IMG/VR virus record: IMGVR_UViG_2645727715_000004 | Source of the DNA: a virus | Taxonomy: Duplodnaviria; Heunggongvirae; Uroviricota; Caudoviricetes | Reading direction: 5' to 3' (one strand) | Length of the DNA: 14,573 bases | In this document: positions 1 through 14,573 of the stretch, piece by piece | Layout: each line of letters starts with the position of its first letter | How positions within the stretch are numbered: the stretch's first letter is position 1 | Notes under the pieces: generated by a model | The model's database searches: none | Told to the model about the DNA's origin: nothing | Seen by the model: only the letters and a program-made list of their open reading frames with translations | Made by a program: the position numbers and the translations under genes

Positions 1-320
1 ATATCCGGAGTAATCCATGCATCGTATAGACACGAAAACCGCGCAGAAGGATAAGTTCGGCGCGGGTAAGAACGGTTTTACCCGTGGTAACCCCCAGATC
101 GGCACGCCTGCCACCGATCTGGATGATGACTACTTTGACATGTTGCAGGAGGAGCTTTGCAGCGTTGTGGAGGCGTCCGGTGCCAGCCTGGAGAAGGGGC
201 GGCACGACCAGCTACTTACCGCGCTTCGCGCGCTGCTGTTAAGCCGCAAGAATCCGTTTGGCGATATCAAATCGGATGGCACGGTGAAAACGGCTCTCGA
301 AAACCTTGGTTTGGGAGAAG
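1..320. repeat. Left arm of a 320-bp perfect inverted repeat; carries the RBS and first 101 codons of the tail-fibre gene; outer end coincides with the window edge
   Basis: Reverse complement of 2194..2513 checked base by base at both ends and over 1..114; ORF-track translations at 17..445(+) and 1697..2497(-) are identical for 101 aa. Identity ends at 320/2194. Confidence 0.95.
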
Positions 321-681
321 CGGCAAAACGGGATGTGGGTAACGGGCAAAACCAAATTCCTGATATGTCAGCGTGGGAGTGTGGGGGAGATACAACGACG
401 GGATGGAGGCGAAGCCGGATGGTTATATTGAACAATGGGGGCTAACTGGGGCCACAACAAATGAAGTTTTGATTAATTTTCCTATCCCATTTCCGACAGC
501 CGTCATTTCTATTAATGAACATGACCAGGCTCCTGTGGCAGGGAAAATGTCAGTATGGCAATTCTATAAATTGACTAACTCAAATGTCATAGCAGAGAAC
601 CTGGGATCTCTTGATAAAGGAAATCCATCCTTCAATGTTCCAACTGTCGCTGGTTGCCGCTGGTTTGCTACAGGAAGATAA
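17..681 (+). CDS. Alternative tail fibre protein (S'-like): shared 101-aa N-terminus plus a distinct C-terminal domain; reading frame interrupted by an apparent 1-nt deletion somewhere in 364..445
   Basis: ORF 17..445 shares its N-terminus with the minus-strand fibre; ORF 373..681 (frame open from 364) continues in the -1 frame with a plausible fibre-tip sequence; SD GGAG 7 nt upstream of the ATG at 17; stop TAA 679..681 immediately before the Tfa' start. Confidence 0.6.
294..319 (+). other. Candidate serine-invertase crossover site (hix/gix/cix-like), left copy
   Basis: CTCTCGAAAACC-TT-GGTTTGGGAGAA: 12-bp imperfect half-sites around a 2-bp core with the AAACC/GGTTT core of Hin/Gin/Cin/Pin sites (compare hixL TTCTTGAAAACCAAGGTTTTTGATAA, from memory). 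Lies at the inner boundary of the repeat. Confidence 0.55.
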
Positions 682-682
682 A

Positions 683-1123
683 ATGAGTAAATATCTTTAC
701 GATGCTAAAACTAATATGTTTTACCCATTTACTCTGGAAAGTCAGTATAAGGAGTCTGGGTTATGGCCTCATAATGGAGTTGAAGTTGATGAGGATATAT
801 TTATTAAGTACCTGTCCCCACCTCCAGGGAAGGTGAGAGTTGCGGGTGATGATGGCTATCCTGCATGGGATGACGTACCGCCGCTAACTCATGAAGAACA
901 ACTGTCAGAAGCGGAACGAAAAAAACAGACACTCATAAATCGAGTTAATGAATATATTAACAGTAAGCAGTGGCCAGGAAAGGCTGCTATTGGTCGTCTG
1001 AAAGGTGAGGAACTGGCGCAATATAATTCATGGCTTAATTATCTGGACGCACTGGAAATGGTTGATATTTCCAGTGCTCCAGATATTGAATGGCCTACGC
1101 CTCCGGCTGTTCAGGCCAGATGA
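683..1123 (+). CDS. Tail fibre assembly protein (Tfa/U'-like chaperone) for the alternative fibre
   Basis: ATG at 683, two nt after the fibre stop; N-terminus MSKYLYDAKTNMFYPF and C-terminal motif SAPDIEWP are typical of the enterobacterial phage Tfa family. The 611 start of the ORF track overlaps the fibre frame and is rejected. Confidence 0.75.
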   Translation: MSKYLYDAKTNMFYPFTLESQYKESGLWPHNGVEVDEDIFIKYLSPPPGKVRVAGDDGYPAWDDVPPLTHEEQLSEAERKKQTLINRVNEYINSKQWPGKAAIGRLKGEELAQYNSWLNYLDALEMVDISSAPDIEWPTPPAVQAR

Positions 1124-1697
1124 TATCCGGCGCGGTGCTGGTATCTGTTGCCGTCACCGCGTCAATGTAATCCAGCACGGCGTTAAGTCGGGTTGTTTCT
1201 GCCTGCGTCAGCTTCCGCCCGGCCTGCAATTTCAGTTGAATCAGACTGATGGAAGCCATTGCAGCATCAATCAGCGACTGGCGCTGTGCTTCTGCCGCTT
1301 CTACTGCGGCGCTATGCTGTGCCTCGGTATCCGTCACCCATTTCTCACCATCCCATTTATCGTATGGCGTTAACGGGGCGATAGTGGTTGTATTTTCAGG
1401 ATAATCACCCGGAGCTGTGATTTCTTTCGATTCTCCTGTTTCGGTGCTATAGATGATTTCACCGCGATGGTCTGGCACATATTCCCATGAGTTAAAATCT
1501 GCAGAACGGCAGATTGCATAACCAGCTTTATGTGTAACTGGTGCATCTAAACAAGAACATGCCGGGATACCGACGCCAACCGCAAGATATTCAGTTGATG
1601 TGGAAATATATTCCCGCGTTTCACCATCATAATTATAAATGGTAATGACTCCCGCTTTTATGGCAATGAGTTCGTTATTTAATACGGCTTTATTCAT
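1095..1697 (-). CDS. Tail fibre assembly protein (Tfa/U-like chaperone)
   Basis: 200-aa ORF directly downstream of the fibre gene; C-terminal motif DTSTAPDIIWPEQP resembles the conserved Tfa C-terminus of E. coli prophage TfaE/TfaR-type proteins (from memory). Confidence 0.8.
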   Translation of the reverse strand: MNKAVLNNELIAIKAGVITIYNYDGETREYISTSTEYLAVGVGIPACSCLDAPVTHKAGYAICRSADFNSWEYVPDHRGEIIYSTETGESKEITAPGDYPENTTTIAPLTPYDKWDGEKWVTDTEAQHSAAVEAAEAQRQSLIDAAMASISLIQLKLQAGRKLTQAETTRLNAVLDYIDAVTATDTSTAPDIIWPEQPEA

Positions 1698-2497
1698 CAG
1701 GCAGCCCTCACGATATAATTAAAGGCAATGTTACGAGGACGGTTTTCGTTTGCAGTTGGAACAATTCTTGAAGCATCAAGGCCAATCACTTTTGGGTAAA
1801 CAGCGCCATCTGTTCTTTCTGTCACCATACTTCTGATTAAGGAGAAATAACTATTGTTCGTTGAGGGGTTCAAAGGCACTACTGCCCCCTTAAACGAGCC
1901 TACTGATTCCCATATTGAATAATTTTCGGTGTTTACAGTCTTGAACTCACCATAGATATTACGTATGGCATCGCCCTGAGCGGATAATATTGCCCTCCCC
2001 GTATCCATACCACGTCCGTCATCCCAGCCACGAATAAACTCACCACGTAAATCAGGCAATTTATTTGTCGGGTAAGCCTTTGCCAGCTCCGGGTATTCTT
2101 CAGCAGAAAAAGCTGCTCCGTTGCATTTCAGCCAGCCTGTTGGCGGAGTGGCTGAAGGCCACGGAACAGGCACCCCAACAGGTAATGCAGAGCCTTCTCC
2201 CAAACCAAGGTTTTCGAGAGCCGTTTTCACCGTGCCATCCGATTTGATATCGCCAAACGGATTCTTGCGGCTTAACAGCAGCGCGCGAAGCGCGGTAAGT
2301 AGCTGGTCGTGCCGCCCCTTCTCCAGGCTGGCACCGGACGCCTCCACAACGCTGCAAAGCTCCTCCTGCAACATGTCAAAGTAGTCATCATCCAGATCGG
2401 TGGCAGGCGTGCCGATCTGGGGGTTACCACGGGTAAAACCGTTCTTACCCGCGCCGAACTTATCCTTCTGCGCGGTTTTCGTGTCTATACGATGCAT
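1697..2497 (-). CDS. Tail fibre protein (S-like), currently operon-linked orientation
   Basis: 266-aa ORF; constant N-terminus of 101 aa inside the repeat, then a [22 protein letters not shown] collar-like segment and C-terminal tip; start overlaps the gp48-like stop. Confidence 0.85.
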
Positions 2498-2513
2498 GGA
2501 TTACTCCGGATAT
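2194..2513. repeat. Right arm of the 320-bp inverted repeat; the operon-proximal tail-fibre 5' end plus the last 16 nt of the upstream gp48-like gene
   Basis: Exact reverse complement of 1..320; at 2514 it continues into gp48-like coding sequence that is unique in the window. Confidence 0.95.
2195..2220 (-). other. Candidate serine-invertase crossover site, right copy in inverted orientation
   Basis: Reverse complement of 2195..2220 is identical to 294..319. Confidence 0.55.
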
Positions 2514-3085
2514 TTAAAAATTACGTAGGTATGCGACGGGCAGAGTTTGTTAAGCACACATTCGACAACTGTGTCGCCCCAGATACGCAGTGCGGAATCA
2601 CAGGGATCGCCACATGTCATCCAGGTGGTGTTGGTGGCGGCTGGCATGTTGACCTGCCAGTAATACCGCCATTCAGGCGCGTTCACAGCGTCAGTACAGG
2701 CCGATGAGCAGGTGAACGTGCTTTTGTCGTATCGCGTGATGGTGGCATCTGGTCTGCCCAGGGCAGCAAGCTGTGCAAGATAAAAATCCTCGTTGATGCC
2801 GCCCGCCAGGTTAACCTTCGCATCCAGCCGTTGCTGACGCTGGCGAAGGGTCTGTGTCCCTGCGGGAATACATTCATCCGGCAGACCGCACAGACGCTCC
2901 CAGCGGTTTATCAGTTCAGTGGTGGTGCGCGGATCCAGCTCCCGCATCAGGGCATCCGCACGCTGATGAACGCGGGTTAATGACGGTGCCGCACCGGCAA
3001 TCGCCGGATCGCTGGCTGACCACGCCGGACCGGGGGGCAACAGTGCCGACAACAGACGGATGTAATCATCGTTTGTCACGTCCAT
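2501..3085 (-). CDS. Baseplate/tail protein, Mu gp48-like (P2 gpI-like family)
   Basis: 194-aa ORF in the conserved position between the J-like baseplate gene and the fibre; start overlaps the upstream gene's stop. Confidence 0.65.
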
Positions 3086-4134
3086 GAAATCGTCCCCAGT
3101 ACCGCCAGTTCATTTTTTGCAATGGAGATATTGTCTGCCGGTGCAAGCAACTGATGGCTGTATTCCCCGTTCGCACCGGAAATCGCCTCACTGATACGCG
3201 ATACCTTCAGTTCTCCCTGCGGATAACCATCACGCAGCAGGAACGAACGCAACTCCGCGGTGATGGCAGCCCGTATTTCCGGTGTGTCTGGCGTTACGCG
3301 GATATGAAAATCCACCGTATGCGCCACCGGCCTGAACACATACAAATCAGAGCCTGCCACCGGGGCCAGTGGCTCAATGTGTTGTCTTGCCGCCGTTTCC
3401 GTTGATTCTTCCGGAATGGGATTAATCAGGTCACTGCTGGCAATCATCACACCGACAGTTCCCGTTCCCATCCAGTGACGGTATGTCCATGCGCGGGTAA
3501 TGCCGGGCACTTCTTTAGCCCAGACGACATAGTCCCCGTCAGCCCCGCCCTGAGGCGTCCAGTAATACCGCTCAATGACGCGGGCGCGCCACGTTTCCAG
3601 ATCTTCAGTATCGAATCCGCCAGTCAGGGTATCTGCAACACCGGAAGACGGCAGACCATTCACCGGCGTGACCAGGATTAATGCCGTACCGTCGTCAGCG
3701 TTACCGACCGCGCCTGCACTTGAGCAAGTGATCGGCACGCGCAGGACACCACCGGAGCTGGTTGCATCAGCAGTTGCCGTGTATTGAACCAGGTCAGCGC
3801 GCTGAATCACGCTCCCGGCGGTCACCTTCAGGCCATCGCTGACACCTTCCCAGCGCATATACCCGCTGGCAGCCGTGGCCCCCTTGCGCGGACACCGTTT
3901 CATCGCAGCATGTCGCGCCAGCCAGGACGCATCGCACAGGTCAGGCAGCATGTTCATTGCCAGATAATCGATGTACCCGTAAACCGTATGCAGCGCCGCC
4001 GCATACACCTTTGCCCGCACGTCTTCATCCATGCGCCGGAGCGTGTCGCTGACGTCCAGCCTGGCGAATAAATCGTTACGGAGCATACTGATATTTTCTG
4101 CCAGCGTCGGGCGCTGAAATTCACTGTCCGCCAT
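3076..4134 (-). CDS. Baseplate J-like protein (Mu gp47-like)
   Basis: 352-aa ORF; size and position match the baseplate wedge J family in Mu-like tail modules. Confidence 0.75.
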
Positions 4135-4550
4135 GCGTTATCGCACTCCACAGATCATCAAAAGAAATCATTACCGGTCCGTCACGACGCCAGAGGGTGA
4201 TACTGTTACCCAGCTCATTAATCCCGGTGCGGCGGATATCCAGATCAATACGGGACACCACGCCGTCATCAGTCATCCATTGGAGGCATTCGCGGATATA
4301 CCCCCTTACTGTCTGCACCAGCTGATTGGTCAGTTTGCTGCGCTGAAGCAGCCACAGTCGGGAGCCGTAACGGTCATTCTGTCACCGCAGGCCAGGTATC
4401 CCCCCACCATCCCATCGGGACGTCGGCGTTGTCATCAGGCTCCGCCCGCCGCCAGGTAAACAGGGAAATCACCACGGCGCGGGTCAGCGGATCCAGCGGT
4501 GCGCTGGCGCAGGTGCGTTTACCGTTCACCGTCAGCCACAGTTCCATCAT
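4121..4550 (-). CDS. Baseplate protein, Mu gp46-like (gp25/GPW-like), interrupted by a frameshift near 4374..4382
   Basis: ATG at 4550 opens a 58-codon frame ending TGA at about 4376; the +1 frame continues (QNDRYGSRLWLLQRSKLTNQLVQTVRGY...) to the stop at 4121. Combined length about 143 aa matches the family. Confidence 0.55.
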
Positions 4551-5095
4551 GCCTCCATCGCTTTATCAGGTTTGTCGGTGTTACTGCCCTGACCGTTCTC
4601 TCTGTGACGATGCCCGTTATAGGCAAGCCGCATCGCTGACATGGTAGTGCCGCCGGAGTCGCACAGGTCTTTCACCTGTCCGGTCACTTCCAGGTCCATT
4701 TCAAAACGTGCTTCAGGTGCATTGCGAAACGTGATCGTTTTCCCTGCACCGTCCACCACGATCCCTTCCCGGGTCAGTGTCACGGACTGCCCCTGATCGT
4801 CATAGACAGCCACCTCCCCCGTCTGCAGCCCTTTCAGGCGGTAGCGCCGGTCCGACACCGTAACAACCACCGCATGAGAACGGTCGCCATCCGGAAACAA
4901 CACCACCGCTTCCGCACCGCTGTTTGCCCTTGCGGTAAAACCGTAGGGTTCAAGATGCTCAACCCTGGCTTTGGGTTCACCGGCAATCAGGGACACATCC
5001 ACGGTCTGACATTTCGTGGCGGCACTGATGCTTTTCACCACTGCCCGCCCAATCAGGCCGAGGAGTTGTCGCTGCATGGCTTCAATCGTCCTCAT
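4547..5095 (-). CDS. Baseplate assembly protein V-like / spike (Mu gp45-like)
   Basis: 182-aa ORF; start overlaps the P-like stop (ATGA); size and position fit the gpV family. Confidence 0.75.
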   Translation of the reverse strand: MRTIEAMQRQLLGLIGRAVVKSISAATKCQTVDVSLIAGEPKARVEHLEPYGFTARANSGAEAVVLFPDGDRSHAVVVTVSDRRYRLKGLQTGEVAVYDDQGQSVTLTREGIVVDGAGKTITFRNAPEARFEMDLEVTGQVKDLCDSGGTTMSAMRLAYNGHRHRENGQGSNTDKPDKAMEA

Positions 5096-6174
5096 CAGAA
5101 CGGGTCCTCCTGTACTCTGGCTTTTTTCTTTTTCCGCGCACCGGGATCTTCGGGTTCAGGCAGATAAGCATCAGGCGGGCCGACACGGATTTCCGTCAGG
5201 GTGCCGTTCTGGTCCTGAGTAAACGTGACTTCCGAGACAAGCAGTTCGGTATTGTCGAAACCACAGACCGGATCGAAGACAATCACCCGCTGGTTGGGCT
5301 GCCACAGCGTACCGTTACCCTGTCGCCAGCCCTGCACCACATAGGTGGTTTCATCCGTCCGCGCCGCCCGTTGTCGGGCTTCAAAGTCAGCACGGGCAAT
5401 ACAGCCTGCCCCCGTGGCCTGCCCTGTCTGCCTGATATACATCGGACGGTAACGGGCAATAAATGCGTCCTCTGTGCGGGCCCGCAGCGCGGTGGTGGTG
5501 GCCTCACCGAAATCATCGTCGTTTCCGGCACGCTGCCCCGCCACCTGGTAAACAGAAAACCGCTCCCGGATACTCTTCTCCGTATCGCAGGAAAGGATGT
5601 TTTCCCCAAGTACCAGCGCGGTATGTGCCCGCGTTGAGCCAATACCGCCAATCACCAGCCTGCCGTGCGGGTCGTCGTAAGCCAGCGCCTGCTGCTGACC
5701 GAGTATTTTGTTGATCACCTCAATCACCGTTTCACCGTGATCAGGCTGGACATCAGGAATAACACCAGACGGCGCACCGCTGTTCACCACCTCAATGCCG
5801 AAAGGCGCAGCAAGCGCCTGCGCAATCTGAACCAGCGATCGTCCGTTAAACTGTGTCGGTTCGGCTGCACAGTCAATCAGGTCAGCGGTCAGACTACGCC
5901 CAGCAATACCGGTGCTGACCGAACGGGCATCGTAACGAACGGGAGTCGCCTCCACCCAGCCGGTGATCACCAGCTCATCACCAATCAGCACTTCCACTTT
6001 TGAACCGTTTTTAATACGCGGCTGAAGCGTGGTGATACCCTCATCTCCCGGCCACTGGCGGGTGATCTCCACACTGAAATCCCGCGTCAGCCGTTCAATA
6101 CCGGCACCGATGCGCACCGATGTCCAGCCATTCCACTCCCGGCCATTTACCCGTAGCGTGACGTTATCATTCAT
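5095..6174 (-). CDS. Tail protein, Mu P-like (P2 gpD-like baseplate hub)
   Basis: 359-aa ORF, N-terminus MNDNVTLRVNGREWNGWTSVRIG typical of Mu P / gpD-like tail proteins; follows the N-like gene as in Mu. Confidence 0.75.
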   Translation of the reverse strand: MNDNVTLRVNGREWNGWTSVRIGAGIERLTRDFSVEITRQWPGDEGITTLQPRIKNGSKVEVLIGDELVITGWVEATPVRYDARSVSTGIAGRSLTADLIDCAAEPTQFNGRSLVQIAQALAAPFGIEVVNSGAPSGVIPDVQPDHGETVIEVINKILGQQQALAYDDPHGRLVIGGIGSTRAHTALVLGENILSCDTEKSIRERFSVYQVAGQRAGNDDDFGEATTTALRARTEDAFIARYRPMYIRQTGQATGAGCIARADFEARQRAARTDETTYVVQGWRQGNGTLWQPNQRVIVFDPVCGFDNTELLVSEVTFTQDQNGTLTEIRVGPPDAYLPEPEDPGARKKKKARVQEDPF

Positions 6175-7499
6175 AGCACTGGCACCTTCAGAGGGATCAC
6201 CGGCACAAAGCCGGGATGCGTAATGGCATTACGCCGGATAATGTCCGCGTCACGCGCCGCGTTATCAAACCAGGTCGCCGCCAGCACCAGCGCGGGTAAG
6301 ACCTCATCCGGCGTGCGCTGAATGATCCGTGCAGACTGTTCAAGGCGCGTGTTGATATCCGCATTCAGATCTGCTTTCACCCGGCGCAGCGCCAGAAACA
6401 GCGCATCACTGGTTGTACGGGACAACTCCTTATCAATTGCCGTATTCAGTGTGTCGCGAATGTCAGTCAGTTCTTCCCACGTCGGCAGGTCAACCGTGTT
6501 TTTCACCGCCGGTGCATTGTTCAGTGCCGGATGCGTGACGGAAGGCCAGCCGGTGCTCTGCGCGGGTGTTGTTGACTGCCCCACTGCGGCATTCTGCATC
6601 ACCGCGGAAATTGTTGGCGCAGGCAATCGGGTGATGGCATACGCCGCTTCGCTGATTGCGGTCGTACGAAGGGTGCTGGCAACCACGTTACGCTGCTGCG
6701 TTGCCGTGGCGGTGGTTTTACTGTCCGTTTTCCAGACGCCGCGCGGTTGCAGATCGCTGCCGAGGCTGACACCAGAAAGCGTTTTGATCATGGTGACCAG
6801 GTCGCTGGCGTTACCATAAAGGCGCTTCCCGGTACGCCACATTTTCTGCACCTGCTCAACGAAATTTTTTCCTGACGATGGCGGCGGCAGAAGTACCGAG
6901 ATATCCCCCTGCAACAGCCTGGCGGCATCCGATACGGCAGAATCCACCACTTTCATCGCATCAGAAACATACCCCAGCATTGTGCTGGCATTACCGATAA
7001 CGTCGTTCTGTACGAAACCCGCCACGCCATCGATACTGAAACCACTGAAGCTGTCACTGATGCAGTCATCCAGCGCAGAACAGGATGACATCAGCGTCTG
7101 CGCCGTCGCCGCGCCTGATGTGGGGTAAGAGAGTTCTCCCGCTTCGACAAACTTCAGGTCAAAGCGGACAATACGCCCTTCACTCTTCGATGTGCTGACC
7201 CGAACTTCCCCGTCAACACAGACTTTCAGCTCACCGTATGTCGGGTGGACAAGCATGCCGGGACCGGGTTTATTCAGCGCTTCAATCAGGCGATCGCGCT
7301 GGTCAAAGCAGTCATCTCCCACCACATAAGCCGTGATGGACGGGCGGAAAGTGATTTTCCCCAGGTCTTCGGTATAGGGTTTGTCGCGGTTCGGGTATTC
7401 GTGTGTTTCCACACGACGACCGGTTCCCGCACTTTCTTCTTCAACCTTAAACGGCACACCGCGAAATGACGCGTCCTGAAGTCTGTCTTTCCACGTCAT
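6171..7499 (-). CDS. DNA circularisation protein N-like (Mu gpN family)
   Basis: N-terminus MTWKDRLQDASFRGVPFKVEEES is characteristic of Mu N-like proteins. Start placed at the ATG at 7499 rather than the 7541 start of the ORF track, which would run into the terminator hairpin. Confidence 0.8.
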   Translation of the reverse strand: MTWKDRLQDASFRGVPFKVEEESAGTGRRVETHEYPNRDKPYTEDLGKITFRPSITAYVVGDDCFDQRDRLIEALNKPGPGMLVHPTYGELKVCVDGEVRVSTSKSEGRIVRFDLKFVEAGELSYPTSGAATAQTLMSSCSALDDCISDSFSGFSIDGVAGFVQNDVIGNASTMLGYVSDAMKVVDSAVSDAARLLQGDISVLLPPPSSGKNFVEQVQKMWRTGKRLYGNASDLVTMIKTLSGVSLGSDLQPRGVWKTDSKTTATATQQRNVVASTLRTTAISEAAYAITRLPAPTISAVMQNAAVGQSTTPAQSTGWPSVTHPALNNAPAVKNTVDLPTWEELTDIRDTLNTAIDKELSRTTSDALFLALRRVKADLNADINTRLEQSARIIQRTPDEVLPALVLAATWFDNAARDADIIRRNAITHPGFVPVIPLKVPVL

Positions 7500-7514
7500 A
7501 TAAACTCCGTACAT

Positions 7515-7536
7515 AAAAAATCCCACCGGAGTGGGA
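7515..7536 (-). terminator. Possible weak intrinsic terminator / attenuator between tape measure and N-like gene
   Basis: On the minus strand: 6-bp stem TCCCAC/GTGGGA with 4-nt loop, followed directly by TTTTTT (plus-strand A-run 7515..7520), in a 60-bp intergenic gap. Confidence 0.4.
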
Positions 7537-7559
7537 CTCATTAACAGATTAATTTTTCA

Positions 7560-9393
7560 TTACCTGCCAAAGCGCGTATAGCCAACATCATGGCTGACAT
7601 CAAAACCGCTGGATCGCGTTTCCATAACCCGCATACCCGGAGGCGAATTCACAAAAGAGACCTTGATCTCACCATCAACTTTTGGCGCAGAAGCTTTGTT
7701 AATCATGAAGGGATTCGGGCCTGTGGCATCGGAGGCGTTGTTTGATTGAGCCGGATCTACCGCCGGATAAGGTGTGTATCCCCGCGCCGGTATTCCCGTC
7801 CCATAAGCATCATAAGCACCCGCGCCCCACTGCGCAGAGTTAATGGCATCGACCGTGTCACCGGAACTGTCGGTAAACCACTCAATAATTGGCTTCAGCT
7901 TGTCCCACATATCCTGAAACCACTTAACAACCGGTCCCCAGTTATTGATCACTATCCCCAGCGGCGACCAGGCAAAAACCTTCTTAAGAAGTTCCCAGCC
8001 AGCCTCAAAATAAGGACCAATGGTTTCCCAGAGTTTCTTAAAATAAGGTCCGACAACATCCCAGTTAGTGATAATTAATCCCGCAGCCAGGCTATCGCCG
8101 TCGCAATCATGCCAATCGGCGTCATCGACATAATCCTGCTGACAATACTGATGGCACCGCCAACGCCCATCAATCCCAGTTTCAGAATCGCAAGACCGGC
8201 AGCAAGCCCGACGACGCCGCGAATAACCCGGGGATTTTCATCCGCAAACTTCGTGAATTTTTCCCCTAACTCCCCCAGCCATTGCGTGATATTTTTGGCG
8301 TCACCAGAAAATGCGCCGCCAATAGCCGCAAGGCCGTTAGTTGCGGTCCCCGTCATTGCCTCCCACAGGTTGGACAGCGTTCCAAGCTGGGCCTGAACAC
8401 GTTTATTCAGGCTGGCCTGTTTATTCATCTTCTGCTGGATCTGATCGTAGCCATCCTTTCCTTTATCGATTAGTGCATTGACCACCTGAAGGGTTTCGGC
8501 ATCATCACCAAATATTGCCTTAAGTACACCTGTTCGCTTAACGTCTGTCAGTTTTCGCAGCTTTGCCAGTTGCTTAAACATGTTATCAAGACCGCCAAAA
8601 CTCCCTTTGCCGTCAGTAAAATCGAGCTGCACTCCGAGTTTCTGGCGGGCCATGACTTTATTGACGTCCCTGATTTTCTTAACGCTTAATCCGGACTGGA
8701 TAACTTTTCGCAGGGCATTACCTGCCGACTCCCCGTTCATCCCCATCTGATCCATCATGACGCTGATAGGGGCAAGGCTCTGTGCAGCCTGAAGTCCGTC
8801 CTTATTCACCATCTTCAGAACAGAACTGGTTTTAGTGAAGAAGGACAACATGTTGGTATCGTCAACGCCCAGATAAAACGCCTTCTGGATAGTGTCGAAC
8901 AGCCCCATCATGTCTTCTGACGCCGTTCCGGTAGCATCCTGCATCTTTGCAGCAAACTCAGCAGCCGCTTCCGGTGTTTTTTTCAGTTGTACCGCAAGAT
9001 AAGCTGTCGCTTTACCCACACCACCAAGAATGTTTTCTGCCGGGATCCCTGACGCACCAGCATCTGCATCATGTTCTGGAAATCAGCCGTTGTACCGGGT
9101 AGCTGGTTACCCAGGCCAATAGCCAGTTTATTGATGTCCTGAAAGCTCTTTCCAACCTCGCCGTTCGCATCCATCATAGCGACTTTCAGCCCGGTGGCGG
9201 CGTTTTCCTGATCAGCATAAGATTTCAGGGAAAGCGTCAGACCCGCTGCCAGTCCGCCACCAAGCGCCAGCCCACCCTGTGACGCTTCTTCCGCCTGGCG
9301 TTTAAATCCCCGGATTTTCTTTTGCATTTTCGACAGCGCGGGAGAAAGCCTGTCGACACCGGTGATCAACGCCTTAAGCTCAAATTCAGCCAT
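7560..9393 (-). CDS. Tail tape measure protein, interrupted by two apparent 1-nt deletions (about 9042..9054 and 8071..8080)
   Basis: Three consecutive minus-strand ORFs (8983..9393, 8075..9019, 7560..7952) form one roughly 612-codon reading frame if one base is restored at each junction (VRQG|IPAENILGG and WLRD|LIITNW). Shows the hydrophobic segment and W-rich C-terminal repeats typical of tape measure proteins. Confidence 0.7.
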
Positions 9394-9804
9394 GTGTGCG
9401 TTTCTCCTGCTCTATCCTGTTTGCCTGACTGACCAGCAAGGGAATTTCACTGATCGGCATATTCAGCAATTCGAAGGGATTAATGCGCCAGTAGCTGGCG
9501 CAGTCAAAGAAGCGATCAGTGAGGTATTCAGCCGTCAGGCCTGGAGGAAAAAACCAGCCACAAGCCACGCCGCTGCATTCAGGTCTGCCGGAGACATCTG
9601 GTCGACAGAGCTTTGCGGCACTTTCGCCAGCCGCACAATGTATTTCGACACCACATGCGCCAGAAGTCTGACGGACTCATCCTGATTCATCTGGTAGGGA
9701 TACCCCAGCTCGCGGACATCCTTCCCGGTGGGCTCATCAAACTCCAGTACGGAGAGTGTCTCACCATGAGCGATAATCGGTTTCTTTAACTCAAGCTCTT
9801 TCAT
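9386..9804 (-). CDS. Tail assembly chaperone frameshift fusion product (gpGT / gpE+E' analogue) made by programmed -1 ribosomal frameshift
   Basis: The -1 frame ORF 9386..9568 overlaps the 3' end of the chaperone ORF and ends 8 nt inside the tape measure start; slippery heptamer T_TTT_TTC lies in the overlap. Confidence 0.65.
9535..9804 (-). CDS. Tail assembly chaperone (lambda gpG / P2 gpE analogue)
   Basis: 89-aa ORF between tube and tape measure genes; carries the slippery site at its 3' end. Confidence 0.75.
   Translation of the reverse strand: MKELELKKPIIAHGETLSVLEFDEPTGKDVRELGYPYQMNQDESVRLLAHVVSKYIVRLAKVPQSSVDQMSPADLNAAAWLVAGFFLQA
9547..9553 (-). other. Slippery heptamer T TTT TTC for the programmed -1 frameshift
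   Basis: Minus-strand codons GGT TTT TTC in the zero frame; plus-strand gaaaaaa at 9547..9553. Confidence 0.6.
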
Positions 9805-10160
9805 TACTGGTAATCCCCTTCTTCACCGTGGAACTCAAGATCAACCGTGCCTTCTTCGGCATTATGGTTCGCTTCTCCGTGCAGCCAGGCGGACGACAAT
9901 ACATAGACCTGACCGTTCGCCAGCTCGGCAGTGATAGTCATCTCATCAGACGAGGTGATTTTGTTCACCGGAAAATTCTTCGGCACCTTGAAAGTCCCTT
10001 TGACATAAGGCGCACGGTGAGTTTCCTTGCGGTCCACTGAACCGTCCAGGCCGATGATGTCATCATTGACCGTCCTGTTCATGGGCACCTCAATGCCGCC
10101 GGTCAGCGATAGCTGTTGACCGTCAATTTTGAAATAACAGGTTCCCCCGATACGGGCCAT
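9804..10160 (-). CDS. Tail tube protein (Mu gpM-like)
   Basis: 118-aa ORF immediately downstream of the sheath gene, start overlapping the sheath stop. Confidence 0.75.
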   Translation of the reverse strand: MARIGGTCYFKIDGQQLSLTGGIEVPMNRTVNDDIIGLDGSVDRKETHRAPYVKGTFKVPKNFPVNKITSSDEMTITAELANGQVYVLSSAWLHGEANHNAEEGTVDLEFHGEEGDYQ

Positions 10161-11656
10161 TATGCAGACTCCTCTGAATACTGAAGACGGAACTGGTTAA
10201 CCACGGCAAAGACACGCAACTGGTTAACATAGTCAGGCGGGAACAGCGTGTTCAGGCGGTTCGGATCGCTGGCATCACGCTCCACAACCAGGTACTGCTT
10301 AAACAGTTCGTAGTTTTCCACGATCCCCGCACGCTCAAGCTGACGGTAGGTTGCCAGCAGTTCCCCTTTGATCACCGCCGGTGTGACAATCGCCTGACCG
10401 GGACCAAAGCGGGTACCGTCGCTGGCAAGCTTGTGACGCCCGTACTTACTGGTAATGACGGATTTCAGTTTGCGCAGTACATACGCGCTGGTATGCAGCG
10501 TCTCGCTGTCGAGGTAGCTGTTATCCGCAACACCGTAAGCGTTTTTCCTGTACGTGGTGACATCACGCTGAATGCGCAGCACCCCGCTTTCGACATACGC
10601 CGTTGCCACGCCATGAGACAGCAGGGTCTGTTGTTCGGTCATCGTGAACCGTTTCCCCTTCGGCGCAGGCAGCATACCCACCAGTTCACCGGTCTGCGTG
10701 GGACGTGCCGGATCGTTGCGAATAAACACCGCTGCGCGGGCGGTACGGCTTGCCGCCAGCTCGTCGGCAGGCGTCTGGGTCTCTTTTTCGTATCCCGCCA
10801 GGGTAATGTGCTGCTGGTTAAACTGGTCACCTGCGGTCACCAGTTCTGACAGCGTGCCGGTCTTTGCCGTATACACATGACCATACAGCTGACGCGCATA
10901 GCTCCAGCGACCGCTGGTATCGTTCATCTCGGTCACCAGCGTGTTAACGGAGGCCGTGTCGTTGAACGGCAGGCCGATATAATCAAACGGCTCATCCGCC
11001 ATTGCAGCCACCGCGCCGGTGAGAACCGGAGCGCCCGTTCCGGCGATCCCCGTCGCCACGGCAATCTGTACGCCCGCTGGCAGCACTTCGCCCCCACCAA
11101 AGCCGTAGTAATTGAGGCTGACAGGAATTTCATTCCCGCAAAGCCCCTTATGACGCGCGGTCAGTGTGACCACGCCTGCCGAAGATGAGGCAGTAAACGG
11201 CAGGGTCGGAACGGCATTGATGGCATCTTTGATACTGCTGGCAATCGTCGCGACGTTATCGCCGTTGGTCACCGGTGCCTGCACGCGGGTACGTCCCACA
11301 TAAACATTCACCGTGCCGGTTTCGGTTGCCGCGCCGGTCACCGTCAGCGTAACTGTTGCCGCCGCGCCCGTGGATTCAGGAACGGCAATCACATACAGTT
11401 CACCAAACGGGTCGGTCTGGCGATAAGCCTCGACCATACGCGCCAGCTGACTTCCCGCACCACAAATCTGGCGTGCATAGTCTGCCGATGGCATCAGCAC
11501 CAGACTGTTGGCAACAATCTCTGCACCGTTATTGGCATGACCAATCAGCAGCGATGCTCCGCTGTCCTGTGCAGTATTCGCCGCCGAGTTATCCATTTCC
11601 GCATAAAAAATCGGAACCAGCGTATTCGACGGAATGGTGTTAAAGCTTATCGTCAT
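10160..11656 (-). CDS. Contractile tail sheath protein (Mu gpL-like)
   Basis: 498-aa ORF, N-terminus MTISFNTIPSNTLVPIFYAEMDNS typical of Mu-like sheath proteins; followed by tube and chaperone genes. Confidence 0.85.
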   Translation of the reverse strand: MTISFNTIPSNTLVPIFYAEMDNSAANTAQDSGASLLIGHANNGAEIVANSLVLMPSADYARQICGAGSQLARMVEAYRQTDPFGELYVIAVPESTGAAATVTLTVTGAATETGTVNVYVGRTRVQAPVTNGDNVATIASSIKDAINAVPTLPFTASSSAGVVTLTARHKGLCGNEIPVSLNYYGFGGGEVLPAGVQIAVATGIAGTGAPVLTGAVAAMADEPFDYIGLPFNDTASVNTLVTEMNDTSGRWSYARQLYGHVYTAKTGTLSELVTAGDQFNQQHITLAGYEKETQTPADELAASRTARAAVFIRNDPARPTQTGELVGMLPAPKGKRFTMTEQQTLLSHGVATAYVESGVLRIQRDVTTYRKNAYGVADNSYLDSETLHTSAYVLRKLKSVITSKYGRHKLASDGTRFGPGQAIVTPAVIKGELLATYRQLERAGIVENYELFKQYLVVERDASDPNRLNTLFPPDYVNQLRVFAVVNQFRLQYSEESA

Positions 11657-11810
11657 CGGTATTCACCTTTTCATTCACGCGCCGGATATCACCCGCTGCT
11701 TCACGGCGCAGCCAGTAGTTGTTCTCATCAACATTTCGCCCCTCGGCGGGCAAAAGGTCGCCGCGGGCAGGGTCAGGCACTGACCGCCCTTTAACAGGTT
11801 TCACAAACAT
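11640..11810 (-). CDS. Small ORF (56 aa) upstream of and overlapping the sheath start; not in the supplied ORF track
   Basis: Hand translation: ATG at 11810 nine nt after the preceding gene's stop, MFVKPVKGRSVPDPARGDLLPAEGRNVDENNYWLRREAAGDIRRVNEKVNTDDDKL, stop TAA 11640..11642. Fills the otherwise empty 160-bp gap. Confidence 0.45.
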   Translation of the reverse strand: MFVKPVKGRSVPDPARGDLLPAEGRNVDENNYWLRREAAGDIRRVNEKVNTDDDKL

Positions 11811-11818
11811 GAAGATTC

Positions 11819-12379
11819 TCAGGAAGGAAGGGTTATTTCGGTGTGATGTTCGATATCGCCGTCAGGCCCGTTACCGGGATCGAGATAATCAACATCAATC
11901 GCCAGCGTTCGCAGTTCATCCAGACTGTTCAGGTCATCCTGCTGGCGGGTATCGTCTTCGGTCAGCTCGCTGATGACCGAAAAATCGAACTGATAAATCA
12001 GCTCATGACGATTCAGATCCAGCAGCGTGCCGCCGTCATAGGTAATCGGGTTACCGCACGCTTCCGGGTTCCAGCCCAGCAGGGCCTTAAAGAGCATCTG
12101 CCGGACATCGTCCACCACATCATACGAAGCAAACTGACCGCGCTCATCACGCCCGTTACTCAGTATGACAACCACGGAGAAGCCCTCTTTCAGCTCCTGC
12201 CAGTAGTCGGTCTGGCTTTTGTTTTCTCCCGGAGAATCATCACCCGGTACAACATATGCCGCCGGGAGTTTCAGCTTTCCGACCTCCGGCAGATTTTTGA
12301 ACTGGGCCGCGCCTGCAACCCGGTTTTCAAAATACGGACAGCGGGCACGCAGTGCAGCAATAACAGGCGTCAGTTTCAT
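11819..12379 (-). CDS. Putative neck / tail-completion (tail terminator-like) protein
   Basis: 186-aa ORF between the gp10-like neck gene and the sheath; function assigned by position only. Confidence 0.45.
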   Translation of the reverse strand: MKLTPVIAALRARCPYFENRVAGAAQFKNLPEVGKLKLPAAYVVPGDDSPGENKSQTDYWQELKEGFSVVVILSNGRDERGQFASYDVVDDVRQMLFKALLGWNPEACGNPITYDGGTLLDLNRHELIYQFDFSVISELTEDDTRQQDDLNSLDELRTLAIDVDYLDPGNGPDGDIEHHTEITLPS

Positions 12380-12881
12380 CTGTGTCGTCGCTCCGGCTTC
12401 AGTGATTTACGCAATTCCCGCGCCAGAAAATAGCGTGTCCAGCTGCGGTTCTTTTCAAGCGTTTCCACCATGAAGTTATTACGTGGAGCCAGTCGCCAGC
12501 CGCTGCCACCGGATGCACCACGATGATGGCTGCGACGACGCTTTGCCCCTCGCCTCACGCCATAGAACAAAAAAGCCGGATAAAAATCACCGGTGATACG
12601 GCGGTTTCCCTCTCCATTACGCTGGTTAGGGGCTATACGTGCCATAAAACCAGGGCGATGTTTACTGGCTCTGGGTACCATGTAACCAATCGAACGAGCC
12701 AGGCGTCCGGTCTGATAACCGGGGTTTTCACCCGGTGCCGACCGCGCACGGCGCATCACCAGCGACGGGCATCACGCATATGACGCTGACCAATCGTGAC
12801 AAACGCCCGCCGGACACGGGCGCGGTTAAAGCGCATCTCCGCGGGCTGCTGAAAATCAACGTGCAAAAAGGAAGTCGTCAT
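12376..12881 (-). CDS. HK97 gp10-family head-tail joining protein, interrupted by an apparent 1-nt deletion near 12757..12766
   Basis: ATG at 12881 gives MTTSFLHVDFQQPAEMRFNRARVRRAFVTIGQRHMRDARRW then stop; the -1 frame continues as VMRRARSAPGENPGYQTGRLARS... to 12376. Restoring one base makes one roughly 168-aa protein. Confidence 0.55.
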
Positions 12882-13266
12882 TGTTGCCTCCGTGACTCTG
12901 CCCACATTCGCCCAGCTCCGTACACTCCAGCAGCAGAAAGCGCCGCGCCCCGTTCAGATCGCGCTGACGTTTCACCCGGTACACACTGTCACCGCAGACC
13001 ACCTCATAATCAGCGGTGATCCCCCGGCGGTAACGAATGGTGATGTAATGGGTGATGGCGTCCCCGGTCTGCGCGGTTTCCTGCCAGGTGGTGGCACTGG
13101 TCTGGATAACCTTCGCCCATGTCCGGAACGTAACCGGGTATTGAGGCTCCACGCCAAAGTTATCCGCGGGCATATCCACCCGCTGGCGGATCAGGACGCG
13201 TTTATTCAGTTCACCGGGGTCCGGCAGAATGTAGGTTGCGCTGGTCTGCGCCTGACGAATTTTCAT
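12856..13266 (-). CDS. Head closure / head-tail adaptor protein
   Basis: 136-aa ORF following the connector gene with overlapping start/stop; size and position fit. Confidence 0.6.
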   Translation of the reverse strand: MKIRQAQTSATYILPDPGELNKRVLIRQRVDMPADNFGVEPQYPVTFRTWAKVIQTSATTWQETAQTGDAITHYITIRYRRGITADYEVVCGDSVYRVKRQRDLNGARRFLLLECTELGECGQSHGGNNDDFLFAR

Positions 13267-13586
13267 TGCGGAAAGTACCTGTACGGGCCGACAAGCCAGC
13301 CAAAACTCTGCGGCATGTCGAGTTTCTCCACTTCCGTAACCGACGAGCGGTTTTCGTAAAAATGGCTGATAAGCATCAGCATCCCCAGACGAATATCATC
13401 CGGCAGGTGCAGCCCGTCCGGATCGCTGTCCGGAATGGTTTCATCCGGTGCATAGAGCTTCCGGTTCAGATACGTTTCCGTCCGCTTTTGTGCCGCACAG
13501 GCCAGCAGTTGCAGATGGCGGTCATCAGCATCGAAATCCTCATCCAGCCGGAGTTGGGCTTTAATCTCTTCCATTGTCAGAAGCAT
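13263..13586 (-). CDS. Head-tail connector protein (HK97 gp6-like)
   Basis: 107-aa acidic ORF, MLLTMEEIKAQLRLDEDFDADDRHLQLL..., typical of gp6-like connector proteins; conserved position after the capsid gene. Confidence 0.65.
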   Translation of the reverse strand: MLLTMEEIKAQLRLDEDFDADDRHLQLLACAAQKRTETYLNRKLYAPDETIPDSDPDGLHLPDDIRLGMLMLISHFYENRSSVTEVEKLDMPQSFGWLVGPYRYFPQ

Positions 13587-13588
13587 AC

Positions 13589-13789
13589 TCAGCCCTCTTT
13601 ACTGGTCGTGGCTTTTTTCTCTTTTGCCGCTTTACTGCTTTTTGCACTGATTCCGCGCTCTGCTAACCCGGCCTGAAGTGCAATCTCCTGCACCCGGGCA
13701 GGAAGCGCCCCGTCGTCATACTCACCGGCCCGAATGACCTCAACACGCATACCGTCCGGTGACCATTTCAGATCTTGTTTCAGGATCAT
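13589..13789 (-). CDS. Hypothetical small phage protein (66 aa, lysine-rich C-terminus)
   Basis: ORF with SD-like GGTGAAG upstream of ATG at 13789; sits between capsid and connector genes. Confidence 0.45.
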   Translation of the reverse strand: MILKQDLKWSPDGMRVEVIRAGEYDDGALPARVQEIALQAGLAERGISAKSSKAAKEKKATTSKEG

Positions 13790-13811
13790 GATTCTTCACC
13801 CGTCAGAACAG

Positions 13812-13831
13812 GGGGCGCGGTTCCGCGCCCC
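13812..13831 (-). terminator. GC-rich hairpin just after the major capsid gene; possible attenuator or RNA-stability element
   Basis: 9-bp GC stem GGGGCGCGG/CCGCGCCCC (13812..13820 / 13823..13831) in the 49-bp gap after the capsid stop; no clear U-tract on the minus strand. Confidence 0.35.
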
Positions 13832-13838
13832 TGAGTGA

Positions 13839-14573
13839 TTACGCCGCTGCAATCTTCAGCAGTTTGATGGCCTGCGAATCGACCAGCATCCCGCCGGTGC
13901 GCTTGGTGGTATAAAAACCGACAAACGGTTTATTGGTGTACGGGTCACGCAGAATGCGGGTGCCGATACGGTCAACGATGGTGTAACCCCGTTTGAAGTT
14001 ACCAAATGCAATGGCTTTCGCATCAGCGGCGATATCCGGCATCTGTTCGTTTTCAGCGATACCGTAACCCGCCAGAGAGGACGGCTGCCCCAGTTCCAGC
14101 CCCGGACGCCACAGATAGTTACCCTCGGTGTCTTTCAGCAGACGGATGGCAAACAGGCTGTTGTTGTTCATCATGAACTTCGCGCCAGTGCGGTGTGCCT
14201 TACGCAGCGTGTAAATCAGTTTGATAATGGCGTCTGCGGTCACCGCGGTCGCTTCGCCGGATACAATATGCTGAAGTTTGCCGAACGCCCGGACCTTATC
14301 GGTTTCATCAGTAGATTCATACGCCAGGAACCCTTTTGGCTTCTTGGTACCATCGCCGGTGGTAAAGGCAATTTCTTCCTGTTCGGCAAATTCGGTCGCC
14401 AGCTCGCTGTTGATCCAGGCCTCCACGTTGAAGAAGGCATCGTCCAGCATTTTCTGGGTAGCCTGCGGGTTGCCGTAGATTTCCCCCATGAGAGGTTCAA
14501 TCAGCTCCAGTCTGGAGGTGGCAGTCTGGGATCGCGTATCCGTTACCCCCACCCATCCGGAAGCCGTACCGCC
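13839..14573 (-). CDS. Major capsid protein, HK97 family (5'-truncated; continues beyond the right edge)
   Basis: C-terminal region shows the GNFKRGYTIVDR and RILRDPYT type motifs of HK97-fold capsid proteins; the frame stays open upstream of the listed M to base 14573. Confidence 0.85.
   Translation of the reverse strand, partial: GGTASGWVGVTDTRSQTATSRLELIEPLMGEIYGNPQATQKMLDDAFFNVEAWINSELATEFAEQEEIAFTTGDGTKKPKGFLAYESTDETDKVRAFGKLQHIVSGEATAVTADAIIKLIYTLRKAHRTGAKFMMNNNSLFAIRLLKDTEGNYLWRPGLELGQPSSLAGYGIAENEQMPDIAADAKAIAFGNFKRGYTIVDRIGTRILRDPYTNKPFVGFYTTKRTGGMLVDSQAIKLLKIAAA

Follow-up and report, generated by a model that had tools for sequence, protein, structure and literature searches.

In the invertible G segment of phage Mu and the C segment of P1, the constant fibre part (Sc) lies outside the segment, the cassettes Sv-U and Sv'-U' lie inside it in opposed orientations, and a serine invertase (Gin and Cin, respectively) adjoins. 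Invertases of the Hin/Gin/Cin/Pin type use two inverted sites of about 26 bp, each with 12-bp half-sites around a 2-bp core and sharing a general half-site consensus; the P1 annotation and the e14 repeat are in line with the use of this consensus here. In P1, the cix crossovers lie 11 nt from the outer ends of 636-nt repeats, which are found inside the crossover sites and form part of the variable region. The P segment of the e14 prophage in Escherichia coli K-12 is 1,797 bp in size and has the gene order ymfQ-stfP-tfaP-tfaE-stfE-pinE. Its repeat has been published as TTGGTTTGGGAGAAG(G), and it is inverted by PinE, PinQ, and PinR, enzymes able to act in trans (PMC12529663). Clonal K-12 cultures carry e14 in both orientations side by side (PMC4272514).

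The window analyzed here, 14,573 bp in length, is the whole of contig LEKZ01000190.1 from the draft genome of E. coli D92/09, which was sequenced on an Ion Torrent PGM with a 400-bp library at 16.5x coverage and assembled into 343 contigs (PMC4588619); the assembler is named merely as "Assembler plugin." It contains a single inverted repeat with arms at 1–320 and 2194–2513, and the sequence-only reading had taken these arms as the basis of a host-range switch of the Mu G and P1 C type. The arms are indeed 320 nt long, 100% complementary, and separated by 1,873 nt, and a codon comparison bore out that each has one ATG (at 17 and 2497) followed by the same 101 codons. The switch logic proposed from the sequence is right and already known, being that of an invertible Pin/e14-type tail-fibre segment carried by an E. 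coli prophage. The long repeat is another matter, and we consider it very probable that the locus is an e14-type segment to which reads from a mixture of orientations added the apparent 320-nt arms.

The DNA between the arms holds four genes, comprising two fibre C-termini and two Caudo_TAP chaperones. On the minus strand, the gene for a YmfQ/Mu gp48-like baseplate protein (2501–3085; PF10076 Phage_Mu_Gp48, E 9.4e-27; annotated ymfQ in relatives) is the operon's final gene ahead of the fibre, and its terminal 13 nt are inside the right arm. The fibre gene that follows (1697–2497, minus strand, 266 aa; PF07484 Collar, E 1.6e-15) is the one expressed in the assembled orientation, and consists of Sc (codons 1–101, 2194–2497) and of Sv with the Collar domain (1697–2193). 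Its chaperone, a TfaE-like Tfa of 200 aa, is encoded at 1095–1697 on the same strand (PF02413 Caudo_TAP, E 1.4e-33) and annotated tfaE in relatives. The alternative C-terminus Sv', with a Gp53-like_C domain (321–681), and its 146-aa chaperone Tfa' (683–1123; PF02413, E 3.7e-34) are on the plus strand, so that Tfa and Tfa' are convergent and their 3' ends overlap by 29 nt. That the two C-termini are unrelated and that each has its own chaperone, as read from the sequence, agrees with a BLASTP E value of 0.26 for Sv against Sv' and with the two Caudo_TAP profile matches; the relatedness of Tfa and Tfa' is confined to the C-terminal 72 aa, at 35% identity. A constant N-terminus outside and two opposed cassettes inside follow the logic of Mu G and P1 C, but the fibre is short by comparison with those systems, its Sc being only 101 aa, and its domains are Collar and Gp53-like.

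The real recombination sites are 26-bp sites of the Hin/Gin/Cin/Pin type, not the 320-nt arms. They are in inverted orientation at 294–319 (plus strand) and 2195–2220 (minus strand), at the inner ends of the arms, and are reverse complements of each other. The site at 294–319 reads CTCTCGAAAACC-TT-GGTTTGGGAGAA, with a Sc-type outer half-site, a TT core at 306–307, and an inner half-site of 12 bp; the core of the right-hand site is at 2207–2208. Both sites carry the e14 P-segment repeat TTGGTTTGGGAGAAGG, and the published form of that repeat is contained in the site at 294–319 (PMC12529663). The sites are of the same type as those of Mu G and P1 C, and resemble the annotated P1 cixL, CCTAAACCTTGGTTTAAGAGAA. 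The window shares with the e14 P segment this repeat, the ymfQ-Sc context upstream, the Sv/TfaE-type (stfE/tfaE) cassette, and the order and orientation of the genes; it is also similar in segment size, about 1.87 kb as against 1,797 bp. The differences are a second cassette Sv'/Tfa' that differs from the K-12 stfP/tfaP, and the sequence just inside the site, CGGCAAAACGGG in the window and GAGCAAAACTCA in K-12. Furthermore, e14 is a decayed remnant, whereas in the window the tail and baseplate module is complete, though pinE is not on the contig.

The same prophage is present in complete E. coli genomes, which match the window over 301–4200 at 94–97% identity and contain the two cassettes with identical junction sequences. 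Four of these genomes (PEC422, W12-1, EC6622, and A32) are in one orientation and seven, including A22, FDAARGOS_1250, and MIN10, in the other. The gene order is ymfQ-Sc-Sv-Tfa/Tfa'-Sv'-pinE in A32 and ymfQ-Sc-Sv'-Tfa'/Tfa-Sv-pinE in A22, giving the junctions Sc/Sv and pin/Sv' in the former and Sc/Sv' and pin/Sv in the latter. Between these two near-isogenic strains, the central 1,884 nt are cleanly inverted, with flanks that are 100% and 99.96% identical and with alignments that share a 20-nt overlap at either end of the inverted part, placing the breakpoints within the sites. The inversion of the segment is therefore real, and the swapping of C-terminus and chaperone suggested from the window, for which a look at related genomes for both orientations had been proposed as a check, is seen directly in A32 and A22.

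No invertase was found among the ORFs of the contig, which stops 293 nt beyond the left site. In the relatives, pinE starts about 60 nt from the crossover site (PEC422 and A32), and its product combines a Resolvase with an HTH_7 domain and hits, at E 9e-95, the PDB chain 3UJ3, which is named DNA-invertase. Switches of this class have a Fis-dependent recombinational enhancer in the 5' part of the invertase gene, which here would lie outside the window. Over its initial ~150 nt, pinE gives a gap-free alignment to P1 cin in which most columns are identical and which spans the region annotated there as the enhancer; judged by this alignment, the 5' end of pinE is homologous to that region.

The relatives also show what normally lies to the left of the segment. 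The alignments of PEC422 and A32 to the window begin only at about 301, with pinE occupying the DNA further left, and in all comparable complete genomes the sequence outside the left site is pinE and not a second copy of Sc. In the contig, that place (1–293, plus strand) is taken by Sc codons 1–92, preceded by 16 nt that contain the stop codon of ymfQ, as a 100% reverse complement of 2221–2513. The inverted repeat in PEC422 and A32 is only 20 nt, and at 56 further loci with a partner site the perfect repeats are 14–20 nt long and 1.5–1.96 kb apart. When window positions 1–4200 were searched for in 5,426 complete E. coli genomes, no genome matched them as one piece, the best four matches starting at 301, and a second copy of the Sc-type 22-mer was seen at none of the 131 other loci holding it. 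The sequence-only reading of a switch built on 320-bp repeats, with each arm a self-contained gene start complete with RBS and the end of the upstream gene, is not supported by these comparisons: the sites are only 26 bp, the repeat is 20 nt in the relatives and 14–20 nt at the further loci, and the left side in the relatives is pinE.

The left arm begins at base 1 of the contig, so the figure of 320 nt was set by the contig end and not by biology. The two junctions of the window are Sc/Sv at the right (2195–2220), which we take as genuine, and Sc/Sv' at the left (294–319), both with the Sc-type half-site CTCTCGAAAACC, whereas the pin-type half-site TTTTCATAAACG and any pin junction are absent from the contig. 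The left junction matches at every base what Pin would produce by recombining the Sc site with the pin-proximal one, and the 293 additional nucleotides of that arm make up exactly the Sc/Sv' junction expected of the flipped state. One junction of each orientation and no pin junction fit a chimeric assembly of a mixed-orientation culture. Two whole contigs of other assemblies stop exactly at the crossover site, which marks it as a recurrent assembly breakpoint; the D92/09 contig differs in having run on for 293 nt, into the constant region. Most likely, then, positions 1–293 are an overhang that the assembly drew from reads in the flipped orientation, and the perfect 320-nt repeat arose because both orientations were present in the assembled culture. 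The read length of a 400-bp library would accommodate 320 nt of overhang and an anchor in Sv'. The sequence-only reading had itself named an assembly artefact as what would count against it, and the repeat is probably just that, because the 26-bp sites are at the inner ends, relatives have pinE and short repeats, and the overhang at the contig end equals the Sc/Sv' junction.

Some observations pull the other way. The two arms of the deposited contig are 100% identical although contig ends covered by few Ion Torrent reads often carry indels, and a true repeat longer than the reads would also halt a contig inside it. Long inverted repeats are moreover known from tail-fibre inversion, those of P1 being 636 nt at 98% identity, and one could suppose that in D92/09 Sc, its RBS, and the end of ymfQ were duplicated in inverted orientation beyond the segment, replacing pinE and creating self-contained gene starts. 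We regard this as highly improbable: besides the left arm stopping at the contig end and the layout missing from 5,426 complete genomes and 131 other site-bearing loci, the exact Pin product at the left would have to stand beside the original junction on one molecule, which needs an intermolecular event that makes a large palindrome. The arms would also be outside the invertible DNA. This geometry is the opposite of that in P1, where the sites are at the outer ends and the ~0.6-kb repeats inside the invertible DNA, and rules out the window arms as an analogue of the P1 repeats. A genuine duplication of 320 nt or more, as a pin-less derivative with the fibre start (RBS, ATG, and 101 codons) at both ends, is if anything slightly less probable again; were it genuine, both fibres could be made simultaneously, or inversion could proceed by RecA-dependent homologous recombination of one arm with the other in place of a serine invertase.

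The left arm could alternatively come from a second prophage of the same genome that shares the conserved Sc module, its copy having been attached to the Sv' end by a repeat-induced mis-join. Sc-like sequence is present in 2,037 of the 5,426 complete genomes, in up to four places per genome, and the outer end of the arm (2513/2514) lies close to where ymfQ meets Sc, a place that could separate two modules. On the other hand, Sv-Tfa-Tfa'-Sv' is the native order of a single segment in A32, PEC422, and A22, and the arm shows no mismatch along its 320 nt, 16 of which belong to the ymfQ 3' end, whereas the copies in PEC422 and A32 differ from the window by ~3%. A mixture of orientations requires no further element, and the second prophage seems an improbable source, if a marginally better candidate than a real repeat.

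The cassette not joined to the operon is broken in the contig. The left-hand fibre ORF (17–445) ends after 142 aa, and the Gp53-like domain is in another frame (373–681). In comparison with all five relatives that have the Sv' cassette, the contig lacks one nucleotide of the C run at 415–416 (CC instead of CCC), and this puts Sv' out of frame with Sc; the intact Sc-Sv' protein of strain A22 is 221 aa long and matches PF21882 at E 1.1e-11. Sv' is in frame in the complete-genome relatives and frameshifted in this contig only. Altogether, the contig has three frameshifting indels (within 400–430, 4375–4390, and 8080–8095), all private to it, and given Ion Torrent data at 16.5x, a sequencing error is probably the cause. 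A decayed Sv' cassette is correspondingly the less likely explanation.

Taken together, the locus is a tail-fibre segment of the invertible P-segment type in an SfV/e14-like myovirus prophage of D92/09. The minus-strand baseplate operon runs via ymfQ into Sc (2497 to 2194), and a Pin-family serine invertase, whose gene is just outside the segment in relatives and missing from the contig, would swap strands at the 2-bp cores of the sites at 294–319 and 2195–2220. The flipping of ~1.87 kb would then fuse Sc either with Sv (Collar), whose chaperone comes next, or with Sv' (Gp53-like) and the chaperone behind that. If the DNA preparation was a mixture of cells in both orientations, the assembler may have built ymfQ-Sc-Sv-Tfa-Tfa'-Sv' and then, guided by reads that came from flipped molecules, continued through the second site back into Sc, where a 293-nt overhang would have ended the contig and left an apparent 320-nt perfect inverted repeat.

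The locus is an ordinary one, as the switch is of a known type and the long repeat most likely made by assembly. Its practical use is as a caution: where a long, perfect inverted repeat reaches the end of a contig next to a known invertible segment, it should be taken for a mark of two orientations coexisting in the sequenced culture and not for the architecture of the switch. Here it suggests active inversion of the segment in the culture of D92/09. For the biology of these prophages, the finding adds nothing new beyond one more e14/Pin-type tail-fibre switch, of a kind annotated in thousands of E. coli genomes.

We identified a single inverted repeat in the window, with arms at 1–320 and 2194–2513 that are 320 nt long, 100% complementary and separated by a 1873-nt spacer. 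In both arms, the ORF map and translations place an ATG (+ strand, 17; − strand, 2497) ahead of 101 identical codons. The − strand start opens the gene for a 266-aa Collar-domain fibre (1697–2497; PF07484, E 1.6e-15), and the same strand encodes a 200-aa Caudo_TAP chaperone (1095–1697); on the + strand, the domain search found a Gp53-like_C fibre C-terminus (321–681) and a second Caudo_TAP chaperone of 146 aa (683–1123). The two fibre C-termini, Sv (Collar) and Sv' (Gp53-like), are mutually unrelated (BLASTP E 0.26), and the similarity between their chaperones, Tfa and Tfa', is confined to a C-terminal 72-aa stretch with 35% identity. The two chaperone genes converge and share 29 nt at their 3' ends (1095–1123), as is also the case for tfaP and tfaE in the e14 prophage of K-12 (L006, 5518–5546), so that both strands of almost the same stretch code for the C-terminal motif APDI-WP common to the two proteins. 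The sequence-only reading had thus described the repeat, the paired gene starts and the two fibre C-termini with their chaperones correctly, with the caveats that the left arm starts from base 1 and that the + strand fibre is not intact. There, 17..445 encodes just 142 aa before a stop, and the frame of the Gp53-like domain is that of 373..681, because one C is missing from the run at 415–416 in comparison with relatives.

The inner ends of the arms hold a 26-bp crossover site, CTCTCGAAAACC-TT-GGTTTGGGAGAA, at 294–319 and in mirror copy at 2195–2220, consisting of two 12-bp half-sites flanking a 2-bp core. The site resembles the annotated P1 cixL, CCTAAACC-TT-GGTTTAAGAGAA, and the repeat published for the 1,797-bp e14 P segment, TTGGTTTGGGAGAAGG (PMC12529663), is found at this place in both arms. 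With megablast, positions 1–4200 as a whole had no match in any of 5,426 complete E. coli genomes; the best four matches, PEC422, W12-1, EC6622 and A32, covered 301–4200 at ~96% identity. In the window's orientation, these four have the gene order pinE, gp53-like domain protein, two tail fibre assembly proteins and phage tail protein, followed by YmfQ, baseplate J, GP46 and further baseplate genes, a layout shared with ymfQ-stfP-tfaP-tfaE-stfE-pinE of K-12 e14. In the alignments, the relatives match the left side of the window from within AAAC(C/G)TTGGTTTGGGAGAAG onward, and to the left of this motif they carry the pinE upstream region rather than the constant fibre N-terminal part (Sc). No inverted repeat other than one of 20 nt flanks the segment in these complete genomes. 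The pinE product is annotated there as a site-specific DNA recombinase of 184 aa; it has Resolvase and HTH_7 domains and is matched at E 9e-95 by a chain of PDB entry 3UJ3 that bears the name DNA-invertase, and the 5' end of the gene aligns with P1 cin over the annotated inversion enhancer.

The complete genomes A32 and A22 are near-isogenic, with flanks of 100% and 99.96% identity, and differ by an inverted central segment of 1,884 nt whose alignments overlap by 20 nt at either end. This difference is a clean site-specific inversion. In A32 and PEC422, the Sc-type outer half-site CTCTCGAAAACC is joined to Sv and the pin-type TTTTCATAAACG to Sv', while in A22 the Sc-type is joined to Sv' and the pin-type to Sv. 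The Sc-Sv' state was found in seven complete genomes, and four others with these cassettes are in the Sc-Sv state; A22 contains the intact Sc-Sv' product of 221 aa. With this inversion, the crossover sites and both states present in complete genomes, the interpretation of the locus as an inversion switch was correct. A32 and A22 (4,727,511 and 4,727,126 bp) come from Australian marsupial E. coli and were deposited with the segment oppositely oriented.

The same reading had built the switch on the 320-bp repeat with its start codon and RBS, but the relatives carry a 20-nt repeat and pinE, and the long repeat very probably arose as an artefact of assembly where a contig ends. An exact look-up of the 142-aa product led to one contig only, LEKZ01000190.1 (GCA_001038025.1), whose 14,573 nt the window covers completely, so base 1, where the left arm begins, is the contig end. 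Its right junction joins the Sc-type half-site to Sv and its left junction the Sc-type half-site to Sv'; after extracting all junctions, we found no pin-type half-site anywhere in the window. Each orientation state thus contributes one junction to the contig, which then ends. The genome to which the contig belongs, that of E. coli D92/09, was sequenced on Ion Torrent PGM with a 400-bp library at 16.5x coverage and assembled into 343 contigs by the Torrent 'Assembler plugin' (PMC4588619). Both e14 orientations coexist in clonal K-12 cultures (PMC4272514). On the simplest reading, the D92/09 culture likewise held both, and the assembler would have run from the operon via Sc, Sv, Tfa, Tfa' and Sv', after which reads of flipped molecules would have led it across the second site back into Sc; reads of a 400-bp library would be roughly long enough for a 320-nt overhang together with its anchor in Sv'. 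In the window, the sites are at the inner ends, which places the arms themselves beyond the invertible DNA, the geometry expected if the constant region was appended twice. P1 also has long repeats (636 nt, 98% identity), but the crossovers annotated there lie at a distance of 11 nt from the outer repeat ends, and the repeats therefore belong to the invertible DNA.

Comparative loci agree with an assembly of mixed orientations: none of the 131 other loci with the Sc-type 22-mer (11 from species-representative genomes and 120 from IMG/VR) has a second copy of it, and in the 56 where the site has an inverted partner, the perfect repeats span just 14–20 nt at a spacing of 1.5–1.96 kb. A mis-join via a second Sc-bearing prophage is an improbable source of the arm. 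A real duplication is slightly less probable still; it would need a Pin recombinant junction and the parental junction together on one molecule, which implies an intermolecular event generating a palindrome. Two IMG/VR contigs, L026 (11347–11368 of 11368) and L098 (1–22 of 7957), stop exactly at the crossover site, and several, L057 and L033 among them, end at it or within a few tens of bases, making the invertible segment a recurrent breakpoint of short-read assemblies. The enterobacterial Sc-type site, exact over its 22 nt, is also present in Lonsdalea and Morganella genomes and in a 5,794-nt contig binned as 'MAG: Bacillota bacterium' (L018, JAEWTL010000032.1), which looks like a mis-binned enterobacterial prophage contig.

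Three frameshifting indels in comparison with PEC422 are all private to LEKZ01000190.1 among the fetched loci. After 414 in Sv', the window has CC (415–416) and relatives CCC (window state in 0/5 relatives); at 4383 in the GP46 gene, the window has an extra C (0/68); and at 8089 in the tape measure gene, it has GG for GGG (0/22). These are probably Ion Torrent errors at 16.5x rather than prophage decay, and the "dead" alternative fibre Sv' is thus not to be accepted at face value. The remaining ORFs of the window are all structural, with no recombinase among the ORFs of the contig. Their products include Mu gp44-, gp45-, gp46- and gp47-like baseplate proteins, YmfQ, a DNA circularization protein, assembly chaperone and tape measure fragments, tail tube, sheath and terminator, a head completion protein, a head-tail connector and the C-terminal part of the capsid (13839–14573; Phage_capsid, profile positions 55–280 only). 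The right contig end cuts through the major capsid gene, so the contig is one piece of a larger SfV/e14-like myovirus prophage, its head genes having been cut off.

Homology and natural variants show that the − strand carries the fibre operon, in which the baseplate genes and then ymfQ lead into Sc, and that inversion between the 26-bp sites fuses Sc in frame either to Sv, followed by the TfaE-like chaperone, or to Sv', followed by its own chaperone. By analogy with the family, PinE or a trans-acting Pin would catalyse the reaction, with strand exchange at the TT core. As a member of the e14 P, Mu G and P1 C family, the switch is a system that has long been known. The same Sc-Sv' cassette is found in a heavily deleted remnant in the complete genome FDAARGOS_1250 (L005, NZ_CP069571.1 1–6530), where a partial DNA-circularization gene is fused beside a partial ymfQ and a HipA-family kinase and an S24 peptidase adjoin; the fibre switch thus persists in decayed prophages, as in e14. 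The A32/A22 pair provides a natural demonstration of the switch, whose two fibres would give different receptor specificities.

Follow-up and report, generated by a model that had tools for sequence, protein, structure and literature searches.

A textbook pixL crossover site at the constant/variable junction of an invertible prophage tail-fibre gene in Escherichia coli D92/09, and the probable assembly origin of the long inverted repeat around it

The window analysed here, 14,573 nt in length, is the entire WGS contig LEKZ01000190.1 of assembly GCA_001038025.1, which belongs to E. coli D92/09. This strain was sequenced on the Ion Torrent PGM from a 400-bp fragment library (399,241 reads, 16.5× coverage) and assembled into 343 contigs with the Torrent "Assembler" plugin (PMC4588619). 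The minus strand of the window carries a Mu-type tail operon, in which genes for the sheath, tube, tape measure, gp45, gp46, baseplate J, and gp48/YmfQ lead into a gene for a 266-aa tail fibre. The YmfQ/Mu gp48-family baseplate protein (2501–3085, minus strand; PF10076), annotated as ymfQ in relatives, is encoded directly upstream of the fibre gene. The fibre expressed in the contig orientation (1697–2497, minus strand) is an ORF with a match to Pfam PF07484 and consists of a constant part joined to a variable part, Sv, with a Collar domain. Its assembly chaperone (1095–1697, minus strand) is an ORF of 200 aa with the Pfam domains Caudo_TAP_N and Caudo_TAP.

On the opposite strand, an alternative variable part, Sv′ (321–681, plus strand), was found with a gp53-like C-terminal domain; it is covered by two ORFs, 17–445 and 373–681, and PF21882 was detected on the orthologue in contig L004, the nearest relative. 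An alternative tail-fibre assembly chaperone, tfa′ (683–1123, plus strand), has a Caudo_TAP domain, was given a start at 635 by the gene caller, and has annotated orthologues in the complete genomes PEC422 and MIN10, which carry the same prophage proteins. The segment at 308–2206, about 1.9 kb between two crossover cores, thus holds two alternative fibre C-termini and their chaperones, arranged head-to-head. A Collar-domain fibre and a Caudo_TAP protein on the minus strand, a gp53-like C-terminus and a Caudo_TAP protein on the plus strand, and ymfQ upstream are the gene content of an e14-type invertible P segment. The locus is the tail fibre of an e14/SfII-like prophage with a Mu-type tail in E. 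coli D92/09.

Several reading frames in the window are interrupted. At 414–416, CCC in PEC422, MIN10, and L004 is CC in the window, and this frameshift splits Sv′ into the ORFs 17–445 and 373–681. A change of this kind is a typical Ion Torrent homopolymer undercall, and Sv′ is probably intact in the strain. An extra C is present at 4383 in comparison with PEC422 and MIN10, and the gp46 gene (about 4121–4550, minus strand) was called at 57 aa in the window versus 141 aa in those genomes; this is likely to be another sequencing frameshift. The tape-measure region (7560–9393, minus strand) is broken into three ORFs of 136, 314, and 116–130 aa, which suggests further frameshift errors in the draft contig.

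The crossover sites were read directly from the sequence. CTCTCGAAAACCTTGGTTTGGGAGAA is located at 294–319, and its exact reverse complement, TTCTCCCAAACCAAGGTTTTCGAGAG, is located at 2195–2220, confirming the stated positions of the site and its partner. The 26-bp layout of the Din family is present, with two 12-bp imperfectly symmetric half-sites (TTC---AAAC- and -GTTT---GAA) around a 2-bp core. The curated compilation of Din-family sites in PMC3241671 (Table 3) gives TTCTCCCAAACC-AA-GGTTTTCGAGAG for the pixL of E. coli e14, and the window site is identical to it at 26 of 26 positions. Identity to the other curated sites was lower: 21/26 for pixR; 20/26 for hixL, cixL, and cixR; and 18/26 for gix. 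The assignment of a Hin/Gin/Cin/Pin-type crossover site in the original prediction therefore agrees with the alignment to curated sites, and the complete match indicates that the site is pixL itself, beyond merely "hix/gix-like". pixL is the long-known crossover site of the e14-type invertible tail-fibre switch of E. coli, so both the site and the locus were already known.

The pixL site at 2195–2220 (plus strand; TTCTCCCAAACC-AA-GGTTTTCGAGAG, core AA at 2207–2208) marks the point where, about 96 codons into the fibre gene, the constant N-terminal part gives way to the variable part; the gene is read on the minus strand. The same site and flank are also present in PEC422, MIN10, L004, and the e14 element of MG1655. 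The second pixL copy (294–319, minus strand; core TT at 306–307) is the reverse complement of the first and joins Sv′ to a copy of the constant region. Its outer half is of the pixL type, with C at 305, whereas L004, PEC422, and MG1655 have the pixR type (G) at this position. Most likely, the copy at 294–319 is the same physical pixL site captured in the other orientation state.

We also considered whether the resemblance to invertase sites could be a chance palindrome within a coding repeat, with no role in recombination. Short AAACC..GGTTT palindromes can indeed arise randomly; at up to one mismatch, AAACCNNGGTTT matched three places in the window where 0.47 would be expected, and the sites at 294–319 and 2195–2220 account for two of them. 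However, the full 26-mer at up to three mismatches occurred at these two places only and in none of 200 dinucleotide-preserving shuffles. Together with the complete identity to pixL and with natural inversion isomers that break exactly at the site, as described below, this makes a chance origin so improbable that it was discarded.

In the deposited contig, the two sites are embedded in a perfect inverted repeat of 320 nt (1–320 and 2194–2513; 100% complementary), which is the only long repeat in the window. As had been noted, the sites sit at the inner edge of each repeat arm in this sequence, leaving 293 nt of repeat outside each of them. The outer part of the right arm (2221–2513, minus strand) is the genuine constant region. 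It comprises the end of ymfQ (stop codon at 2501–2503), a short spacer, the fibre start codon at 2497, and the constant N-terminal codons, continues unbroken into the 12-kb tail operon, and is collinear with PEC422, MIN10, L004, and e14. The outer part of the left arm (1–293, plus strand) is a reverse-complement copy of 2221–2513 with 100% identity. It spans the ribosome-binding region, preceded by the final 13 nt of ymfQ and followed by approximately the first 93 codons of the constant part of the fibre, and it occupies the place where related genomes carry the outer half of pixR and pin.

The left arm starts at contig position 1. Because position 1 of the window is the physical end of the contig, this arm is truncated by, and was probably created at, the contig end. 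pixR (TTCTCCCAAACCAACGTTTATGAAAA) was not found in the window at up to three mismatches. Two inverted sites therefore bound the segment, but each is pixL and each is flanked by constant region; the contig stops short of any true partner. No Resolvase-domain match was detected among the genes called on window 1–12497; the absence of an adjacent invertase gene is explained by the contig end.

Inversion at this site was examined in related genomes. In PEC422 and MIN10, the segment of about 1.9 kb lies in opposite orientations, showing that the two genomes are inversion isomers. In PEC422, Sv is joined to the constant region through pixL, and Sv′ to pinE through pixR; in MIN10, the partners are swapped. 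From the first base past the AA core, which is G in pixL and C in pixR, the outer half-sites diverge, and both remain with their own flank. In this way, the exchange between PEC422 and MIN10 was mapped to an interval of 15 nt that covers the AA core and the 12-nt inner half-site plus a single shared base; because the inner half-sites are identical, natural isomers cannot resolve the exchange to a single base. Hin and Gin make 2-bp staggered cuts at the core by an established mechanism, and a 15-nt interval that includes the core fits such cleavage. Dependence on Fis and supercoiling was assumed for the window site from the biochemistry of Hin and Gin.

Both orientation states were also seen among complete genomes. 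Among the best 60 complete-genome matches to window 1–2513, 23 reach 2513 and start at 301 or later, and 22 start at 1 and end at 2213 or earlier; both states are common, with alignments that break at the site. Taken together, the comparative evidence from relatives, rather than from this strain, indicates that the site is functional.

The reference loci have a different end structure from the window. PEC422, MIN10, L004, and MG1655 e14 each contain exactly one pixL, at the constant region, and one pixR, at pin; pinE is adjacent in PEC422, MIN10, and MG1655. L004 (contig CBDFVF010000082.1) encodes an identical 266-aa fibre and is 99.89% identical to window 301–4079, with three mismatches, one of which is the pixL/pixR C/G difference at 305, and one homopolymer gap. 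L004 departs from the window exactly at the core: to the left of window position 306, it continues into the outer half of pixR and a pin remnant, and the constant region is present once only. At 3762–4100 of L004, pixR is intact, pin is cut to about 41–42 codons, and a GmrSD-family gene follows on the other strand. The pin remnant still aligns with cin, gin, and pinE over about their first 124 nt, a part that includes the sequence annotated in P1 as the Cin enhancer. Inversion in L004 might persist if another prophage gives an invertase in trans.

We then searched for the deposited structure elsewhere. None of 5,426 complete E. coli genomes covered at least 80% of window 1–2513 at one place, and both arms around one segment were found in 0 of the best 60 complete E. 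coli genome matches. At megablast sensitivity, the constant region was not found on both sides of the cassette in any of the 5,426 E. coli genomes or 50,697 phage records; in either orientation, all matches stop at 301 or 2213.

These results bear on the original prediction in two ways. It had predicted that strands are exchanged where the constant and variable parts meet, leaving the N-terminus outside the exchanged DNA, and the swap between PEC422 and MIN10 within 15 nt that include the core upholds this. It had also described a 293-bp duplicated N-terminus flanking the segment on both sides and a second, RecA-dependent route to inversion through the long repeats. The duplication was not reproduced, since PEC422, MIN10, MG1655 e14, and L004 all have one pixL and one pixR. 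As for the second route, two distinct copies of at least 293 nt were not seen in the complete E. coli genomes, and L004 has a single copy; the RecA route is left without support because it depends on a duplication that appears to be artefactual.

The presence of two pixL and no pixR, the position of the left arm at a contig end, the pin found at that end in relatives, and the lack of any complete genome with both arms lead us to favour a chimera created during assembly where this low-coverage draft contig ends, in which the same pixL junction would have been captured from the opposite orientation (probability about 0.85). Under this model, the Pin invertase, a Din-family serine invertase, would pair pixL with pixR, cut both at the 2-bp core, and invert the segment of about 1.9 kb, so that a single constant N-terminus of about 96 codons is fused alternately to Sv and its chaperone or to Sv′ and its chaperone. 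For the strand-exchange chemistry at the core, we infer the mechanism established for Hin and Gin. The chromosome itself would then carry pixR at the distal end of the segment, with pin or a pin remnant beyond it. To extend the Sv′ end, the assembler may have used reads from DNA in the other orientation state, in which Sv′ is joined to the constant region, until no unused reads were left some 300 nt on; this would have produced a spurious perfect repeat of 320 nt that stops at the contig end. An arm of this size, about 300 nt, matches roughly the length of one long read, and a homopolymer frameshift is present in the same contig. A culture of mixed orientation is the probable origin of such a chimera. 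A point against it is the truncation of pin in L004: if D92/09 is alike, both orientations could coexist in a culture only if another prophage provided an invertase in trans.

The truncated pin of L004 gives some weight to another source of the chimera, since it makes switching within the culture less likely unless an invertase is supplied in trans. Two prophages with near-identical segments fixed in opposite orientations could have been collapsed by the assembler, with each end of the segment receiving the constant region of one prophage. The E. coli genomes that hold the cassette have a median of two, and up to 10, matching places, and the cassette is common to P2-like and other phages. However, the right arm runs unbroken into 12 kb of unique tail operon with no sign of a collapsed two-copy repeat, and a single contig of the D92/09 assembly was found to encode exactly this 266-aa fibre. 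Moreover, the arms are 100% identical over 320 nt, whereas the constant regions of different prophages are typically about 3% apart; the constant region of the window is 96.9% identical to that of PEC422 and to that of e14. We regard a collapse of two prophages as unlikely.

Still less probable, in our judgement, is that the 320-nt arms are physically real in D92/09, with the constant N-terminus and the start codon duplicated head-to-head and two pixL sites at the inner edges. The deposited sequence does show exactly such a structure, and it could have originated, for example, in a Pin-mediated fusion of pixR and pixL between two oppositely oriented prophages; deletion between pixR and pixL would leave a hybrid site of the pixL type, as seen here. 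If the arms were true, the 5′ end of the fibre gene (ribosome-binding site, start codon, and about 96 codons) would be duplicated, both variants could be encoded in full simultaneously, and the DNA between the arms could undergo inversion by homologous recombination. Against this, Din invertases are generally known to disfavour deletion or fusion reactions strongly, and we know of no Din system with long repeats outside its crossover sites. None of the 5,426 complete E. coli genomes searched has both arms around one segment, and the relative L004, 99.9% identical, has pixR and a pin remnant at the end in question. In the window itself, the arm stops at the end of a contig from a low-coverage draft, with no pixR in the window and no invertase among the genes called on 1–12497.

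The assembly chimera that we favour has a practical consequence. In draft assemblies of invertible segments, contig ends may fold back on the constant flank. Such a fold-back mimics long perfect inverted repeats and "duplicated" 5′ ends of genes, and it can mislead automated repeat finders as well as readers who work from sequence only. Two features give the artefact away: a repeat that touches the contig end, and the same outer half-site on both sites (here, two pixL and no pixR). The biological significance is small, since the site is a textbook pixL and the locus works like the G segment of Mu and the P segment of e14; the lesson is methodological.

Among known systems, the closest counterpart is the P segment of e14 (pinE, pixL/pixR; stfP-tfaP / tfaE-stfE), whose pixL is shared with the window at 26/26 positions. 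The gene order in MG1655 (ymfQ-stfP-tfaP / tfaE-stfE-pinE) is that of the window, namely ymfQ, the constant N-terminus, pixL, and a C-terminus with its chaperone facing the second chaperone and C-terminus. The constant-region flank of e14 is 96.5–97% identical to the window, and pixR and pinE follow in PEC422 and MIN10 as they do in e14. The variable cassettes are partly different: window 968–1745 is 89% identical to e14, whereas Sv′ is without a match. The Mu-type tail operon is complete in the prophage of the window, e14 itself being a remnant, and the window contig, unlike e14, has a second pixL and constant region in place of pixR and pin, a difference that we attribute to assembly.

The G segment of Mu (Gin, gixL/gixR) follows the same logic, with the constant part of S outside, the site at the Sc/Sv junction, and two S/U cassettes head-to-head, and the window has a Mu-like tail and baseplate module (gp45, gp46, gp47/J, and gp48). 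The true inverted repeats are short in both, 41 nt at 93% in Mu and 20–21 nt in the relatives of the window. The two differ in the site (gix matches at 18/26, and the core is GA in Mu but AA in the window) and in the length of the constant part, which is about 170 codons in Mu (959–1467 of our Mu record, L007) versus about 96 in the window.

The C segment of P1 (Cin, cixL/cixR) resembles the window in having a Din-family site (20/26), in switching host range through the tail fibre, and in being associated with long repeats. In our P1 record (L006), the repeat lies at 715–1350 and 4357–4992, with crossover at 725/726 and 4981/4982; the 636-nt repeats (98%) are inside the segment, with cix at their outer ends, whereas the arms of the window are outside the sites. 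A P1-like architecture was rejected for the window because the P1 geometry is the opposite. Hin acts by the same serine-invertase mechanism, with a Fis-bound enhancer. The hix sites of Salmonella have the same 26-bp half-site layout as the window site (hixL, 20/26), but Hin/hix, a flagellar switch, acts on a promoter rather than on alternative 3′ ends of a gene, and no Hin-type context was found in the window.

Parts of the locus were also recognized in other phages. In P2-like phages (pro483 and P2 from O157:H43 T22), Citrobacter phage Omnitron, and Klebsiella phages, the cassette matched from site to site (295/301 to 2208/2219) at 87–93%, with unmatched flanks. It therefore seems that the invertible cassette travels from one tail module to another, unrelated one as a unit delimited by its crossover sites. 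In the Shigella serotype-converting phages SfI, SfII, and SfIV, the constant N-terminus of the fibre and ymfQ are 96.8% identical to window 2194–3100, and the match stops at 2194, the inner edge of the site; these phages therefore share the constant part of the fibre but not the cassette of the window.

Follow-up and report, generated by a model that had tools for sequence, protein, structure and literature searches.

The window analysed here, that is, the whole stretch of 14,573 nt, was recognised by exact-product look-up as the entire contig LEKZ01000190.1 of assembly GCA_001038025.1, from E. coli D92/09; because it is the complete contig, its base 1 is a contig end, as the first-pass annotation had allowed as a fallback. 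The left part of the contig holds a prophage tail-fibre locus with the following features.

1..16, plus strand: inverted copy of the 3' end of the gp48/YmfQ gene with a 3-nt spacer; outermost part of the left arm, at the contig end
17..320, plus strand: constant 5' part of the fibre gene (Sc), left copy, 304 nt; 100% identical to the reverse complement of 2194-2497
294..319, plus strand: left 26-bp Pin/Gin-type crossover site, CTCTCGAAAACC TT GGTTTGGGAGAA, with the core TT at 306-307 and an outer half of the fibre (Sc) type
321..681, plus strand: variable 3' part B of the fibre gene (SvB), gp53-like C-terminal domain (PF21882, E = 1.6e-12)
683..1123, plus strand: tail-fibre assembly gene B (tfaB), cognate of SvB (Caudo_TAP, E = 3.7e-34)
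1095..1697, minus strand: tail-fibre assembly gene A (tfaA), cognate of SvA (Caudo_TAP, E = 1.4e-33)
1697..2497, minus strand: complete tail-fibre gene in the 'A-ON' state, Sc (2194-2497) plus SvA (1697-2193) (Collar, PF07484, E = 1.6e-15)
2195..2220, minus strand: right 26-bp crossover site, same sequence as the left site, core at 2207-2208
2498..2513, minus strand: original of 1-16, i.e. the spacer with the stop and last codons of the gp48/YmfQ gene (reverse-complement match)
2501..3085, minus strand: Mu gp48/YmfQ-family baseplate gene (Pfam Phage_Mu_Gp48, E = 9.4e-27)

Rightward of the gp48/YmfQ gene, a Mu-type baseplate, tape-measure, sheath and head-tail module extends to the right contig end. 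This end, at 14573, falls inside the major capsid gene (corresponding to position 18063, within 17329-18534, of the locus of E. coli strain 1409, L020).

The region belongs to an SfI/e14-like prophage with a Mu-type tail and forms an invertible tail-fibre segment of the Pin/Gin/Hin type, which shows the hallmarks of the Din family. Its two 26-bp sites are inverted relative to one another, and both consist of 12-bp half-sites separated by the same 2-bp core; the constant 5' part of the fibre gene stands outside the segment, and inside it the SvA/tfaA pair on the minus strand mirrors the SvB/tfaB pair on the plus strand; among relatives, the segment occurs in both orientations, with the exchange at the sites. 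The same layout, with the constant 5' part outside, mirror-image 3' parts and their cognate assembly genes inside a segment of 1.9 kb, and bounding 26-bp sites with a 2-bp core, is found in the e14 P segment/PinE system of E. coli K-12, in the Mu G/Gin system and in SfI-like and P2-like switches, and relatives have pinE adjacent to the segment. In the canonical order, represented by PEC422, A32, A22, CM2010-0578/1 and phage SKA5, ymfQ is followed by Sc, by the segment itself (SvA, tfaA, tfaB', SvB') and then by pinE or another DNA invertase. The position of this adjacent serine invertase (Resolvase + HTH_7) lies beyond the contig end, and relatives carry there either an intact pinE or a remnant of 42 aa. 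Unlike the e14/Mu-type switches, the D92/09 contig has an inverted constant part where the invertase-side junction belongs. It carries both "ON" junctions, Sc-SvA and Sc-SvB, which in a simple switch lie on different molecules, and no invertase-side junction.

The inverted constant part belongs to an inverted repeat of 320 nt, the arms of which, at 1-320 and 2194-2513, are 100% complementary. Its outer tip, bases 1-16 (ATATCCGGAGTAATCC), matches the reverse complement of 2498-2513 exactly; the plus-strand sequence is A + TAT CCG GAG TAA + TCC, followed by the ATG at 17, and thus represents the last base of a Lys codon, the Tyr-Pro-Glu-stop of the gp48/YmfQ gene and the 3-nt spacer upstream of the fibre ATG. 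The first-pass annotation was therefore right that the 16 nt preceding the left ATG copy the last codons and the stop of the gp48-like gene, that the repeat passes the fibre start codon, since the arms include the end of the gp48-like gene, and that it reaches the first base of the window, since perfect complementarity begins at base 1. The second-longest inverted pair within the window is only 33 nt long at 73%, so the 320-nt repeat greatly exceeds what chance would give. Inward of 320/2194 the arms diverge at once, and the additional 300 nt point outward from the crossover site; in the left arm, this outward stretch of about 300 nt includes the fibre start codon and the stop of the upstream gene.

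The first-pass annotation had read this arrangement as a genuine duplication that may continue beyond the left end of the window. A true inverted duplication of at least 320 bp in D92/09 would have put the fibre start with its ribosome-binding region, together with the end of ymfQ, in place of the invertase-side flank; one chromosome would then carry both fibre alleles as complete genes, with the segment flanked by two identical fibre-type sites. This reading would fit the observation that both arms are error-free copies and that the perfect 320-nt repeat ends at the contig end, as with an assembler halting at a repeat boundary, and inverted repeats of hundreds of base pairs do exist at other invertible fibre segments, such as the P1 C segment and the EC958 prophages Phi1 (508 bp) and Phi2 (227 bp) (PMC4134206). 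However, these known repeats extend inward, inside the crossover site, are imperfect (77-96% in EC958) and encode a shared part of the variable region, whereas that of the D92/09 contig lies outside the site, does not extend inward, with inner sides that diverge after 320, and is 100% identical. A P1-like long inverted repeat was also considered as a class for this locus and rejected, its extension being on the outer (wrong) side of the site and fully identical.

Comparison with related loci points away from a duplication as well. A scan with the conserved inner half-site across 17 independent related loci found exactly two sites in all 17, one of the Sc (fibre) type (GGCTCTCGAAAACC TT GGTTTGGGAGAAG) and one on the invertase side (CATTTTCATAAACG or AAATATTTGAAAGG, then TT GGTTTGGGAGAAG). 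Against these 17 loci, the D92/09 contig stands alone in having two sites of the Sc type, at 294-319 and 2195-2220, and in lacking one on the invertase side; the fibre-type outer half at both of its sites is anomalous. The sequence common to both sites in the relatives amounts to 20 nt (equivalent to window 301-320/2194-2213), and we consider it highly probable that the true inverted repeat is the crossover site only, i.e. a 26-bp site of which 20 nt are shared. In all 17 loci the repeat is limited to these 20 nt and the invertase-side flank takes the place of the left arm, which argues against a genuine duplication with an outer boundary further left; so does a comparison with 5,426 complete E. 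coli genomes, of which not one covers window 1-3100 at a single location, the best matches beginning at 301. Two Sc-type sites were found in none of these 5,426 genomes and in none of the 17 related loci.

The closest relative, the draft genome GCA_965252285.1 (L008), is 99.89% identical over window 301-4079. Its similarity to the contig ends exactly at 301, and the first mismatch, at 305, adjoins the core dinucleotide 306-307; at the equivalent of window 1-300, L008 has the invertase-side flank, consisting of a 42-aa pin remnant and then a GmrSD gene. The contig thus ceases to be collinear with the canonical arrangement at the crossover site (301-305). A random fold-back or hairpin chimeric read was rejected as the primary cause of the repeat, the fold point being the natural crossover site and not an arbitrary one. 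For a true duplication, on the other hand, an inner breakpoint that matches the crossover site to the base would be a coincidence, as an unrelated duplication need not do so, and a relative with 99.9% identity has the canonical flank. We therefore regard a true duplication as very unlikely, whether the assembler stopped at the outer edge of the repeat or the repeat goes further. The first-pass annotation had proposed to decide the matter from the sequence left of base 1, a duplication being refuted if that sequence diverged at once from the reverse complement of 2514 onward. A match to this reverse complement would be expected also if the left arm came from a molecule in the flipped state, and the proposed test is therefore unable to separate a real duplication from a chimera of the two states. 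In strain A22, for example, the sequence left of the equivalent of window base 1 is the reverse complement of 2514 onward, and the flipped state is also represented by seven complete genomes, in which window 1-700 is contiguous and ymfQ lies to its left.

Inversion of the segment is directly visible among relatives. Strains A22 and A32, both with intact pinE, have collinear flanks and an inverted interior of 1.88 kb (99.8% identity, 20-nt overlap), and the same was observed between L010 and L015, which have a truncated pin (collinear flanks, 1.88-kb inverted interior, 99.8% identity, 20-nt overlap). The D92/09-type element is itself known in both states, state 1 in L008 and state 2 in the contig L022 (Logan SRR1710770_656, run SRR1710770, 1508 nt). 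The latter equals window 291-1797 with 0 mismatches apart from CCC at 414, and is closer to the window than L008, which shows 3 mismatches; SRR1710770 may stem from the D92/09 lineage or from a very close relative. L022 contains the Sc-SvB junction and starts exactly 30 nt before the 320/321 branch, as a k=31 graph would at a fork. It ends, with no obvious cause, at window 1797 within SvA.

On this basis, we propose that the 320-nt repeat is very probably an assembly chimera joining reads from both orientations of the switch, bases 1-305 being the constant flank of the flipped state, and that most likely no single DNA molecule carries the long repeat. DNA of D92/09 was obtained from an overnight LB culture, made into a 400-bp library by enzymatic shearing (Ion Shear) and emulsion PCR, sequenced on an Ion Torrent PGM (399,241 single reads, 16.5x) and assembled with the Torrent Assembler plugin into 343 contigs (PMC4588619); in 2014, this plugin ran MIRA, an overlap assembler (PMC4201551). 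The overnight culture would have held the segment in both orientations. The assembler would have run from the tail genes via the Sc-SvA junction across the segment to SvB', where the contig would have been extended by reads from flipped molecules, with SvB joined to Sc, instead of reads from the invertase flank. Reads lying wholly within Sc/ymfQ would probably have been consumed already by the right arm, and the contig would have halted about 305 nt past the crossover point, probably where the furthest-reaching junction read ended. Such an overhang would be compatible with reads of a 400-bp library, though the mean read length computed from the published figures (PMC4588619) is about 210 nt. 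If bases 1-305 are appended flipped-state flank, the repeat will necessarily extend to base 1, whatever the point at which the contig stops, and the copied Tyr-Pro-Glu-stop would be the constant flank seen again in reverse, not a second genomic copy. The anomalous copy indeed lies at the contig end and matches the constant flank to its last base. We infer, as most likely, a mixed population in the D92/09 culture and the assembler behaviour outlined above; we also infer that the invertase-side junction is carried by another LEKZ01 contig, where it would be expected to be marked by CATTTTCATAAACGTTGGTTTGGGAGAAG, the 42-aa pin remnant and the GmrSD gene.

Three considerations weigh against this reading. 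A genuine 320-nt repeat would likewise halt the assembler at its outer edge, and the coincidence of the repeat end with the contig end is therefore non-discriminating. The arms are 100% identical over 320 nt on an error-prone platform, where a thin overhang might be expected to carry an indel. Finally, because the invertase of the L008 prophage is itself cut to 42 aa, inversion in D92/09 would need an invertase acting in trans if its pin is truncated in the same way, a situation for which there are precedents.

The error-prone nature of the platform can be seen in the contig itself, which shows six single-base indels in comparison with strain 1409, the nearest complete genome, and L008, the nearest draft. 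Five of the six are homopolymer contractions (414 CCC>CC, 8089 GGG>GG, 9046 CCCC>CCC, 12762 CC>C and 13827 CCCCC>CCCC), so the contig carries uncorrected Ion Torrent errors; the sixth is a 1-nt insertion at 4383 that breaks gp46 (4121-4550). The contractions disrupt SvB, the tape-measure gene, which is split into three pieces (7560-9393), and a head-tail gene (~12377-12883), and all six indels are probably sequencing errors, not signs of prophage decay. In particular, SvB is out of frame with Sc owing to the 1-nt contraction at ~414, and restoring CCC at this position yields an Sc-SvB open reading frame of 221 aa. We also considered whether the frameshifted left fibre could be a decayed pseudogene, which is unlikely, as the CCC>CC contraction has no counterpart in L008 or in the otherwise identical L022 and four of the other five indels are contractions of the same kind. 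Exact-pattern scans of the viral_contigs and genome_contigs collections for the private SvB sequence with the CC frameshift gave 0 matches.

Other ways of obtaining a chimera can be envisaged. Template switching or annealing at the 20-nt repeat during shearing or emulsion PCR could have created a chimeric read in vitro, with no inversion in vivo. Libraries made by enzymatic shearing and emulsion PCR can produce inverted chimeras at short inverted repeats; both steps were part of the D92/09 protocol, and a single read can set the consensus at the contig end of a 16.5x assembly. However, such an event would have had to arise precisely at the natural crossover repeat, and since inversion of exactly this segment in vivo is well documented and gives an identical junction, an extra mechanism is unnecessary; we therefore consider an in-vitro origin highly improbable. 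A second possibility is that D92/09 has two prophages with an identical Sc end and SvB/tfaB, which the assembler fused, base 1 being the point at which their ymfQ sequences diverge. E. coli genomes often have several such regions, with a median of 2 and up to 10 tail-fibre places per genome and at most 5 tail-module copies, and 88 phage-related sequences have been reported for D92/09 (PMC4588619). Yet window 301-4079 is collinear at 99.9% with the single L008 element, and the aligned related prophages are similar straight across 2513/2514, with no mosaic boundary there. For both the 142-aa and the 162-aa product, a single D92/09 contig was recovered, although a collapsed repeat would look alike. 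As a fusion of two prophages also requires more coincidences, it appears improbable.

A chimera of the two switch states would be in agreement with the way in which other assemblies of such prophages behave. The short-read contigs L037 and L038 of the same prophage end exactly at ...GGTTTGGGAGAAG, and L019 begins within the crossover site. The scaffold L014 of a related prophage (GCA_029360025.1, JARAGN010000010.1, 3500-3580) has three crossover sites, with an 11-nt inverted Sc stub abutting an N-gap, and contains the gp53-like (SvB-type) cassette twice; it provides a further, independent case of an artefact from assembling mixed orientations. The breaks in L014, L019, L037 and L038 are the usual footprints of orientation heterogeneity. 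In strain EC958, about 50% of the reads across prophage tail-fibre segments were flipped and gave rise to spurious contigs, a single prophage whose invertase was truncated underwent inversion in trans, and the paper cautions against artefactual duplications (Forde et al. 2014, PMC4134206). The likeness to D92/09 extends from the kind of locus to, on the reading proposed here, the mixed-orientation culture and the resulting assembly artefacts, and the sites of the D92/09 contig are near-identical to the EC958 Phi2 sites (...ATAAACGTT GGTTTGGGGGAA) and also near the quoted consensus (PMC4134206). On the other hand, the flipped allele of EC958 was recovered as separate PacBio contigs, whereas in D92/09 a short flipped piece would be fused to the end of the main Ion Torrent contig. 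Both states of the e14 segment are likewise present together in clonal cultures, and the e14 segment can be inverted in trans by PinQ of the Qin prophage.

Unlike in e14, the invertase of the nearest relative of D92/09 is a 42-aa remnant followed by a GmrSD gene: in L008 (3842-5955), and also in L009-L018, it is cut to the N-terminal remnant of the Resolvase domain, and a GmrSD-family gene (type IV restriction-like) replaces the rest. This truncated-pin lineage is widespread in E. coli drafts (39 collection blocks), and both orientations of the fibre segment persist in it, which implies either inversion in trans or inversion predating the truncation. The L008 remnant retains the first 126 nt of pin; in known systems, the Fis-dependent recombinational enhancer lies in the 5' part of the invertase gene. 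A homology search with the 42-aa L008 remnant gave near-identical representatives only, and look-ups of the remnant entries P0004 and P0001 led to other samples, none of them D92/09. In E. coli strain 1409 (L020, 2573-5271), the IS66-family element ISCro1 separates tfaA from the fibre gene, and the annotation gives the adjacent invertase as a frameshifted, partial gene, representing another route to a disabled switch.

What underlies the repeat, namely tail-fibre inversion by a Pin-type switch that may be driven in trans, is known biology, and the main value of the present case is one of caution, in that invertible prophage tail-fibre segments are heterogeneous within ordinary cultures. Draft assemblies of such segments may contain contig breaks, stubs or a false inverted duplication that mimics two complete fibre genes, and gene counts, repeat catalogues or reports of a "novel long inverted repeat" derived from such contigs would be in error. 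If the contig does record both junctions, it would provide indirect evidence that the switch was active in D92/09 despite the truncated invertase of its nearest relative, inversion in trans already having precedents.

Follow-up and report, generated by a model that had tools for sequence, protein, structure and literature searches.

The locus at one end of this contig from Escherichia coli D92/09 is the known e14/SfV-type Pin-invertible P segment, in which the frame of one of the two alternative tail fibre tips is interrupted by a single missing C. The window analyzed here, 14,573 nt in full, is the whole of contig LEKZ01000190.1 from assembly GCA_001038025.1. The C is very probably missing because a homopolymer was undercalled in the consensus of an Ion Torrent PGM assembly at 16.5x coverage. 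This reading is favored because the assembly is an Ion Torrent draft, because the contig carries five private gene-breaking indels, and because the intact allele is present in 50 of 50 complete genomes that carry the same cassette. As the indel is most probably an error, with no mutation in the strain, both phases of the fibre switch are most likely intact. The frameshift is thus most probably no real biological feature, and the underlying invertible fibre system is already known.

The features that define the locus, together with the private indels of the contig, are collected in Table 1.

Table 1. Features of the invertible fibre locus and private single-nucleotide indels in the 14,573-nt window
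Feature	Position	Strand	Basis or gene affected
Contig-end copy of Sc with ribosome-binding site and ATG	1..320	+	100% inverted copy of 2194-2513
Truncated fibre product, 142 aa (starts MHRIDTK): constant N-terminus (residues 1-101), start of alternative tip, 9 out-of-frame residues, stop	17..445	+	
Pin-type crossover site, 26 bp, CTCTCGAAAACCTTGGTTTGGGAGAA, Sc/Sv' junction	294..319	+	
Sv', alternative tip, Gp53-like_C	321-681	+	Pfam after correction
Downstream frame, Gp53-like C-terminal receptor-binding tip of the alternative fibre (Sv')	364..681	+	Pfam Gp53-like_C after correction
Frameshift site, CC run (CCC in every relative), one C missing	415..416	+	Alignment and blastn
Tail fibre assembly chaperone paired with Sv' (tfa'), 146 aa	683..1123	+	Pfam Caudo_TAP, 118 bits; tail fiber assembly protein in relatives
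Tail fibre assembly chaperone paired with Sv (tfa), 200 aa	1095..1697	-	Pfam Caudo_TAP, 116 bits
Intact fibre, 266 aa (Sc + Sv, Collar), expressed orientation, downstream of the ymfQ-like gene	1697..2497	-	
Sv, tip with Collar domain	1697-2193	-	Pfam
Sc, constant fibre N-terminus	2194-2497	-	
Pin-type crossover site, 26 bp, Sc/Sv junction	2195..2220	-	
YmfQ / Mu Gp48-like baseplate gene, directly upstream of the fibre gene	2501..3085	-	Pfam Phage_Mu_Gp48; ymfQ in relatives
Private indel, CCC to CC	after 414		Fibre tip Sv'
Private indel, +C	4383		GP46
Private indel, GGG to GG	after 8089		Tape measure
Private indel, CCCC to CCC	after 9046		Tape measure
Private indel, CC to C	after 12762		168-aa head/tail protein

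The sequence-only reading had recognized the interrupted frame as the alternative (S'-like) tip of an invertible switch, and the Gp53-like_C tip, the crossover sites and the paired chaperones bear this out. An inverted pair of ~26-bp crossover sites flanks the segment, Sc lies outside it, and inside it are two tips in opposite orientations, each with a chaperone of its own. The core of the crossover site, TTGGTTTGGGAGAAG, agrees at 15 of 16 bases with the inverted repeat of the e14 P segment, TTGGTTTGGGAGAAGG (PMC12529663); the next base in the window is C. The ribosome-binding site, start codon and first 101 codons of the 266-aa fibre gene are contained in 2194-2513. Clustering at 90% identity places this fibre in a group of 74, and the other members listed, which come from E. 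coli and Salmonella, have a length of 266 aa in nearly every case; the exact sequence of the fibre was seen on two contigs. Both orientations of the segment are found in nature, with Sc joined to Sv' in FDAARGOS_1250 and pinE beside Sv' in EC6622. No serine invertase gene is present in the 14,573-nt window, the contig ending where this gene would be expected, and in finished relatives pinE or a recombinase-family gene lies directly beside Sv'.

With this arrangement, the locus is the switch that sets host range through the tail fibre in a prophage of SfV/e14 type whose tail module is Mu-like. The constant Sc lies outside an invertible P segment of ~1.9 kb, which carries Sv (Collar) and Sv' (Gp53-like_C) in opposite orientations with a chaperone after each. 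A Pin-family serine invertase would recombine the two 26-bp sites, fusing Sc to either tip. The start of the Sv' chaperone is annotated differently among records: the source record places it at 635 (635-1123, 162 aa), whereas relatives use the ATG at 683 (146 aa), two bases beyond the stop codon of the fibre gene; in this 146-aa form, the Pfam match starts at residue 9.

The same plan is found in the P segment of e14 in E. coli K-12 (stfP/tfaP/tfaE/stfE, pinE), with Sc outside and two tips and two chaperones inside, inversion by the Pin serine recombinase and a shared repeat core, TTGGTTTGGGAGAAG(G). In both elements ymfQ lies upstream and one tip carries a gp53-like domain. The two differ in the length of the segment (~1.9 kb here, 1,797 bp in K-12 e14) and in their state, e14 being a remnant whereas the structural module of the window is complete apart from 1-nt indels. 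The tip cassettes also differ in sequence from those of some relatives, and the invertase gene, present in e14 as pinE, is missing from LEKZ01000190.1 because the contig ends at the junction.

Beyond the fibre locus, the window is that of an SfV/e14-like prophage with a Mu-type tail. Its genes are collinear and near-identical, at 97-98% over ~12.4 kb, with those of SfI, SfII, SfV and 689R6, and across 2194-14573, which includes baseplate, tape measure, sheath, tube and head-tail genes, the DNA is 97-98% identical to SfV, SfI, SfII and SfIV of Shigella/E. coli and to vB_EcoM-689R6. The called genes include the Pfam families Mu Gp45, Gp46 and Gp48, Baseplate_J and DNA_circ_N. Matches to the SfV-type phage records start at 2194 or 2010, so these phages lack the Sv'/tfa' cassette of the window. 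As in relatives, a gap of ~140 nt (9393-9535) separates the tail assembly protein gene (9535-9804) from the tape measure start; this is the expected place of a tail-chaperone programmed frameshift product, and the record of phage 689R6 has a small overlapping ORF annotated in the equivalent region.

In the Mu G segment and the P1 C segment, a serine invertase flips two fibre C-termini and their chaperones behind a constant N-terminus (S/S', U/U'). The comparison of these switches, driven by Gin and Cin, with the locus concerns their working, not family membership; the fibre proteins of Mu and P1 are different from those of the window and much longer. Both are also referred to in work on invertible segments (PMC4272514).

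The Sv'-tfa' cassette itself was found at ~99% identity, with an invertase gene adjacent, in the P2-like prophages of E. coli W and B-766. In these genomes it forms the end of a fibre whose N-terminus is of P2 type, unlike that of the window and longer (in B-766 the protein has 400 aa), and the surrounding tail genes make up a P2-type cluster. The matching stretches (3969-4824 in the E. coli W locus, L001; 3178-4822 in the B-766 locus, L002) are fused to a P2-type fibre or lie beside a P2-type invertase. Because the same cassette occurs at ~99% identity in P2-type clusters, ready-made invertible tip cassettes are common to Mu-tail and P2-tail prophages. Where Sv' faces the invertase, at 3969-4382 in E. 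coli W and at 2966-3382 in a further locus (L005), automatic annotation places a 138-aa product under the name "gp53-like domain-containing protein". Its short N-terminus comes from the invertase-side flank, and the product is the counterpart of e14 StfE. Chimeric StfE2-type products have recently been reported to block T2 adsorption (PMC12529663).

The interruption of Sv' is seen as two overlapping frames. ORF 373..681 belongs to a frame that is open from 364, following a TGA at 361-363, and it overlaps ORF 17..445 at 364..445 with a phase offset of one base, so that one added base joins both. The first reading of this stretch was therefore correct that the fibre frame is broken and can be joined by a single base, and the alignment with intact genes agrees. 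It had suspected a G-run at 383..387, which is in fact identical across all aligned relatives. Comparison with homologous fibre genes, which it had proposed as the way to find the lesion, located the gap at the C run, CCC to CC at 415-416: the window reads GAAGCCGGATGG where three complete E. coli genomes read GAAGCCCGGATGG.

As deposited, the 142-aa product comprises 133 native residues followed by the out-of-frame tail, lacks the Gp53-like tip and has no Pfam domain match. With the C restored, a 221-aa fibre is obtained in which Gp53-like_C occupies residues 134-221, matching PF21882 with E = 6e-12 and 46.3 bits, above the gathering cut-off of 24.9. The break in the frame thus coincides with the start of the domain at residue 134. 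The corrected protein differs from WP_435302470.1 of FDAARGOS_1250 at a single residue of the constant part (I28T), the Sv' part being identical; the protein collection has no entry identical to the corrected 221-aa form (the I28 variant), and this one-residue neighbor is the nearest one. Because the joined frame matches Gp53-like_C and corresponds base by base to intact genes of complete genomes, the overlap of the two ORFs is, on sequence grounds, not a product of chance.

The same evidence bears on the proposal that ORFs 17..445 and 373..681 are separate genes, the first for a genuinely short protein, a scenario that the sequence-only reading had named as the outcome that would overturn its view. 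Both ORFs were called mechanically, and the source record lists 17-445 as a gene. Homologues, on the other hand, form one continuous ORF (221 aa in FDAARGOS_1250, the longer P2-type fibre in B-766), and the Pfam domain begins right at the break, leaving the 142-aa product domainless with an out-of-frame tail. These homologues exclude the two-gene scenario for practical purposes, and we give it next to no credence.

To place the allele among a broader sample, an 81-nt query centred on the indel site was compared with 5,426 complete E. coli genomes. The Sv'-tfa' cassette is carried by 50 complete E. coli genomes at 98-99.6% identity, with the matches listed one base longer than the query. The 81-nt query found 54 places in 50 genomes, the best identity of 98.8% corresponding to a single gap, and the extra C was present in 50 of 50. 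No exact match was obtained, and the CC allele was thus seen in none of the 50 cassette-carrying genomes among the 5,426 covered by this query. An exact-protein look-up records the 142-aa product only from LEKZ01000190.1. Its 90% cluster has three other members, all with the CCC allele, which end early elsewhere, at 144, 152 and 189 aa, one of them annotated as partial. The phage collection holds no record covering the Sv' part, hence no phage genome in it is informative at the indel site. The loss of one C is therefore a 1-nt homopolymer change (CCC to CC) private to a single assembly.

Moreover, the lesion in Sv' is not isolated. Comparison of the window with EC6622, LD26-1 and phage vB_EcoM-689R6, each 97-98% identical to it, revealed five private 1-nt indels in 14.6 kb, four of which are contractions of G/C runs (Table 1). 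The exception, the insertion at 4383, is no simple homopolymer extension. The four indels outside the fibre (4383, 8089, 9046 and 12762) likewise break conserved genes that are otherwise intact: the two in the tape measure gene divide it into three ORFs, and GP46 and the 168-aa gene are also split. In relatives, GP46 (426 nt) and the tape measure gene (1,836 nt) are intact. When all five indels are undone, ORFs of 221, 142 (GP46), 611 (tape measure) and 168 aa are recovered with no internal stops, and their sizes match those of relatives.

Against five relatives, 49 substitutions are private to the window, comprising 33 synonymous, 16 non-synonymous and no nonsense changes. The twice-broken tape measure gene has three private substitutions, all synonymous. 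These counts hint at a signature of purifying selection, unlike that of a decaying or long-dead prophage, although the test is a weak one, resting on only five relatives from a mosaic family that is ~2% divergent. The ratio of indels to substitutions is indecisive, as 49 "private" substitutions remain; it is the synonymous excess and the absence of stops that are informative. A picture of real decay at the fibre locus is offered by the finished genome of E. coli NH-21 (locus L008, 1323-3999), where the invertase is frameshifted and truncated, the chaperone truncated, and stfP truncated with a missing stretch, in contrast to the isolated 1-nt indels of the window.

The repetition of like breaks along the contig also speaks to the idea that the frame change is functional, through programmed ribosomal frameshifting or slipped-strand phase variation at the C run. 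Nothing supports this idea except that a short homopolymer lies where the frames meet. In relatives the protein is encoded in one frame throughout, hence there is no conserved frameshift signal, and four unrelated breaks of the same kind lie on the same contig. Known contingency tracts are much longer than a run of 2-3 nt, and the run here falls far below their length. A functional frame change is thus extremely improbable.

Homopolymer-length errors are the main type of error in Ion Torrent and 454 chemistries, as Loman et al. in Nat Biotechnol in 2012 and Bragg et al. in PLoS Comput Biol in 2013 reportedly found, and the contraction of G/C runs is characteristic of flow-based sequencing. The announcement of the D92/09 genome describes the sequencing of 400-bp fragments on an Ion Torrent PGM (314 chip) at 16.5x coverage, that is, flow-based chemistry at low coverage, and assembly by the Torrent Assembler plugin into 343 contigs with 5,893 CDS in 5.08 Mb (PMC4588619). 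The resulting density, ~1.16 CDS per kb, compares with ~0.98 annotated features per kb in finished EC6622 (4,664 in 4.76 Mb). It is ~18% higher than the annotated-feature density of finished relatives such as EC6622, which fits the splitting of ORFs across the genome. Low coverage at the contig end provides no specific excuse at position 415, because the interior of an invertible segment gains reads from both orientations.

A true mutation in D92/09 must be weighed against this background. In that case the flipped segment would yield a fibre that ends after 142 aa without the Gp53-like domain, and the switch would have one dead phase. The deletion is present in the deposited sequence, lesions do accumulate in resident prophages (NH-21 being an example, with its frameshifted invertase and truncated stfP), and a tip that is not expressed escapes selection while flipped out. 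Set against these points, the CC allele is found in none of the 50 complete genomes and in no other member of the protein cluster; it belongs to a set of five private 1-nt indels within 14.6 kb, each falling in an essential, conserved gene that is otherwise intact; stop codons are absent and the private substitutions mainly synonymous; and the platform and coverage of D92/09 are known for precisely such errors. We therefore regard a true deletion as unlikely. The sequence-only reading was right to pose a fibre truncated in one orientation and a sequencing error as the alternatives, and the evidence favors the error; its suggestion that one phase may be dead finds no support in an Ion Torrent draft with five private indels when the allele is intact in 50 of 50 genomes.

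The fibre start that precedes Sv' in the window requires an explanation of its own. It lies within a 320-nt perfect inverted repeat (1-320 against 2194-2513), which begins with the first base of the contig; the library fragments, at 400 bp, exceed it in length. The two copies in the window are 100% identical, whereas relatives show 2-3.5% divergence over the 1-320 stretch. Positions 1-320 match once only in each of EC6622, LD26-1 and phage 689R6, and in the finished genomes of EC6622, LD26-1, MB53 and E. coli W an invertase gene stands in place of the second Sc copy. In EC6622, the Sv' side adjoins this gene via a different outer half-site, in which TTTTCATAAACG directly precedes TTGGTTTGGGAGAAG. 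Orientations of the e14 segment are documented to coexist in clonal cultures (PMC4272514). Positions 1-320 are probably a contig-end assembly overhang: reads crossing the Sc-Sv' junction, from cells in which the segment was flipped, would have extended the contig. The repeat could instead mean that the 5' end of the fibre gene is truly duplicated on both sides of the P segment, or that a second, related prophage contributed it, since the repeat is present and several related places are often found in one E. coli genome. Its start at the first base of the contig, its length below that of the fragments, the perfect identity of copies whose relatives diverge, the single match in EC6622, LD26-1 and 689R6 with an invertase there in four finished genomes, and the mixed orientations documented for e14 all argue against both versions, which we consider improbable. 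The overhang reading also qualifies the "shared N-terminal frame" described from the sequence: a fibre N-terminus is indeed present at 17-320, and it duplicates 2194-2497 and is probably no second real start.

These data call for caution with every seeming pseudogene, split ORF or dead phase of a switch on this contig, as the assembly is a low-coverage Ion Torrent draft. Should the CC allele prove real, which we judge to be quite unlikely, one phase in this Crohn's-associated STEC would produce a tipless 142-aa stub and, with the four other frameshifts, the element would be a freshly and multiply inactivated SfV-like prophage. A real deletion would add one more inactivated prophage gene and no new mechanism, albeit with some local interest, as StfE-type products with a gp53-like domain from the P segment of e14 have recently been reported to block T2 adsorption (PMC12529663). 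If the overhang reading of positions 1-320 is right, both orientations of the P segment were present in the sequenced culture, a hint that the fibre switch is active in D92/09.

Follow-up and report, generated by a model that had tools for sequence, protein, structure and literature searches.

Invertible tail-fibre segments, mosaic fibre genes and the exchange of host-range cassettes have been textbook matter since the 1980s and 1990s. In the G segment of phage Mu (inverted by Gin) and the C segment of P1 (inverted by Cin), a constant 5' part of the fibre gene lies outside the invertible DNA, while two alternative 3' parts lie inside it together with their cognate assembly genes. Serine invertases of the Din family act at 26-bp sites with a 2-bp core, and the P1 C segment also carries inverted repeats of 0.6 kb. 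A further described system is the P segment of the e14 element of E. coli K-12, with its invertase PinE (gene order ymfQ-stfP-tfaP / tfaE-stfE-pinE), which inverts and is found with mixed orientations in cultures (PMC4272514; PMC12529663).

The stretch of DNA analysed here (the window) corresponds to contig LEKZ01000190 in its full length of 14,573 bp, from the draft genome of E. coli D92/09, assembled from Ion Torrent reads of 400-bp fragments of an overnight culture (16.5x coverage, 343 contigs). It belongs to an SfV-like prophage with a Mu-like tail and an HK97-like head. We are highly confident that the locus at its left side is a Pin switch of the e14 P-segment type, placed at the end of the prophage late operon, and that its AT-rich interior is the exchangeable payload of this switch. 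Gene order and crossover-site sequence are those of e14, and in both the site splits the fibre gene identically and two convergent chaperone genes stand in the middle of the segment. The ymfQ gene and the constant fibre part are 97% identical between the two, the segment between the 16-nt repeats measures 1,871 nt here and 1,797 nt in e14, and e14 shows a similar dip in GC content (0.36-0.50 inside vs 0.56 upstream). They differ in that the expressed cassette shares only 88% identity with e14 tfaE/stfE and has an unrelated tip (1748-1997), in that the contig holds a complete tail and head operon and e14 a remnant, and in that the contig lacks the invertase. The principle is also that of the Mu G and P1 C segments, although the fibres here are short (266 and ~221 aa) and long repeats of the P1 type are unsupported.

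Genes and crossover sites of the invertible segment

The features of the switch and its surroundings are as follows.

1-293, plus strand: copy of the fibre 5' part, comprising the last 10 coding bases and stop of the ymfQ-like gene, a spacer and fibre codons 1-92 (the constant part, Sc), reverse-complemented
17-681, plus strand: silent (off-orientation) fibre gene, made of the Sc copy and a gp53-like C-terminal receptor-binding domain (Pfam PF21882 Gp53-like_C, E = 1.6e-12)
294-319, plus strand: left 26-bp crossover site, CTCTCGAAAACC-TT-GGTTTGGGAGAA, core TT at 306-307
683-1123, plus strand: silent tail-fibre assembly chaperone, 146 aa (Pfam PF02413 Caudo_TAP, E = 6e-34; PHROG 188)
1095-1697, minus strand: expressed tail-fibre assembly chaperone, 200 aa (Pfam Caudo_TAP, E = 1.4e-33; Caudo_TAP_N plus Caudo_TAP; PHROG 105, E = 4.7e-99)
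1697-2497, minus strand: expressed tail-fibre gene, 266 aa (constant residues 1-96, collar domain, variable tip)
1748-2002, minus strand: distal tip sub-cassette of the expressed fibre, swapped independently of the remaining cassette
2195-2220, plus strand: right 26-bp crossover site, TTCTCCCAAACC-AA-GGTTTTCGAGAG, core AA at 2207-2208
2501-3085, minus strand: YmfQ / Mu gp48-like baseplate wedge gene (Pfam PF10076, E = 9.4e-27; PHROG 203), ~97% identical to SfV

The YmfQ-like gene is the last backbone gene ahead of the fibre gene; a Baseplate_J domain is also among the Pfam matches. In the expressed fibre the crossover site encodes the peptide ALENLGLGE at residues 93-101, followed by a collar domain (Pfam PF07484) at 108-155, and PHROG profiles hit the N- and C-terminal parts of the protein separately. 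The two chaperones score 117.4 and 116.3 bits against Caudo_TAP (PF02413), for a gathering cut-off of 22.1, and their genes converge, the 3' end of the expressed one overlapping the silent one by 29 nt. The silent chaperone has an ATG at 683; the mechanical ORF begins at 611. Proteins of this class bind the fibre through a variable N-terminal domain and conserve the C-terminal domain (PMC9608196).

A C is missing at 415, which breaks the silent fibre gene into two ORFs (17-445 and 373-681); this 1-nt deletion is evident against three related prophages: those of E. coli W12-1 (L001) and MIN10 (L002), and the 99.9%-identical relative L004. An intact homologue of 221 aa is expressed beside ymfQ in MIN10. 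Six probable single-base indel errors are found within the 14.5 kb of the contig, and homopolymer errors of the Ion Torrent reads are the probable cause of the split ORFs; if the frameshift at 415 were real, the flipped state would give a truncated fibre.

The crossover sites, of the e14/pix type, were located by alignment. Positions 306-321 agree with the published e14 P-segment repeat TTGGTTTGGGAGAAGG at 15 of 16 bases, positions 2193-2208 match the other published repeat CCTTCTCCCAAACCAA at all 16, and the sites are common to e14 (L007), W12-1, MIN10 and L004. With up to 3 mismatches allowed, the window has no match to the Mu gix consensus. The homology boundaries fall on the same sites: on the left, similarity to the pin-side junction of W12-1 and L004 begins at the core, and on the right, identity to a Salmonella Peduovirus stops 3-4 nt past the core. 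The prophages of W12-1 and MIN10, which are complete genomes, are of the same type with the segment flipped, with pinE adjacent and an inverted repeat of only 20 nt. Upon inversion the outer half-sites remain with their flanks, and both fibre fusions are in frame through ...ALENLGLGE.

The late operon is read leftwards on the minus strand, from the ymfQ-like gene into fibre residues 1-96 (the constant 5' part) and on into whichever cassette is joined at the site. In the contig this is the collar-domain fibre C-terminus with its chaperone (2206 down to 1095), and the alternative cassette, a gp53-like tip with its own chaperone (308-1123), lies inverted and silent. A Pin-family serine invertase would cut at the central AA/TT (306-307 and 2207-2208) and flip the segment of ~1.9 kb, thereby swapping the receptor-binding tips. 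The contig, which extends just 293 nt beyond the left site, carries no invertase gene; in relatives, pinE stands directly beside the crossover site. In L004 the adjacent pin is shortened to a remnant of 42 codons, and inversion here may therefore rely on an invertase encoded elsewhere.

The 320-nt arms and the left end of the contig

The initial annotation took the arms flanking the interior for the repeats of the invertible segment and described them as GC-rich. Their richness in GC is confirmed (0.556 for 1-320 and 2194-2513), but they are not the inversion repeats, which are the 26-bp sites at 294-319 and 2195-2220. Most of the arm sequence is backbone, namely the constant part of the fibre gene, together with its duplicate at the contig end.

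One could read them instead as a real perfect inverted repeat of 320 nt or longer, in which case the strain would have the fibre 5' part twice in full, and the P1 C segment, where long inverted repeats are known, would be the model. The arms would on this reading belong to the structure of the switch itself and might in addition permit RecA-dependent inversion, and they are indeed 100% complementary over 320 nt (1-293 to 2221-2513 among them). However, the left arm ends precisely where the contig, and with it the window, ends, and both arms have their crossover site at the inner end. Outside the left site, L004, L001, L002, e14, L008 and L009 all have pin-side sequence and a repeat of only 20 nt; in L004 and L001 this sequence replaces 1-293. 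Moreover, both outer half-sites of the window are of the ymfQ-side type, and the reads come from 400-bp fragments of an overnight culture, in which segments of the e14 type are known to be mixed. The backbone is present in 957 E. coli genomes (at least 80% coverage), and the exact left end in none of them. The long-repeat architecture of the P1 C-segment type thus failed on the position of the sites, on the relatives without a left arm and on the arm being cut by the contig end, and we consider it very improbable.

Positions 1-293 are probably the junction of the flipped orientation, or of a subpopulation carrying it, rather than a true second copy. The ymfQ-side junction at both ends of the window would fit a mixed culture, and such mixed junctions suggest that the segment was flipping in the culture that was sequenced. 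We infer that inversion takes place in D92/09 itself, presumably by an invertase of the Pin family.

Base composition of the cassettes and the backbone

Two AT-rich stretches within the interior, at 440-1000 and 1380-1990, had been noticed by eye against GC-rich arms, tail genes and head genes. Quantification bears this out. GC content is 0.419 and 0.417 in the two stretches and 0.448 over the span 400-1990, against 0.559 in the backbone (2514-14573). Among ~1,150 backbone sliding windows of 561 or 611 nt (mean 0.558, sd 0.031) none falls below 0.480, so that both blocks lie ~4.5 sd under the backbone mean and outside its entire range. Milder dips occur in the backbone at the 200-nt scale, with a minimum of 0.435 at 8401-8600. 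Maximum-likelihood segmentation of 1-4000 placed change points at ~420, ~1090, ~1340-1380 and ~1960-2130. By BIC, one change point (2130) and two (420 and 2130) were nearly equally favoured; a central GC-rich island improved the likelihood but not the BIC. The compositional blocks correspond to the following parts of the genes.

420-1090, left AT-rich block, GC 0.415: gp53-like tip domain and the entire silent chaperone
1095-1379, minus strand, GC-rich island, GC 0.568 and GC3 0.60: conserved C-terminal (Caudo_TAP) domain of the expressed chaperone
1380-1990, right AT-rich block, GC 0.417: fibre-specific N-terminal domain of the expressed chaperone and fibre tip

Two separate AT-rich stretches were seen because the island between them is GC-rich. 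Just inside each crossover site, over ~110-190 nt (320-439 and 2003-2194), GC is ~0.53.

The difference is concentrated at third codon positions, with GC1 and GC2 far less different, which ruled out amino-acid composition as the source of the AT-richness. GC3 is 0.32 in the silent fibre tip, 0.33 in the silent chaperone, 0.30 in the N-terminal domain of the expressed chaperone and 0.41 in the expressed fibre tip. The constant fibre 5' part reaches 0.68, and the backbone averages 0.622 +/- 0.051 (211 windows of 100 codons), so that the cassettes stand at z = -4.3 to -6.3. Base composition is thus non-uniform across the window, also at third codon positions (GC3 0.30-0.41 in the cassettes vs 0.62 in the backbone). 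The earlier description of the chaperones as AT-rich applies to the silent one throughout and to the N-terminal domain of the expressed one, but not to the GC-rich C-terminal domain of the latter. Unlike this counterpart, the conserved C-terminal domain of the silent chaperone is AT-rich (GC3 0.32), and a general rule by which conserved parts are GC-rich and variable parts AT-rich was discarded on this account.

A compositional break of this kind might be expected from an assembly chimera, in which unrelated AT-rich DNA was misjoined to a GC-rich prophage contig, and the assembly is a low-quality draft (with the coverage, contig number and indel errors given above). However, complete E. coli chromosomes (W12-1, MIN10 and K-12 with e14) have the same arrangement and the same junctions on uninterrupted sequence, and it recurs in the independent assembly L004 at 99.9% identity. 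Since complete genomes share the structure, we rejected a chimeric interior, to which we assign next to no probability.

Exchange of the cassettes between phages

It had been proposed from the composition that the receptor-binding domains and chaperones were acquired as cassettes, by horizontal exchange, onto a conserved N-terminal scaffold. The scaffold is readily recognized. SfV, SfI, SfII and SfIV match the window at ~97% over 2194-4200, starting at the crossover site and taking in the baseplate genes, and none of them matches past the site. This family shares the fibre N-terminus and the LENLGLGE motif, right after which its GC content drops; SfV has a single fibre and a single chaperone followed by O-antigen conversion genes, without second cassette or invertase.

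Comparing the two C-terminal halves separately gave different nearest relatives, as predicted: a Salmonella Peduovirus for one and an E. coli SfV-like prophage for the other. The expressed cassette (fibre C-terminus and chaperone) is 100% identical to Peduovirus MET_P1_103_31 over 1301-2211, and nothing in that phage matches the window beyond 2219. MET_P1_103_31 is P2-like; it encodes hin, has an invertible fibre segment and carries the cassette in the same relative place beside the invertase. Its backbone and flanks are unrelated, its fibre is of 445 aa with an N-terminus of the P2 H type, and its outer half-site reads GGTATGCGAGAA. With stf/tfa of the lambdoid siphovirus HK97, a side tail fibre system, the cassette shares 71-98% identity (91-98% in the chaperone and collar parts), with the crossover half-site motif at the same place in stf. 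HK97 differs in lacking an inversion system, in virion type and in its distal tip (1780-1955 unmatched).

A P2-like E. coli prophage has the expressed fibre tip at 100% identity, and a 97-kb plasmid has it at 93%. Over 1748-2002 identity is 100% in MET_P1_103_31 and in the P2-like prophage of CFSAN051542, and this tip occurs in 154 E. coli genomes; in W12-1, e14 and HK97 it has no match, though both of its flanks do. The silent cassette is 99-100% identical to the E. coli SfV-like prophage over 301-1100. None of 50,697 phage records matched its gp53-like tip domain at the DNA level, and the best full-length protein match of the domain is 38%. Going from 1300 to 1000, identity to the Peduovirus falls from 100% through 97% to 90% while E. 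coli W12-1 becomes closer (92% to 99%), and on this gradient 1095-1379 is probably where homologous recombination joined the two cassettes. Near-identical cassettes on unrelated backbones, with sharp homology boundaries, are the pattern of exchanged cassettes; it is this pattern of sequence identity that demonstrates the exchange, and composition by itself is no proof of it.

The same GC dip over tip and chaperone cassettes is found in e14, SfV, the Peduovirus and HK97. In the favoured explanation, each cassette comes from a pool of host-range modules, which become joined to unrelated phage backbones at the crossover-site motif and inside the conserved chaperone C-terminal domain. The modules retain their own low synonymous GC (GC3 0.30-0.41) on any backbone and are therefore conspicuous against the present one of 56% GC. 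The AT-richness of the pool may reflect a low-GC origin or AT-biased drift, between which composition does not discriminate, all the backbones compared having AT-rich cassettes; AT-richness alone names no donor.

The AT-richness might also have arisen in place, through mutational bias and relaxed codon selection in fast-evolving, weakly expressed tip and chaperone genes, so that composition would reflect a local evolutionary regime and not a foreign origin. The shift lies nearly all at synonymous sites, none of the backbones with AT-rich cassettes (e14, SfV, Peduovirus, HK97) resembles a compositionally matched donor, and the host GC of 50.47% is intermediate between cassettes and backbone. 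This explanation could account for an AT-rich pool but not for the arrival of these cassettes on this backbone, and it is at odds with ~900 nt that are 100% identical to a P2-like phage of unrelated flanks and sharply bounded at the crossover core. We therefore think it unlikely, and retain horizontal exchange of the cassettes.

The invertase itself may move cassettes between phages, with Pin-family enzymes acting across the sites of co-resident prophages (SfV-like, P2-like, P1-like, lambdoid), a possibility that we put forward tentatively and think less probable than its contrary. It would agree with the end of Peduovirus identity 3-4 nt or less from the core dinucleotide, and with the half-site retained in fibres that no longer invert (SfV orf21, HK97 stf). 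The idea is an old one (Sandmeier 1994, as cited in PMC3945230), and fibre genes are described as exchanged horizontally among unrelated phages, probably driven by invertases (PMC3945230). If it is true, the 26-bp site encoding LENLGLGE would be a portable cassette-capture site.

The AT-rich interior is thus a correct observation but an ordinary one, its biology being already known, and its discovery value is small, as E. coli K-12 shows the same GC dip in its own e14. The locus illustrates how compositional, mosaic and domain boundaries (fibre tip and chaperone N-terminal domain) coincide, which is useful in host-range engineering. Its main practical value lies in annotation, where the 320-nt "inverted repeat" of the contig should not be taken for the repeat of the switch.

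Base composition of the segment and the genes around it

The segment carries an expressed cassette (collar-domain fibre C-terminus plus chaperone) and, inverted, a silent one (gp53-like tip plus its own chaperone), in a gene order like that of e14 of E. coli K-12 (ymfQ-stfP-tfaP / tfaE-stfE-pinE):

17-681, plus: second fibre gene, gp53-like C-terminal domain, frameshift at 415
683-1123, plus: second Caudo_TAP chaperone
1095-1697, minus: Caudo_TAP chaperone, 200 aa
1697-2497, minus: fibre gene with collar domain, 266 aa

The chaperone genes converge and share 29 nt at their 3' ends (1095-1123), and the C-terminal peptides of the proteins are alike (...SSAPDIEWPTPPAVQAR and ...STAPDIIWPEQPEA). 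From 2513 rightwards all real genes lie on the minus strand and make up the tail and head operon of an SfV-like prophage. Pfam matches there include Mu gp48/YmfQ and Baseplate_J, with precomputed hits to Mu gp45, gp46, GpP-like, DNA circulation and tape-measure families, and the sheath, tube, major capsid protein and HK97-family prohead protease are taken from the annotation of an E. coli prophage 98.2% identical. The window has six single-base indels (415, 4383, 8090, 9047, 12763 and 13828) with respect to relatives 98-99.9% identical, most of them within G or C runs. The genes they interrupt include the silent fibre gene, the tape-measure gene (8075-9019 / 8983-9393) and the gp46-like gene (4121-4318 / 4374-4550); with a 16.5x Ion Torrent draft as the source, the probable cause is homopolymer error and not prophage decay.

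The initial annotation described an AT-rich interior between GC-rich arms and GC-rich tail and head genes, and sliding-window and codon-position analyses agree with it, the composition being far from uniform. GC is 0.419 at 440-1000, 0.417 at 1380-1990 and 0.448 over the full span 400-1990, against 0.556 in the arms and 0.559 in the other 12,060 nt of the window. In windows of 561 or 611 nt the backbone averages a GC of 0.558 (sd 0.031) and never falls below 0.480, so that both blocks lie outside its entire range. Segmentation of 1-4000 by maximum likelihood gives change points at ~420, 1090, 1340-1380 and 1960-2130; BIC favours one (2130) or two (420 and 2130) near-equally, and the central GC-rich island raises the likelihood without improving BIC. 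Milder AT-rich patches (GC 0.435-0.49 in 200-nt windows) are found in the backbone at 7401-7700, 7901-8200 and 8401-8700, around the tape-measure and neighbouring tail genes.

GC at third codon positions (GC3)
Silent fibre tip: 0.32
Silent chaperone: 0.33
Expressed chaperone N-domain: 0.30
Expressed fibre tip: 0.41
Constant fibre 5' part: 0.68
Expressed chaperone C-domain: 0.60
Backbone, 100-codon windows: 0.622 +/- 0.051

The AT shift of the cassettes thus lies at synonymous sites. GC1 and GC2 differ far less than GC3 between cassettes and backbone, which rules out amino-acid composition as its cause. The host genome (GC 50.47%) falls between the two, with the backbone higher and the cassettes lower. 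Not all of the chaperone sequence is AT-rich: the silent chaperone and the N-domain of the expressed one are, but the C-domain of the latter is GC-rich. Since the C-terminal domain of the silent chaperone is AT-rich too (GC3 0.32), the GC-rich island is a trait of one cassette and not a rule.

Crossover sites and the left contig end

The same prophage type occurs in the complete E. coli genomes W12-1 and MIN10, where the segment points in opposite directions; in each genome pinE immediately adjoins it, and the inverted repeat measures just 20 nt. Aligned with the window, their homology switches at CTCTCGAAAACC-TT-GGTTTGGGAGAA (294-319, core 306-307), with a mirror site at 2195-2220 (core 2207-2208); compared with the published repeats of the e14 P segment, they agree in 15/16 and 16/16 bases, respectively. 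The outer half-sites remain with their flanks upon inversion, as expected if exchange occurs at the core. In its sites, its architecture and the occurrence of both orientations, the locus is an e14 P-segment-type member of the Gin/Cin/Pin/Hin fibre-switch family; its contig stops 293 nt beyond the left site and bears no invertase gene. The half-site TTCTCCCAAACC-AA-GGTTT, coding for LGLGE, is kept in the fibre genes of two phages that have neither invertase nor second cassette, SfV (orf21; L011 3003) and HK97 (stf; L006 3302).

The 320-nt perfect arms (1-320 and 2194-2513) were rejected as the switch repeats, given that the crossover sites lie at their inner ends. The ymfQ-side junction appears at both segment ends, and the pin-side junction is absent from the window.

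The window is the entire contig LEKZ01000190.1. Its first 293 nt repeat, in reverse, the constant fibre 5' part and the ymfQ stop region, where relatives have pin-side DNA; an independent assembly (L004), 99.9% identical over 301-4079, has the pin-side junction at this end. The backbone reaches a coverage of at least 80% in 957 E. coli genomes, but no genome has this left end at 80% coverage. An overnight culture was the starting material of the source assembly (E. coli D92/09), made at 16.5x with 400-bp Ion Torrent fragments, and mixed orientation of e14-type segments is known in such cultures (PMC4272514; PMC12529663). The left end resembles a read-length overhang derived from cells in the flipped state, and the junction of a flipped subpopulation is the most economical reading; a true long repeat at this locus is very improbable. 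If the left end does come from flipped cells, it would be indirect evidence of inversion in the sequenced culture.

Relatives of the two cassettes and the exchanged unit

Identity to the window of W12-1 (same backbone), Salmonella Peduovirus MET_P1_103_31 and HK97 stf/tfa
301-1100: W12-1 99-100%; Peduovirus no match below 860 except 81% over 301-367 beside the site, 72-80% at 860-1000; HK97 no match
1001-1300: W12-1 94-99%; Peduovirus 90-97%; HK97 91-98% from 1043
1301-1400: W12-1 92%; Peduovirus 100%; HK97 97%
1401-1747: W12-1 79-87%; Peduovirus 100%; HK97 96-98% to 1600, then 71-75% to 1779
1748-2002: W12-1 no match; Peduovirus 100%; HK97 no match over 1780-1955
2003-2211: W12-1 92-97%; Peduovirus 100%; HK97 78-94% over 1956-2221
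Beyond 2219: W12-1 94-99% to 2600; Peduovirus no match; HK97 no match

MET_P1_103_31, which is P2-like, has a hin gene and an invertible segment of its own, and HK97 is a siphovirus without an inversion system. The expressed tip alone (1698-2002) is present in 154 E. coli genomes; a 100% identical copy occupies the silent position of the invertible segment in a P2-like prophage, and there is a 93% identical copy in a multi-cassette region adjoining a recombinase on a 97-kb plasmid. On this plasmid, from E. coli EC-10 (L010 1-5644), a row of fibre C-terminal fragments, one of them the 93% copy, lies beside the recombinase, suggesting a multi-cassette invertible region. For the gp53-like tip, comparison with 50,697 phage records gave no DNA match, and the best full-length protein match is 38%.

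The two cassettes, compared separately, thus have their nearest relatives in different phage types. The N-terminal scaffold moves with the backbone, and SfV, SfI, SfII and SfIV are ~97% identical to the window over 2194-4200. Judged by nucleotide identity, the clean mosaic, with its abrupt loss of Peduovirus identity beyond 2219, is direct evidence of the horizontal exchange onto a conserved scaffold that had been proposed from composition.

One joint is the crossover site, where Peduovirus identity stops 3 nt past the core and SfV-family homology stops at 2194. The other falls at ~1100-1300, within the part of the expressed chaperone gene that codes for its GC-rich C-terminal domain; there, identity to one relative fades as identity to the other rises. 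These positions fit published chaperone structure-function work (PMC9608196), which describes a variable, fibre-binding N-terminal domain and a conserved C-terminal one; the AT-rich unit therefore consists of the fibre tip and the chaperone domain recognising it.

The invertase side and the shared cassette pool

Just beyond pin, defence-type cargo differs among relatives: mcrA in e14 (L007), a GmrSD-type gene in L004, and a GIY-YIG LEM-3-like gene with an ImmA/IrrE and HTH pair in W12-1 and MIN10. The position, at the end of the prophage, resembles a site of variable cargo. In L004 (3806-6015) the pin gene, lying between segment and cargo, is reduced to 42 codons; if D92/09 is similar, inversion would require an invertase encoded elsewhere, as PinQ of Qin acts for e14 (PMC12529663). 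In E. coli strain 1409, the closest complete-genome backbone (98.2%; L008 1656-4271), the fibre gene is broken by an IS66-family element and the adjoining recombinase is frameshifted, and the switch is decaying.

The AT-rich cassettes are a correct observation but already known biology: that unrelated phages exchange fibre genes horizontally, probably aided by associated invertases, is long established, and two papers (PMC3945230; PMC8986868) cite Haggard-Ljungquist 1992, Sandmeier 1992 and Sandmeier 1994 for it. The GC dip recurs in e14 (0.36-0.50 vs 0.56), SfV, Peduovirus and HK97, the cassettes being AT-rich on each backbone examined. Either a low-GC origin or AT-biased drift under weak codon selection could have made the pool AT-rich; the composition is a sign of a shared cassette pool and not of a particular donor.

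Follow-up and report, generated by a model that had tools for sequence, protein, structure and literature searches.

SfI, SfII, SfV and SfIV are temperate phages of Shigella and E. coli that carry a Mu-like contractile tail and an HK97-like head, and their gene order is shared by the DNA analysed here. This stretch of 14,573 nucleotides, hereafter the window, is the entire contig LEKZ01000190.1 of E. coli D92/09 (GCA_001038025.1). The shared order comprises major capsid, sheath, tube, chaperone, tape measure, DNA circulation, baseplate and fibre, and window positions 2194-14573 (~12.4 kb) are 97-98% identical at the nucleotide level to SfI, SfII and SfV. The collinearity of the late operon and the high identity to the type phages place the window among the SfI/SfV-like phages, and Pfam domains of sheath, tube, Mu Gp45/46/48 and baseplate J are found in it. 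The fibre end carries a Pin-invertible cassette of alternative fibre and chaperone, as in e14-type E. coli prophages, whereas the Shigella phages have gtr O-antigen modification genes at this end and no Pin-invertible cassette. The cryptic prophage e14 of E. coli K-12 has related genes, and the RefSeq names ymfQ, ymfR, tfaE and pinE appear in the intact relatives of the window. Genuine prophage decay generally shows itself in large deletions, IS insertions and the loss of whole modules; compared with decayed prophages of the e14 kind, the window shows five single-nucleotide indels and nothing more.

The invertible fibre segment

The G segment of Mu, inverted by Gin, and the P segment of e14, inverted by Pin, are each flanked by crossover sites and hold fibre-tip and chaperone genes as two pairs in opposite orientation, and the window has the same arrangement. 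In contrast to these switches, the contig has the constant part of the fibre on both sides of the segment, which is impossible for one molecule. The additional copy lies at the contig end:

1-320, no strand assigned: contig end, a perfect inverted copy of 2194-2513 (320 nt, 100% complementary)

These positions hold the fibre gene's constant 5' portion, which meets the alternative fibre at the Pin crossover core; hix/gix-like sites of 26 bp lie at 294-319 and 2195-2220. Since 1-320 is an inverted copy of the constant fibre part, the contig is a mixture of both orientations of the invertible segment, i.e. of reads from both. The same flipped junction is present in one near-identical relative, L014, and position 305, on the pin side, is G and not C in L027 and L007. 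As a 14.6-kb contig with a repeat at its end, the window resembles the contigs of short-read assemblies.

Five single-nucleotide indels in four late genes

When the window is aligned with phage SfI, with two complete E. coli prophages and with about 20 further relatives, exactly five 1-nt indels emerge, falling after positions 416, 4382, 8091, 9049 and 12762. The sequence-only reading had described five single-nucleotide frameshifts in five interrupted genes; the number and nature of the frameshifts are borne out, but the genes are four, namely the alternative tail fibre, gp46, the tape measure, which is hit twice, and the Neck1/tail-completion protein. It had also placed the indels mostly in short homopolymers, and indeed four of them remove one base from a G/C run of 2-4 nt, the fifth being an insertion outside any homopolymer. 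The indels and the genes that they affect are the following:

416-417, plus strand: indel 1, CCC minus one C (GAAGCC-GGATG), in the alternative tail-fibre frame
4383, minus strand: indel 2, an extra C, TCTGT[C]ACCG (plus-strand letters), no homopolymer, in gp46
8091-8092, minus strand: indel 3, GGG to GG, second frameshift of the tape measure gene (7560-9393)
9049-9050, minus strand: indel 4, CCCC to CCC, first frameshift of the tape measure gene
12762-12763, minus strand: indel 5, CC to C, in the 168-aa tail completion/Neck1 gene (12376-12881)
4121-4547, minus strand: gp46, split, a baseplate protein of the Mu Gp46 family (Pfam GP46, E=2e-32)
7560-9393, minus strand: tape measure gene, in three ORFs (8983-9393, 8075-9019, 7560-7952), Pfam PhageMin_Tail

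The alternative fibre frame is broken by indel 1 in ORF 17-445 and resumes in the frame of 373-681, and indel 2 cuts gp46 down to a fragment of 57 aa (4374-4547). N-terminal fragments are left by indel 4 in the tape measure (136 aa, 8983-9393) and by indel 5 in Neck1 (41 aa, 12756-12881). The label 'gp10-like', given earlier to the last of these genes, was rejected: the 168-aa protein has no family in the Pfam scan, and its match among the PHROGs is number 879 (tail completion or Neck1). Repair of the five bases restores ORFs of 611 aa (tape measure), 141 aa (gp46) and 168 aa, all identical to proteins of the relative L009, and, at indel 1, an alternative fibre of 221 aa. Beyond the five indels, no nonsense mutation, IS element or deletion was found in the window, and gene order and overlaps are the same as in intact relatives, in agreement with the earlier remark that the overlaps are preserved.

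Comparison with closely related prophages, which the sequence-only reading had named as a check, finds all four broken genes intact in near-identical relatives (L009, with L014 and L027 for the fifth site). Over window positions 1753-14132 (12.4 kb), L009 (GCA_966508645.1) differs by four of the five indels and a single synonymous SNP at 7746 (CAA/CAG, Gln), so that the claim of no other damage holds. The site of indel 1 lies outside the coverage of L009 and is spanned by L014 and L027. Over 2194-4956 and 1-521, L014 has no SNP and differs by the indels at 4382 and 416 only, and L027 has three SNPs over 301-4079 in addition to the 416 indel. These three relatives, at 0-3 SNPs, lack every indel at the sites that they span. 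At indel 1, CCC is present in L003, L007, L014 and L027; the extra C of indel 2 is missing from 20 of 20 relatives, the otherwise identical L014 included; and 18 accurate relatives keep the base deleted by indel 3, a deletion common only to two error-prone Logan assemblies, L005 and L006.

The same picture is obtained from complete E. coli genomes, in which the 81-mer around each indel was never matched exactly: 0 of the 50 genomes holding it at indel 1, and, among those with a homologous 81-mer, 0 of 1,097 at indel 2, 0 of 906 at indel 3, 0 of 894 at indel 4 and 0 of 1,010 at indel 5. The best matches are all 98.8% identical, which corresponds to one gap. No second occurrence of the truncated products was found by exact look-up in about 15 billion proteins, the 57-aa and 136-aa fragments being present on the window contig only; exact look-ups of several C-terminal fragments were uninformative because gene callers choose differing start codons. 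Lesions inherited in the course of decay would be shared, whereas the indels are private among about 20 relatives and among 50 to 1,097 complete genomes per site. Likewise, decay would bring a mixed spectrum of lesions with a matching substitution divergence, and what is found is 1-nt indels only, beside one synonymous SNP in 12.4 kb.

Origin of the indels

We propose that the five frameshifts are very probably not mutations but errors in the consensus of an Ion Torrent PGM assembly of low coverage, a judgement drawn from sequence comparison and from the published platform, and we infer that each individual indel is an error. The genome announcement of D92/09 reports sequencing on an Ion Torrent PGM (314 chip; 399,241 reads; 16.5x coverage) and a draft of 343 contigs, 5,893 CDS and 5.08 Mb (PMC4588619). 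A flow-based platform and modest coverage thus lie behind the assembly, the CDS density of which is ~1.16 per kb. The usual density in E. coli is roughly one CDS per kb, and a value above this norm is expected if many genes are split. Homopolymer indels causing frameshifts have been documented in Ion Torrent assemblies, which make up a disproportionately large share of the genomes that RefSeq excludes for 'many frameshifted proteins' (PMC12046094). The sequence-only reading had considered a long-read homopolymer artefact as one of two options. The artefact part of this proposal is strongly supported; the long-read part was rejected because the published platform is Ion Torrent, and the errors would be those of flow-based semiconductor short reads. 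On such a platform, each homopolymer yields one analogue pH signal, from which its length is often under-called, stray insertions of single bases arise as well, and at 16.5x a part of such miscalls wins the consensus. The underlying prophage belongs to the SfI/SfII/SfV-like temperate phages and has a Mu-like contractile tail. Since its late region over the window is most likely the same as the intact copies in other E. coli isolates, the sequence, as we read it, offers no evidence of inactive tail genes or lost inducibility.

The likeness to known homopolymer artefacts of Ion Torrent and 454 is found in the 1-nt size of the indels, their private occurrence, the unstable run lengths and the inflated CDS count. 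Some observations run against an artefact. The runs hit in the window measure 2-4 nt, whereas errors of Ion Torrent concentrate in longer ones, with a mean of 5.5 nt (PMC12046094); in the classic picture these are mostly runs of A, whereas those in the window are all G/C. The insertion at 4383 lies outside any homopolymer, and three indels recur in a Logan assembly. The Logan contig in question, SRR1710770_289, matches window positions 7982-14540 (6.56 kb) with 0 substitutions and carries the indels at 8091, 9049 and 12762, which would accordingly be borne by many reads and not be a quirk of one assembler. Five further single bases are deleted in it, each from an A, T or C homopolymer of 3-6 nt, and at these sites the NCBI contig agrees with the relatives. 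SRR1710770 is probably the D92/09 read set: a literature search for the run found no paper, and run and strain are linked by sequence identity only. For the window half with indels 1 and 2, exact look-ups with gp45, gp47, the 266-aa fibre and the 57-aa fragment of gp46 found no SRR1710770 contig, so that three of the five indels can be compared between the assemblies. Homopolymer lengths thus vary from one assembly to the other, although both apparently stem from one isolate, as is characteristic of Ion Torrent error. A further Logan assembly, SRR12298851 (L006), is unrelated and error-prone; it differs from L009 by four indel events over 1.28 kb (~3 per kb), one of which is the identical loss of GGG to GG at 8091. 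Since L006 has the common base at the SNP site 7746, it is not of the lineage of the window, and the recurrence of this loss points to a context-dependent miscall.

The opposite reading, that all five indels are real and very recent and that the D92/09 prophage is starting to decay and no longer makes tails, could draw on the recurrence of three indels in a separate assembly, although apparently of the same reads, on the location of all five in structural genes, whose loss would be neutral in a lysogen, and on the decay seen in cryptic relatives such as e14. We consider it extremely improbable. The closest intact copy is one synonymous substitution away in 12.4 kb, so that the first stage of decay suggested by the sequence-only reading would need four to five frameshifts within the time of one such substitution. 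Spontaneous indels in E. coli are about ten times rarer than substitutions in mutation-accumulation studies, so that five indels beside a single substitution would be expected with a probability on the order of 1e-5 to 1e-3, even if the strain were a mutator. Nonsense mutations, IS elements and deletions are moreover missing, none of the indels is present in the 50 to 1,097 complete genomes, and the platform is known for exactly such errors. Equally, it can be asked whether the interruptions are functional recoding, by programmed ribosomal frameshifts or phase-variable tracts. Phage tail operons do employ programmed frameshifting, and the tail chaperone gene in the window has a conserved T_TTT_TTC slippery site; yet this gene, outside the five sites, is the only place where two conserved ORFs coincide with such a site. 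At the five sites there is no slippery heptamer, phase variation would require longer runs, and recoding was rejected because every relative has a single uninterrupted ORF at all five, which leaves it a probability close to nil.

An intermediate case, in which most of the indels are errors and one is real, would have its candidates in 4383 (gp46) and 8091 (tape measure), and a single true frameshift would suffice for a tail-defective prophage. The former differs from the other four in being an insertion outside a homopolymer, but it is missing from all 20 relatives, L014 among them, and from 1,097 genomes, and its 57-aa gp46 product is confined to the window contig. The deletion at 8091 occurs in two unrelated read sets, but the second of these is full of indel errors and, by the base at 7746, of a different lineage, and 906 complete genomes lack the deletion. 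Such a mixture appears highly improbable. That at least one of the five is a true mutation, likeliest 4383 in gp46 or the recurrent 8091, is in our view very unlikely; if it were so, the D92/09 prophage would have been caught at most a few generations from its loss of tail assembly, with its Pin switch still flipping.

With consensus error as the preferred explanation, the five frameshifts would be an assembly artefact and no real biological feature, and the biology of the prophage would be unaffected. The window contig, and by extrapolation the entire D92/09 draft, would contain about one indel error per 3 kb, and pseudogene calls, the CDS count and inferences on defective prophages or virulence genes drawn from this draft would be untrustworthy without polishing. 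A cluster of isolated 1-nt frameshifts, without other divergence from intact relatives, is a sign of assembly quality and not of gene decay.

The late operon and its five single-nucleotide indels

The ORF listing of the window comprises one long minus-strand operon and, at the left end, a short cassette on the plus strand, with gene identities taken from annotated relatives and from Pfam and PHROG assignments. By megablast, the temperate phages SfI, SfII, SfV and SfIV show 97-98% identity to positions 2194-14573, and E. coli prophages by the hundreds cover more than 80% of the window.

Gene order of the window (minus strand, right to left, unless stated)
Genes 1-4: major capsid (cut by the contig end), head-tail connector, head closure, tail completion/Neck1
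Genes 5-9: tail terminator, DUF2635, sheath, tube, tail assembly chaperone
Genes 10-12: tape measure, DNA circulation, baseplate hub
Genes 13 to end: Gp45, Gp46, baseplate J/Gp47, Gp48, tail fibre and fibre chaperone
Left end, beyond the minus-strand fibre, opposite orientation: alternative chaperone and fibre tip

The SfI record (NC_027339) has 29 bases more than the window in the head-tail connector gene, opposite position 13520, and no CDS annotated there (gap between gp07 and gp09); it may itself hold a disrupted or mis-sequenced gene.

Gapped alignments with three references, seven close relatives, a 27-locus anchor survey and L027, the closest relative covering the left end, give exactly five indels in the window, each of 1 nt.

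Indels of the window
After 416: CCC to CC, alternative fibre
4383: extra C, TGT[C]ACC, outside a homopolymer, gp46
After 8091: GGG to GG, tape measure
After 9049: CCCC to CCC, tape measure
After 12762: CC to C, Neck1-like gene

In three-frame translation the tape measure lies in three pieces of 136, 314 and 130 aa, while gp46 stops after 57 aa and the Neck1-like gene after 41 aa. Repair of the five bases yields ORFs of 611, 141 and 168 aa whose products are identical to those of L009 (GCA_966508645.1), the closest relative, as well as a 221-aa alternative fibre. The alignments, translations and repair bear out the sequence-only reading that frameshifts occur here without other damage: there are five, in four genes, and the rest is intact. 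Comparison with near-identical prophages, which that reading had proposed as a check, found none of the indels within the span of three such relatives. L009 differs over 1753-14132 only by four of the indels and one substitution, a synonymous change at 7746 in a CAA/CAG glutamine codon of the tape measure; L014 shows 0 substitutions over 2194-4956 and 1-521 and lacks the indels at 4383 and 416; L027, with three substitutions over 301-4079, is free of the 416 indel.

Queries of 81 nt centred on each indel were compared with 5,426 complete E. coli genomes, of which 1,097 (4383), 906 (8091), 894 (9049), 1,010 (12762) and 50 (416) have the locus. None of these genomes contains an exact match to an indel-bearing 81-mer at any of the five sites, and the best matches have 98.8% identity throughout, with the record span one base under or over the query. 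The insertion at 4383 is the least typical error of the five, lying outside a homopolymer; it is present in 0 of 20 relatives and 0 of the 1,097 complete genomes with the locus. The truncated N-terminal products have no other occurrence among ~15 billion proteins.

The chaperone frameshift and the invertible fibre segment

The tail chaperone gene (9535-9804, minus strand; Pfam Phage_TAC_7; region 9386-9804) ends in GGT TTT TTC, with the slippery heptamer T_TTT_TTC within it (~9543-9551). The -1 frame is open from this site to a TGA overlapping the tape measure ATG, and 22 fetched loci share an identical 24-nt stretch that includes the motif. These features mark the site as the programmed -1 frameshift that tail chaperones conserve; it is the only genuine frameshift of the window and separate from the five indels. 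Its T6 run is correctly read.

Positions 1-320 perfectly repeat, in inverted orientation, 2194-2513, which is the constant 5' portion of the fibre gene; hix/gix-like sites of 26 bp occupy 294-319 and 2195-2220 (shuffled-sequence mean, 0.01 such matches). At position 305 the window has the fibre-side base, where L027 and another left-end relative, L007, have the pin-side base, so that 1-305 represents the constant part of the fibre, fused at the crossover core to the alternative tip; L014 has the same flipped-state junction. The 'complete' alternative fibre ORF (17-682) represents the gene in its flipped state. The junction and the inverted copy place both orientations of the Pin-invertible segment in one contig; the culture that was sequenced probably contained flipped as well as unflipped cells, which points to an active Pin.

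Cassette orientation also differs among related prophage assemblies (L018, L022 and L023 versus L016, L017 and L019-L021), and the cassette of L022 is longer than the rest and carries more gene calls. Since the cassette is assembled either way round across genomes, the Pin switch is in use across the family, with varying content. In L027 (3842-3970) the resolvase/Pin gene is called as 42 aa only, with a GmrSD-type gene after it; that assembly may hold a truncated or interrupted invertase.

Probable assembly error versus recent decay

Ion Torrent produces short reads by flow-based sequencing, and its typical error is to call a homopolymer at the wrong length. By exact-protein look-up, the truncated products were found on one NCBI contig only, the 14,573-bp LEKZ01000190.1 (assembly GCA_001038025.1), which is the window itself except for an N at 14545 (window: A); this ambiguous base is only 29 nt from the end of the contig, as would suit a consensus built at low coverage. 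The sequence-only reading had invoked long-read error, which does not hold: the accession belongs to the announced genome of E. coli D92/09, for which the published platform is the Ion Torrent PGM (314 chip, 399,241 reads, 16.5x coverage; 343 contigs, 5,893 CDS, 5.08 Mb; PMC4588619). According to a recent comparison of Ion Torrent with Illumina, homopolymer errors of this kind lead to frameshifts in assemblies, and among the genomes that RefSeq excludes for 'many frameshifted proteins' those from Ion Torrent are over-represented (PMC12046094). The window has 24 gene calls against ~20 in intact relatives. The high CDS density of D92/09, 1.16 per kb where ~1 per kb is usual for E. coli, fits with the five extra gene calls in the window.

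A second assembly, Logan contig SRR1710770_289, matches 7982-14540 with 0 substitutions and therefore presumably derives from the same D92/09 isolate. It carries all three window indels of its range (8091, 9049, 12762) and five more 1-nt deletions, in TTTT, AAAAAA, AAA, CCCC and AAAAA, at sites where all relatives support the NCBI contig; the read set thus miscalls run lengths so often that eight errors became fixed over 6.56 kb in the k-mer assembly and three in the deposited contig. From the Logan assembly of this run, no contig was recovered for the half of the window with the indels at 416 and 4383. The contig L006 (Logan SRR12298851_2119, equivalent to 6918-8198) comes from an unrelated, error-ridden run and carries a prophage of the L009 type, though with the common C at 7746; four indel events fall within its 1.28 kb, one being the same GGG to GG at 8091. 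This recurrence looks like a context-dependent miscall, since GGG stands in 906 complete genomes and 18 accurate relatives, although identical errors usually do not recur (PMC12046094), which leaves a small loose end.

Between the artefact and the recent prophage decay that the sequence-only reading had set side by side, the former is retained, given the Ion Torrent source, the private indels and the run lengths that vary between assemblies. Real decay would place four or five frameshifts within the time of one silent substitution. As spontaneous indels in E. coli are ~10x rarer than substitutions, its probability is, by rough inference, ~1e-5, or ~1e-3 in a mismatch-repair mutator. The five frameshifts are no real biological feature; we hold with high confidence, on indirect evidence for each indel, that they are assembly errors, and the combined chance that at least one is real is slight. 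The prophage late region is most likely the same as the intact copies circulating in E. coli, and the window sequence is therefore no evidence of lost inducibility.

Follow-up and report, generated by a model that had tools for sequence, protein, structure and literature searches.

An extra base splits the Mu gp46-type baseplate wedge gene of an Escherichia coli D92/09 prophage contig and is most likely a sequencing artefact

In phage Mu, six copies of gp46 (wedge protein 1) are placed on the tube initiator gp43, and the two-stranded beta-sheet of gp46 together with the arms of the first sheath ring starts the sheath assembly (PMC11915804). As for the Ion Torrent PGM platform, its errors are known to be mostly indels, with substitutions about 10-fold rarer. 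Homopolymers of at least 2 bases mainly suffer deletions, C/G deletions make up most of the high-frequency and strand-asymmetric indel errors, and the "high frequency indel" errors, which amount to about 1 per kb of reference, lead to frameshifts in assemblies (Bragg et al. 2013, PMC3623719). The window that we have analysed is a stretch of 14,573 nt that makes up the whole of LEKZ01000190.1, a contig from the draft genome of E. coli D92/09 (GCA_001038025.1).

This genome was sequenced on a PGM 314 chip, giving 399,241 reads, 16.5x coverage and 343 contigs, and was annotated with 5,893 CDS in 5,079,894 bp (PMC4588619). The density is thus 1.16 CDS/kb, compared with ~0.98 annotated features/kb in three complete E. 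coli records, where the CDS count is a rough proxy for the genome-wide indel rate of D92/09 because annotation pipelines differ. The ~900 excess CDS, or ~1 break per 5–6 kb, fits a widespread splitting of genes, though RAST usually calls more CDS than PGAP and the excess is a rough indicator only.

The locus is set in the structural module of a temperate phage that resembles SfI, SfII and SfV and has a Mu-type contractile tail; this phage is a prophage of E. coli D92/09. According to Pfam, the genes are ordered as GpP-like, Phage_Mu_Gp45, GP46, Baseplate_J and Phage_Mu_Gp48, the same as in the relatives, and this is the Mu-type baseplate order gp44-gp45-gp46-gp47-gp48. The start of the nearby gp43-like gene (DNA circularisation / tube initiator, 6171–7541, minus strand) is annotated inconsistently: the longest ORF has 456 aa, as in SfII, while PGAP and the contig's gene caller give 442 aa.

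Further features are found elsewhere in the window. The tail assembly chaperone gene (9386–9568 and 9535–9804, minus strand) ends with ...GCT GGT TTT TTC CTC CAG GCC TGA and carries the canonical -1 slippery heptamer T TTT TTC at 9553–9547 on the minus strand; a 60-aa ORF in its -1 frame reaches the start of the tape measure gene. Judged from the sequence, this heptamer looks like the conserved programmed frameshift of the lambda G/GT type, namely a genuine recoding site. There is also a perfect inverted repeat of 320 nt (100%) between window positions 1–320 and 2194–2513. The relatives have this 320-nt piece once, covering both the beginning of the tail-fibre gene and the last part of the gp48-like gene, and next door they have a Pin/Gin-type invertase. 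At its end, the contig appears to run through the invertible tail-fibre segment in the other orientation, which suggests that both orientations of the segment were present in the sequenced culture.

As to the identity of the broken gene, the deposited sequence gives two pieces with consecutive matches to Pfam PF07409 (GP46): the 58-aa piece covers model positions 1–36 with 35.9 bits, and the 86-aa piece covers positions 37–100 with 69.2 bits. Since the pieces match consecutive parts of one domain, they are the two halves of a gene rather than a chance pair of ORFs. When the gene is repaired, its protein spans model positions 1–100 of 101 and scores 111.3 bits, well above the curated cut-off of 28.6. 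The repaired protein also matches PHROG 180 "baseplate wedge subunit" (E 1.9e-54) and PDB 9ki1 "Baseplate protein gp46" of Mu (E 6.9e-15). Thus the locus is a single gene for Mu gp46-type baseplate wedge protein 1, and the earlier description of it as a gp46-like baseplate gene holds, both by the family matches and by its place between the gp45-like and gp47-like genes.

In comparison with Mu gp46 itself, the likeness lies in the full-model family match, in the position between the gp45-like gene (spike) and the gp47-like gene (baseplate J), and in the length, the repaired protein having 141 aa and the solved chain of Mu gp46 145 aa. Unlike Mu gp46, the frame here is broken at 4383 as deposited, and the match between the two proteins is a distant one. 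The GP46 genes of the Shigella/E. coli phages SfI, SfII, SfIV and SfV and of E. coli prophages are much closer, with 97.8–98.9% DNA identity over 900 nt. They differ from the present gene only by the extra base and a few silent or conservative substitutions.

The deposited sequence does not hold one uninterrupted GP46 reading frame of ~140 aa, being split at 4374–4384 (Table 1). In the deposited sequence the gene measures 427 nt, against 426 nt in the relatives. An alternative start, ATG 4550, overlaps with the stop codon of the gp45-like gene; the upstream frame on the minus strand has 58 codons from ATG 4550 or 57 from ATG 4547. From ATG 4550 the product is MMELWLTVNG...GWWGDTWPAVTE. The inserted G pushes this frame into a TGA two codons further on, at 4376–4374. 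The TGA at 4384–4382, which bounds the other frame, is present only through the inserted G (T-[G]-A); past it, the downstream (+1) frame is open up to the stop at 4123–4121 on the minus strand. Its translation reads QNDRYGSRLWLL...THGGQ, also given as QNDRYGSRLWLLQRSKLT...THGGQ. The first start codon of this piece is GTG 4318, located 21 codons in, and none is found near its 5' limit. The two limits that the initial annotation had assigned to these frames, namely a TGA near 4376 for the frame from ATG 4550 and an open downstream frame reaching 4121, are therefore recovered. The split reading frame is most likely due to one spurious base.

Table 1. Positions of the GP46-family gene, its frame break and the other one-base indels, in window coordinates.
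Feature	Position	Strand	Evidence or effect
GP46-family gene (Mu gp46 / baseplate wedge protein 1)	4121..4547	-	Pfam, PHROG and PDB matches
Premature TGA, upstream frame	4374..4376	-	two codons past the extra base: ..GCG GTG ACA GAA TGA
TGA, downstream frame	4382..4384	-	5' limit of the downstream open frame
Extra base	4383	-	G on the coding strand, C on the + strand; alignments with relatives
One-base deletion, GGG -> GG	8090-8092 (~8091)	-	breaks the tape measure gene; 0/911 E. coli records
One-base deletion, CCCC -> CCC	9047-9050 (~9049)	-	second break of the tape measure gene; 0/898 E. coli records
One-base deletion, CC -> C	12762-12763 (~12763)	-	breaks the 168-aa gene; 0/1,017 E. coli records

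We have placed the extra base by alignment with the relatives. The coding strand reads GCGGT[G]ACAG here and GCGGTACAG in every relative; that is, the site is GCGGTGACAG with the extra base and GCGGTACAG without it. In the longer alignment, GCGGT[G]ACAGAATGA stands here against GCGGTACAGAATGAC in the relatives. The base has no identical neighbour on either side (GGT[G]ACA on the coding strand, TGT[C]ACC on the plus strand). The G6 run at 4405–4400 was considered as the place of the shift and rejected, since it has the same length in the relatives and the alignment puts the extra base at 4383. Based on these alignments, the locus is best described as one gene with one extra base, neither a 2-nt loss nor two genes. 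The initial annotation had left open an extra base or a 2-nt loss, and of these only the extra base stands, as the 427 and 426 nt lengths show; it had also put the frame change at 4374–4382, and the extra base itself is one position outside that range.

The extra base has been found in no other record. With a 901-nt query round the site, 900 nt were matched in every top match (1,113 E. coli records and phages), and all 12 matching phage records (SfI, SfII, SfIV, SfV and others) gave the match that is one base shorter. With an 81-nt query centred on the site, the base was present in 0 of 1,104 matching E. coli records, and the best E. coli match covered 80 of 81 bases (98.8%), i.e., the form without it. 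The E. coli records compared are the ~1,100 complete genomes that hold the segment. Similarly, the exact 33-mer spanning the insertion had no match in the GTDB representative genomes or in IMG/VR. At the protein level, the exact 57-aa product from ATG 4547 is on record only on LEKZ01000190.1 (GCA_001038025.1), and a look-up of the 58-aa product from ATG 4550 found no record. The relatives have a single annotated CDS of 426–429 nt at this place, named "phage GP46 family protein" or "baseplate wedge subunit".

The break in the GP46 gene is not the only one in the window. Compared with six relatives, the window shows four private one-base indels and no further frame-breaking difference; frameshifts apart, there are no large indels, nonsense codons or IS elements. 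Through the two deletions at ~8091 and ~9049, the tape measure gene falls into three ORFs; the third deletion breaks a 168-aa gene that sits between the head-closure and tail-terminator genes. We have further inspected ten loci that were reached through the exact gp43-like protein, and both GP46 (141 aa) and the tape measure protein (611 aa) are intact in all ten. The repaired proteins are familiar ones: GP46 without base 4383 is identical to WP_000424737.1 (141/141), the repaired 168-aa protein is identical to that of four relatives (168/168), and the repaired tape measure protein shares 608 of 611 residues with the SfII protein. The substitutions that the window does not share with the six relatives comprise 53 synonymous and 15 non-synonymous ones, a ratio which, as read from the sequences, indicates purifying selection rather than decay.

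The closest comparison is offered by L017 (GCA_966508645.1), an independent assembly of an isolate different from D92/09, which is 99.95% identical over 12,824 nt (window 1753–14573). The differences between the two are 2 substitutions, at 7746 and 14545, and 4 one-base indels, which are the same four as above. All four are frame-breaking, private to LEKZ01000190.1 and absent from L017. The substitution at 7746 (T here, C in L017) is synonymous and lies in the tape measure gene. The one at 14545 (A here, T in L017) causes a Glu-to-Val change in the major capsid protein; it is located beside a C5 run, at 29 nt from the end of the contig. Either of the two may also be a sequencing error.

Overall, since the contig comes from a 16.5x PGM draft and the insertion is one of four private one-base indels, base 4383 is most likely an error rather than a mutation. 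We infer that it is a sequencing or assembly artefact and that the real gene is intact, with a probability of roughly 0.88. The extra base would be a spurious consensus call in a low-coverage PGM assembly or, in Ion Torrent terms, an over-call of a flow whose true value is zero; the real phage gene would then be intact, reading ...PAVQNDRYGSRLWLL... and encoding 141 aa. This reading draws on direct observations: where the extra base lies, that the relatives lack it, the platform and its coverage, the three more indels and the near-identical intact relative. One-base indels in contexts to which the platform is prone outnumber the substitutions (4 vs 2 relative to L017), and the indel at 4383 is absent from L017, the ~1,100 E. 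coli genomes, the 12 phages, GTDB and IMG/VR, which include independent sequences of the same element. The coverage is too low for a PGM assembly to out-vote systematic indels. As with PGM indel errors, all four are single-base events: the insertion falls outside all homopolymers, at a zero-length position, and the three others are C/G deletions in runs of 2–4, with the genes frameshifted. Probably these three deletions are Ion Torrent artefacts of the kind proposed for 4383. The indel density is ~1 per 3 kb here, in an assembly of 16.5x. On the other hand, some points speak against the artefact: an insertion outside a homopolymer is a less typical error of flow sequencing, real prophages do acquire inactivating frameshifts, and the isolate behind L017 is another one, which leaves a mutation private to D92/09 some probability.

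The last two points lead to the alternative of a genuine frameshift mutation, found in D92/09 alone, by which baseplate wedge protein 1 is lost. We regard this as unlikely, though it is the one among the alternatives that deserves some weight. The extra base does stand in the deposited consensus, outside a homopolymer; prophage decay is common; and in the sequence alone, an error and a mutation of very recent origin look alike. Were the base real, no wedge protein would be available for the start of the sheath, and the result would be a tail-less defective prophage, which is common and unsurprising. If the other indels were real too, the tape measure and tail-completion proteins would also be lost, leaving a defective prophage unable to build tails. 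However, in E. coli mutation accumulation, indels are roughly ten-fold rarer than substitutions, while here 4 frame-breaking indels accompany 2 substitutions against a relative of 99.95% identity; at this ten-fold ratio, at least 4 indels among 6 events have p ~0.001. Moreover, no nonsense codon, IS element or deletion accompanies the frameshifts, the repaired proteins are identical to widespread ones, and the 53:15 ratio does not look like decay, whereas PGM sequencing at 16.5x is known for exactly such a pattern. The relaxed selection that a pseudogene in a decaying prophage should show has not been found. A decaying cryptic Shigella-type prophage was accordingly rejected as a candidate, given the pattern of purifying selection and the intact relative of 99.95% identity.

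It is also conceivable that the base is real and is bypassed by the ribosome, with a low-level +1 "savior" shift at GAA UGA C so that enough wedge protein is made. The product would read ...PAVTE-DRYGSRLWLL..., of wild-type length with QN changed to TE, and a mutated prophage tail gene would be kept partly functional. The site has some resemblance to the prfB frameshift, in that a zero-frame UGA is followed by C, the same stop context, and that the continuation is in the +1 frame; as the zero-frame stop lies only two codons past the insertion, a +1 shift at this stop would give back nearly all of the protein. The prfB frameshift depends on a Shine-Dalgarno-like stimulator ~3 nt upstream and on a P-site codon that is prone to shifting and can pair again in the +1 frame. 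Unlike prfB, the present site has no slippery P-site codon, as GAA cannot re-pair with AAU in the +1 frame, and no correctly spaced Shine-Dalgarno sequence, as the only G-rich run of this type (4405–4400) ends 20 nt upstream of GAA. Nor is the arrangement conserved in orthologues, occurring in 0 of 1,104 E. coli records and 0 of 12 phage records. A programmed +1 frameshift was thus rejected for its unconserved arrangement and the absent site features, and the bypass, which in addition presupposes a real base, is highly improbable. Even less credible are two independent small genes, of 57 aa and about 65–86 aa. Both pieces do figure in the ORF list, but they are consecutive parts of one Pfam domain (1–36 and 37–100), and the downstream piece lacks a start near its 5' limit. 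The initial annotation had raised the possibility of two small genes in orthologues; every relative inspected instead carries one continuous gene of 141–142 aa. The two-gene reading is refuted by the orthologues and the split Pfam match.

With a sequencing or assembly artefact as the preferred reading, the finding matters for data quality only. The frameshifts of this contig should not be taken as pseudogenes, as signs of defective prophages or as recoding sites, and the same caution probably applies to the whole D92/09 draft (5,893 CDS in 5.08 Mb).

Follow-up and report, generated by a model that had tools for sequence, protein, structure and literature searches.

An SfV-type prophage late operon joining HK97-family head genes to a Mu-type contractile tail on an Escherichia coli draft contig

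The stretch of DNA analysed here, which we call the window, is the whole 14,573-bp draft contig LEKZ01000190.1 of E. coli D92/09, and it represents the minus-strand late (virion) operon of a temperate prophage of the SfV/SfI/SfII/e14 type. All the genes named in an earlier sequence-only reading are present on the minus strand, densely packed and with overlapping start and stop codons, but the span of 9386-14573 given there does not hold the N, P and gp45-48-like genes, which are found at 2501-7541. Promoter and terminator scanning of 9300-14573 gave nothing beyond what shuffled sequence would yield, and the joint between head and tail genes therefore shows no regulatory break. Four plus-strand ORFs within the region have no PHROG match. 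The plus-strand ORF at 11843-12433, which matches phrog_22027, was rejected as a shadow ORF, with three stop codons and 43% identity in ST64B against 72% for the terminator on the sense strand.

The head genes occupy the right-hand end of the window. The contig ends inside the gene of the major capsid protein (13839-14573, minus strand), leaving the N-terminus beyond the contig end, and as judged on the C-terminal 244 residues the protein belongs to the HK97 capsid family (PF05065, E 2e-67; TIGR01554 major_cap_HK97, E 2e-82). No BLASTP match to Mu T was found, and no Pfam match besides PF05065 at E≤0.01. Next on the same strand come a 66-residue ORF of no assigned function (13589-13789; phrog_1020, unknown function, E 2e-44), for which Pfam and NCBIfam gave no match, the head-tail adaptor Ad1 (HK97 gp6-like, 13263-13586; PF05135, E 6e-10; phrog_40, E 7e-38; TIGR01560, E 3e-19) and the head closure protein or stopper Hc1 (HK97 gp7-like and SPP1 gp16-like, 12856-13266; PF05521, E 4e-22; phrog_25, E 4e-50; TIGR01563). 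Pfam cut-offs are passed for Ad1 and Hc1, which share their Pfam and PHROG families with HK97 gp6 and gp7, respectively. Capsid, adaptor and head-closure genes thus belong to the families of HK97 gp5, gp6 and gp7 and follow in the same order, with the 66-residue ORF as an addition after the capsid gene, so that the HK97-type head proposed from the sequence is borne out by profile searches. Pairwise identity to HK97 is low, 26% for the capsid (gp5, BLASTP E 2e-7), with no significant BLASTP match for the other head and neck proteins. As the HK97 fold is shared by the capsid protein of Mu (PMC11915804), ‘HK97-type’ is to be read here at the level of families. Genes for an HK97-type portal and prohead protease are found upstream of the capsid gene in the collinear SfI, ST64B and E. 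coli EC6622 sequences, a region that here lies beyond the contig end.

The tail genes, again all on the minus strand, follow Mu. The DUF2635 protein (11640-11810) is a homologue of Mu gp38, with 42% identity and the same Pfam and PHROG family (PF10948, E 5e-17; phrog_208), and the tail sheath (10160-11656) is a homologue of Mu L (36% identity over 500 residues to Mu gp39, E 6e-90; PF04984, PF17482 and PF17481). The tail tube (9804-10160) is of the Mu M family by profile (PF10618, E 3e-33; phrog_185; Mu gp40 falls in both families), with no pairwise BLASTP match to Mu M. The tail assembly chaperone (9535-9804; PF10109, E 2e-15; phrog_166) has a -1 frame extension ending at 9386. The slippery heptamer T_TTT_TTC at 9553-9547 is in the correct phase, the predicted fused product is 139 residues long and the extension is conserved (phrog_32181, E 4e-40). 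Mu gp41 belongs to PF23746/phrog_508, scores just under the PF10109 cut-off and has no pairwise similarity to the window chaperone. The tape measure (7560-9393), one uninterrupted gene of 1836 nt in SfI, SfV and EC6622, is split here into three ORFs, with phrog_26612, phrog_28 and phrog_17727 matched on the fragments, and BLASTP detected no similarity to the tape measure of Mu. Chaperone and tape measure are equivalent to Mu gp41 and gp42 in position and function only.

The Mu-type baseplate genes are N (6171-7541), P (5095-6174), gp45 (4547-5095), gp46 (4121-4550, with a frame-breaking extra C at 4383), gp47 (3076-4134) and gp48 (2501-3085), all on the minus strand. Their region (2501-7541) contains the Pfam families PF07157, PF06890, PF07409, PF04865 and PF10076, and BLASTP identity to Mu gp43, gp44, gp45, gp47 and gp48 is 30-42% (E 3e-14 to 2e-56). 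Over the whole tail, seven Mu proteins (gp38, L, N, P, gp45, gp47 and gp48) are matched by BLASTP in Mu order at 30-42% identity (E 8e-13 to 6e-90), and the tube (M), gp45, gp46 and gp48 have Pfam families common to the window and Mu. Profiles and BLASTP taken together, the homologues of gp38, L, M, N, P and gp45-gp48 stand in an order identical to that of the Mu record, confirming the Mu-order tail that had been suggested, and the SfV GenBank record likewise notes a similarity of orf10-20 to Mu gp38, L, N, P and gp45-48. Collinearity with Mu extends from the terminator through gp38, L, M, chaperone, tape measure, N, P and gp45-gp48 to the fibre, the fibre assembly gene and, putatively, the invertible fibre segment, while Mu differs in the head, where it uses the T capsid family, in the portal-proximal neck and in life style.

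What lies between the two blocks? The first gene, Neck1 or tail completion (12376-12881, minus strand), is of the SfV orf8 type and putatively, at a distance, HK97 gp10-like. A 1-nt deletion after 12762 breaks the gene, which matches phrog_879 (E 5e-70) at profile positions 42-168 only; mending the deletion restores a frame of 168 residues, the length of intact homologues. The label ‘gp10-like’ holds transitively, since, of the 63 distant relatives that the family profile retrieved, 14 match PF04883 HK97-gp10_like (best E 4e-6), but not directly: the Neck1 fragment and an intact 168-residue homologue have no gp10-family match in Pfam or NCBIfam. With a deeper Neck1 alignment hhalign recovered just a 14-column motif in common with HK97 gp10 (E 0.0065); with shallow family alignments it was negative both for HK97 gp10 and for Mu gp35. 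The AlphaFold2 model of Neck1 (mean pLDDT 49.6) was too poor for a fold search. Neck1 occupies the position of HK97 gp10 and is linked to it through these distant relatives.

The Neck1 stop codon overlaps the start of the tail terminator gene (11819-12379, minus strand) as ATGA, with no intergenic gap. The terminator is of the long form, 186 residues against 182 in Mu, and matches PF23840 (E 4e-26) and, below threshold, PF09646 Gp37. No match to the Mu gp37 family PF08873 was found, and hhalign with shallow family alignments was negative against both Mu gp37 and HK97 gp11. Even with the Pfam threshold relaxed to E≤10, no cross-family matches emerged for the terminator, Neck1, three Mu proteins (gp36, gp37 and G) and two of HK97 (gp10 and gp11), and phmmer searches of PDB sequences with the terminator and intact Neck1 returned nothing relevant. 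As far as sequence goes, the terminator is assignable to neither the Mu nor the HK97 side, since hhalign is negative to both and the Pfam families differ. Among PDB structures its AlphaFold2 model (pLDDT 71) is closest to the solved Mu terminator 9khy (E 1e-6, TM 0.51-0.54), with other terminators just marginally behind. The short terminator of HK97 (gp11, 115 residues, PF11367) and its non-contractile siphovirus tail are replaced in the window by this long form and a contractile tail, with sheath and tube genes after it.

The left end of the window is a tail-fibre host-range cassette (1-2513) flanked by a perfect 320-nt inverted repeat (1-320 and 2194-2513). It contains a fibre gene (1697-2497) and a fibre assembly gene (1095-1697) on the minus strand, and an alternative assembly gene (611-1123) and an alternative fibre C-part (~320-681) on the plus strand, the alternative genes being convergent. 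Gin/Pin-type crossover cores are found at 301-312 (AAACCTTGGTTT) and, as the complement, at 2202-2213. A serine invertase is not on the contig; in the collinear EC6622 prophage pinE sits at the equivalent place, next to window position 301, and the same module adjoins pinE, ymfQ and ymfR (e14 gene names). That the contig ends here is probably due to a Pin-type invertible segment of the tail-fibre genes. Left of 2194, fibre and assembly genes are unlike those of the Sf phages and resemble those of other E. coli, Salmonella and Klebsiella prophages.

Five 1-nt indels distinguish the window from both SfI and E. coli EC6622: the Neck1 deletion after 12762, two tape-measure deletions after ~8089-8091 and ~9046-9049, the gp46 insertion at 4383 and one in the alternative fibre after 416. 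Ion Torrent sequencing is known for homopolymer-length errors. In four of the five cases a G or C run is one base shorter (GGG to GG, CCCC to CCC, CC to C and CCC to CC), and the D92/09 genome was obtained by Ion Torrent PGM at 16.5x (PMC4588619). These indels are probably homopolymer errors of that platform. The competing explanation, a decaying and non-functional prophage remnant in which all five frameshifts are real and neither a tail of the right length nor a baseplate wedge can be made, draws on these interrupting indels relative to SfI and EC6622, which if real would inactivate Neck1, tape measure, gp46 and the alternative fibre, and on the frameshifted tape-measure fragment being on record only on this contig; yet, besides the platform and the G/C runs, the sequence, indels aside, matches functional phages at 97-98% identity, and on ORF comparison no substitution was noticed that creates a premature stop. 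We regard such decay as unlikely. The frameshifts may still be real, in a prophage being eroded or domesticated, and the broken genes of the contig should not be called pseudogenes without re-sequencing.

The affiliation of the prophage is clear from its relatives. DNA identity is 97-98% to the Shigella flexneri serotype-converting phages SfI, SfII, SfIV and SfV and to Escherichia phage vB_EcoM-689R6, with values of 96.8-97.8% over 2194-14573 for SfI, SfII and SfIV (97.8% for SfI) and 97.0% over 2194-13379 for SfV, so the comparison with ‘SfV-like’ phages in the sequence-only reading was exact. Gene order from capsid to gp48 is the same in SfI, SfII, SfIV and SfV, and the HK97-family head and Mu-like tail are common to all. 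The window shares with the SfV-like group (SfV, SfI, SfII, SfIV, ST64B and e14) both near-identical DNA in a collinear virion module (97-98% over 11-12 kb to SfI, SfII and SfV) and a Mu-like contractile tail operon immediately behind head genes of the HK97 family. Other parts of the Sf phages, among them the lambdoid early region, int and the gtr genes for serotype conversion, are absent from the contig, whose two ends fall within the capsid gene and the fibre cassette. At least 80% of the window is found in 781 of 5,426 complete E. coli genomes, about one in seven. We can thus assign the window with high confidence to the late operon of a temperate SfV-type myophage that is integrated in E. 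coli D92/09, with a particle drawn from two gene ancestries. This combination is already known: an HK97-family head with a Mu-like contractile tail is described for SfV-like phages (PMC4542187, PMC3851460), the head proteins of SfI, SfII, SfIV and SfV are all of the HK97 family (PMC3851460), and the mosaic was published for SfV in 2002-2003, as quoted in later papers.

The same head-tail joint recurs in SfI, SfII, SfIV, SfV, ST64B and hundreds of complete E. coli genomes, and for this reason the pattern is neither chance nor an effect of assembly. An assembly chimera of HK97-like and Mu-like prophage contigs might be suspected in a low-coverage draft whose left end holds an assembly-related inverted repeat, but it is ruled out by the identical order across the joint in those independently sequenced phages and finished, collinear chromosomes, as well as by the ATGA overlap of Neck1 and terminator, and we give it next to no credence. 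A Mu-like transposable prophage with mislabelled head genes is just as implausible in spite of fourteen consecutive tail-module positions in Mu order, from the terminator to the fibre-assembly gene, because a profile search bearing on a Mu-type, T/J-like head placed the capsid in PF05065/TIGR01554 with no match to Mu T, the adaptor belongs to PF05135 and not to PF07030 (Mu gp36) and gp36 itself gives no match, a stopper absent in Mu is present, and the nearest relatives are phages equipped with an integrase and an excisionase (int and xis in SfV).

For an SfV-type operon, then, where do the modules join? At the level of families the joint is at the Neck1/terminator boundary, ~12376-12379. It had been placed around 11640-12880, and Neck1 and the terminator do lie there between the labelled blocks, but the DUF2635 gene, being of Mu gp38 type, was wrongly included. 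The visible exchange point among relatives is found outside that interval, near 13220. Here, in 90-nt windows, identity to SfV falls from at least 98% to 78-64% and is then lost, and at the same position identity to ST64B climbs from 57-72% to ~90%, defining a recombination breakpoint among extant relatives (SfV and ST64B) at the Ad1/Hc1 boundary (13175-13265). On the head side, the SfV capsid is a divergent HK97-family protein with 27% amino acid identity to that of the window, the adaptors are 62% identical and SfV lacks the 66-residue ORF, which is found in SfI and ST64B. The Salmonella phage ST64B, with gene order as in the window from terminase to fibre assembly, has a capsid 97.5% and an adaptor 92% identical in amino acid sequence; from the head-closure gene on its DNA is 57-72% identical in 90-nt windows (profiled part 11600-13220) and ~65% in the baseplate region. 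Its Hc1 is 65%, chaperone 43% and N 45% identical, DUF2635 protein, sheath and tube 83-85%, and its tape measure can hardly be aligned. The joint used in present-day recombination is one to two genes upstream of the family-level joint. We consider the chances about even that the exchangeable units are the head up to the adaptor on one side, and stopper, Neck1, terminator and tail on the other. If so, adaptors 62% identical, with capsids 27% identical, would dock on the same stopper, and the HK97-type stopper and Neck1 would now be part of the co-inherited block of a Mu-type tail.

The protein families, their gene order, the close identity to sequenced phages and the place of the breakpoint are observed directly, and the known roles of homologues suggest how such a particle would be built. 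An HK97-family capsid would be made and, after DNA packaging, sealed by a ring of the gp6-type adaptor Ad1 and the gp7-type stopper Hc1, presumably accompanied by the divergent gp10-like Neck1. The tail would be built separately on a Mu-type simple baseplate, with P as hub, gp45 as spike, gp46, gp47 and gp48 as wedges and N as tube initiator. Tape measure, chaperone and the -1 frameshift product of the chaperone would set tail length, and tube and sheath would polymerise and be capped by a hexameric terminator with Mu-like size and predicted fold. Head and tail would then meet at the stopper/terminator interface, and the neck would therefore be unlike that of Mu, where gp36 docks directly on the terminator. 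The Mu connector consists of the portal, gp36 and gp37, with gp36 as single adaptor and no stopper (PMC11915804), in contrast to the gp6-type adaptor, gp7-type stopper and Neck1 of the window. The order of assembly, the contacts between rings and the roles of Neck1 and the DUF2635 protein are those expected by analogy with the homologues.

An HK97-head/Mu-tail mosaic is a textbook case of modular phage evolution and is ordinary here. Its significance is limited to how such DNA is annotated and classified: the right label for the contig is an SfV/e14-type prophage virion module, and a Mu-like or lambdoid siphovirus label would be wrong. The small added value lies in the precise Neck1/terminator joint, in the recombination joint between adaptor and stopper, and in a neck unlike the stopper-less one of Mu.

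The gene content of the window confirms the observation that HK97-type head and neck genes are joined to a Mu-type contractile tail, and supports its interpretation with small corrections. All of the genes listed in the sequence-only reading are present, with families assigned by Pfam, PHROG and NCBIfam profiles and by pairwise BLASTP comparison with every late protein of Mu. The capsid C-terminus (13839-14573, minus strand) matches PF05065 (E 2e-67) and TIGR01554 'major_cap_HK97' (E 2e-82); PF05065 is its sole Pfam match at E<=0.01, and BLASTP finds no match to Mu capsid protein T or any Mu head protein, so that the refutation proposed for the reading, a Mu-type head, fails. The gp6-type adaptor Ad1 (13263-13586, minus strand; PF05135, phrog_40, TIGR01560) and the head-closure protein Hc1 (12856-13266, minus strand; PF05521, phrog_25, TIGR01563) fall into the same Pfam and PHROG families as HK97 gp6 and gp7 scanned likewise. 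Between the capsid and adaptor genes sits a 66-aa ORF (13589-13789, minus strand; phrog_1020), with a C-terminus rich in lysine and serine, which travels with the capsid type of SfI (a Shigella flexneri phage) and ST64B (a Salmonella phage), while SfV lacks it and has a predicted terminator there instead. In the SfI record (NC_027339) the adaptor gene at 14075-14427 is unannotated, with gp08 skipped, and the locus is ~30 nt shorter than in the window, as implied by two BLAST segments; this may be a deletion or a sequencing error.

The tail reproduces the Mu gene order exactly: terminator, gp38, sheath, tube, chaperone, tape measure, N, P, gp45, gp46, gp47, gp48, fibre and fibre assembly. BLASTP identities to the Mu proteins are 42% for gp38 (DUF2635, 11640-11810), 36% over 500 aa for the sheath protein L (E 6e-90), 42% over 89 aa for N, 35% for P, 33% for gp45, 31% for gp47 and 30% for gp48. 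PF10618/phrog_185 is common to the tube protein and Mu M, and gp45, gp46 and gp48 match Pfam families that bear Mu protein names. The span originally proposed for the module, 9386-14573, does hold the head, neck, sheath and tube genes, but N, P and gp45-48 lie outside it, at 2501-7541. The tail assembly chaperone gene has, close to its end, a canonical -1 programmed frameshift site (region 9386-9568, minus strand), with the slippery heptamer T_TTT_TTC at 9553-9547 in the right phase, giving a fused product of 139 aa. The extension read in the -1 frame belongs to a conserved family, phrog_32181 (E 4e-40), and stops 8 nt within the tape measure gene.

Two genes, Neck1 and the terminator, separate the genes of clear HK97 type from those of clear Mu type. 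Neck1 (12376-12881, minus strand) belongs to phrog_879, 'tail completion or Neck1', and neither the window fragment nor an intact 168-aa homologue matches Pfam HK97-gp10_like or any NCBIfam model. Its family profile collected 174 relatives from 1.8 billion representative proteins; PF04883 is matched individually by 14 of 63 distant full-length relatives (best E 4e-6), and a deeper profile aligned the FYPAFLxYG motif to HK97 gp10 (E 0.0065). Since the match is to relatives and not to Neck1 itself, the 'gp10-like' label it had been given appears to hold only transitively. The terminator (11819-12379, minus strand) is a PF23840 protein with a sub-threshold match to PF09646 'Gp37'; Mu gp37 is PF08873 and HK97 gp11 is PF11367, and hhalign was negative against both. 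The best PDB match of its AlphaFold2 model (pLDDT 71, core about 80) is the Mu terminator 9khy (E 1e-6, TM 0.51-0.54), followed by 2gjv, the R2 pyocin collar, T5 p142, T4 gp15 and lambda gpU, and so the predicted fold appears to be a generic terminator fold with a slight lean to Mu. Its size of 186 aa fits Mu gp37 (182 aa) and not HK97 gp11 (115 aa), and two C-terminal strands, modelled at low confidence, are in the place of the Mu gp37 beta-hairpin, which moves with the contracting sheath (PMC11915804). On the basis of this predicted fold, length and strands we count the terminator with the tail, and the family-level joint would then lie at 12376-12379, where Neck1 and the terminator overlap by ATGA. 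The junction suggested earlier, 11640..12880, takes in this overlap, but wrongly includes DUF2635, a gene of unambiguous Mu gp38 type. Opposite the terminator gene, a 196-aa ORF (11843-12433, plus strand) matches phrog_22027 (E 9e-47), yet we reject it as a shadow ORF, with 43% identity in ST64B, where the protein on the sense strand keeps 72%; as three stops break it in ST64B, phrog_22027 is probably a family of mis-called shadow ORFs.

The exchange point among relatives lies elsewhere. Profiled in 90-nt windows, the DNA stays >=98% identical to SfV as far as about 13220, then drops to 78-64%, and the match is lost beyond 13670. Against ST64B the pattern is reversed, with 57-72% before about 13220 and about 90% after it. 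The proteins behave similarly, with amino acid identities to SfV and ST64B of 27% and 97.5% for the capsid, 62% and 92% for Ad1, and 98% and 65% for Hc1. Two independent comparisons thus put a shared recombination joint at the Ad1/Hc1 gene boundary, ~13175-13265, and the tail block carries Hc1 and Neck1 by inheritance. This is ordinary gene-boundary mosaicism, but away from the place proposed. It is consistent with the remark that SfV head proteins are divergent HK97-family members relative to SfI, SfII and SfIV (PMC3851460).

From the established roles of the homologues, the most likely assembly scheme is that an HK97-type pathway would build heads, in which, after packaging, the adaptor would bind the portal and the stopper (Hc1) shut the channel. 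The tail would be made separately on a simple baseplate of the kind resolved in Mu, with P hub, gp45 spike, gp46/47/48 wedges and N as tube initiator (PMC11915804); the chaperone and its -1 frameshift product would hold the tape measure, and a terminator hexamer would cap tube and sheath and dock on the stopper. Because the Mu connector consists of portal, gp36 and gp37, with the stopper absent (PMC11915804), the SfV-type neck would be a true hybrid and not a Mu neck. Mu gp38 is unresolved in that structure (PMC11915804).

The HK97-head/Mu-tail mosaic is thus correct but already known, since the SfV record, the literature on SfV and ST64B have the same layout. As in the window, orf10, 11 and 15-20 of the SfV GenBank record carry annotations of similarity to Mu gp38, L, N, P and gp45-48, and none is given for orf8 and orf9. 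The mosaic was reportedly published for SfV in 2002-2003; the works cited are Allison et al. 2002 (J Bacteriol 184:1974) and another Allison et al. paper. The suggested likeness to SfV-type phages is borne out by DNA identities of 97.0% to SfV (2194-13379), 97.7-97.8% to SfI and SfII (2194-14573) and 97.7% to Escherichia phage vB_EcoM-689R6 (2010-14573). At least 80% of the window is found in 781 of 5,426 complete E. coli genomes, among them that of strain EC6622, where the module adjoins pinE, ymfQ and ymfR (e14-type gene names). Positions 1095-14573 form a single, tightly packed minus-strand operon. A promoter/terminator scan of 9300-14573 found nothing exceeding the expectation from shuffled sequence, and so no regulatory break at the joint.

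A Mu-like transposable prophage is ruled out by the head and neck families, and an assembly chimera by collinear finished genomes. A decayed prophage remnant is unlikely, although, compared with both SfI and EC6622, reading frames are broken by five 1-nt indels, in the alternative fibre C-part (after 416), gp46 (at 4383), the tape measure (after ~8089-8091 and again after ~9046-9049) and Neck1 (after 12762). In four of the five a run of G or C is shortened, and the window is an entire draft contig (LEKZ01000190.1, assembly GCA_001038025.1) of the Shiga-toxin-producing isolate E. coli D92/09, sequenced by Ion Torrent PGM at 16.5x (PMC4588619), so that the indels probably arose as read errors and not by pseudogenisation.

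The fibre/assembly region (1-2500) is a host-range cassette exchanged separately. It matches Salmonella and Klebsiella prophages, not the Sf phages, and its G+C content is 46-49% against 56-59% in the baseplate genes; the fibre protein (1697-2497, minus strand) has 88% amino acid identity over 99 residues to the HK97 Stf side tail fibre. The left end of the contig is reached by a perfect 320-nt inverted repeat (1-320 / 2194-2513), which copies, inverted, the last 13 nt of gp48, then a short spacer and the fibre gene's first ~300 nt. The repeat terminates at crossover cores of the Gin/Pin/Cin type (AAACCTTGGTTT at 301-312 and its complement at 2202-2213), and between its arms are convergent fibre and assembly genes plus an alternative assembly gene and fibre C-part. 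In EC6622, pinE occupies the position of 1-300. The repeat could be a real duplication, a possibility that we favour less; most likely, the contig end derives from reads that came from cells carrying the segment in the opposite orientation. If so, the fibre segment would have been inverting actively in the sequenced culture.

Follow-up and report, generated by a model that had tools for sequence, protein, structure and literature searches.

A putative programmed −1 ribosomal frameshift site in the tail assembly chaperone gene of an SfV/SfII-type phage

In annotated relatives of the virus studied here, a 270-nt tail assembly chaperone ORF is separated from the tape-measure gene by a 141-nt gap, which raises the question of whether this gap is empty, as annotated, or encodes the C-terminal part of a second, longer chaperone that is reached by a change of reading frame. 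The window, meaning the whole stretch of 14,573 nucleotides that was analyzed (IMG/VR record IMGVR_UViG_2645727715_000004), derives from a prophage of an SfV/SfII-type temperate myophage with a Mu-like contractile tail module, and the genes considered here are encoded on its minus strand. A 901-nt query running from the tube gene to the tape-measure start (9300-10200) shares 97.8-99.2% identity with SfII, SfI, SfV, SKA5 and vB_EcoM-689R6, which are Shigella and Escherichia phages. Prophages matching the query are present in 1099 of the 5426 complete E. coli genomes, approximately a fifth. Gene order in the annotated relatives begins with the tail sheath (Mu L-like), the tail tube (Mu M-like) and the 270-nt chaperone ORF, and continues after the gap with the tape-measure gene and baseplate genes resembling Mu N, P and gp45-48. 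The chaperone pair described below thus occupies the position between tube and tape-measure genes that is typical of the conserved class of tail-chaperone frameshifts.

The records of SfV, SfII, SfI and SKA5, together with the NCBI (PGAP) annotation of an E. coli NH-21 prophage, contain the 270-nt ORF only and leave the gap empty. Neither these five nor the vB_EcoM-689R6 record includes a joined ribosomal-slippage CDS or a 139-aa trans-frame chaperone, and our literature search found no paper describing a frameshift or a 15.8-kDa product in SfV-group phages. The survey published by Xu and co-workers in 2004 is said to have taken in most phage genomes then available, and SfV may be listed there.

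The analysis presented here indicates that the 3′ end of the chaperone gene very probably carries a programmed −1 ribosomal frameshift site, at which the ribosome would pass into an ORF filling the gap. The features of the region are as follows, with positions given in the window.

10160-11656, minus strand: tail sheath gene
9804-10160, minus strand: tail tube gene (Mu gpM-like), overlapping the chaperone start; from the ORF and the annotation of relatives
9535-9804, minus strand: zero-frame tail assembly chaperone of 89 aa and 9.9 kDa, equivalent to SfV orf13 and a likely analogue of gpG/gpE; from the ORF and the PF10109 match
9547-9553, minus strand: putative slippery heptamer T_TTT_TTC in X_XXY_YYZ phase, with TTT in the P site and TTC in the A site; from sequence and conservation
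9535-9537, minus strand: zero-frame TGA of the short product, three sense codons past the heptamer
9386-9547, minus strand: −1-frame extension of 53 sense codons (PPGLTAEY...EQEKRTHG) followed by TGA; from dN/dS and the match to phrog_32181
9484-9502, minus strand: 8-bp GC-rich hairpin, UGCGCCAG-CUA-CUGGCGCA, within extension codons 16-21
9404-9408, minus strand: AGGAG Shine-Dalgarno sequence, within the last codons of the extension
9386-9393, minus strand: 8-nt overlap, ATGGCTGA, between the tape-measure ATG (9393-9391) and the trans-frame stop TGA (9388-9386)
7560-9393, minus strand: tape measure gene, divided into three ORFs in the window by single-base deletions at 9050 and 8092

The chaperone ORF matches Pfam PF10109 (Phage_TAC_7) over residues 4-86 with an E-value of 2.4e-15 and a score of 56.7 bits against a cutoff of 25, and the Pfam description of this family, "Phage tail assembly chaperone proteins, E, or 41 or 14", places it with P2 gpE and Mu gp41. 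It also matches phrog_166, annotated as "tail protein", and in related records the same gene is labelled "phage tail assembly protein" or "small tail protein E".

In the zero frame, this gene ends GCT GGT TTT TTC CTC CAG GCC TGA, with GGT at 9555-9553, TTT at 9552-9550, TTC at 9549-9547 and the stop at 9537-9535 (minus strand). A preliminary description made from the sequence had placed a zero-frame T TTT TTC at the end of the gene, and the heptamer is indeed present there, occupying 9553-9547 in the canonical X_XXY_YYZ phase. The −1 frame opens at a GTG at 9568, and the two ORFs overlap over precisely the span previously assigned to the element, 9535-9568. Past a −1 slip the sequence would be read CCT CCA GGC CTG ACG and onward for 53 sense codons, one more than the approximately 52 first estimated, up to the TGA at 9388-9386, 8 nt inside the tape-measure gene. 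The predicted products are therefore a short protein of 89 aa (9.9 kDa) and a trans-frame protein of 139 aa (15.8 kDa). The predicted trans-frame sequence runs ...AGFF-PPGLTAEY...THG, with the junction peptide ...AGFFPPGLTAEY..., and around the slip junction it reads ...WLVAGFF followed by PPGLTAEYLTDR; the tryptic peptide that would span the junction is long.

Heptamers of the X_XXY_YYZ type are few in the window, with only 10 among the 4232 in-frame positions of 21 minus-strand genes. T_TTT_TTC is the only one of the ten that lies close to a gene end, and the only one that is followed by at least 53 open codons in the −1 frame. An open −1 frame of this length follows 8.7% of in-frame positions in the window, the median being 10 codons.

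Conservation of the arrangement was assessed in relatives collected by a scan of one genome per bacterial species, which yielded 20 loci ranging from 100% down to 38% protein identity. These loci come from, among others, Shigella, Edwardsiella, Buttiauxella, Citrobacter, Pantoea, Kosakonia, Enterobacter, uncultured proteobacteria and the betaproteobacterium Derxia gummosa. The preliminary description had named conservation of the site in related phages as a test of its proposal, and the result is unequivocal: all 20 loci have an in-phase heptamer followed by an open −1 frame. The zero-frame phase is kept throughout, and the heptamer is TTTTTTC in every locus except two (L018 and L019), which have TTTTTTT. 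The −1 frame stays open for 42-50 codons beyond the zero-frame stop and ends at the start codon of the next gene, or a few nucleotides short of it in four of the 20 loci. Between the heptamer and the zero-frame stop there are anywhere from 3 to 14 codons, so that this stop does not belong to the conserved signal.

An alignment of 16 diverged chaperones shows the residues encoded at the site, G84-F85-F86, to be invariant or nearly so, and the question of whether selection acts here on the protein or on the nucleotides can be addressed by the use of synonymous codons. Among 16 unique sequences in the same register, 32 degenerate codon columns are invariant in amino acid; two to five synonymous codons are used in 29 of these, and variation is entirely absent only at Gly84 (GGT), Phe85 (TTT) and Phe86 (TTC). 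The probability that chance would single out precisely these three columns is 1/4960. The Ala codon immediately upstream of GGT varies freely between GCT, GCC, GCA and GCG. Codon usage in this alignment thus indicates that the heptamer is under selection at the nucleotide level.

The sequence beyond the zero-frame stop likewise behaves as coding sequence in the −1 frame. In 10 ungapped sequences, the numbers of variable columns at codon positions 1, 2 and 3 are 28, 18 and 40 of 49, and the pooled Nei-Gojobori dN/dS is 0.13 in the −1 frame as opposed to 1.40 and 1.21 in the other two; the sequence pairs share ancestry and the figures are therefore descriptive, however the contrast between frames is large. 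By this comparative measure, the extension evolves as a protein, with purifying selection in the −1 frame only. Its conserved motif in the alignment of relatives is (Y/F)FDCAxYWRINPxExL...LLxxQANRI. The extension matches phrog_32181 (function not known) with an E-value of 4e-40, which is its only family match; no Pfam or NCBIfam family was found for it, and NCBIfam returned no family for any of the three products. The extension family thus lies outside current Pfam coverage. It is also sparsely represented among predicted proteins, with only 10 proteins matching the −1 ORF in a collection of 5.8 billion, compared to well over a hundred clusters for the chaperone ORF. Six natural fusions of the two frames (P0001-P0006) were considered as evidence and set aside, as they are singletons on short contigs with indels at varied positions and are probably assembly errors. 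Structure prediction gave a helical model for the extension (pLDDT 71) and a mediocre one for the chaperone (pLDDT 67). Foldseek searches of these models against PDB and BFVD returned nothing below an E-value of 0.2, and a sequence search of PDB gave only spurious matches to light-harvesting-complex (LHCI) proteins.

The closest described system is the E/E+E′ pair of phage P2. The P2 chaperone belongs to the same Pfam family (PF10109) as the SfV-type chaperone, and both phages have contractile tails. In P2 the slip region reads GTC GGT TTT TTG TCG, the annotated frameshift lies on the last base of T_TTT_TTG, and the phase is the same as here; the heptamers differ in the final base, which is G in P2 and C in the window (T in two distant loci). 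The P2 products of 91 and 142 aa are close in size to the 89 and 139 aa predicted here, and the overlap with the tape-measure gene is 8 nt in each case (in P2, E+E′ ends at 19857 and T starts at 19850). P2 is reported not to need a stimulatory hairpin, and its relatives are likewise reported to have none downstream; none was found here. Review literature puts the P2 frameshift efficiency 2- to 3-fold above that of lambda. The surrounding tail genes also differ, being Mu-like in the window (homologues of Mup38-48) and not P2-like.

Whether the extension is itself a relative of P2 E′ bears on the earlier suggestion that it would show homology to chaperone T-domains, which finds weak support. A profile of the full-length fusion gives a collinear alignment with a profile of P2 E+E′ over residues 4-128, across the slip site, with an E-value of 2.9e-5. 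This match came from broader alignments; a comparison of a low-diversity chaperone alignment with P2 gpE was negative. Searches with PF06528 (Phage_P2_GpE, the E′ domain) gave no match for the fusion at E ≤ 1 or for 14 SfV-type extensions at E ≤ 10, while P2 E+E′ itself scores 76 bits against this model, and a BLAST comparison of the extension with P2 E′ also found no match. When the extension profile alone is compared with P2 E′, the probability is approximately 0.004-0.01, with 3 of 300 column shuffles equaling the observed score, and the alignment places DCAxYWRINPxELL in register with DVAVIFHWPPSELY of P2 E′. On these profile comparisons, homology of the extension to P2 E′ is plausible rather than established. 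By analogy with the known pairs, the extension would form the T/E′-like C-terminal domain of the 139-aa trans-frame product.

Phage lambda provides the second point of reference. The gpG/gpGT pair occupies the same slot between the major tail or tube gene and the tape-measure gene, and its long product also ends at the tape-measure start. The lambda heptamer is G_GGA_AAG as opposed to T_TTT_TTC, no sequence similarity links lambda G or T with the SfV-type proteins, and the lambda tail is flexible whereas the SfV-type tail is contractile; the domain roles described for lambda would apply to the SfV type by analogy. According to a review, the tail-chaperone frameshift arrangement surveyed by Xu, Hendrix & Duda (2004) is conserved independently of sequence similarity. 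The class is further characterized by two proteins with a common N-terminus, produced in a fixed ratio, which are each needed for tail assembly and are both missing from virions.

The third comparison is with Mu, where gp41 (Mup41) lies in the same slot of a syntenic tail module composed of sheath L, tube M, chaperone and tape measure. Mu reportedly uses a −2 shift, whereas the SfV type has a canonical −1 heptamer, and no Mu-type −2 shift at a non-heptamer site is indicated in the window, where the frame that is open after the site is the −1 frame. Mup41 is also longer, at 144 aa versus 89 aa for the SfV-type chaperone, and no similarity to it was detected with the chaperone profile made from the low-diversity alignment. 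Finding a P2-like −1 heptamer, and not the −2 shift known from Mu, in a Mu-like tail module agrees with a chaperone gene of mosaic origin. The G/GT or E/E+E′ type of −1 frameshift originally proposed for this locus is borne out by its position, its conserved in-phase heptamer and the purifying selection in the −1 frame, and it is well supported that the site is an ordinary instance of the conserved tail-chaperone frameshift, closest to P2 E/E+E′, within a Mu-like tail module. As such it opens no new question and its practical value lies in annotation: a joined CDS would correct many records and give the extension family a name.

By analogy with these systems, a simple course of events can be proposed. 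Most ribosomes would read GGT TTT TTC CTC CAG GCC TGA through in the zero frame and release the 89-aa chaperone. In a minority, the two tRNA-Phe on UUU in the P site and UUC in the A site would re-pair one base back, on U_UU and U_UU, and translation would then continue for 53 codons in the −1 frame to produce the 139-aa fusion, terminating at the TGA that overlaps the tape-measure ATG. On the model of lambda gpG/gpGT and P2 gpE/gpE+E′, the N-terminal domain common to both products would coat or bind the tape-measure protein, the C-terminal extension, present on few copies, would recruit or bind the tube protein, and the frequency of slipping would set the ratio of the two products for tail assembly. 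While the signal, its phase, its conservation and the coding character of the extension can be read from the aligned sequences, we infer that the fusion is made, in what abundance, and which partners its two domains bind.

A separate consideration is the state of this particular copy. The site may be intact but a fossil in this genome, in which a defective tail module would neither need nor select for a functional chaperone pair; this is possible, although we consider it on balance rather unlikely. Compared with a 98%-identical intact prophage of E. coli, three genes of the window are broken by single-base indels: two in the tape-measure gene, at 9050 (GGGG to GGG) and 8092 (CCC to CC), an inserted G at 4383 in the gp46 homologue, and a deletion at 12764 in the head-tail gene at approximately 12376-12860. 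The tape-measure gene is intact in related records, at 1836 nt, and neither deletion was found among the related loci containing these sites (0 of 83 at the 9050 site and 0 of 64 at the 8092 site). However, three of the four indels fall in short homopolymer runs, a pattern equally typical of sequencing or assembly error, and the chaperone, heptamer and extension do not differ from those of SfII and other functional phages. If the indels are real, the frameshift site would be without current function in this genome and would represent a well-preserved relic. This alternative concerns present-day function and not the identity of the element.

A different mechanism could in principle yield the same fusion, namely transcriptional slippage of RNA polymerase on the run of six T residues to give an mRNA lacking one U. 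The protein outcome would be identical, and the computed results do not directly tell one mechanism from the other. A homopolymeric U run is a substrate of transcriptional slippage, however six residues are short for efficient slippage by RNA polymerase. The NNT TTT TTY phase is held in all 20 loci and in P2, a constraint that is required by ribosomal and not by transcriptional slippage. The P2 case is described as a translational frameshift, and U_UU.U_UU.C is a measured ribosomal shifter in E. coli (PMC4066793). Transcriptional slippage is therefore quite improbable as the source of the fusion, and ribosomal slippage is retained as the preferred mechanism.

A further reading, which we regard as highly unlikely, takes the −1 ORF (9568-9386) as an independent small gene with its own GTG start, as annotated in vB_EcoM-689R6. 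A GTG does lie 15 nt upstream of the heptamer in the clade of the window, and the ORF appears as a separate hypothetical protein in that one record and in a few database entries. However, of 17 unique sequences only 8 have an ATG, GTG or TTG in the −1 frame ahead of the conserved residues; it lies 15 nt from the heptamer in each case but is not the same codon throughout, and the other 9 have no such start. The GTG of the window has no Shine-Dalgarno sequence, protein conservation begins only past the heptamer, the codon-level invariance falls on the heptamer itself, and the 141-nt gap contains no promoter-like or terminator-like site and no Rfam family. A chance open frame beside a chance run of T residues, with no product, is scarcely credible: a −1 frame of this length is open at 8.7% of positions, as noted above, but the low dN/dS is confined to the −1 frame, the heptamer codons are without synonymous variation, and motif, phase and ORF end are conserved down to 38% identity. 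Comparative sequence data thus contradict both chance and independent initiation.

The remaining question is whether the heptamer acts with an accessory signal. A downstream stimulatory structure, raised in the preliminary description as something to look for, was not recovered: folding of the window and of 16 unique relatives found none that is conserved at stimulatory distance. The 47 nt 3′ of the heptamer in the window fold no better than shuffled sequences (z +0.3), an 87-nt stretch gives z −1.9, and the 40 nt downstream in the 16 unique relatives have no common structure (z approximately 0 in the clade of the window, apart from one locus, L012, at −2.2). No SD-like element upstream of the heptamer is conserved among relatives. 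A signal of the dnaX or IS3 type was thus not found, either as a conserved structure (hairpin or pseudoknot) at 5-9 nt on the downstream side or as an SD-like element at 6-17 nt on the upstream side, and a scan of 9300-9900 for Rfam families, promoters and terminators returned nothing relevant. In E. coli, −1 shifting on UUUUUUC was measured at 0.12% with no stimulator, rising to 0.89% when the IS911 element was present and to 7.6% with that of IS3, and H_HH.U_UU.Y ranked among the most efficient motifs (Sharma et al. 2014, PMC4066793). As no conserved stimulator was found, the efficiency at this site could be as low as the approximately 0.1% of the bare motif.

One structure in the extension does stand out. 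The hairpin at 9502-9484 has a predicted energy of −14.2 kcal/mol and a z of −4.6, and it sits 44 nt 3′ of the heptamer. Synonymous variation is suppressed in its arms, with four of four degenerate codons frozen in 10 diverged sequences, and the arms are kept while the loop differs in two loci (L021 and L022); the hairpin is missing in four others (L017, L018, L020 and L023). It is not a classical stimulator, and its relevance is uncertain. It is conceivable, though we think it improbable, that the SfV-type signal is more than a bare heptamer, with the hairpin as a functional RNA element. In that event the hairpin might act on the mostly ribosome-free 141 nt between the chaperone stop and the tape-measure start, by protection against Rho or RNases or by tuning tape-measure initiation, or, less plausibly, by influencing frameshifting at a distance. 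Combined with an extension family for which PF06528 gives no match, such a hairpin would make the SfV-type locus a distinct variant of the tail-chaperone recoding cassette. Queuing of a second ribosome on the heptamer behind one stalled at the hairpin was set aside, as only ribosomes that have already shifted would reach the hairpin. Elsewhere among the relatives, a GGGAGG sequence upstream of the heptamer is confined to a diverged subclade (L016) and is lacking in the window, and GC-rich hairpins downstream of the heptamer in two loci (L018 and L023) are lineage-specific.

The extension, comprising the 53 sense codons read in the -1 frame after the proposed slippage at the T_TTT_TTC heptamer of the tail assembly chaperone gene, contains a hairpin with the following position and structure:

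Window 9484-9502, minus strand: GC-rich hairpin of 8 bp, UGCGCCAG-CUA-CUGGCGCA, within extension codons Cys16 to Arg21.

The predicted folding energy of this hairpin is -14.2 kcal/mol (z -4.6). Its arms hold four degenerate codons (TGC, GCC, TAC, and CGC), every one of which is codon-invariant across 10 diverged sequences, and the codons flanking the arms (Phe, Asp, Ile, and Pro) are variable (hypergeometric P ~0.002). Among the related loci compared, drawn from a scan of one genome per bacterial species, L021 and L022 retain the arms with an altered loop, L016 has shorter arms, and the arms are missing in L017, L018, L020, and L023. At 44 nt on the 3′ side of the heptamer, the hairpin is too distant for a classical frameshift stimulator.

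GC-rich hairpins located near the slip site, just 3′ of the heptamer, were observed in the distant relatives L018, L019, and L023. That of L018, GGGCUCG-GCGG-CGAGCCC, begins 2-3 nt past TTTTTTT (-15.4 kcal/mol, z -1.6), and that of L023 reaches -21.7 kcal/mol (z -2.8); these hairpins may be lineage-specific stimulators or a mere by-product of high G+C content.

Current gene callers and family databases are effectively blind to the extension domain: the -1 ORF (window 9386-9568) is matched by only 10 proteins in a collection of 5.8 billion, and the PHROG family to which it belongs (phrog_32181) carries the label "unknown function". The protein collection also contains a few "fused" versions covering chaperone and extension (P0001-P0006; 107-139 aa). 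All are singletons from short contigs and, in alignment, their indel positions differ. Errors in assembly or reads, not natural fusion, apparently account for them.

Comparison with an intact, 98% identical E. coli prophage identified four single-base indels in the window itself:

Window 9050: tape-measure gene broken.
Window 8092: tape-measure gene broken in a second place.
Window 4383: gp46-like baseplate gene broken.
Window 12764: head-tail gene at ~12376-12860 broken.

The two tape-measure deletions were not found in relatives (9050 in 0/83 loci, 8092 in 0/64 loci). The four indels have two possible origins: pseudogenisation private to this copy, or homopolymer sequencing error.

A further feature surrounds the tail-fibre genes:

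Window 1-320 and 2194-2513: perfect inverted repeat of 320 nt, the left arm touching the window edge.

The 1873 nt between the arms encode the C-terminal part of the tail fibre (Collar domain) and two tail-fibre assembly genes (Caudo_TAP) pointing in opposite orientations. No invertase gene was seen within the window. The arrangement resembles a host-range segment that is invertible or has been duplicated, although the repeats of the Mu G segment are far shorter.

Follow-up and report, generated by a model that had tools for sequence, protein, structure and literature searches.

Genomic context of the open reading frame

The question raised by this locus is whether the apparent gap between the tail terminator gene and the tail sheath gene of a contractile tail module carries a protein-coding gene and, if so, what its product contributes to the tail. 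The window, i.e., the whole analysed stretch of 14,573 nucleotides, belongs to an SfV/SfI/SfII-like prophage of E. coli. The original prediction placed a 56-codon ORF on the minus strand in the gap before the sheath gene, and this frame was found to run exactly from 11810 to 11640 (171 nt; ATG at 11810, TAA at 11642-11640; translation MFVKPVKGRSVPDPARGDLLPAEGRNVDENNYWLRREAAGDIRRVNEKVNTDDDKL). The sheath gene starts with the ATG at 11656, which gives the 17-nt overlap with the stop side of the ORF that had been claimed. The ORF is absent from the list of ORFs of at least 60 aa because it is only 56 aa long, as the prediction had also said. An open frame at 11640-11810 is not evidence by itself, because three plus-strand ORFs (49-85 aa) span the same stretch. 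The gap had been called the only sizeable one in the tail module, which proved incorrect: a second apparent gap lies at 9394-9534, and there a -1 frameshift extends the tail chaperone, so that this stretch codes as well. The features of the region are collected in Table 1.

Table 1. Features of the terminator-sheath region and of other tail genes in the window.
Feature	Position	Strand	Evidence or remarks
DUF2635 / Mu gp38-family CDS (56 aa)	11640..11810, stop included	-	ORF, PF10948, phrog_208, SfV orf10, dN/dS, AF2
Overlap of DUF2635 CDS 3' end and sheath CDS 5' end (different frames)	11640..11656	-	17 nt
SD-like AAGGTGA for the sheath gene, within codons 48-50 (K-V-N) of the small ORF	11663..11669	-	dG -4.3 kcal/mol
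Terminator stop TGA (11821-11819) and 8-nt spacer without a real SD; likely termination-reinitiation site	11811..11821	-	dG -2.7 kcal/mol
Tail terminator gene, Mu gp37/K type (upstream neighbour)	11819..12379	-	PF23840, E=4e-26; 98.9% identity to SfV orf9
Tail sheath gene, Mu gpL type (downstream neighbour)	10160..11656	-	PF04984, PF17482, PF17481; 98% identity to SfV orf11
Tail chaperone	9535-9804 and -1 frame ORF 9386-9568		slippery T TTT TTC
1-nt indel relative to SfV, gp46-like baseplate gene	4383
1-nt indels relative to SfV, tape-measure gene	8090 and 9047
1-nt indel relative to SfV, orf8 Neck1/tail-completion gene	12763

Over 1.1 kb centred on the ORF region, identity is 96.7-98.1% to these Shigella and E. 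coli phages (SfV, SfI and SfII type) and 99.0-99.3% to chromosomal E. coli prophages among the matches listed. All four single-nucleotide indels shift the reading frame, and three of the four are losses of one base in short runs of G or C, while the closest E. coli genomes carry an intact tape-measure gene of 1836 nt. The indels are either homopolymer errors of the source assembly or marks of a decaying prophage copy. The DUF2635 ORF is intact in the window despite these frameshifts in tail genes.

Family identity and purifying selection

The homology search of the 56-aa product, proposed with the original prediction, gave a match of 61.7 bits to the Pfam family DUF2635 (PF10948), whose gathering score is 26.6 (E=5.2e-17, profile positions 1-45 of 46), and to PHROG 208 (E=3.8e-26); no NCBIfam model matched the product. 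In a tblastn search against Mu, residues 3-54 aligned with the Mu_38 CDS at 42% identity (E=1e-6). The product is 98% identical (55 of 56 residues) to that of SfV orf10 (NP_599042), which is annotated as 'similar to phage Mu GP38', and the core residues P5, D13-P14, P21, G24, V27, W33 and R35-R36 are all present in the protein of the window. An exhaustive phmmer search of the family (E<=1e-3) yielded 252 clusters at 50% identity. The locus is present in 1081 of 5426 complete E. coli genomes, and every E. coli match among those listed carries the PGAP/RefSeq label 'DUF2635 domain-containing protein'. The records of phiP27 and SfIV contain the sequence but do not annotate the gene.

Selection was analysed on 44 gap-free codons of 15 orthologues, ranging from SfV to phages of Burkholderia and Citrobacter. 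The frame and its ATG are kept in all 15, pairwise dN/dS values lie between 0.06 and 0.47, and differences per site are about twice as frequent at third positions (0.55) as at first (0.27) and second (0.26) positions. The ORF is under purifying selection. Across 110 divergent members of the family W33 is invariant, and conservation reaches at least 90% at P5, D13, P14, P21, G24, V27, R35 and R36, whereas beyond approximately residue 45 the members are low-complexity and variable in both sequence and length.

Homology, selection and the conserved position described below agree in identifying the ORF at 11640-11810 as a bona fide protein-coding gene, the SfV-type orthologue of Mu gp38, so the claim of a genuine small gene in the terminator-sheath gap stands. 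Databases have for years contained this gene, along with its family and position, as SfV orf10, Mu gp38 and Pfam DUF2635. The word 'unlisted' is therefore right for the ORF track on which the prediction was based and wrong beyond it, since SfV orf10 and RefSeq PGAP annotate the gene. The finding is the correct rescue of a sub-threshold ORF and the re-finding of a known, annotated gene, not a discovery; its lesson for annotation is that size thresholds drop a true gene.

Conservation of the locus in Mu-type tails

The gene order of terminator, DUF2635, sheath, tube, chaperone and tape measure is kept across 12 phages: Mu, SfV, phiP27, BgVeeders33, phiNP, PG1, phiAP1, PBb002, a Vibrio phage, MuM16-2, YPCBV-1 and Pmp9. 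These syntenic phages have differing heads, of the Mu type, the HK97 type or the lambda gpD/gpE type. As different head modules are combined with the same order of tail genes, the DUF2635 gene travels with the Mu-type tail module.

The conservation of the gene upstream of sheath genes, a check that had been suggested together with the prediction, was assessed in a census of IMG/VR seeded with three sheath alignments, in which all ORFs were searched with a DUF2635 HMM. Of the 178 non-redundant Mu-type sheath loci for which upstream sequence was available, 174 (98%) carry the DUF2635 gene as the immediate upstream neighbour of the sheath gene; in 173 of them it ends at most 80 nt from the sheath start, and in the remaining one the distance is about 130 nt, or 120 nt when the refined start is used. 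The frame is kept in all examined relatives with upstream DNA except four loci. In these four (L190, L208, L216 and L236) neither a DUF2635 gene nor any small ORF was found between terminator and sheath, and no DUF2635 match was found anywhere in the flanks (up to 10 kb). Four lineages of Mu-type sheath lack the gene, so DUF2635 is not indispensable. For phage XM1, the terminator and the sheath are numbered consecutively as gp5 and gp6, apparently with no gene between them.

With refined start calls, the stop of the DUF2635 gene overlaps the start of the sheath gene in 156 of the 174 loci. By class, these junctions are -4 nt (70 loci), -17 nt (43), -1 nt (33) and -11 nt (10). The 17-nt overlap seen in the window is the SfV-clade version of a general tight junction and not a family-wide feature. 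On the other side, the 8-nt spacer is the commonest class of spacing between terminator and DUF2635 genes (58 loci). DUF2635/gp38 is among the few near-universal genes of Mu-type contractile tails, and it is one without a place in the published atomic models.

Translation signals

The original prediction read the arrangement of the ORF and the sheath gene as a sign of translational coupling. The geometry of a coupled pair, i.e., overlap or close apposition, is present at both junctions of the small ORF. The SD pairing of the sheath gene is moderate, and that of the small ORF does not rise above background. In figures, the pairing upstream of the small ORF (-2.7 kcal/mol) equals the mean of random sequence (-2.75 kcal/mol), and the values for the sheath and tube genes are -4.3 and -8.6 kcal/mol. 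Bacterial ribosomes are capable of scanning and re-initiation. From the background-level SD we infer that the small ORF probably depends for its translation on re-initiation after the terminator stop 8 nt upstream. In most relatives the sheath SD lies within the last codons of the small ORF, which explains the recurrent K/G/E-rich endings of the ORF. Judged by these signals, coupling of the DUF2635 gene with the sheath gene is consistent with the comparative data.

Predicted structure

AlphaFold2, run with an alignment of 110 sequences, predicts an autonomous alpha/beta mini-domain of 45 residues followed by a short disordered tail (residues 46-56). The mean pLDDT is 88 and the pTM 0.69, and residues 1-40 average at least 95. 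The modelled fold consists of a strand (2-5), three two-residue bridges, a helix (31-39) and a second strand (42-45), followed by the tail of low confidence. Searches of PDB sequences with the single sequence and with a 111-sequence profile returned nothing related, and Foldseek against the PDB gave no match at E<1 (best E=1.7). Its top matches, YqbF (2hjq), ribosomal L9 N-domain-like folds and a GroES strand, were set aside as generic resemblance among small alpha/beta proteins; a scan of all 110 members (E<=10) gave no sequence-level link to YqbF or to any other Pfam family. An RNA-binding regulator with a fold like the N-terminal domain of L9 was considered and dropped, the net charge being about zero and the fold matches insignificant.

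The top match in BFVD was J7FAS5 of Agrobacterium phage 7-7-1, which superposes over 44 residues with an rmsd of 1.8 A (TM 0.64, probability 1.0). This protein is gp125, of 68 aa, and is encoded between the terminator gene gp124 and the sheath gene gp126. Its match to the DUF2635 HMM is weak (10.9 bits), and we treat it as a remote positional homologue.

Virion data and proposed role

No paper giving a function was found in the literature on DUF2635 / Mup38, and there is no mention of gp38 in the SuMu proteomics paper. In the whole-virion cryo-EM study of Mu, gp38 is among three 'probably structural' proteins left unresolved, and the terminator-tail map, at 3.5 A, shows gp37 capping the last sheath ring with its C-terminal hairpin (PMC11915804). 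Mass spectrometry of the 7-7-1 virion, which covered all stop-to-stop frames and picked up proteins of 3.2 and 4.3 kDa, detected gp124, gp126 and gp127 and did not detect gp125 (PMC3517404). The models of the 7-7-1 neck, terminator, sheath, tube and collar (3.0-3.6 A) do not contain gp125 either (PMC12796354). The virion data of Mu and 7-7-1 argue against an ordered, stoichiometric structural role. These absences are negative evidence and come from Mu and from a remote homologue, and a virion protein that is flexible, low in copy number or lost on purification would escape such methods.

The explanation we favour, though by a modest degree of belief, is that the product is an accessory factor of tail morphogenesis which acts at the terminator/sheath step, is non-stoichiometric in the virion and is translationally embedded in the terminator-sheath block. 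The identity part of this explanation is held with confidence; the part concerning the role is weaker. The data show that the gene is real, to which family it belongs, its synteny, the purifying selection on it, the predicted fold and the conservation of its junctions; coupled translation, the role in assembly and the binding partner are the inferred elements. The DUF2635 gene would be read off the same late mRNA as its neighbours in the tail module, and ribosomes would re-initiate 8 nt past the terminator stop to translate it. Its 3' end contains the ribosome-binding site and the start codon of the sheath gene. The product would then act as an accessory factor on the terminator/sheath step of tail assembly and would not become a stoichiometric, ordered part of the finished virion. 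A tail assembly chaperone of the G/GT type was considered and rejected: the slot between tube and tape measure is already filled, and the DUF2635 gene has no slippery site.

Several points stand against an assembly-factor role. The long relatives with fn3, PKD or fibre-like parts, described below, fit an anchor better than a chaperone, and the curated GenBank record of Mu gives gp38 another name, 'putative sheath terminator protein'. Moreover, the frameshifts in several tail genes mean that the tail module of this particular prophage may be non-functional. The mini-fold, the adjacency to the sheath gene, the absence from virion data, the rare fusions to Ig domains and the rare lineages without the gene narrow the range of hypotheses.

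Alternative explanations

An open frame could arise by chance in a non-coding regulatory gap that holds a promoter or an RNA element, given that this GC-rich stretch abounds in short ORFs and that three on the plus strand overlap this one. This reading is refuted by the conservation data, i.e., the Pfam and PHROG matches, the selection and the synteny, and it retains practically no probability; no sigma-70-like promoter was found in 9500-14573, gap included, and no Rfam family matched in the terminator-sheath gap at E<=1. Neither of the two outcomes that were to refute the original prediction, a frame that relatives do not conserve and evidence of a promoter region in the gap, was observed. 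A translated ORF might also serve as a leader or spacer, whose translation sets that of the sheath gene by unfolding the mRNA and delivering ribosomes, the peptide itself being unimportant. In most loci the ORF abuts or overlaps both of its neighbours, which would suit such a leader, as would the way in which the sheath SD in the last codons shapes the composition of the tail (endings such as ...KQGGE, ...KKEA and ...RKGEK). However, residues 1-45 are strongly conserved and include an invariant Trp, dN/dS is well below 1, an autonomous fold is predicted with confidence, and the DUF2635 module is also found far from any sheath gene, which makes a pure leader very improbable. We hold it equally doubtful that the product is a sheath terminator capping the top sheath ring. 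The name in AF083977 says so, albeit with no evidence given, and the gene does sit between the terminator and sheath genes. Against this, the last ring in Mu, XM1 and 7-7-1 is capped by the tail terminator's own C-terminal arm or beta-hairpin, no further protein is modelled at that ring in the three phages, comparisons by PDB sequence, profile and Foldseek revealed no similarity to T4 gp15-type proteins in sequence or fold, and four Mu-type tails do without a DUF2635 gene.

A more serious competitor, although still an unlikely one, is a virion-attached docking module, with the DUF2635 domain bound somewhere on the neck or tail of the Mu type: the short forms would be a bare anchor or clamp with a disordered tail, and the long forms would tether Ig-like, adhesin or fibre domains. 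The main argument comes from long relatives, in which an N-terminal DUF2635 domain and a Pro-rich linker are followed by fn3, PKD, a fibre-like motif or other domains. One of them (P0158) consists of DUF2635, a Pro-rich linker, fn3 and a further ~250 aa, and its gene lies just after that of the head-tail adaptor. A DUF2635-PKD protein (P0192) is encoded in the connector cluster of a phage in which the terminator and sheath genes abut; at locus L025, where the connector cluster holds such a DUF2635-PKD gene, no small ORF lies between terminator and sheath, which speaks for docking. Two relatives have a fibre-like motif, P0252 and P0215; the gene of the latter belongs to the tail-fibre region, where it follows a Mu Gp48-like one. 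Another (P0152) adjoins a Laminin_G_3 protein, and P0225, with a long disordered tail, occupies the canonical position. Genes of long forms stand beside neighbours annotated as Laminin_G_3, F5/8-type-C (discoidin) or 'virion structural protein', and the variable, disordered C-terminal tails of the family fit an exposed location. Ig-like and lectin-like domains of phages are hallmarks of particle-surface proteins, and the former, as Fraser et al. are said to have described in 2006, occur on virion structural proteins. The associations with fn3, PKD and LamG therefore make the DUF2635 module in the long-form phages look like a docking domain. On the other hand, long forms make up only ~8% of the family representatives listed, no Ig-like domain (fn3, PKD, Big) was found in the 56-aa protein of the window, gp38 is unseen in the Mu virion maps and gp125 in the maps and virion MS of 7-7-1, and a tightly bound domain of 45 aa at C6 or helical sites should give extra density.

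A tentative reading, to which we assign a minor share of belief, takes DUF2635 as a portable docking module of 45 residues for an unrecognised site on the Mu-type tail or neck. In most phages it may work by itself, clamping transiently or in a labile manner at the terminator/sheath step, and in some uncultured phages it may be joined by Pro-rich linkers to fn3, PKD or fibre-like domains, so that the particle carries adhesins. If true, the portable module would be a new small accessory of the 'minimal' contractile tail that was missed in the models of Mu and 7-7-1. The favoured accessory-factor explanation and the docking explanation have in common that both infer a partner for the protein among the components of the Mu-type tail or neck.

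Comparison with known systems

The closest counterparts are SfV orf10 and its orthologues in SfI, SfII and ST64B (Sb12), which are the SfV-type relatives of the ORF. SfV orf10 has the same length, the same 8-nt spacing after orf9 and the same 17-nt overlap with the sheath gene orf11, and its product differs by one conservative substitution (E47 in the window, K47 in SfV). Unlike SfV, the prophage of the window has a different head module and frameshifts in other tail genes. Mu gp38 (Mup38) occupies the same slot, between K/gp37 and L/gp39, and shares the core motif KP..G..v.DP......l..eG......yW.RRl..GDV, followed by a low-complexity tail; it differs in its length of 67 aa, in its overlaps of 14 nt with gp37 and 4 nt with the sheath start, and in having an annotated RBS. 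Phage 7-7-1 gp125 has the same layout of a folded module and a basic, Lys/Pro-rich tail, but its phage is lytic and is not Mu-like outside the tail.

The terminators T4 gp15, P2 gpS/gpR and Mu gp37 share with the DUF2635 product the neighbourhood of top-of-tail completion. The product is about one-third of their size, has no similarity to them in sequence or fold, and is not at the sheath cap in the solved Mu-type tails. In the organisation of its gene, the locus resembles the overlapping, coupled pairs of the late operons of tailed phages, in which the stop likewise lies within or beside the next start and the downstream RBS lies inside the upstream coding sequence. It differs from such pairs in that the sheath is needed far above the terminator, with 180 copies of the former against six of the latter in Mu (PMC11915804), so that independent initiation at the sheath SD would also be needed.

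The DUF2635 gene and its relatives

The DUF2635 proteins typically end in ...KQGGE, ...KKEA, ...RKGEK or ...TKGE, as seen at 11640-11680 of the window and at the equivalent position in the related loci L002-L023. The Shine-Dalgarno of the sheath gene, which normally lies within the final codons of the DUF2635 genes, shapes these endings. Part of the "variable tail" is thus under constraint at the RNA level and not at the protein level.

The gene is intact, yet missing from the records of phiP27 and SfIV, and is thus called inconsistently even in reference genomes. In the phiP27 record, an empty gap of 167 nt separates L43 from the sheath gene L44. The coordinates of the analysed features are presented in the table.

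Coordinates of DUF2635 genes and of disrupted or overlapping reading frames
Feature	Sequence	Position	Strand	Remarks
DUF2635 gene	phiP27 (L014)	2501-2662		intact, unannotated in record
DUF2635 gene	SfIV (KC814930/NC_022749)	7619-7786		intact, unannotated in records
Long-form DUF2635 gene	L024	3036-4244		
Long-form DUF2635 gene	L025	1093-1620		
Long-form DUF2635 gene	L026	1580-3793		
Long-form DUF2635 gene	L028	2958-3473		
Long-form DUF2635 gene	L029	2964-3356		
Tape-measure gene	window	7560-9393	minus	broken into three frames by 1-nt indels vs SfV
orf8 Neck1/tail-completion gene	window	12376-12881	minus	two frames after 1-nt indel vs SfV
gp46-like baseplate gene	window	4301-4547	minus	frame shifted by 1-nt indel vs SfV
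60-aa ORF, -1 frame	window	9386-9568	minus	overlaps end of tail-chaperone gene 9535-9804

The DUF2635 gene was not found in four Mu-type sheath loci from IMG/VR (L190, L208, L216 and L236; flanks up to 10 kb). In three of them (L190, L216 and L236) the stop codon of the terminator gene and the ATG of the sheath gene overlap, while in L208 the two genes are separated by a spacer of about 85 nt with a terminator-like hairpin and a T-run. In long members of the family the DUF2635 module is N-terminal; a Pro-rich linker comes next, and then fn3, PKD, fibre-like or unknown domains. Their genes are located in connector or fibre clusters, not ahead of the sheath gene, and L025 has no small ORF between its terminator and sheath genes, which adjoin directly.

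In the lytic, flagellotropic Agrobacterium phage 7-7-1, the gp125 gene (L257, 14733-14939) lies between the terminator gp124 and the sheath gp126, and gp125 can be regarded as a remote homologue of DUF2635 by its position and predicted structure. The protein is missing from the virion MS (PMC3517404) and from the cryo-EM models (PMC12796354) of this phage.

Integrity and mosaicism of the prophage

The comparison with SfV revealed four 1-nt indels in the window (4383, 8090, 9047 and 12763) that disrupt three genes. Three of the four are sited in short G or C runs, where bases are missing in the window. The tape-measure gene is whole (1836 nt) in the nearest E. coli genomes, so either the sequencing introduced errors or the prophage is defective.

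The nucleotide similarity to SfV stops at ~13373, within the minus-strand region ~13270-14573; the adaptor-like ORF (13263-13586) and SfV orf6 share only 62% identity, and the identity between the capsid-region ORF and the major capsid protein of SfV is about 27%. The prophage thus combines an SfV-type tail and neck with a different head module, and the mosaic junction is located near 13270-13373.

Tail-chaperone frameshift region

The second apparent gap in the tail module of the window (9394-9534) is coding, not empty. The sequence at 9553-9547, T TTT TTC, is a canonical slippery heptamer, and the stop of the 60-aa ORF overlaps the tape-measure ATG at 9393. The arrangement of this ORF, which sits in the -1 frame, and the tail-chaperone gene is that of the classic G/GT-type programmed frameshift. 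The verified shift at the equivalent place in Mu is -2.

Follow-up and report, generated by a model that had tools for sequence, protein, structure and literature searches.

The DNA stretch analyzed here (14,573 nt, hereafter the window) is the entire contig LEKZ01000190.1 of the assembly GCA_001038025.1 obtained for E. coli D92/09. It holds the late genes, encoding structural proteins, of an SfV/SfI/SfII-like prophage that combines an HK97-type head and neck with a Mu-type contractile tail. Over more than 12 kb, the window showed 97–98% identity to phages SfI, SfII, SfV, and vB_EcoM-689R6 as well as to the prophages of hundreds of complete E. coli genomes. On the head side, the genes of the minus strand encode, in order, the major capsid protein, a 66-aa ORF, the connector (Ad1, PF05135), the head-closure protein Hc1 (PF05521), the neck protein, and the tail terminator (PF23840). 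The terminator gene is followed by the genes for DUF2635, the sheath, the tube, the chaperone, the tape measure, and the DNA circularisation protein, and then by the baseplate genes gp44–48, the tail fibre, and the fibre assembly genes.

At the left end of the contig, the 3′ end of the gp48-like gene and the 5′ part of the tail-fibre gene occur again in inverted orientation. The perfect inverted repeat of 320 nt (100% complementary) is made up of positions 1–320 and 2194–2513 of the window, and two convergent gene sets lie between its arms. The minus-strand set consists of the fibre gene with a Collar domain (2497–1697) and the fibre-assembly gene of the Caudo_TAP type (1697–1095), and the plus-strand set of an ORF at 17–445 and a second Caudo_TAP gene at 611–1123. 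The stretch bounded by the repeats resembles an invertible tail-fibre segment of the Pin/Gin type. Both of its orientations would have been present in the culture that was sequenced, leading the assembler back into the constant part. In the related prophage of E. coli LD26-1, pinE is situated just downstream.

The neck gene, the tail-completion (Ne1/TCP) gene of this SfV/SfI-like prophage, lies between the head-closure gene (12856–13266, minus strand), which overlaps its start, and the tail-terminator gene (11819–12379, minus strand), which overlaps its stop. In the window, this gene is divided between two frames of the minus strand. The N-terminal fragment (12756–12881) starts with the ATG at 12881 and comprises 41 codons (MTTSF...RDARRW, with the frame reading MTTSFLHVDFQQPAEMRFNRARVRRAFVTIGQRHMRDARRW) terminated by a TGA at 12758–12756. 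The body of the gene, with the sequence including VMRRARSAPGENPGYQTGRLARSIGY, is located in the −1 frame, which is open from 12774 (VMRRARS...ERRHR) down to the stop codon at 12378–12376. Two start codons are available in this frame, GTG at 12759 and ATG at 12756, giving 127 (12376–12759, minus strand) or 126 codons, respectively. The TGA of the 41-codon piece overlaps the in-frame ATG of the body in the motif TGATG, the A being shared. The 41-aa piece matched positions 2–40 of PHROG 879 (E = 1.5e-16) and the 127-aa body matched its positions 42–168 (E = 5e-70). Since the two pieces match two halves of one family, the layout represents a split gene and not a chance pattern of ORFs. Such an arrangement, with 41 codons from the ATG at 12881 ending in TGA and the body continuing in the −1 frame to 12376, had been read from the letters in the preliminary description, and the frame analysis agreed with it in both respects.

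The same description had proposed that a single base was missing within 12757–12766 and that its restoration would give one protein of roughly 168 aa. Alignment with SfI, SfV, 689R6, and the prophage of an E. coli ST69 strain bore this out. It revealed exactly one gap, with the relatives having CGTCGGCTGG and the window CGTCGCTGG, i.e., a single G at 12763 (minus strand), within the indicated interval, at the place of the GG found in the relatives (CGTC-GG-CTGG). The absence of one G from the pair shifts the frame after codon 40–41 and creates the TGA. In every relative inspected, SfI, SfV, and E. coli included, the intact CDS starts from the same ATG and has 507 nt encoding 168 aa. SfV orf8, SfI gp10 (YP_009147456), and E. 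coli WP_000213502 correspond to the gene of the window (96.8–99.8% DNA identity, the same locus and neighbours). Unlike SfV orf8 and SfI gp10, the window gene lacks one G at 12763 and is split into parts of 41 and 126/127 aa.

In all 1,016 complete E. coli records holding the site, the copy most similar to the window had the GG pair, as did phages SfI, SfII, and SfV. When an 80-nt fragment of the window centred on the site was used as a query, none of the 1016 complete E. coli records was identical and all differed by exactly this gap. The region of 530 nt was otherwise identical to the E. coli ST69 and FCI48 copies (99.8%, the one gap being the difference). A gene with no substitutions beside the gap gives no indication of age or relaxed selection. 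Exact scans did not find the deleted 26-mer in the viral and metagenome collections, nor, in the species-representative genomes, a 45-mer spanning the deletion. Contigs with the intact 27-mer numbered at least 120 in the viral collection, at least 120 in the metagenome collection, and three in the genome collection. Among 222 public copies, eight (3.6%) had an ORF of a length other than 168 codons, whatever the cause. An exact 27-nt match to the neck gene of the E. coli/Shigella prophages was also noticed in the draft genome of the Edwardsiella hoshinae type strain NBRC 105699 (NZ_BAUC01000041.1), which could be due to a shared prophage or contamination.

A rival reading holds that both frames are used deliberately: programmed −1 ribosomal frameshifting or transcriptional slippage would restore the full protein, or termination–reinitiation at the overlapping UGAUG would give a functional protein in two pieces. 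Given the TGATG overlap, both pieces are in principle translatable, and only two to three residues (RLV) would be lost between them. However, the overlap of the frames at 12774–12756 (GAT GCC CGT CGC TGG TGA) contains neither an X_XXY_YYZ heptamer nor a homopolymer run. More than 1000 relatives have the gene in one frame, which makes the two-frame layout derived rather than conserved. Moreover, the break falls in a conserved stretch, in which R39 is invariant and R40 nearly invariant, and at the point where the long N-terminal helix (residues 20–44) is predicted to end. Programmed −1 frameshifting and transcriptional slippage were consequently rejected, the slippery motif being absent and the layout not conserved, and intentional expression of the two frames in any of these ways is considered highly improbable. 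We regard as just as improbable the variant in which the deletion is real and recurrent, having occurred in three different SfV-like prophage backgrounds, and the neck protein is made as polypeptides of 41 and 126 aa that still assemble, thanks to UGAUG. If true, it would provide a naturally split and tolerated form of an essential neck protein.

The source of the sequence bears directly on the interpretation of the gap. D92/09 is a Shiga-toxin-producing E. coli strain sequenced on the Ion Torrent PGM platform with a 314 chip (399,241 reads, 16.5× coverage), and its draft genome comprises 343 contigs with 5,893 CDS in 5.08 Mb (PMC4588619). Comparison of 13.5 kb of the window with the prophage of E. 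coli LD26-1 revealed no indels other than four one-base events, each breaking an essential structural gene. For E. coli, 5,893 CDS in 5.08 Mb is a high number, as expected when genes are split. In addition to the lesion in the neck gene, and in comparison with all the relatives examined, the tape-measure gene (minus strand) carries two deletions, GGGG to GGG at 9047–9049 and CCC to CC at 8090–8091 (both on the coding strand), and the baseplate gene gp46 (minus strand) has an insertion at 4383, GGT-ACAG to GGTGACAG, which cuts it to 57 aa. The tape-measure gene is thus represented in the window by ORFs of 136, 314, and 116 aa, whereas in the relatives it is intact and encodes 611 aa. When the four indels were undone, intact genes were regained for the neck protein (168 aa), the tape measure (611 aa), and gp46, and no nonsense codon, larger deletion, insertion sequence, or other lesion was found after this repair. 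The frameshift products of the tape-measure and gp46 genes of the window were not found on any other public contig.

The comparison with SfI gave the same four indels and one gap of 29 nt at the window position of approximately 13520, a place where LD26-1 has no gap. Compared with the window and the E. coli prophages, SfI has an insertion here (2554–2582), resembling a local duplication, in its head–tail connector gene. The RefSeq annotation of SfI is devoid of the connector gene gp08, which suggests a frameshift or an error in the SfI record.

The density of indels in the contig is approximately 1 per 3.4 kb, and in three cases out of four the event is a G/C deletion within a short homopolymer. 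Bragg et al. (2013) reported "high-frequency indel" errors of the PGM, mostly single-base, at approximately 1 per 1–2 kb of the reference. In their data, 82% of strand-asymmetric PGM indels occurred in homopolymers of length 2–3 with C/G deletions dominating, and the indel errors recurred between runs above chance and produced frameshifts in assemblies (PMC3623719). The events in the window resemble these errors in being single-base G/C deletions in homopolymers of 2–4 nt at a density within expectation (PMC3623719). Unlike typical PGM errors, one of the four events is the insertion of a G outside a homopolymer.

The 41-aa product arises only via this particular G deletion and is on record on two other contigs. 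One of them, Logan DRR003228_189 (2,037 nt), shares the G deletion and differs from the window by 17 mismatches. It has a second deletion, CCC to CC in the head-closure gene, 400 nt away (contig positions 1163 and 1569), and is otherwise identical to GG-bearing prophages of several complete genomes, among them that of the type strain ATCC 11775 (= JCM 1649). This pattern looks like a flow-based sequencing error. The other contig, Logan ERR14334500_5549 (7,852 nt), has the same G deletion at position 1742 and 167 mismatches to the window, and it represents a different prophage variant. Here the G deletion is the sole indel relative to LD26-1, the tape-measure gene is intact, and the best matches among complete genomes are 99.9% identical over the full length of this clean contig. 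If ERR14334500 consists of Illumina data, its deletion is probably real and the site would be one of recurrent mutation. The frequency of the altered site among the very numerous public copies, approximately 1e-5, would fit rare genuine mutations as well as platform errors that recur; hence, recurrence alone does not discriminate between them.

Two further groups of contigs came up in the look-up of the exact products. Five contigs from five other samples begin 0–1 nt upstream of the internal ATG (equivalent to window positions 12757/12756). A site-specific break at this ATG was considered but not favoured, as such starts do not fit a GG/G bubble in the assembly graph and there are many partial products of other lengths. 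The five starts were judged to be chance contig ends, selected by searching for the exact product. The contig Logan SRR13364281_134 was likewise dismissed as a case of the same event, since its 126-aa product results from a deletion fusion upstream and the GG pair is intact. This heavily deleted relative lacks several tail genes, and at its positions 600–740 a portal/terminase-like ORF continues directly into the neck gene at codon ~24. It represents either a genuine remnant of a decayed prophage or a chimera produced in short-read assembly.

Taken together, the split of the neck gene is probably an Ion Torrent PGM base-calling or consensus error, in which one G of a short homopolymer was under-called in the 16.5× draft, and we infer that all four indels of the window are errors and not mutations. 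The artefact is favoured because the contig comes from a low-coverage PGM draft and contains three other one-base indels, because the repair of the four leaves no other lesion, because the deleted version is rare and the gene otherwise undiverged, and because the parallel case of DRR003228 carries a second homopolymer deletion. The base rates point in the same direction. The other three indels (approximately 1 per 4.4 kb) predict approximately 0.12 error indels per 507-nt gene, to be set against the 3.6% of altered public copies. Three observations speak against the artefact: the clean ERR14334500 contig shares the deletion, GG is a 2-mer and not a long homopolymer, and the neck site recurs elsewhere, unlike the lesion products of the tape-measure gene and gp46. 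In the real DNA of D92/09, the neck gene would most likely be intact and encode the usual 168-aa protein.

The opposite reading takes the deletion as real, so that the D92/09 prophage would possess a null or split tail-completion gene and be defective, producing particles that fail in head–tail joining or DNA delivery, as is known for TCP mutants of lambda, SPP1, P2, and Mu. On this reading, the deletion also arose separately, or spread by recombination, in no fewer than two other backgrounds of the prophage. The identical deletion in three assemblies with different prophage alleles fits this reading, as does the ERR14334500 contig, with no other indel relative to LD26-1 in 7.8 kb. Disrupted copies do exist at a few per cent, as the eight of 222 public assemblies' copies demonstrate, and the phages defective in tail-completion proteins (TCPs) are non-viable (PMC11099176), so the allele would mark a cryptic prophage. 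Nevertheless, we consider a real mutation unlikely. The sequence derives from an Ion Torrent assembly of low coverage in which three other one-base indels lie nearby, the gene shows no accompanying substitutions, and one of the two other carriers has a second homopolymer deletion close by. Furthermore, none of 1016 complete genomes and none of at least 240 metagenome or viral copies carries the deletion, and no local DNA structure that would make the site a hotspot was found. The candidate structure was a hairpin or quasi-palindrome with the arms CAGCGTC...GTCGCTG, which the deletion makes more symmetrical; it was discarded, as the intact and the deleted 50-mers folded no better than their shuffles (z ~0.2).

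By analogy with the known TCPs, a real deletion would be expected to render the prophage defective, adding one more cryptic SfV-like prophage devoid of infectivity. As the contig belongs to a low-coverage Ion Torrent draft, the four single-base frameshifts in the window should not be taken for pseudogenes or recoding sites without support from reads. The biological importance of the split itself is small, the gene being an ordinary one and the lesion a probable artefact.

The neck gene itself was characterized at the level of protein families. PHROG 879, "tail completion or Neck1 protein", was matched over the full length (positions 2–168 of 168, E = 4.7e-94). The gene order in the window, i.e., PF05135 connector, PF05521 Hc1, neck gene, and PF23840 terminator, parallels that in HK97 (Ad1, Hc1, gp10, and terminator), and it is the order Ad1–Hc1–Ne1–terminator (Tc1) that defines Ne1 (PMC4362835). 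Neither the intact homologue nor the two fragments from the window matched PF04883 at E ≤ 1 (the gathering score of this family is 21.4 bits and HK97 gp10 itself scores 47 bits). Only one of 31 close family members matched PF04883, with E = 0.072. A profile search of 1.84 billion representatives yielded 175 relatives, and 23 of the 109 distant relatives that were aligned matched PF04883 at E ≤ 0.01 (best 3.6e-6), which was the sole recurrent family.

In hhalign, the alignment of the relatives matched HK97 gp10 weakly (E = 4e-4, probability 35%) and over 35 columns, confined to the FYxxF..G..P..F segment. No NCBIfam model was matched by the protein, and the PDB, searched by sequence with the protein alone and with two profiles, returned nothing useful. 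The AlphaFold2 model was poor (mean pLDDT 59), and Foldseek found no fold match for it in the PDB. Its fold matches in BFVD, mostly to proteins named HK97 gp10 family, were below the threshold (E = 0.13–5). By eye, a P-x-x-TG-x-L-x-x-[SN] motif following the N-terminal helix is common to the neck protein and HK97 gp10.

The label "HK97 gp10-like", given to the gene at the outset, therefore stands in part. The distant relatives, with 23 of 109 matching PF04883, and the gene order speak for it; a direct match to PF04883 was not obtained and the hhalign similarity to HK97 gp10 was weak. We conclude that the product belongs to the tail-completion/Ne1 superfamily as a divergent member, whereas its membership in Pfam PF04883 itself is unproven. 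The SfV orf8 family, annotated as "hypothetical protein" in the RefSeq E. coli genomes, can now be placed in this superfamily on the basis of the gene order, PHROG 879, and the intermediates linking it to PF04883.

The tail-completion/Ne1 superfamily comprises SPP1 gp16.1, lambda gpZ, HK97 gp10 (the PF04883 reference), P2 gpS, and Mu gpG. SPP1 gp16.1, lambda gpZ, P2 gpS, and Mu gpG help to form the connector-binding end of the tail and are needed for DNA delivery, and TCP mutants of SPP1, lambda, P2, and Mu are non-infectious (PMC11099176). With its 168 aa, the neck protein of the SfV/SfI-like prophages falls inside the size range of the superfamily (56–231 aa). It differs from the siphovirus proteins of this kind in belonging to a myovirus with a Mu-like tail.
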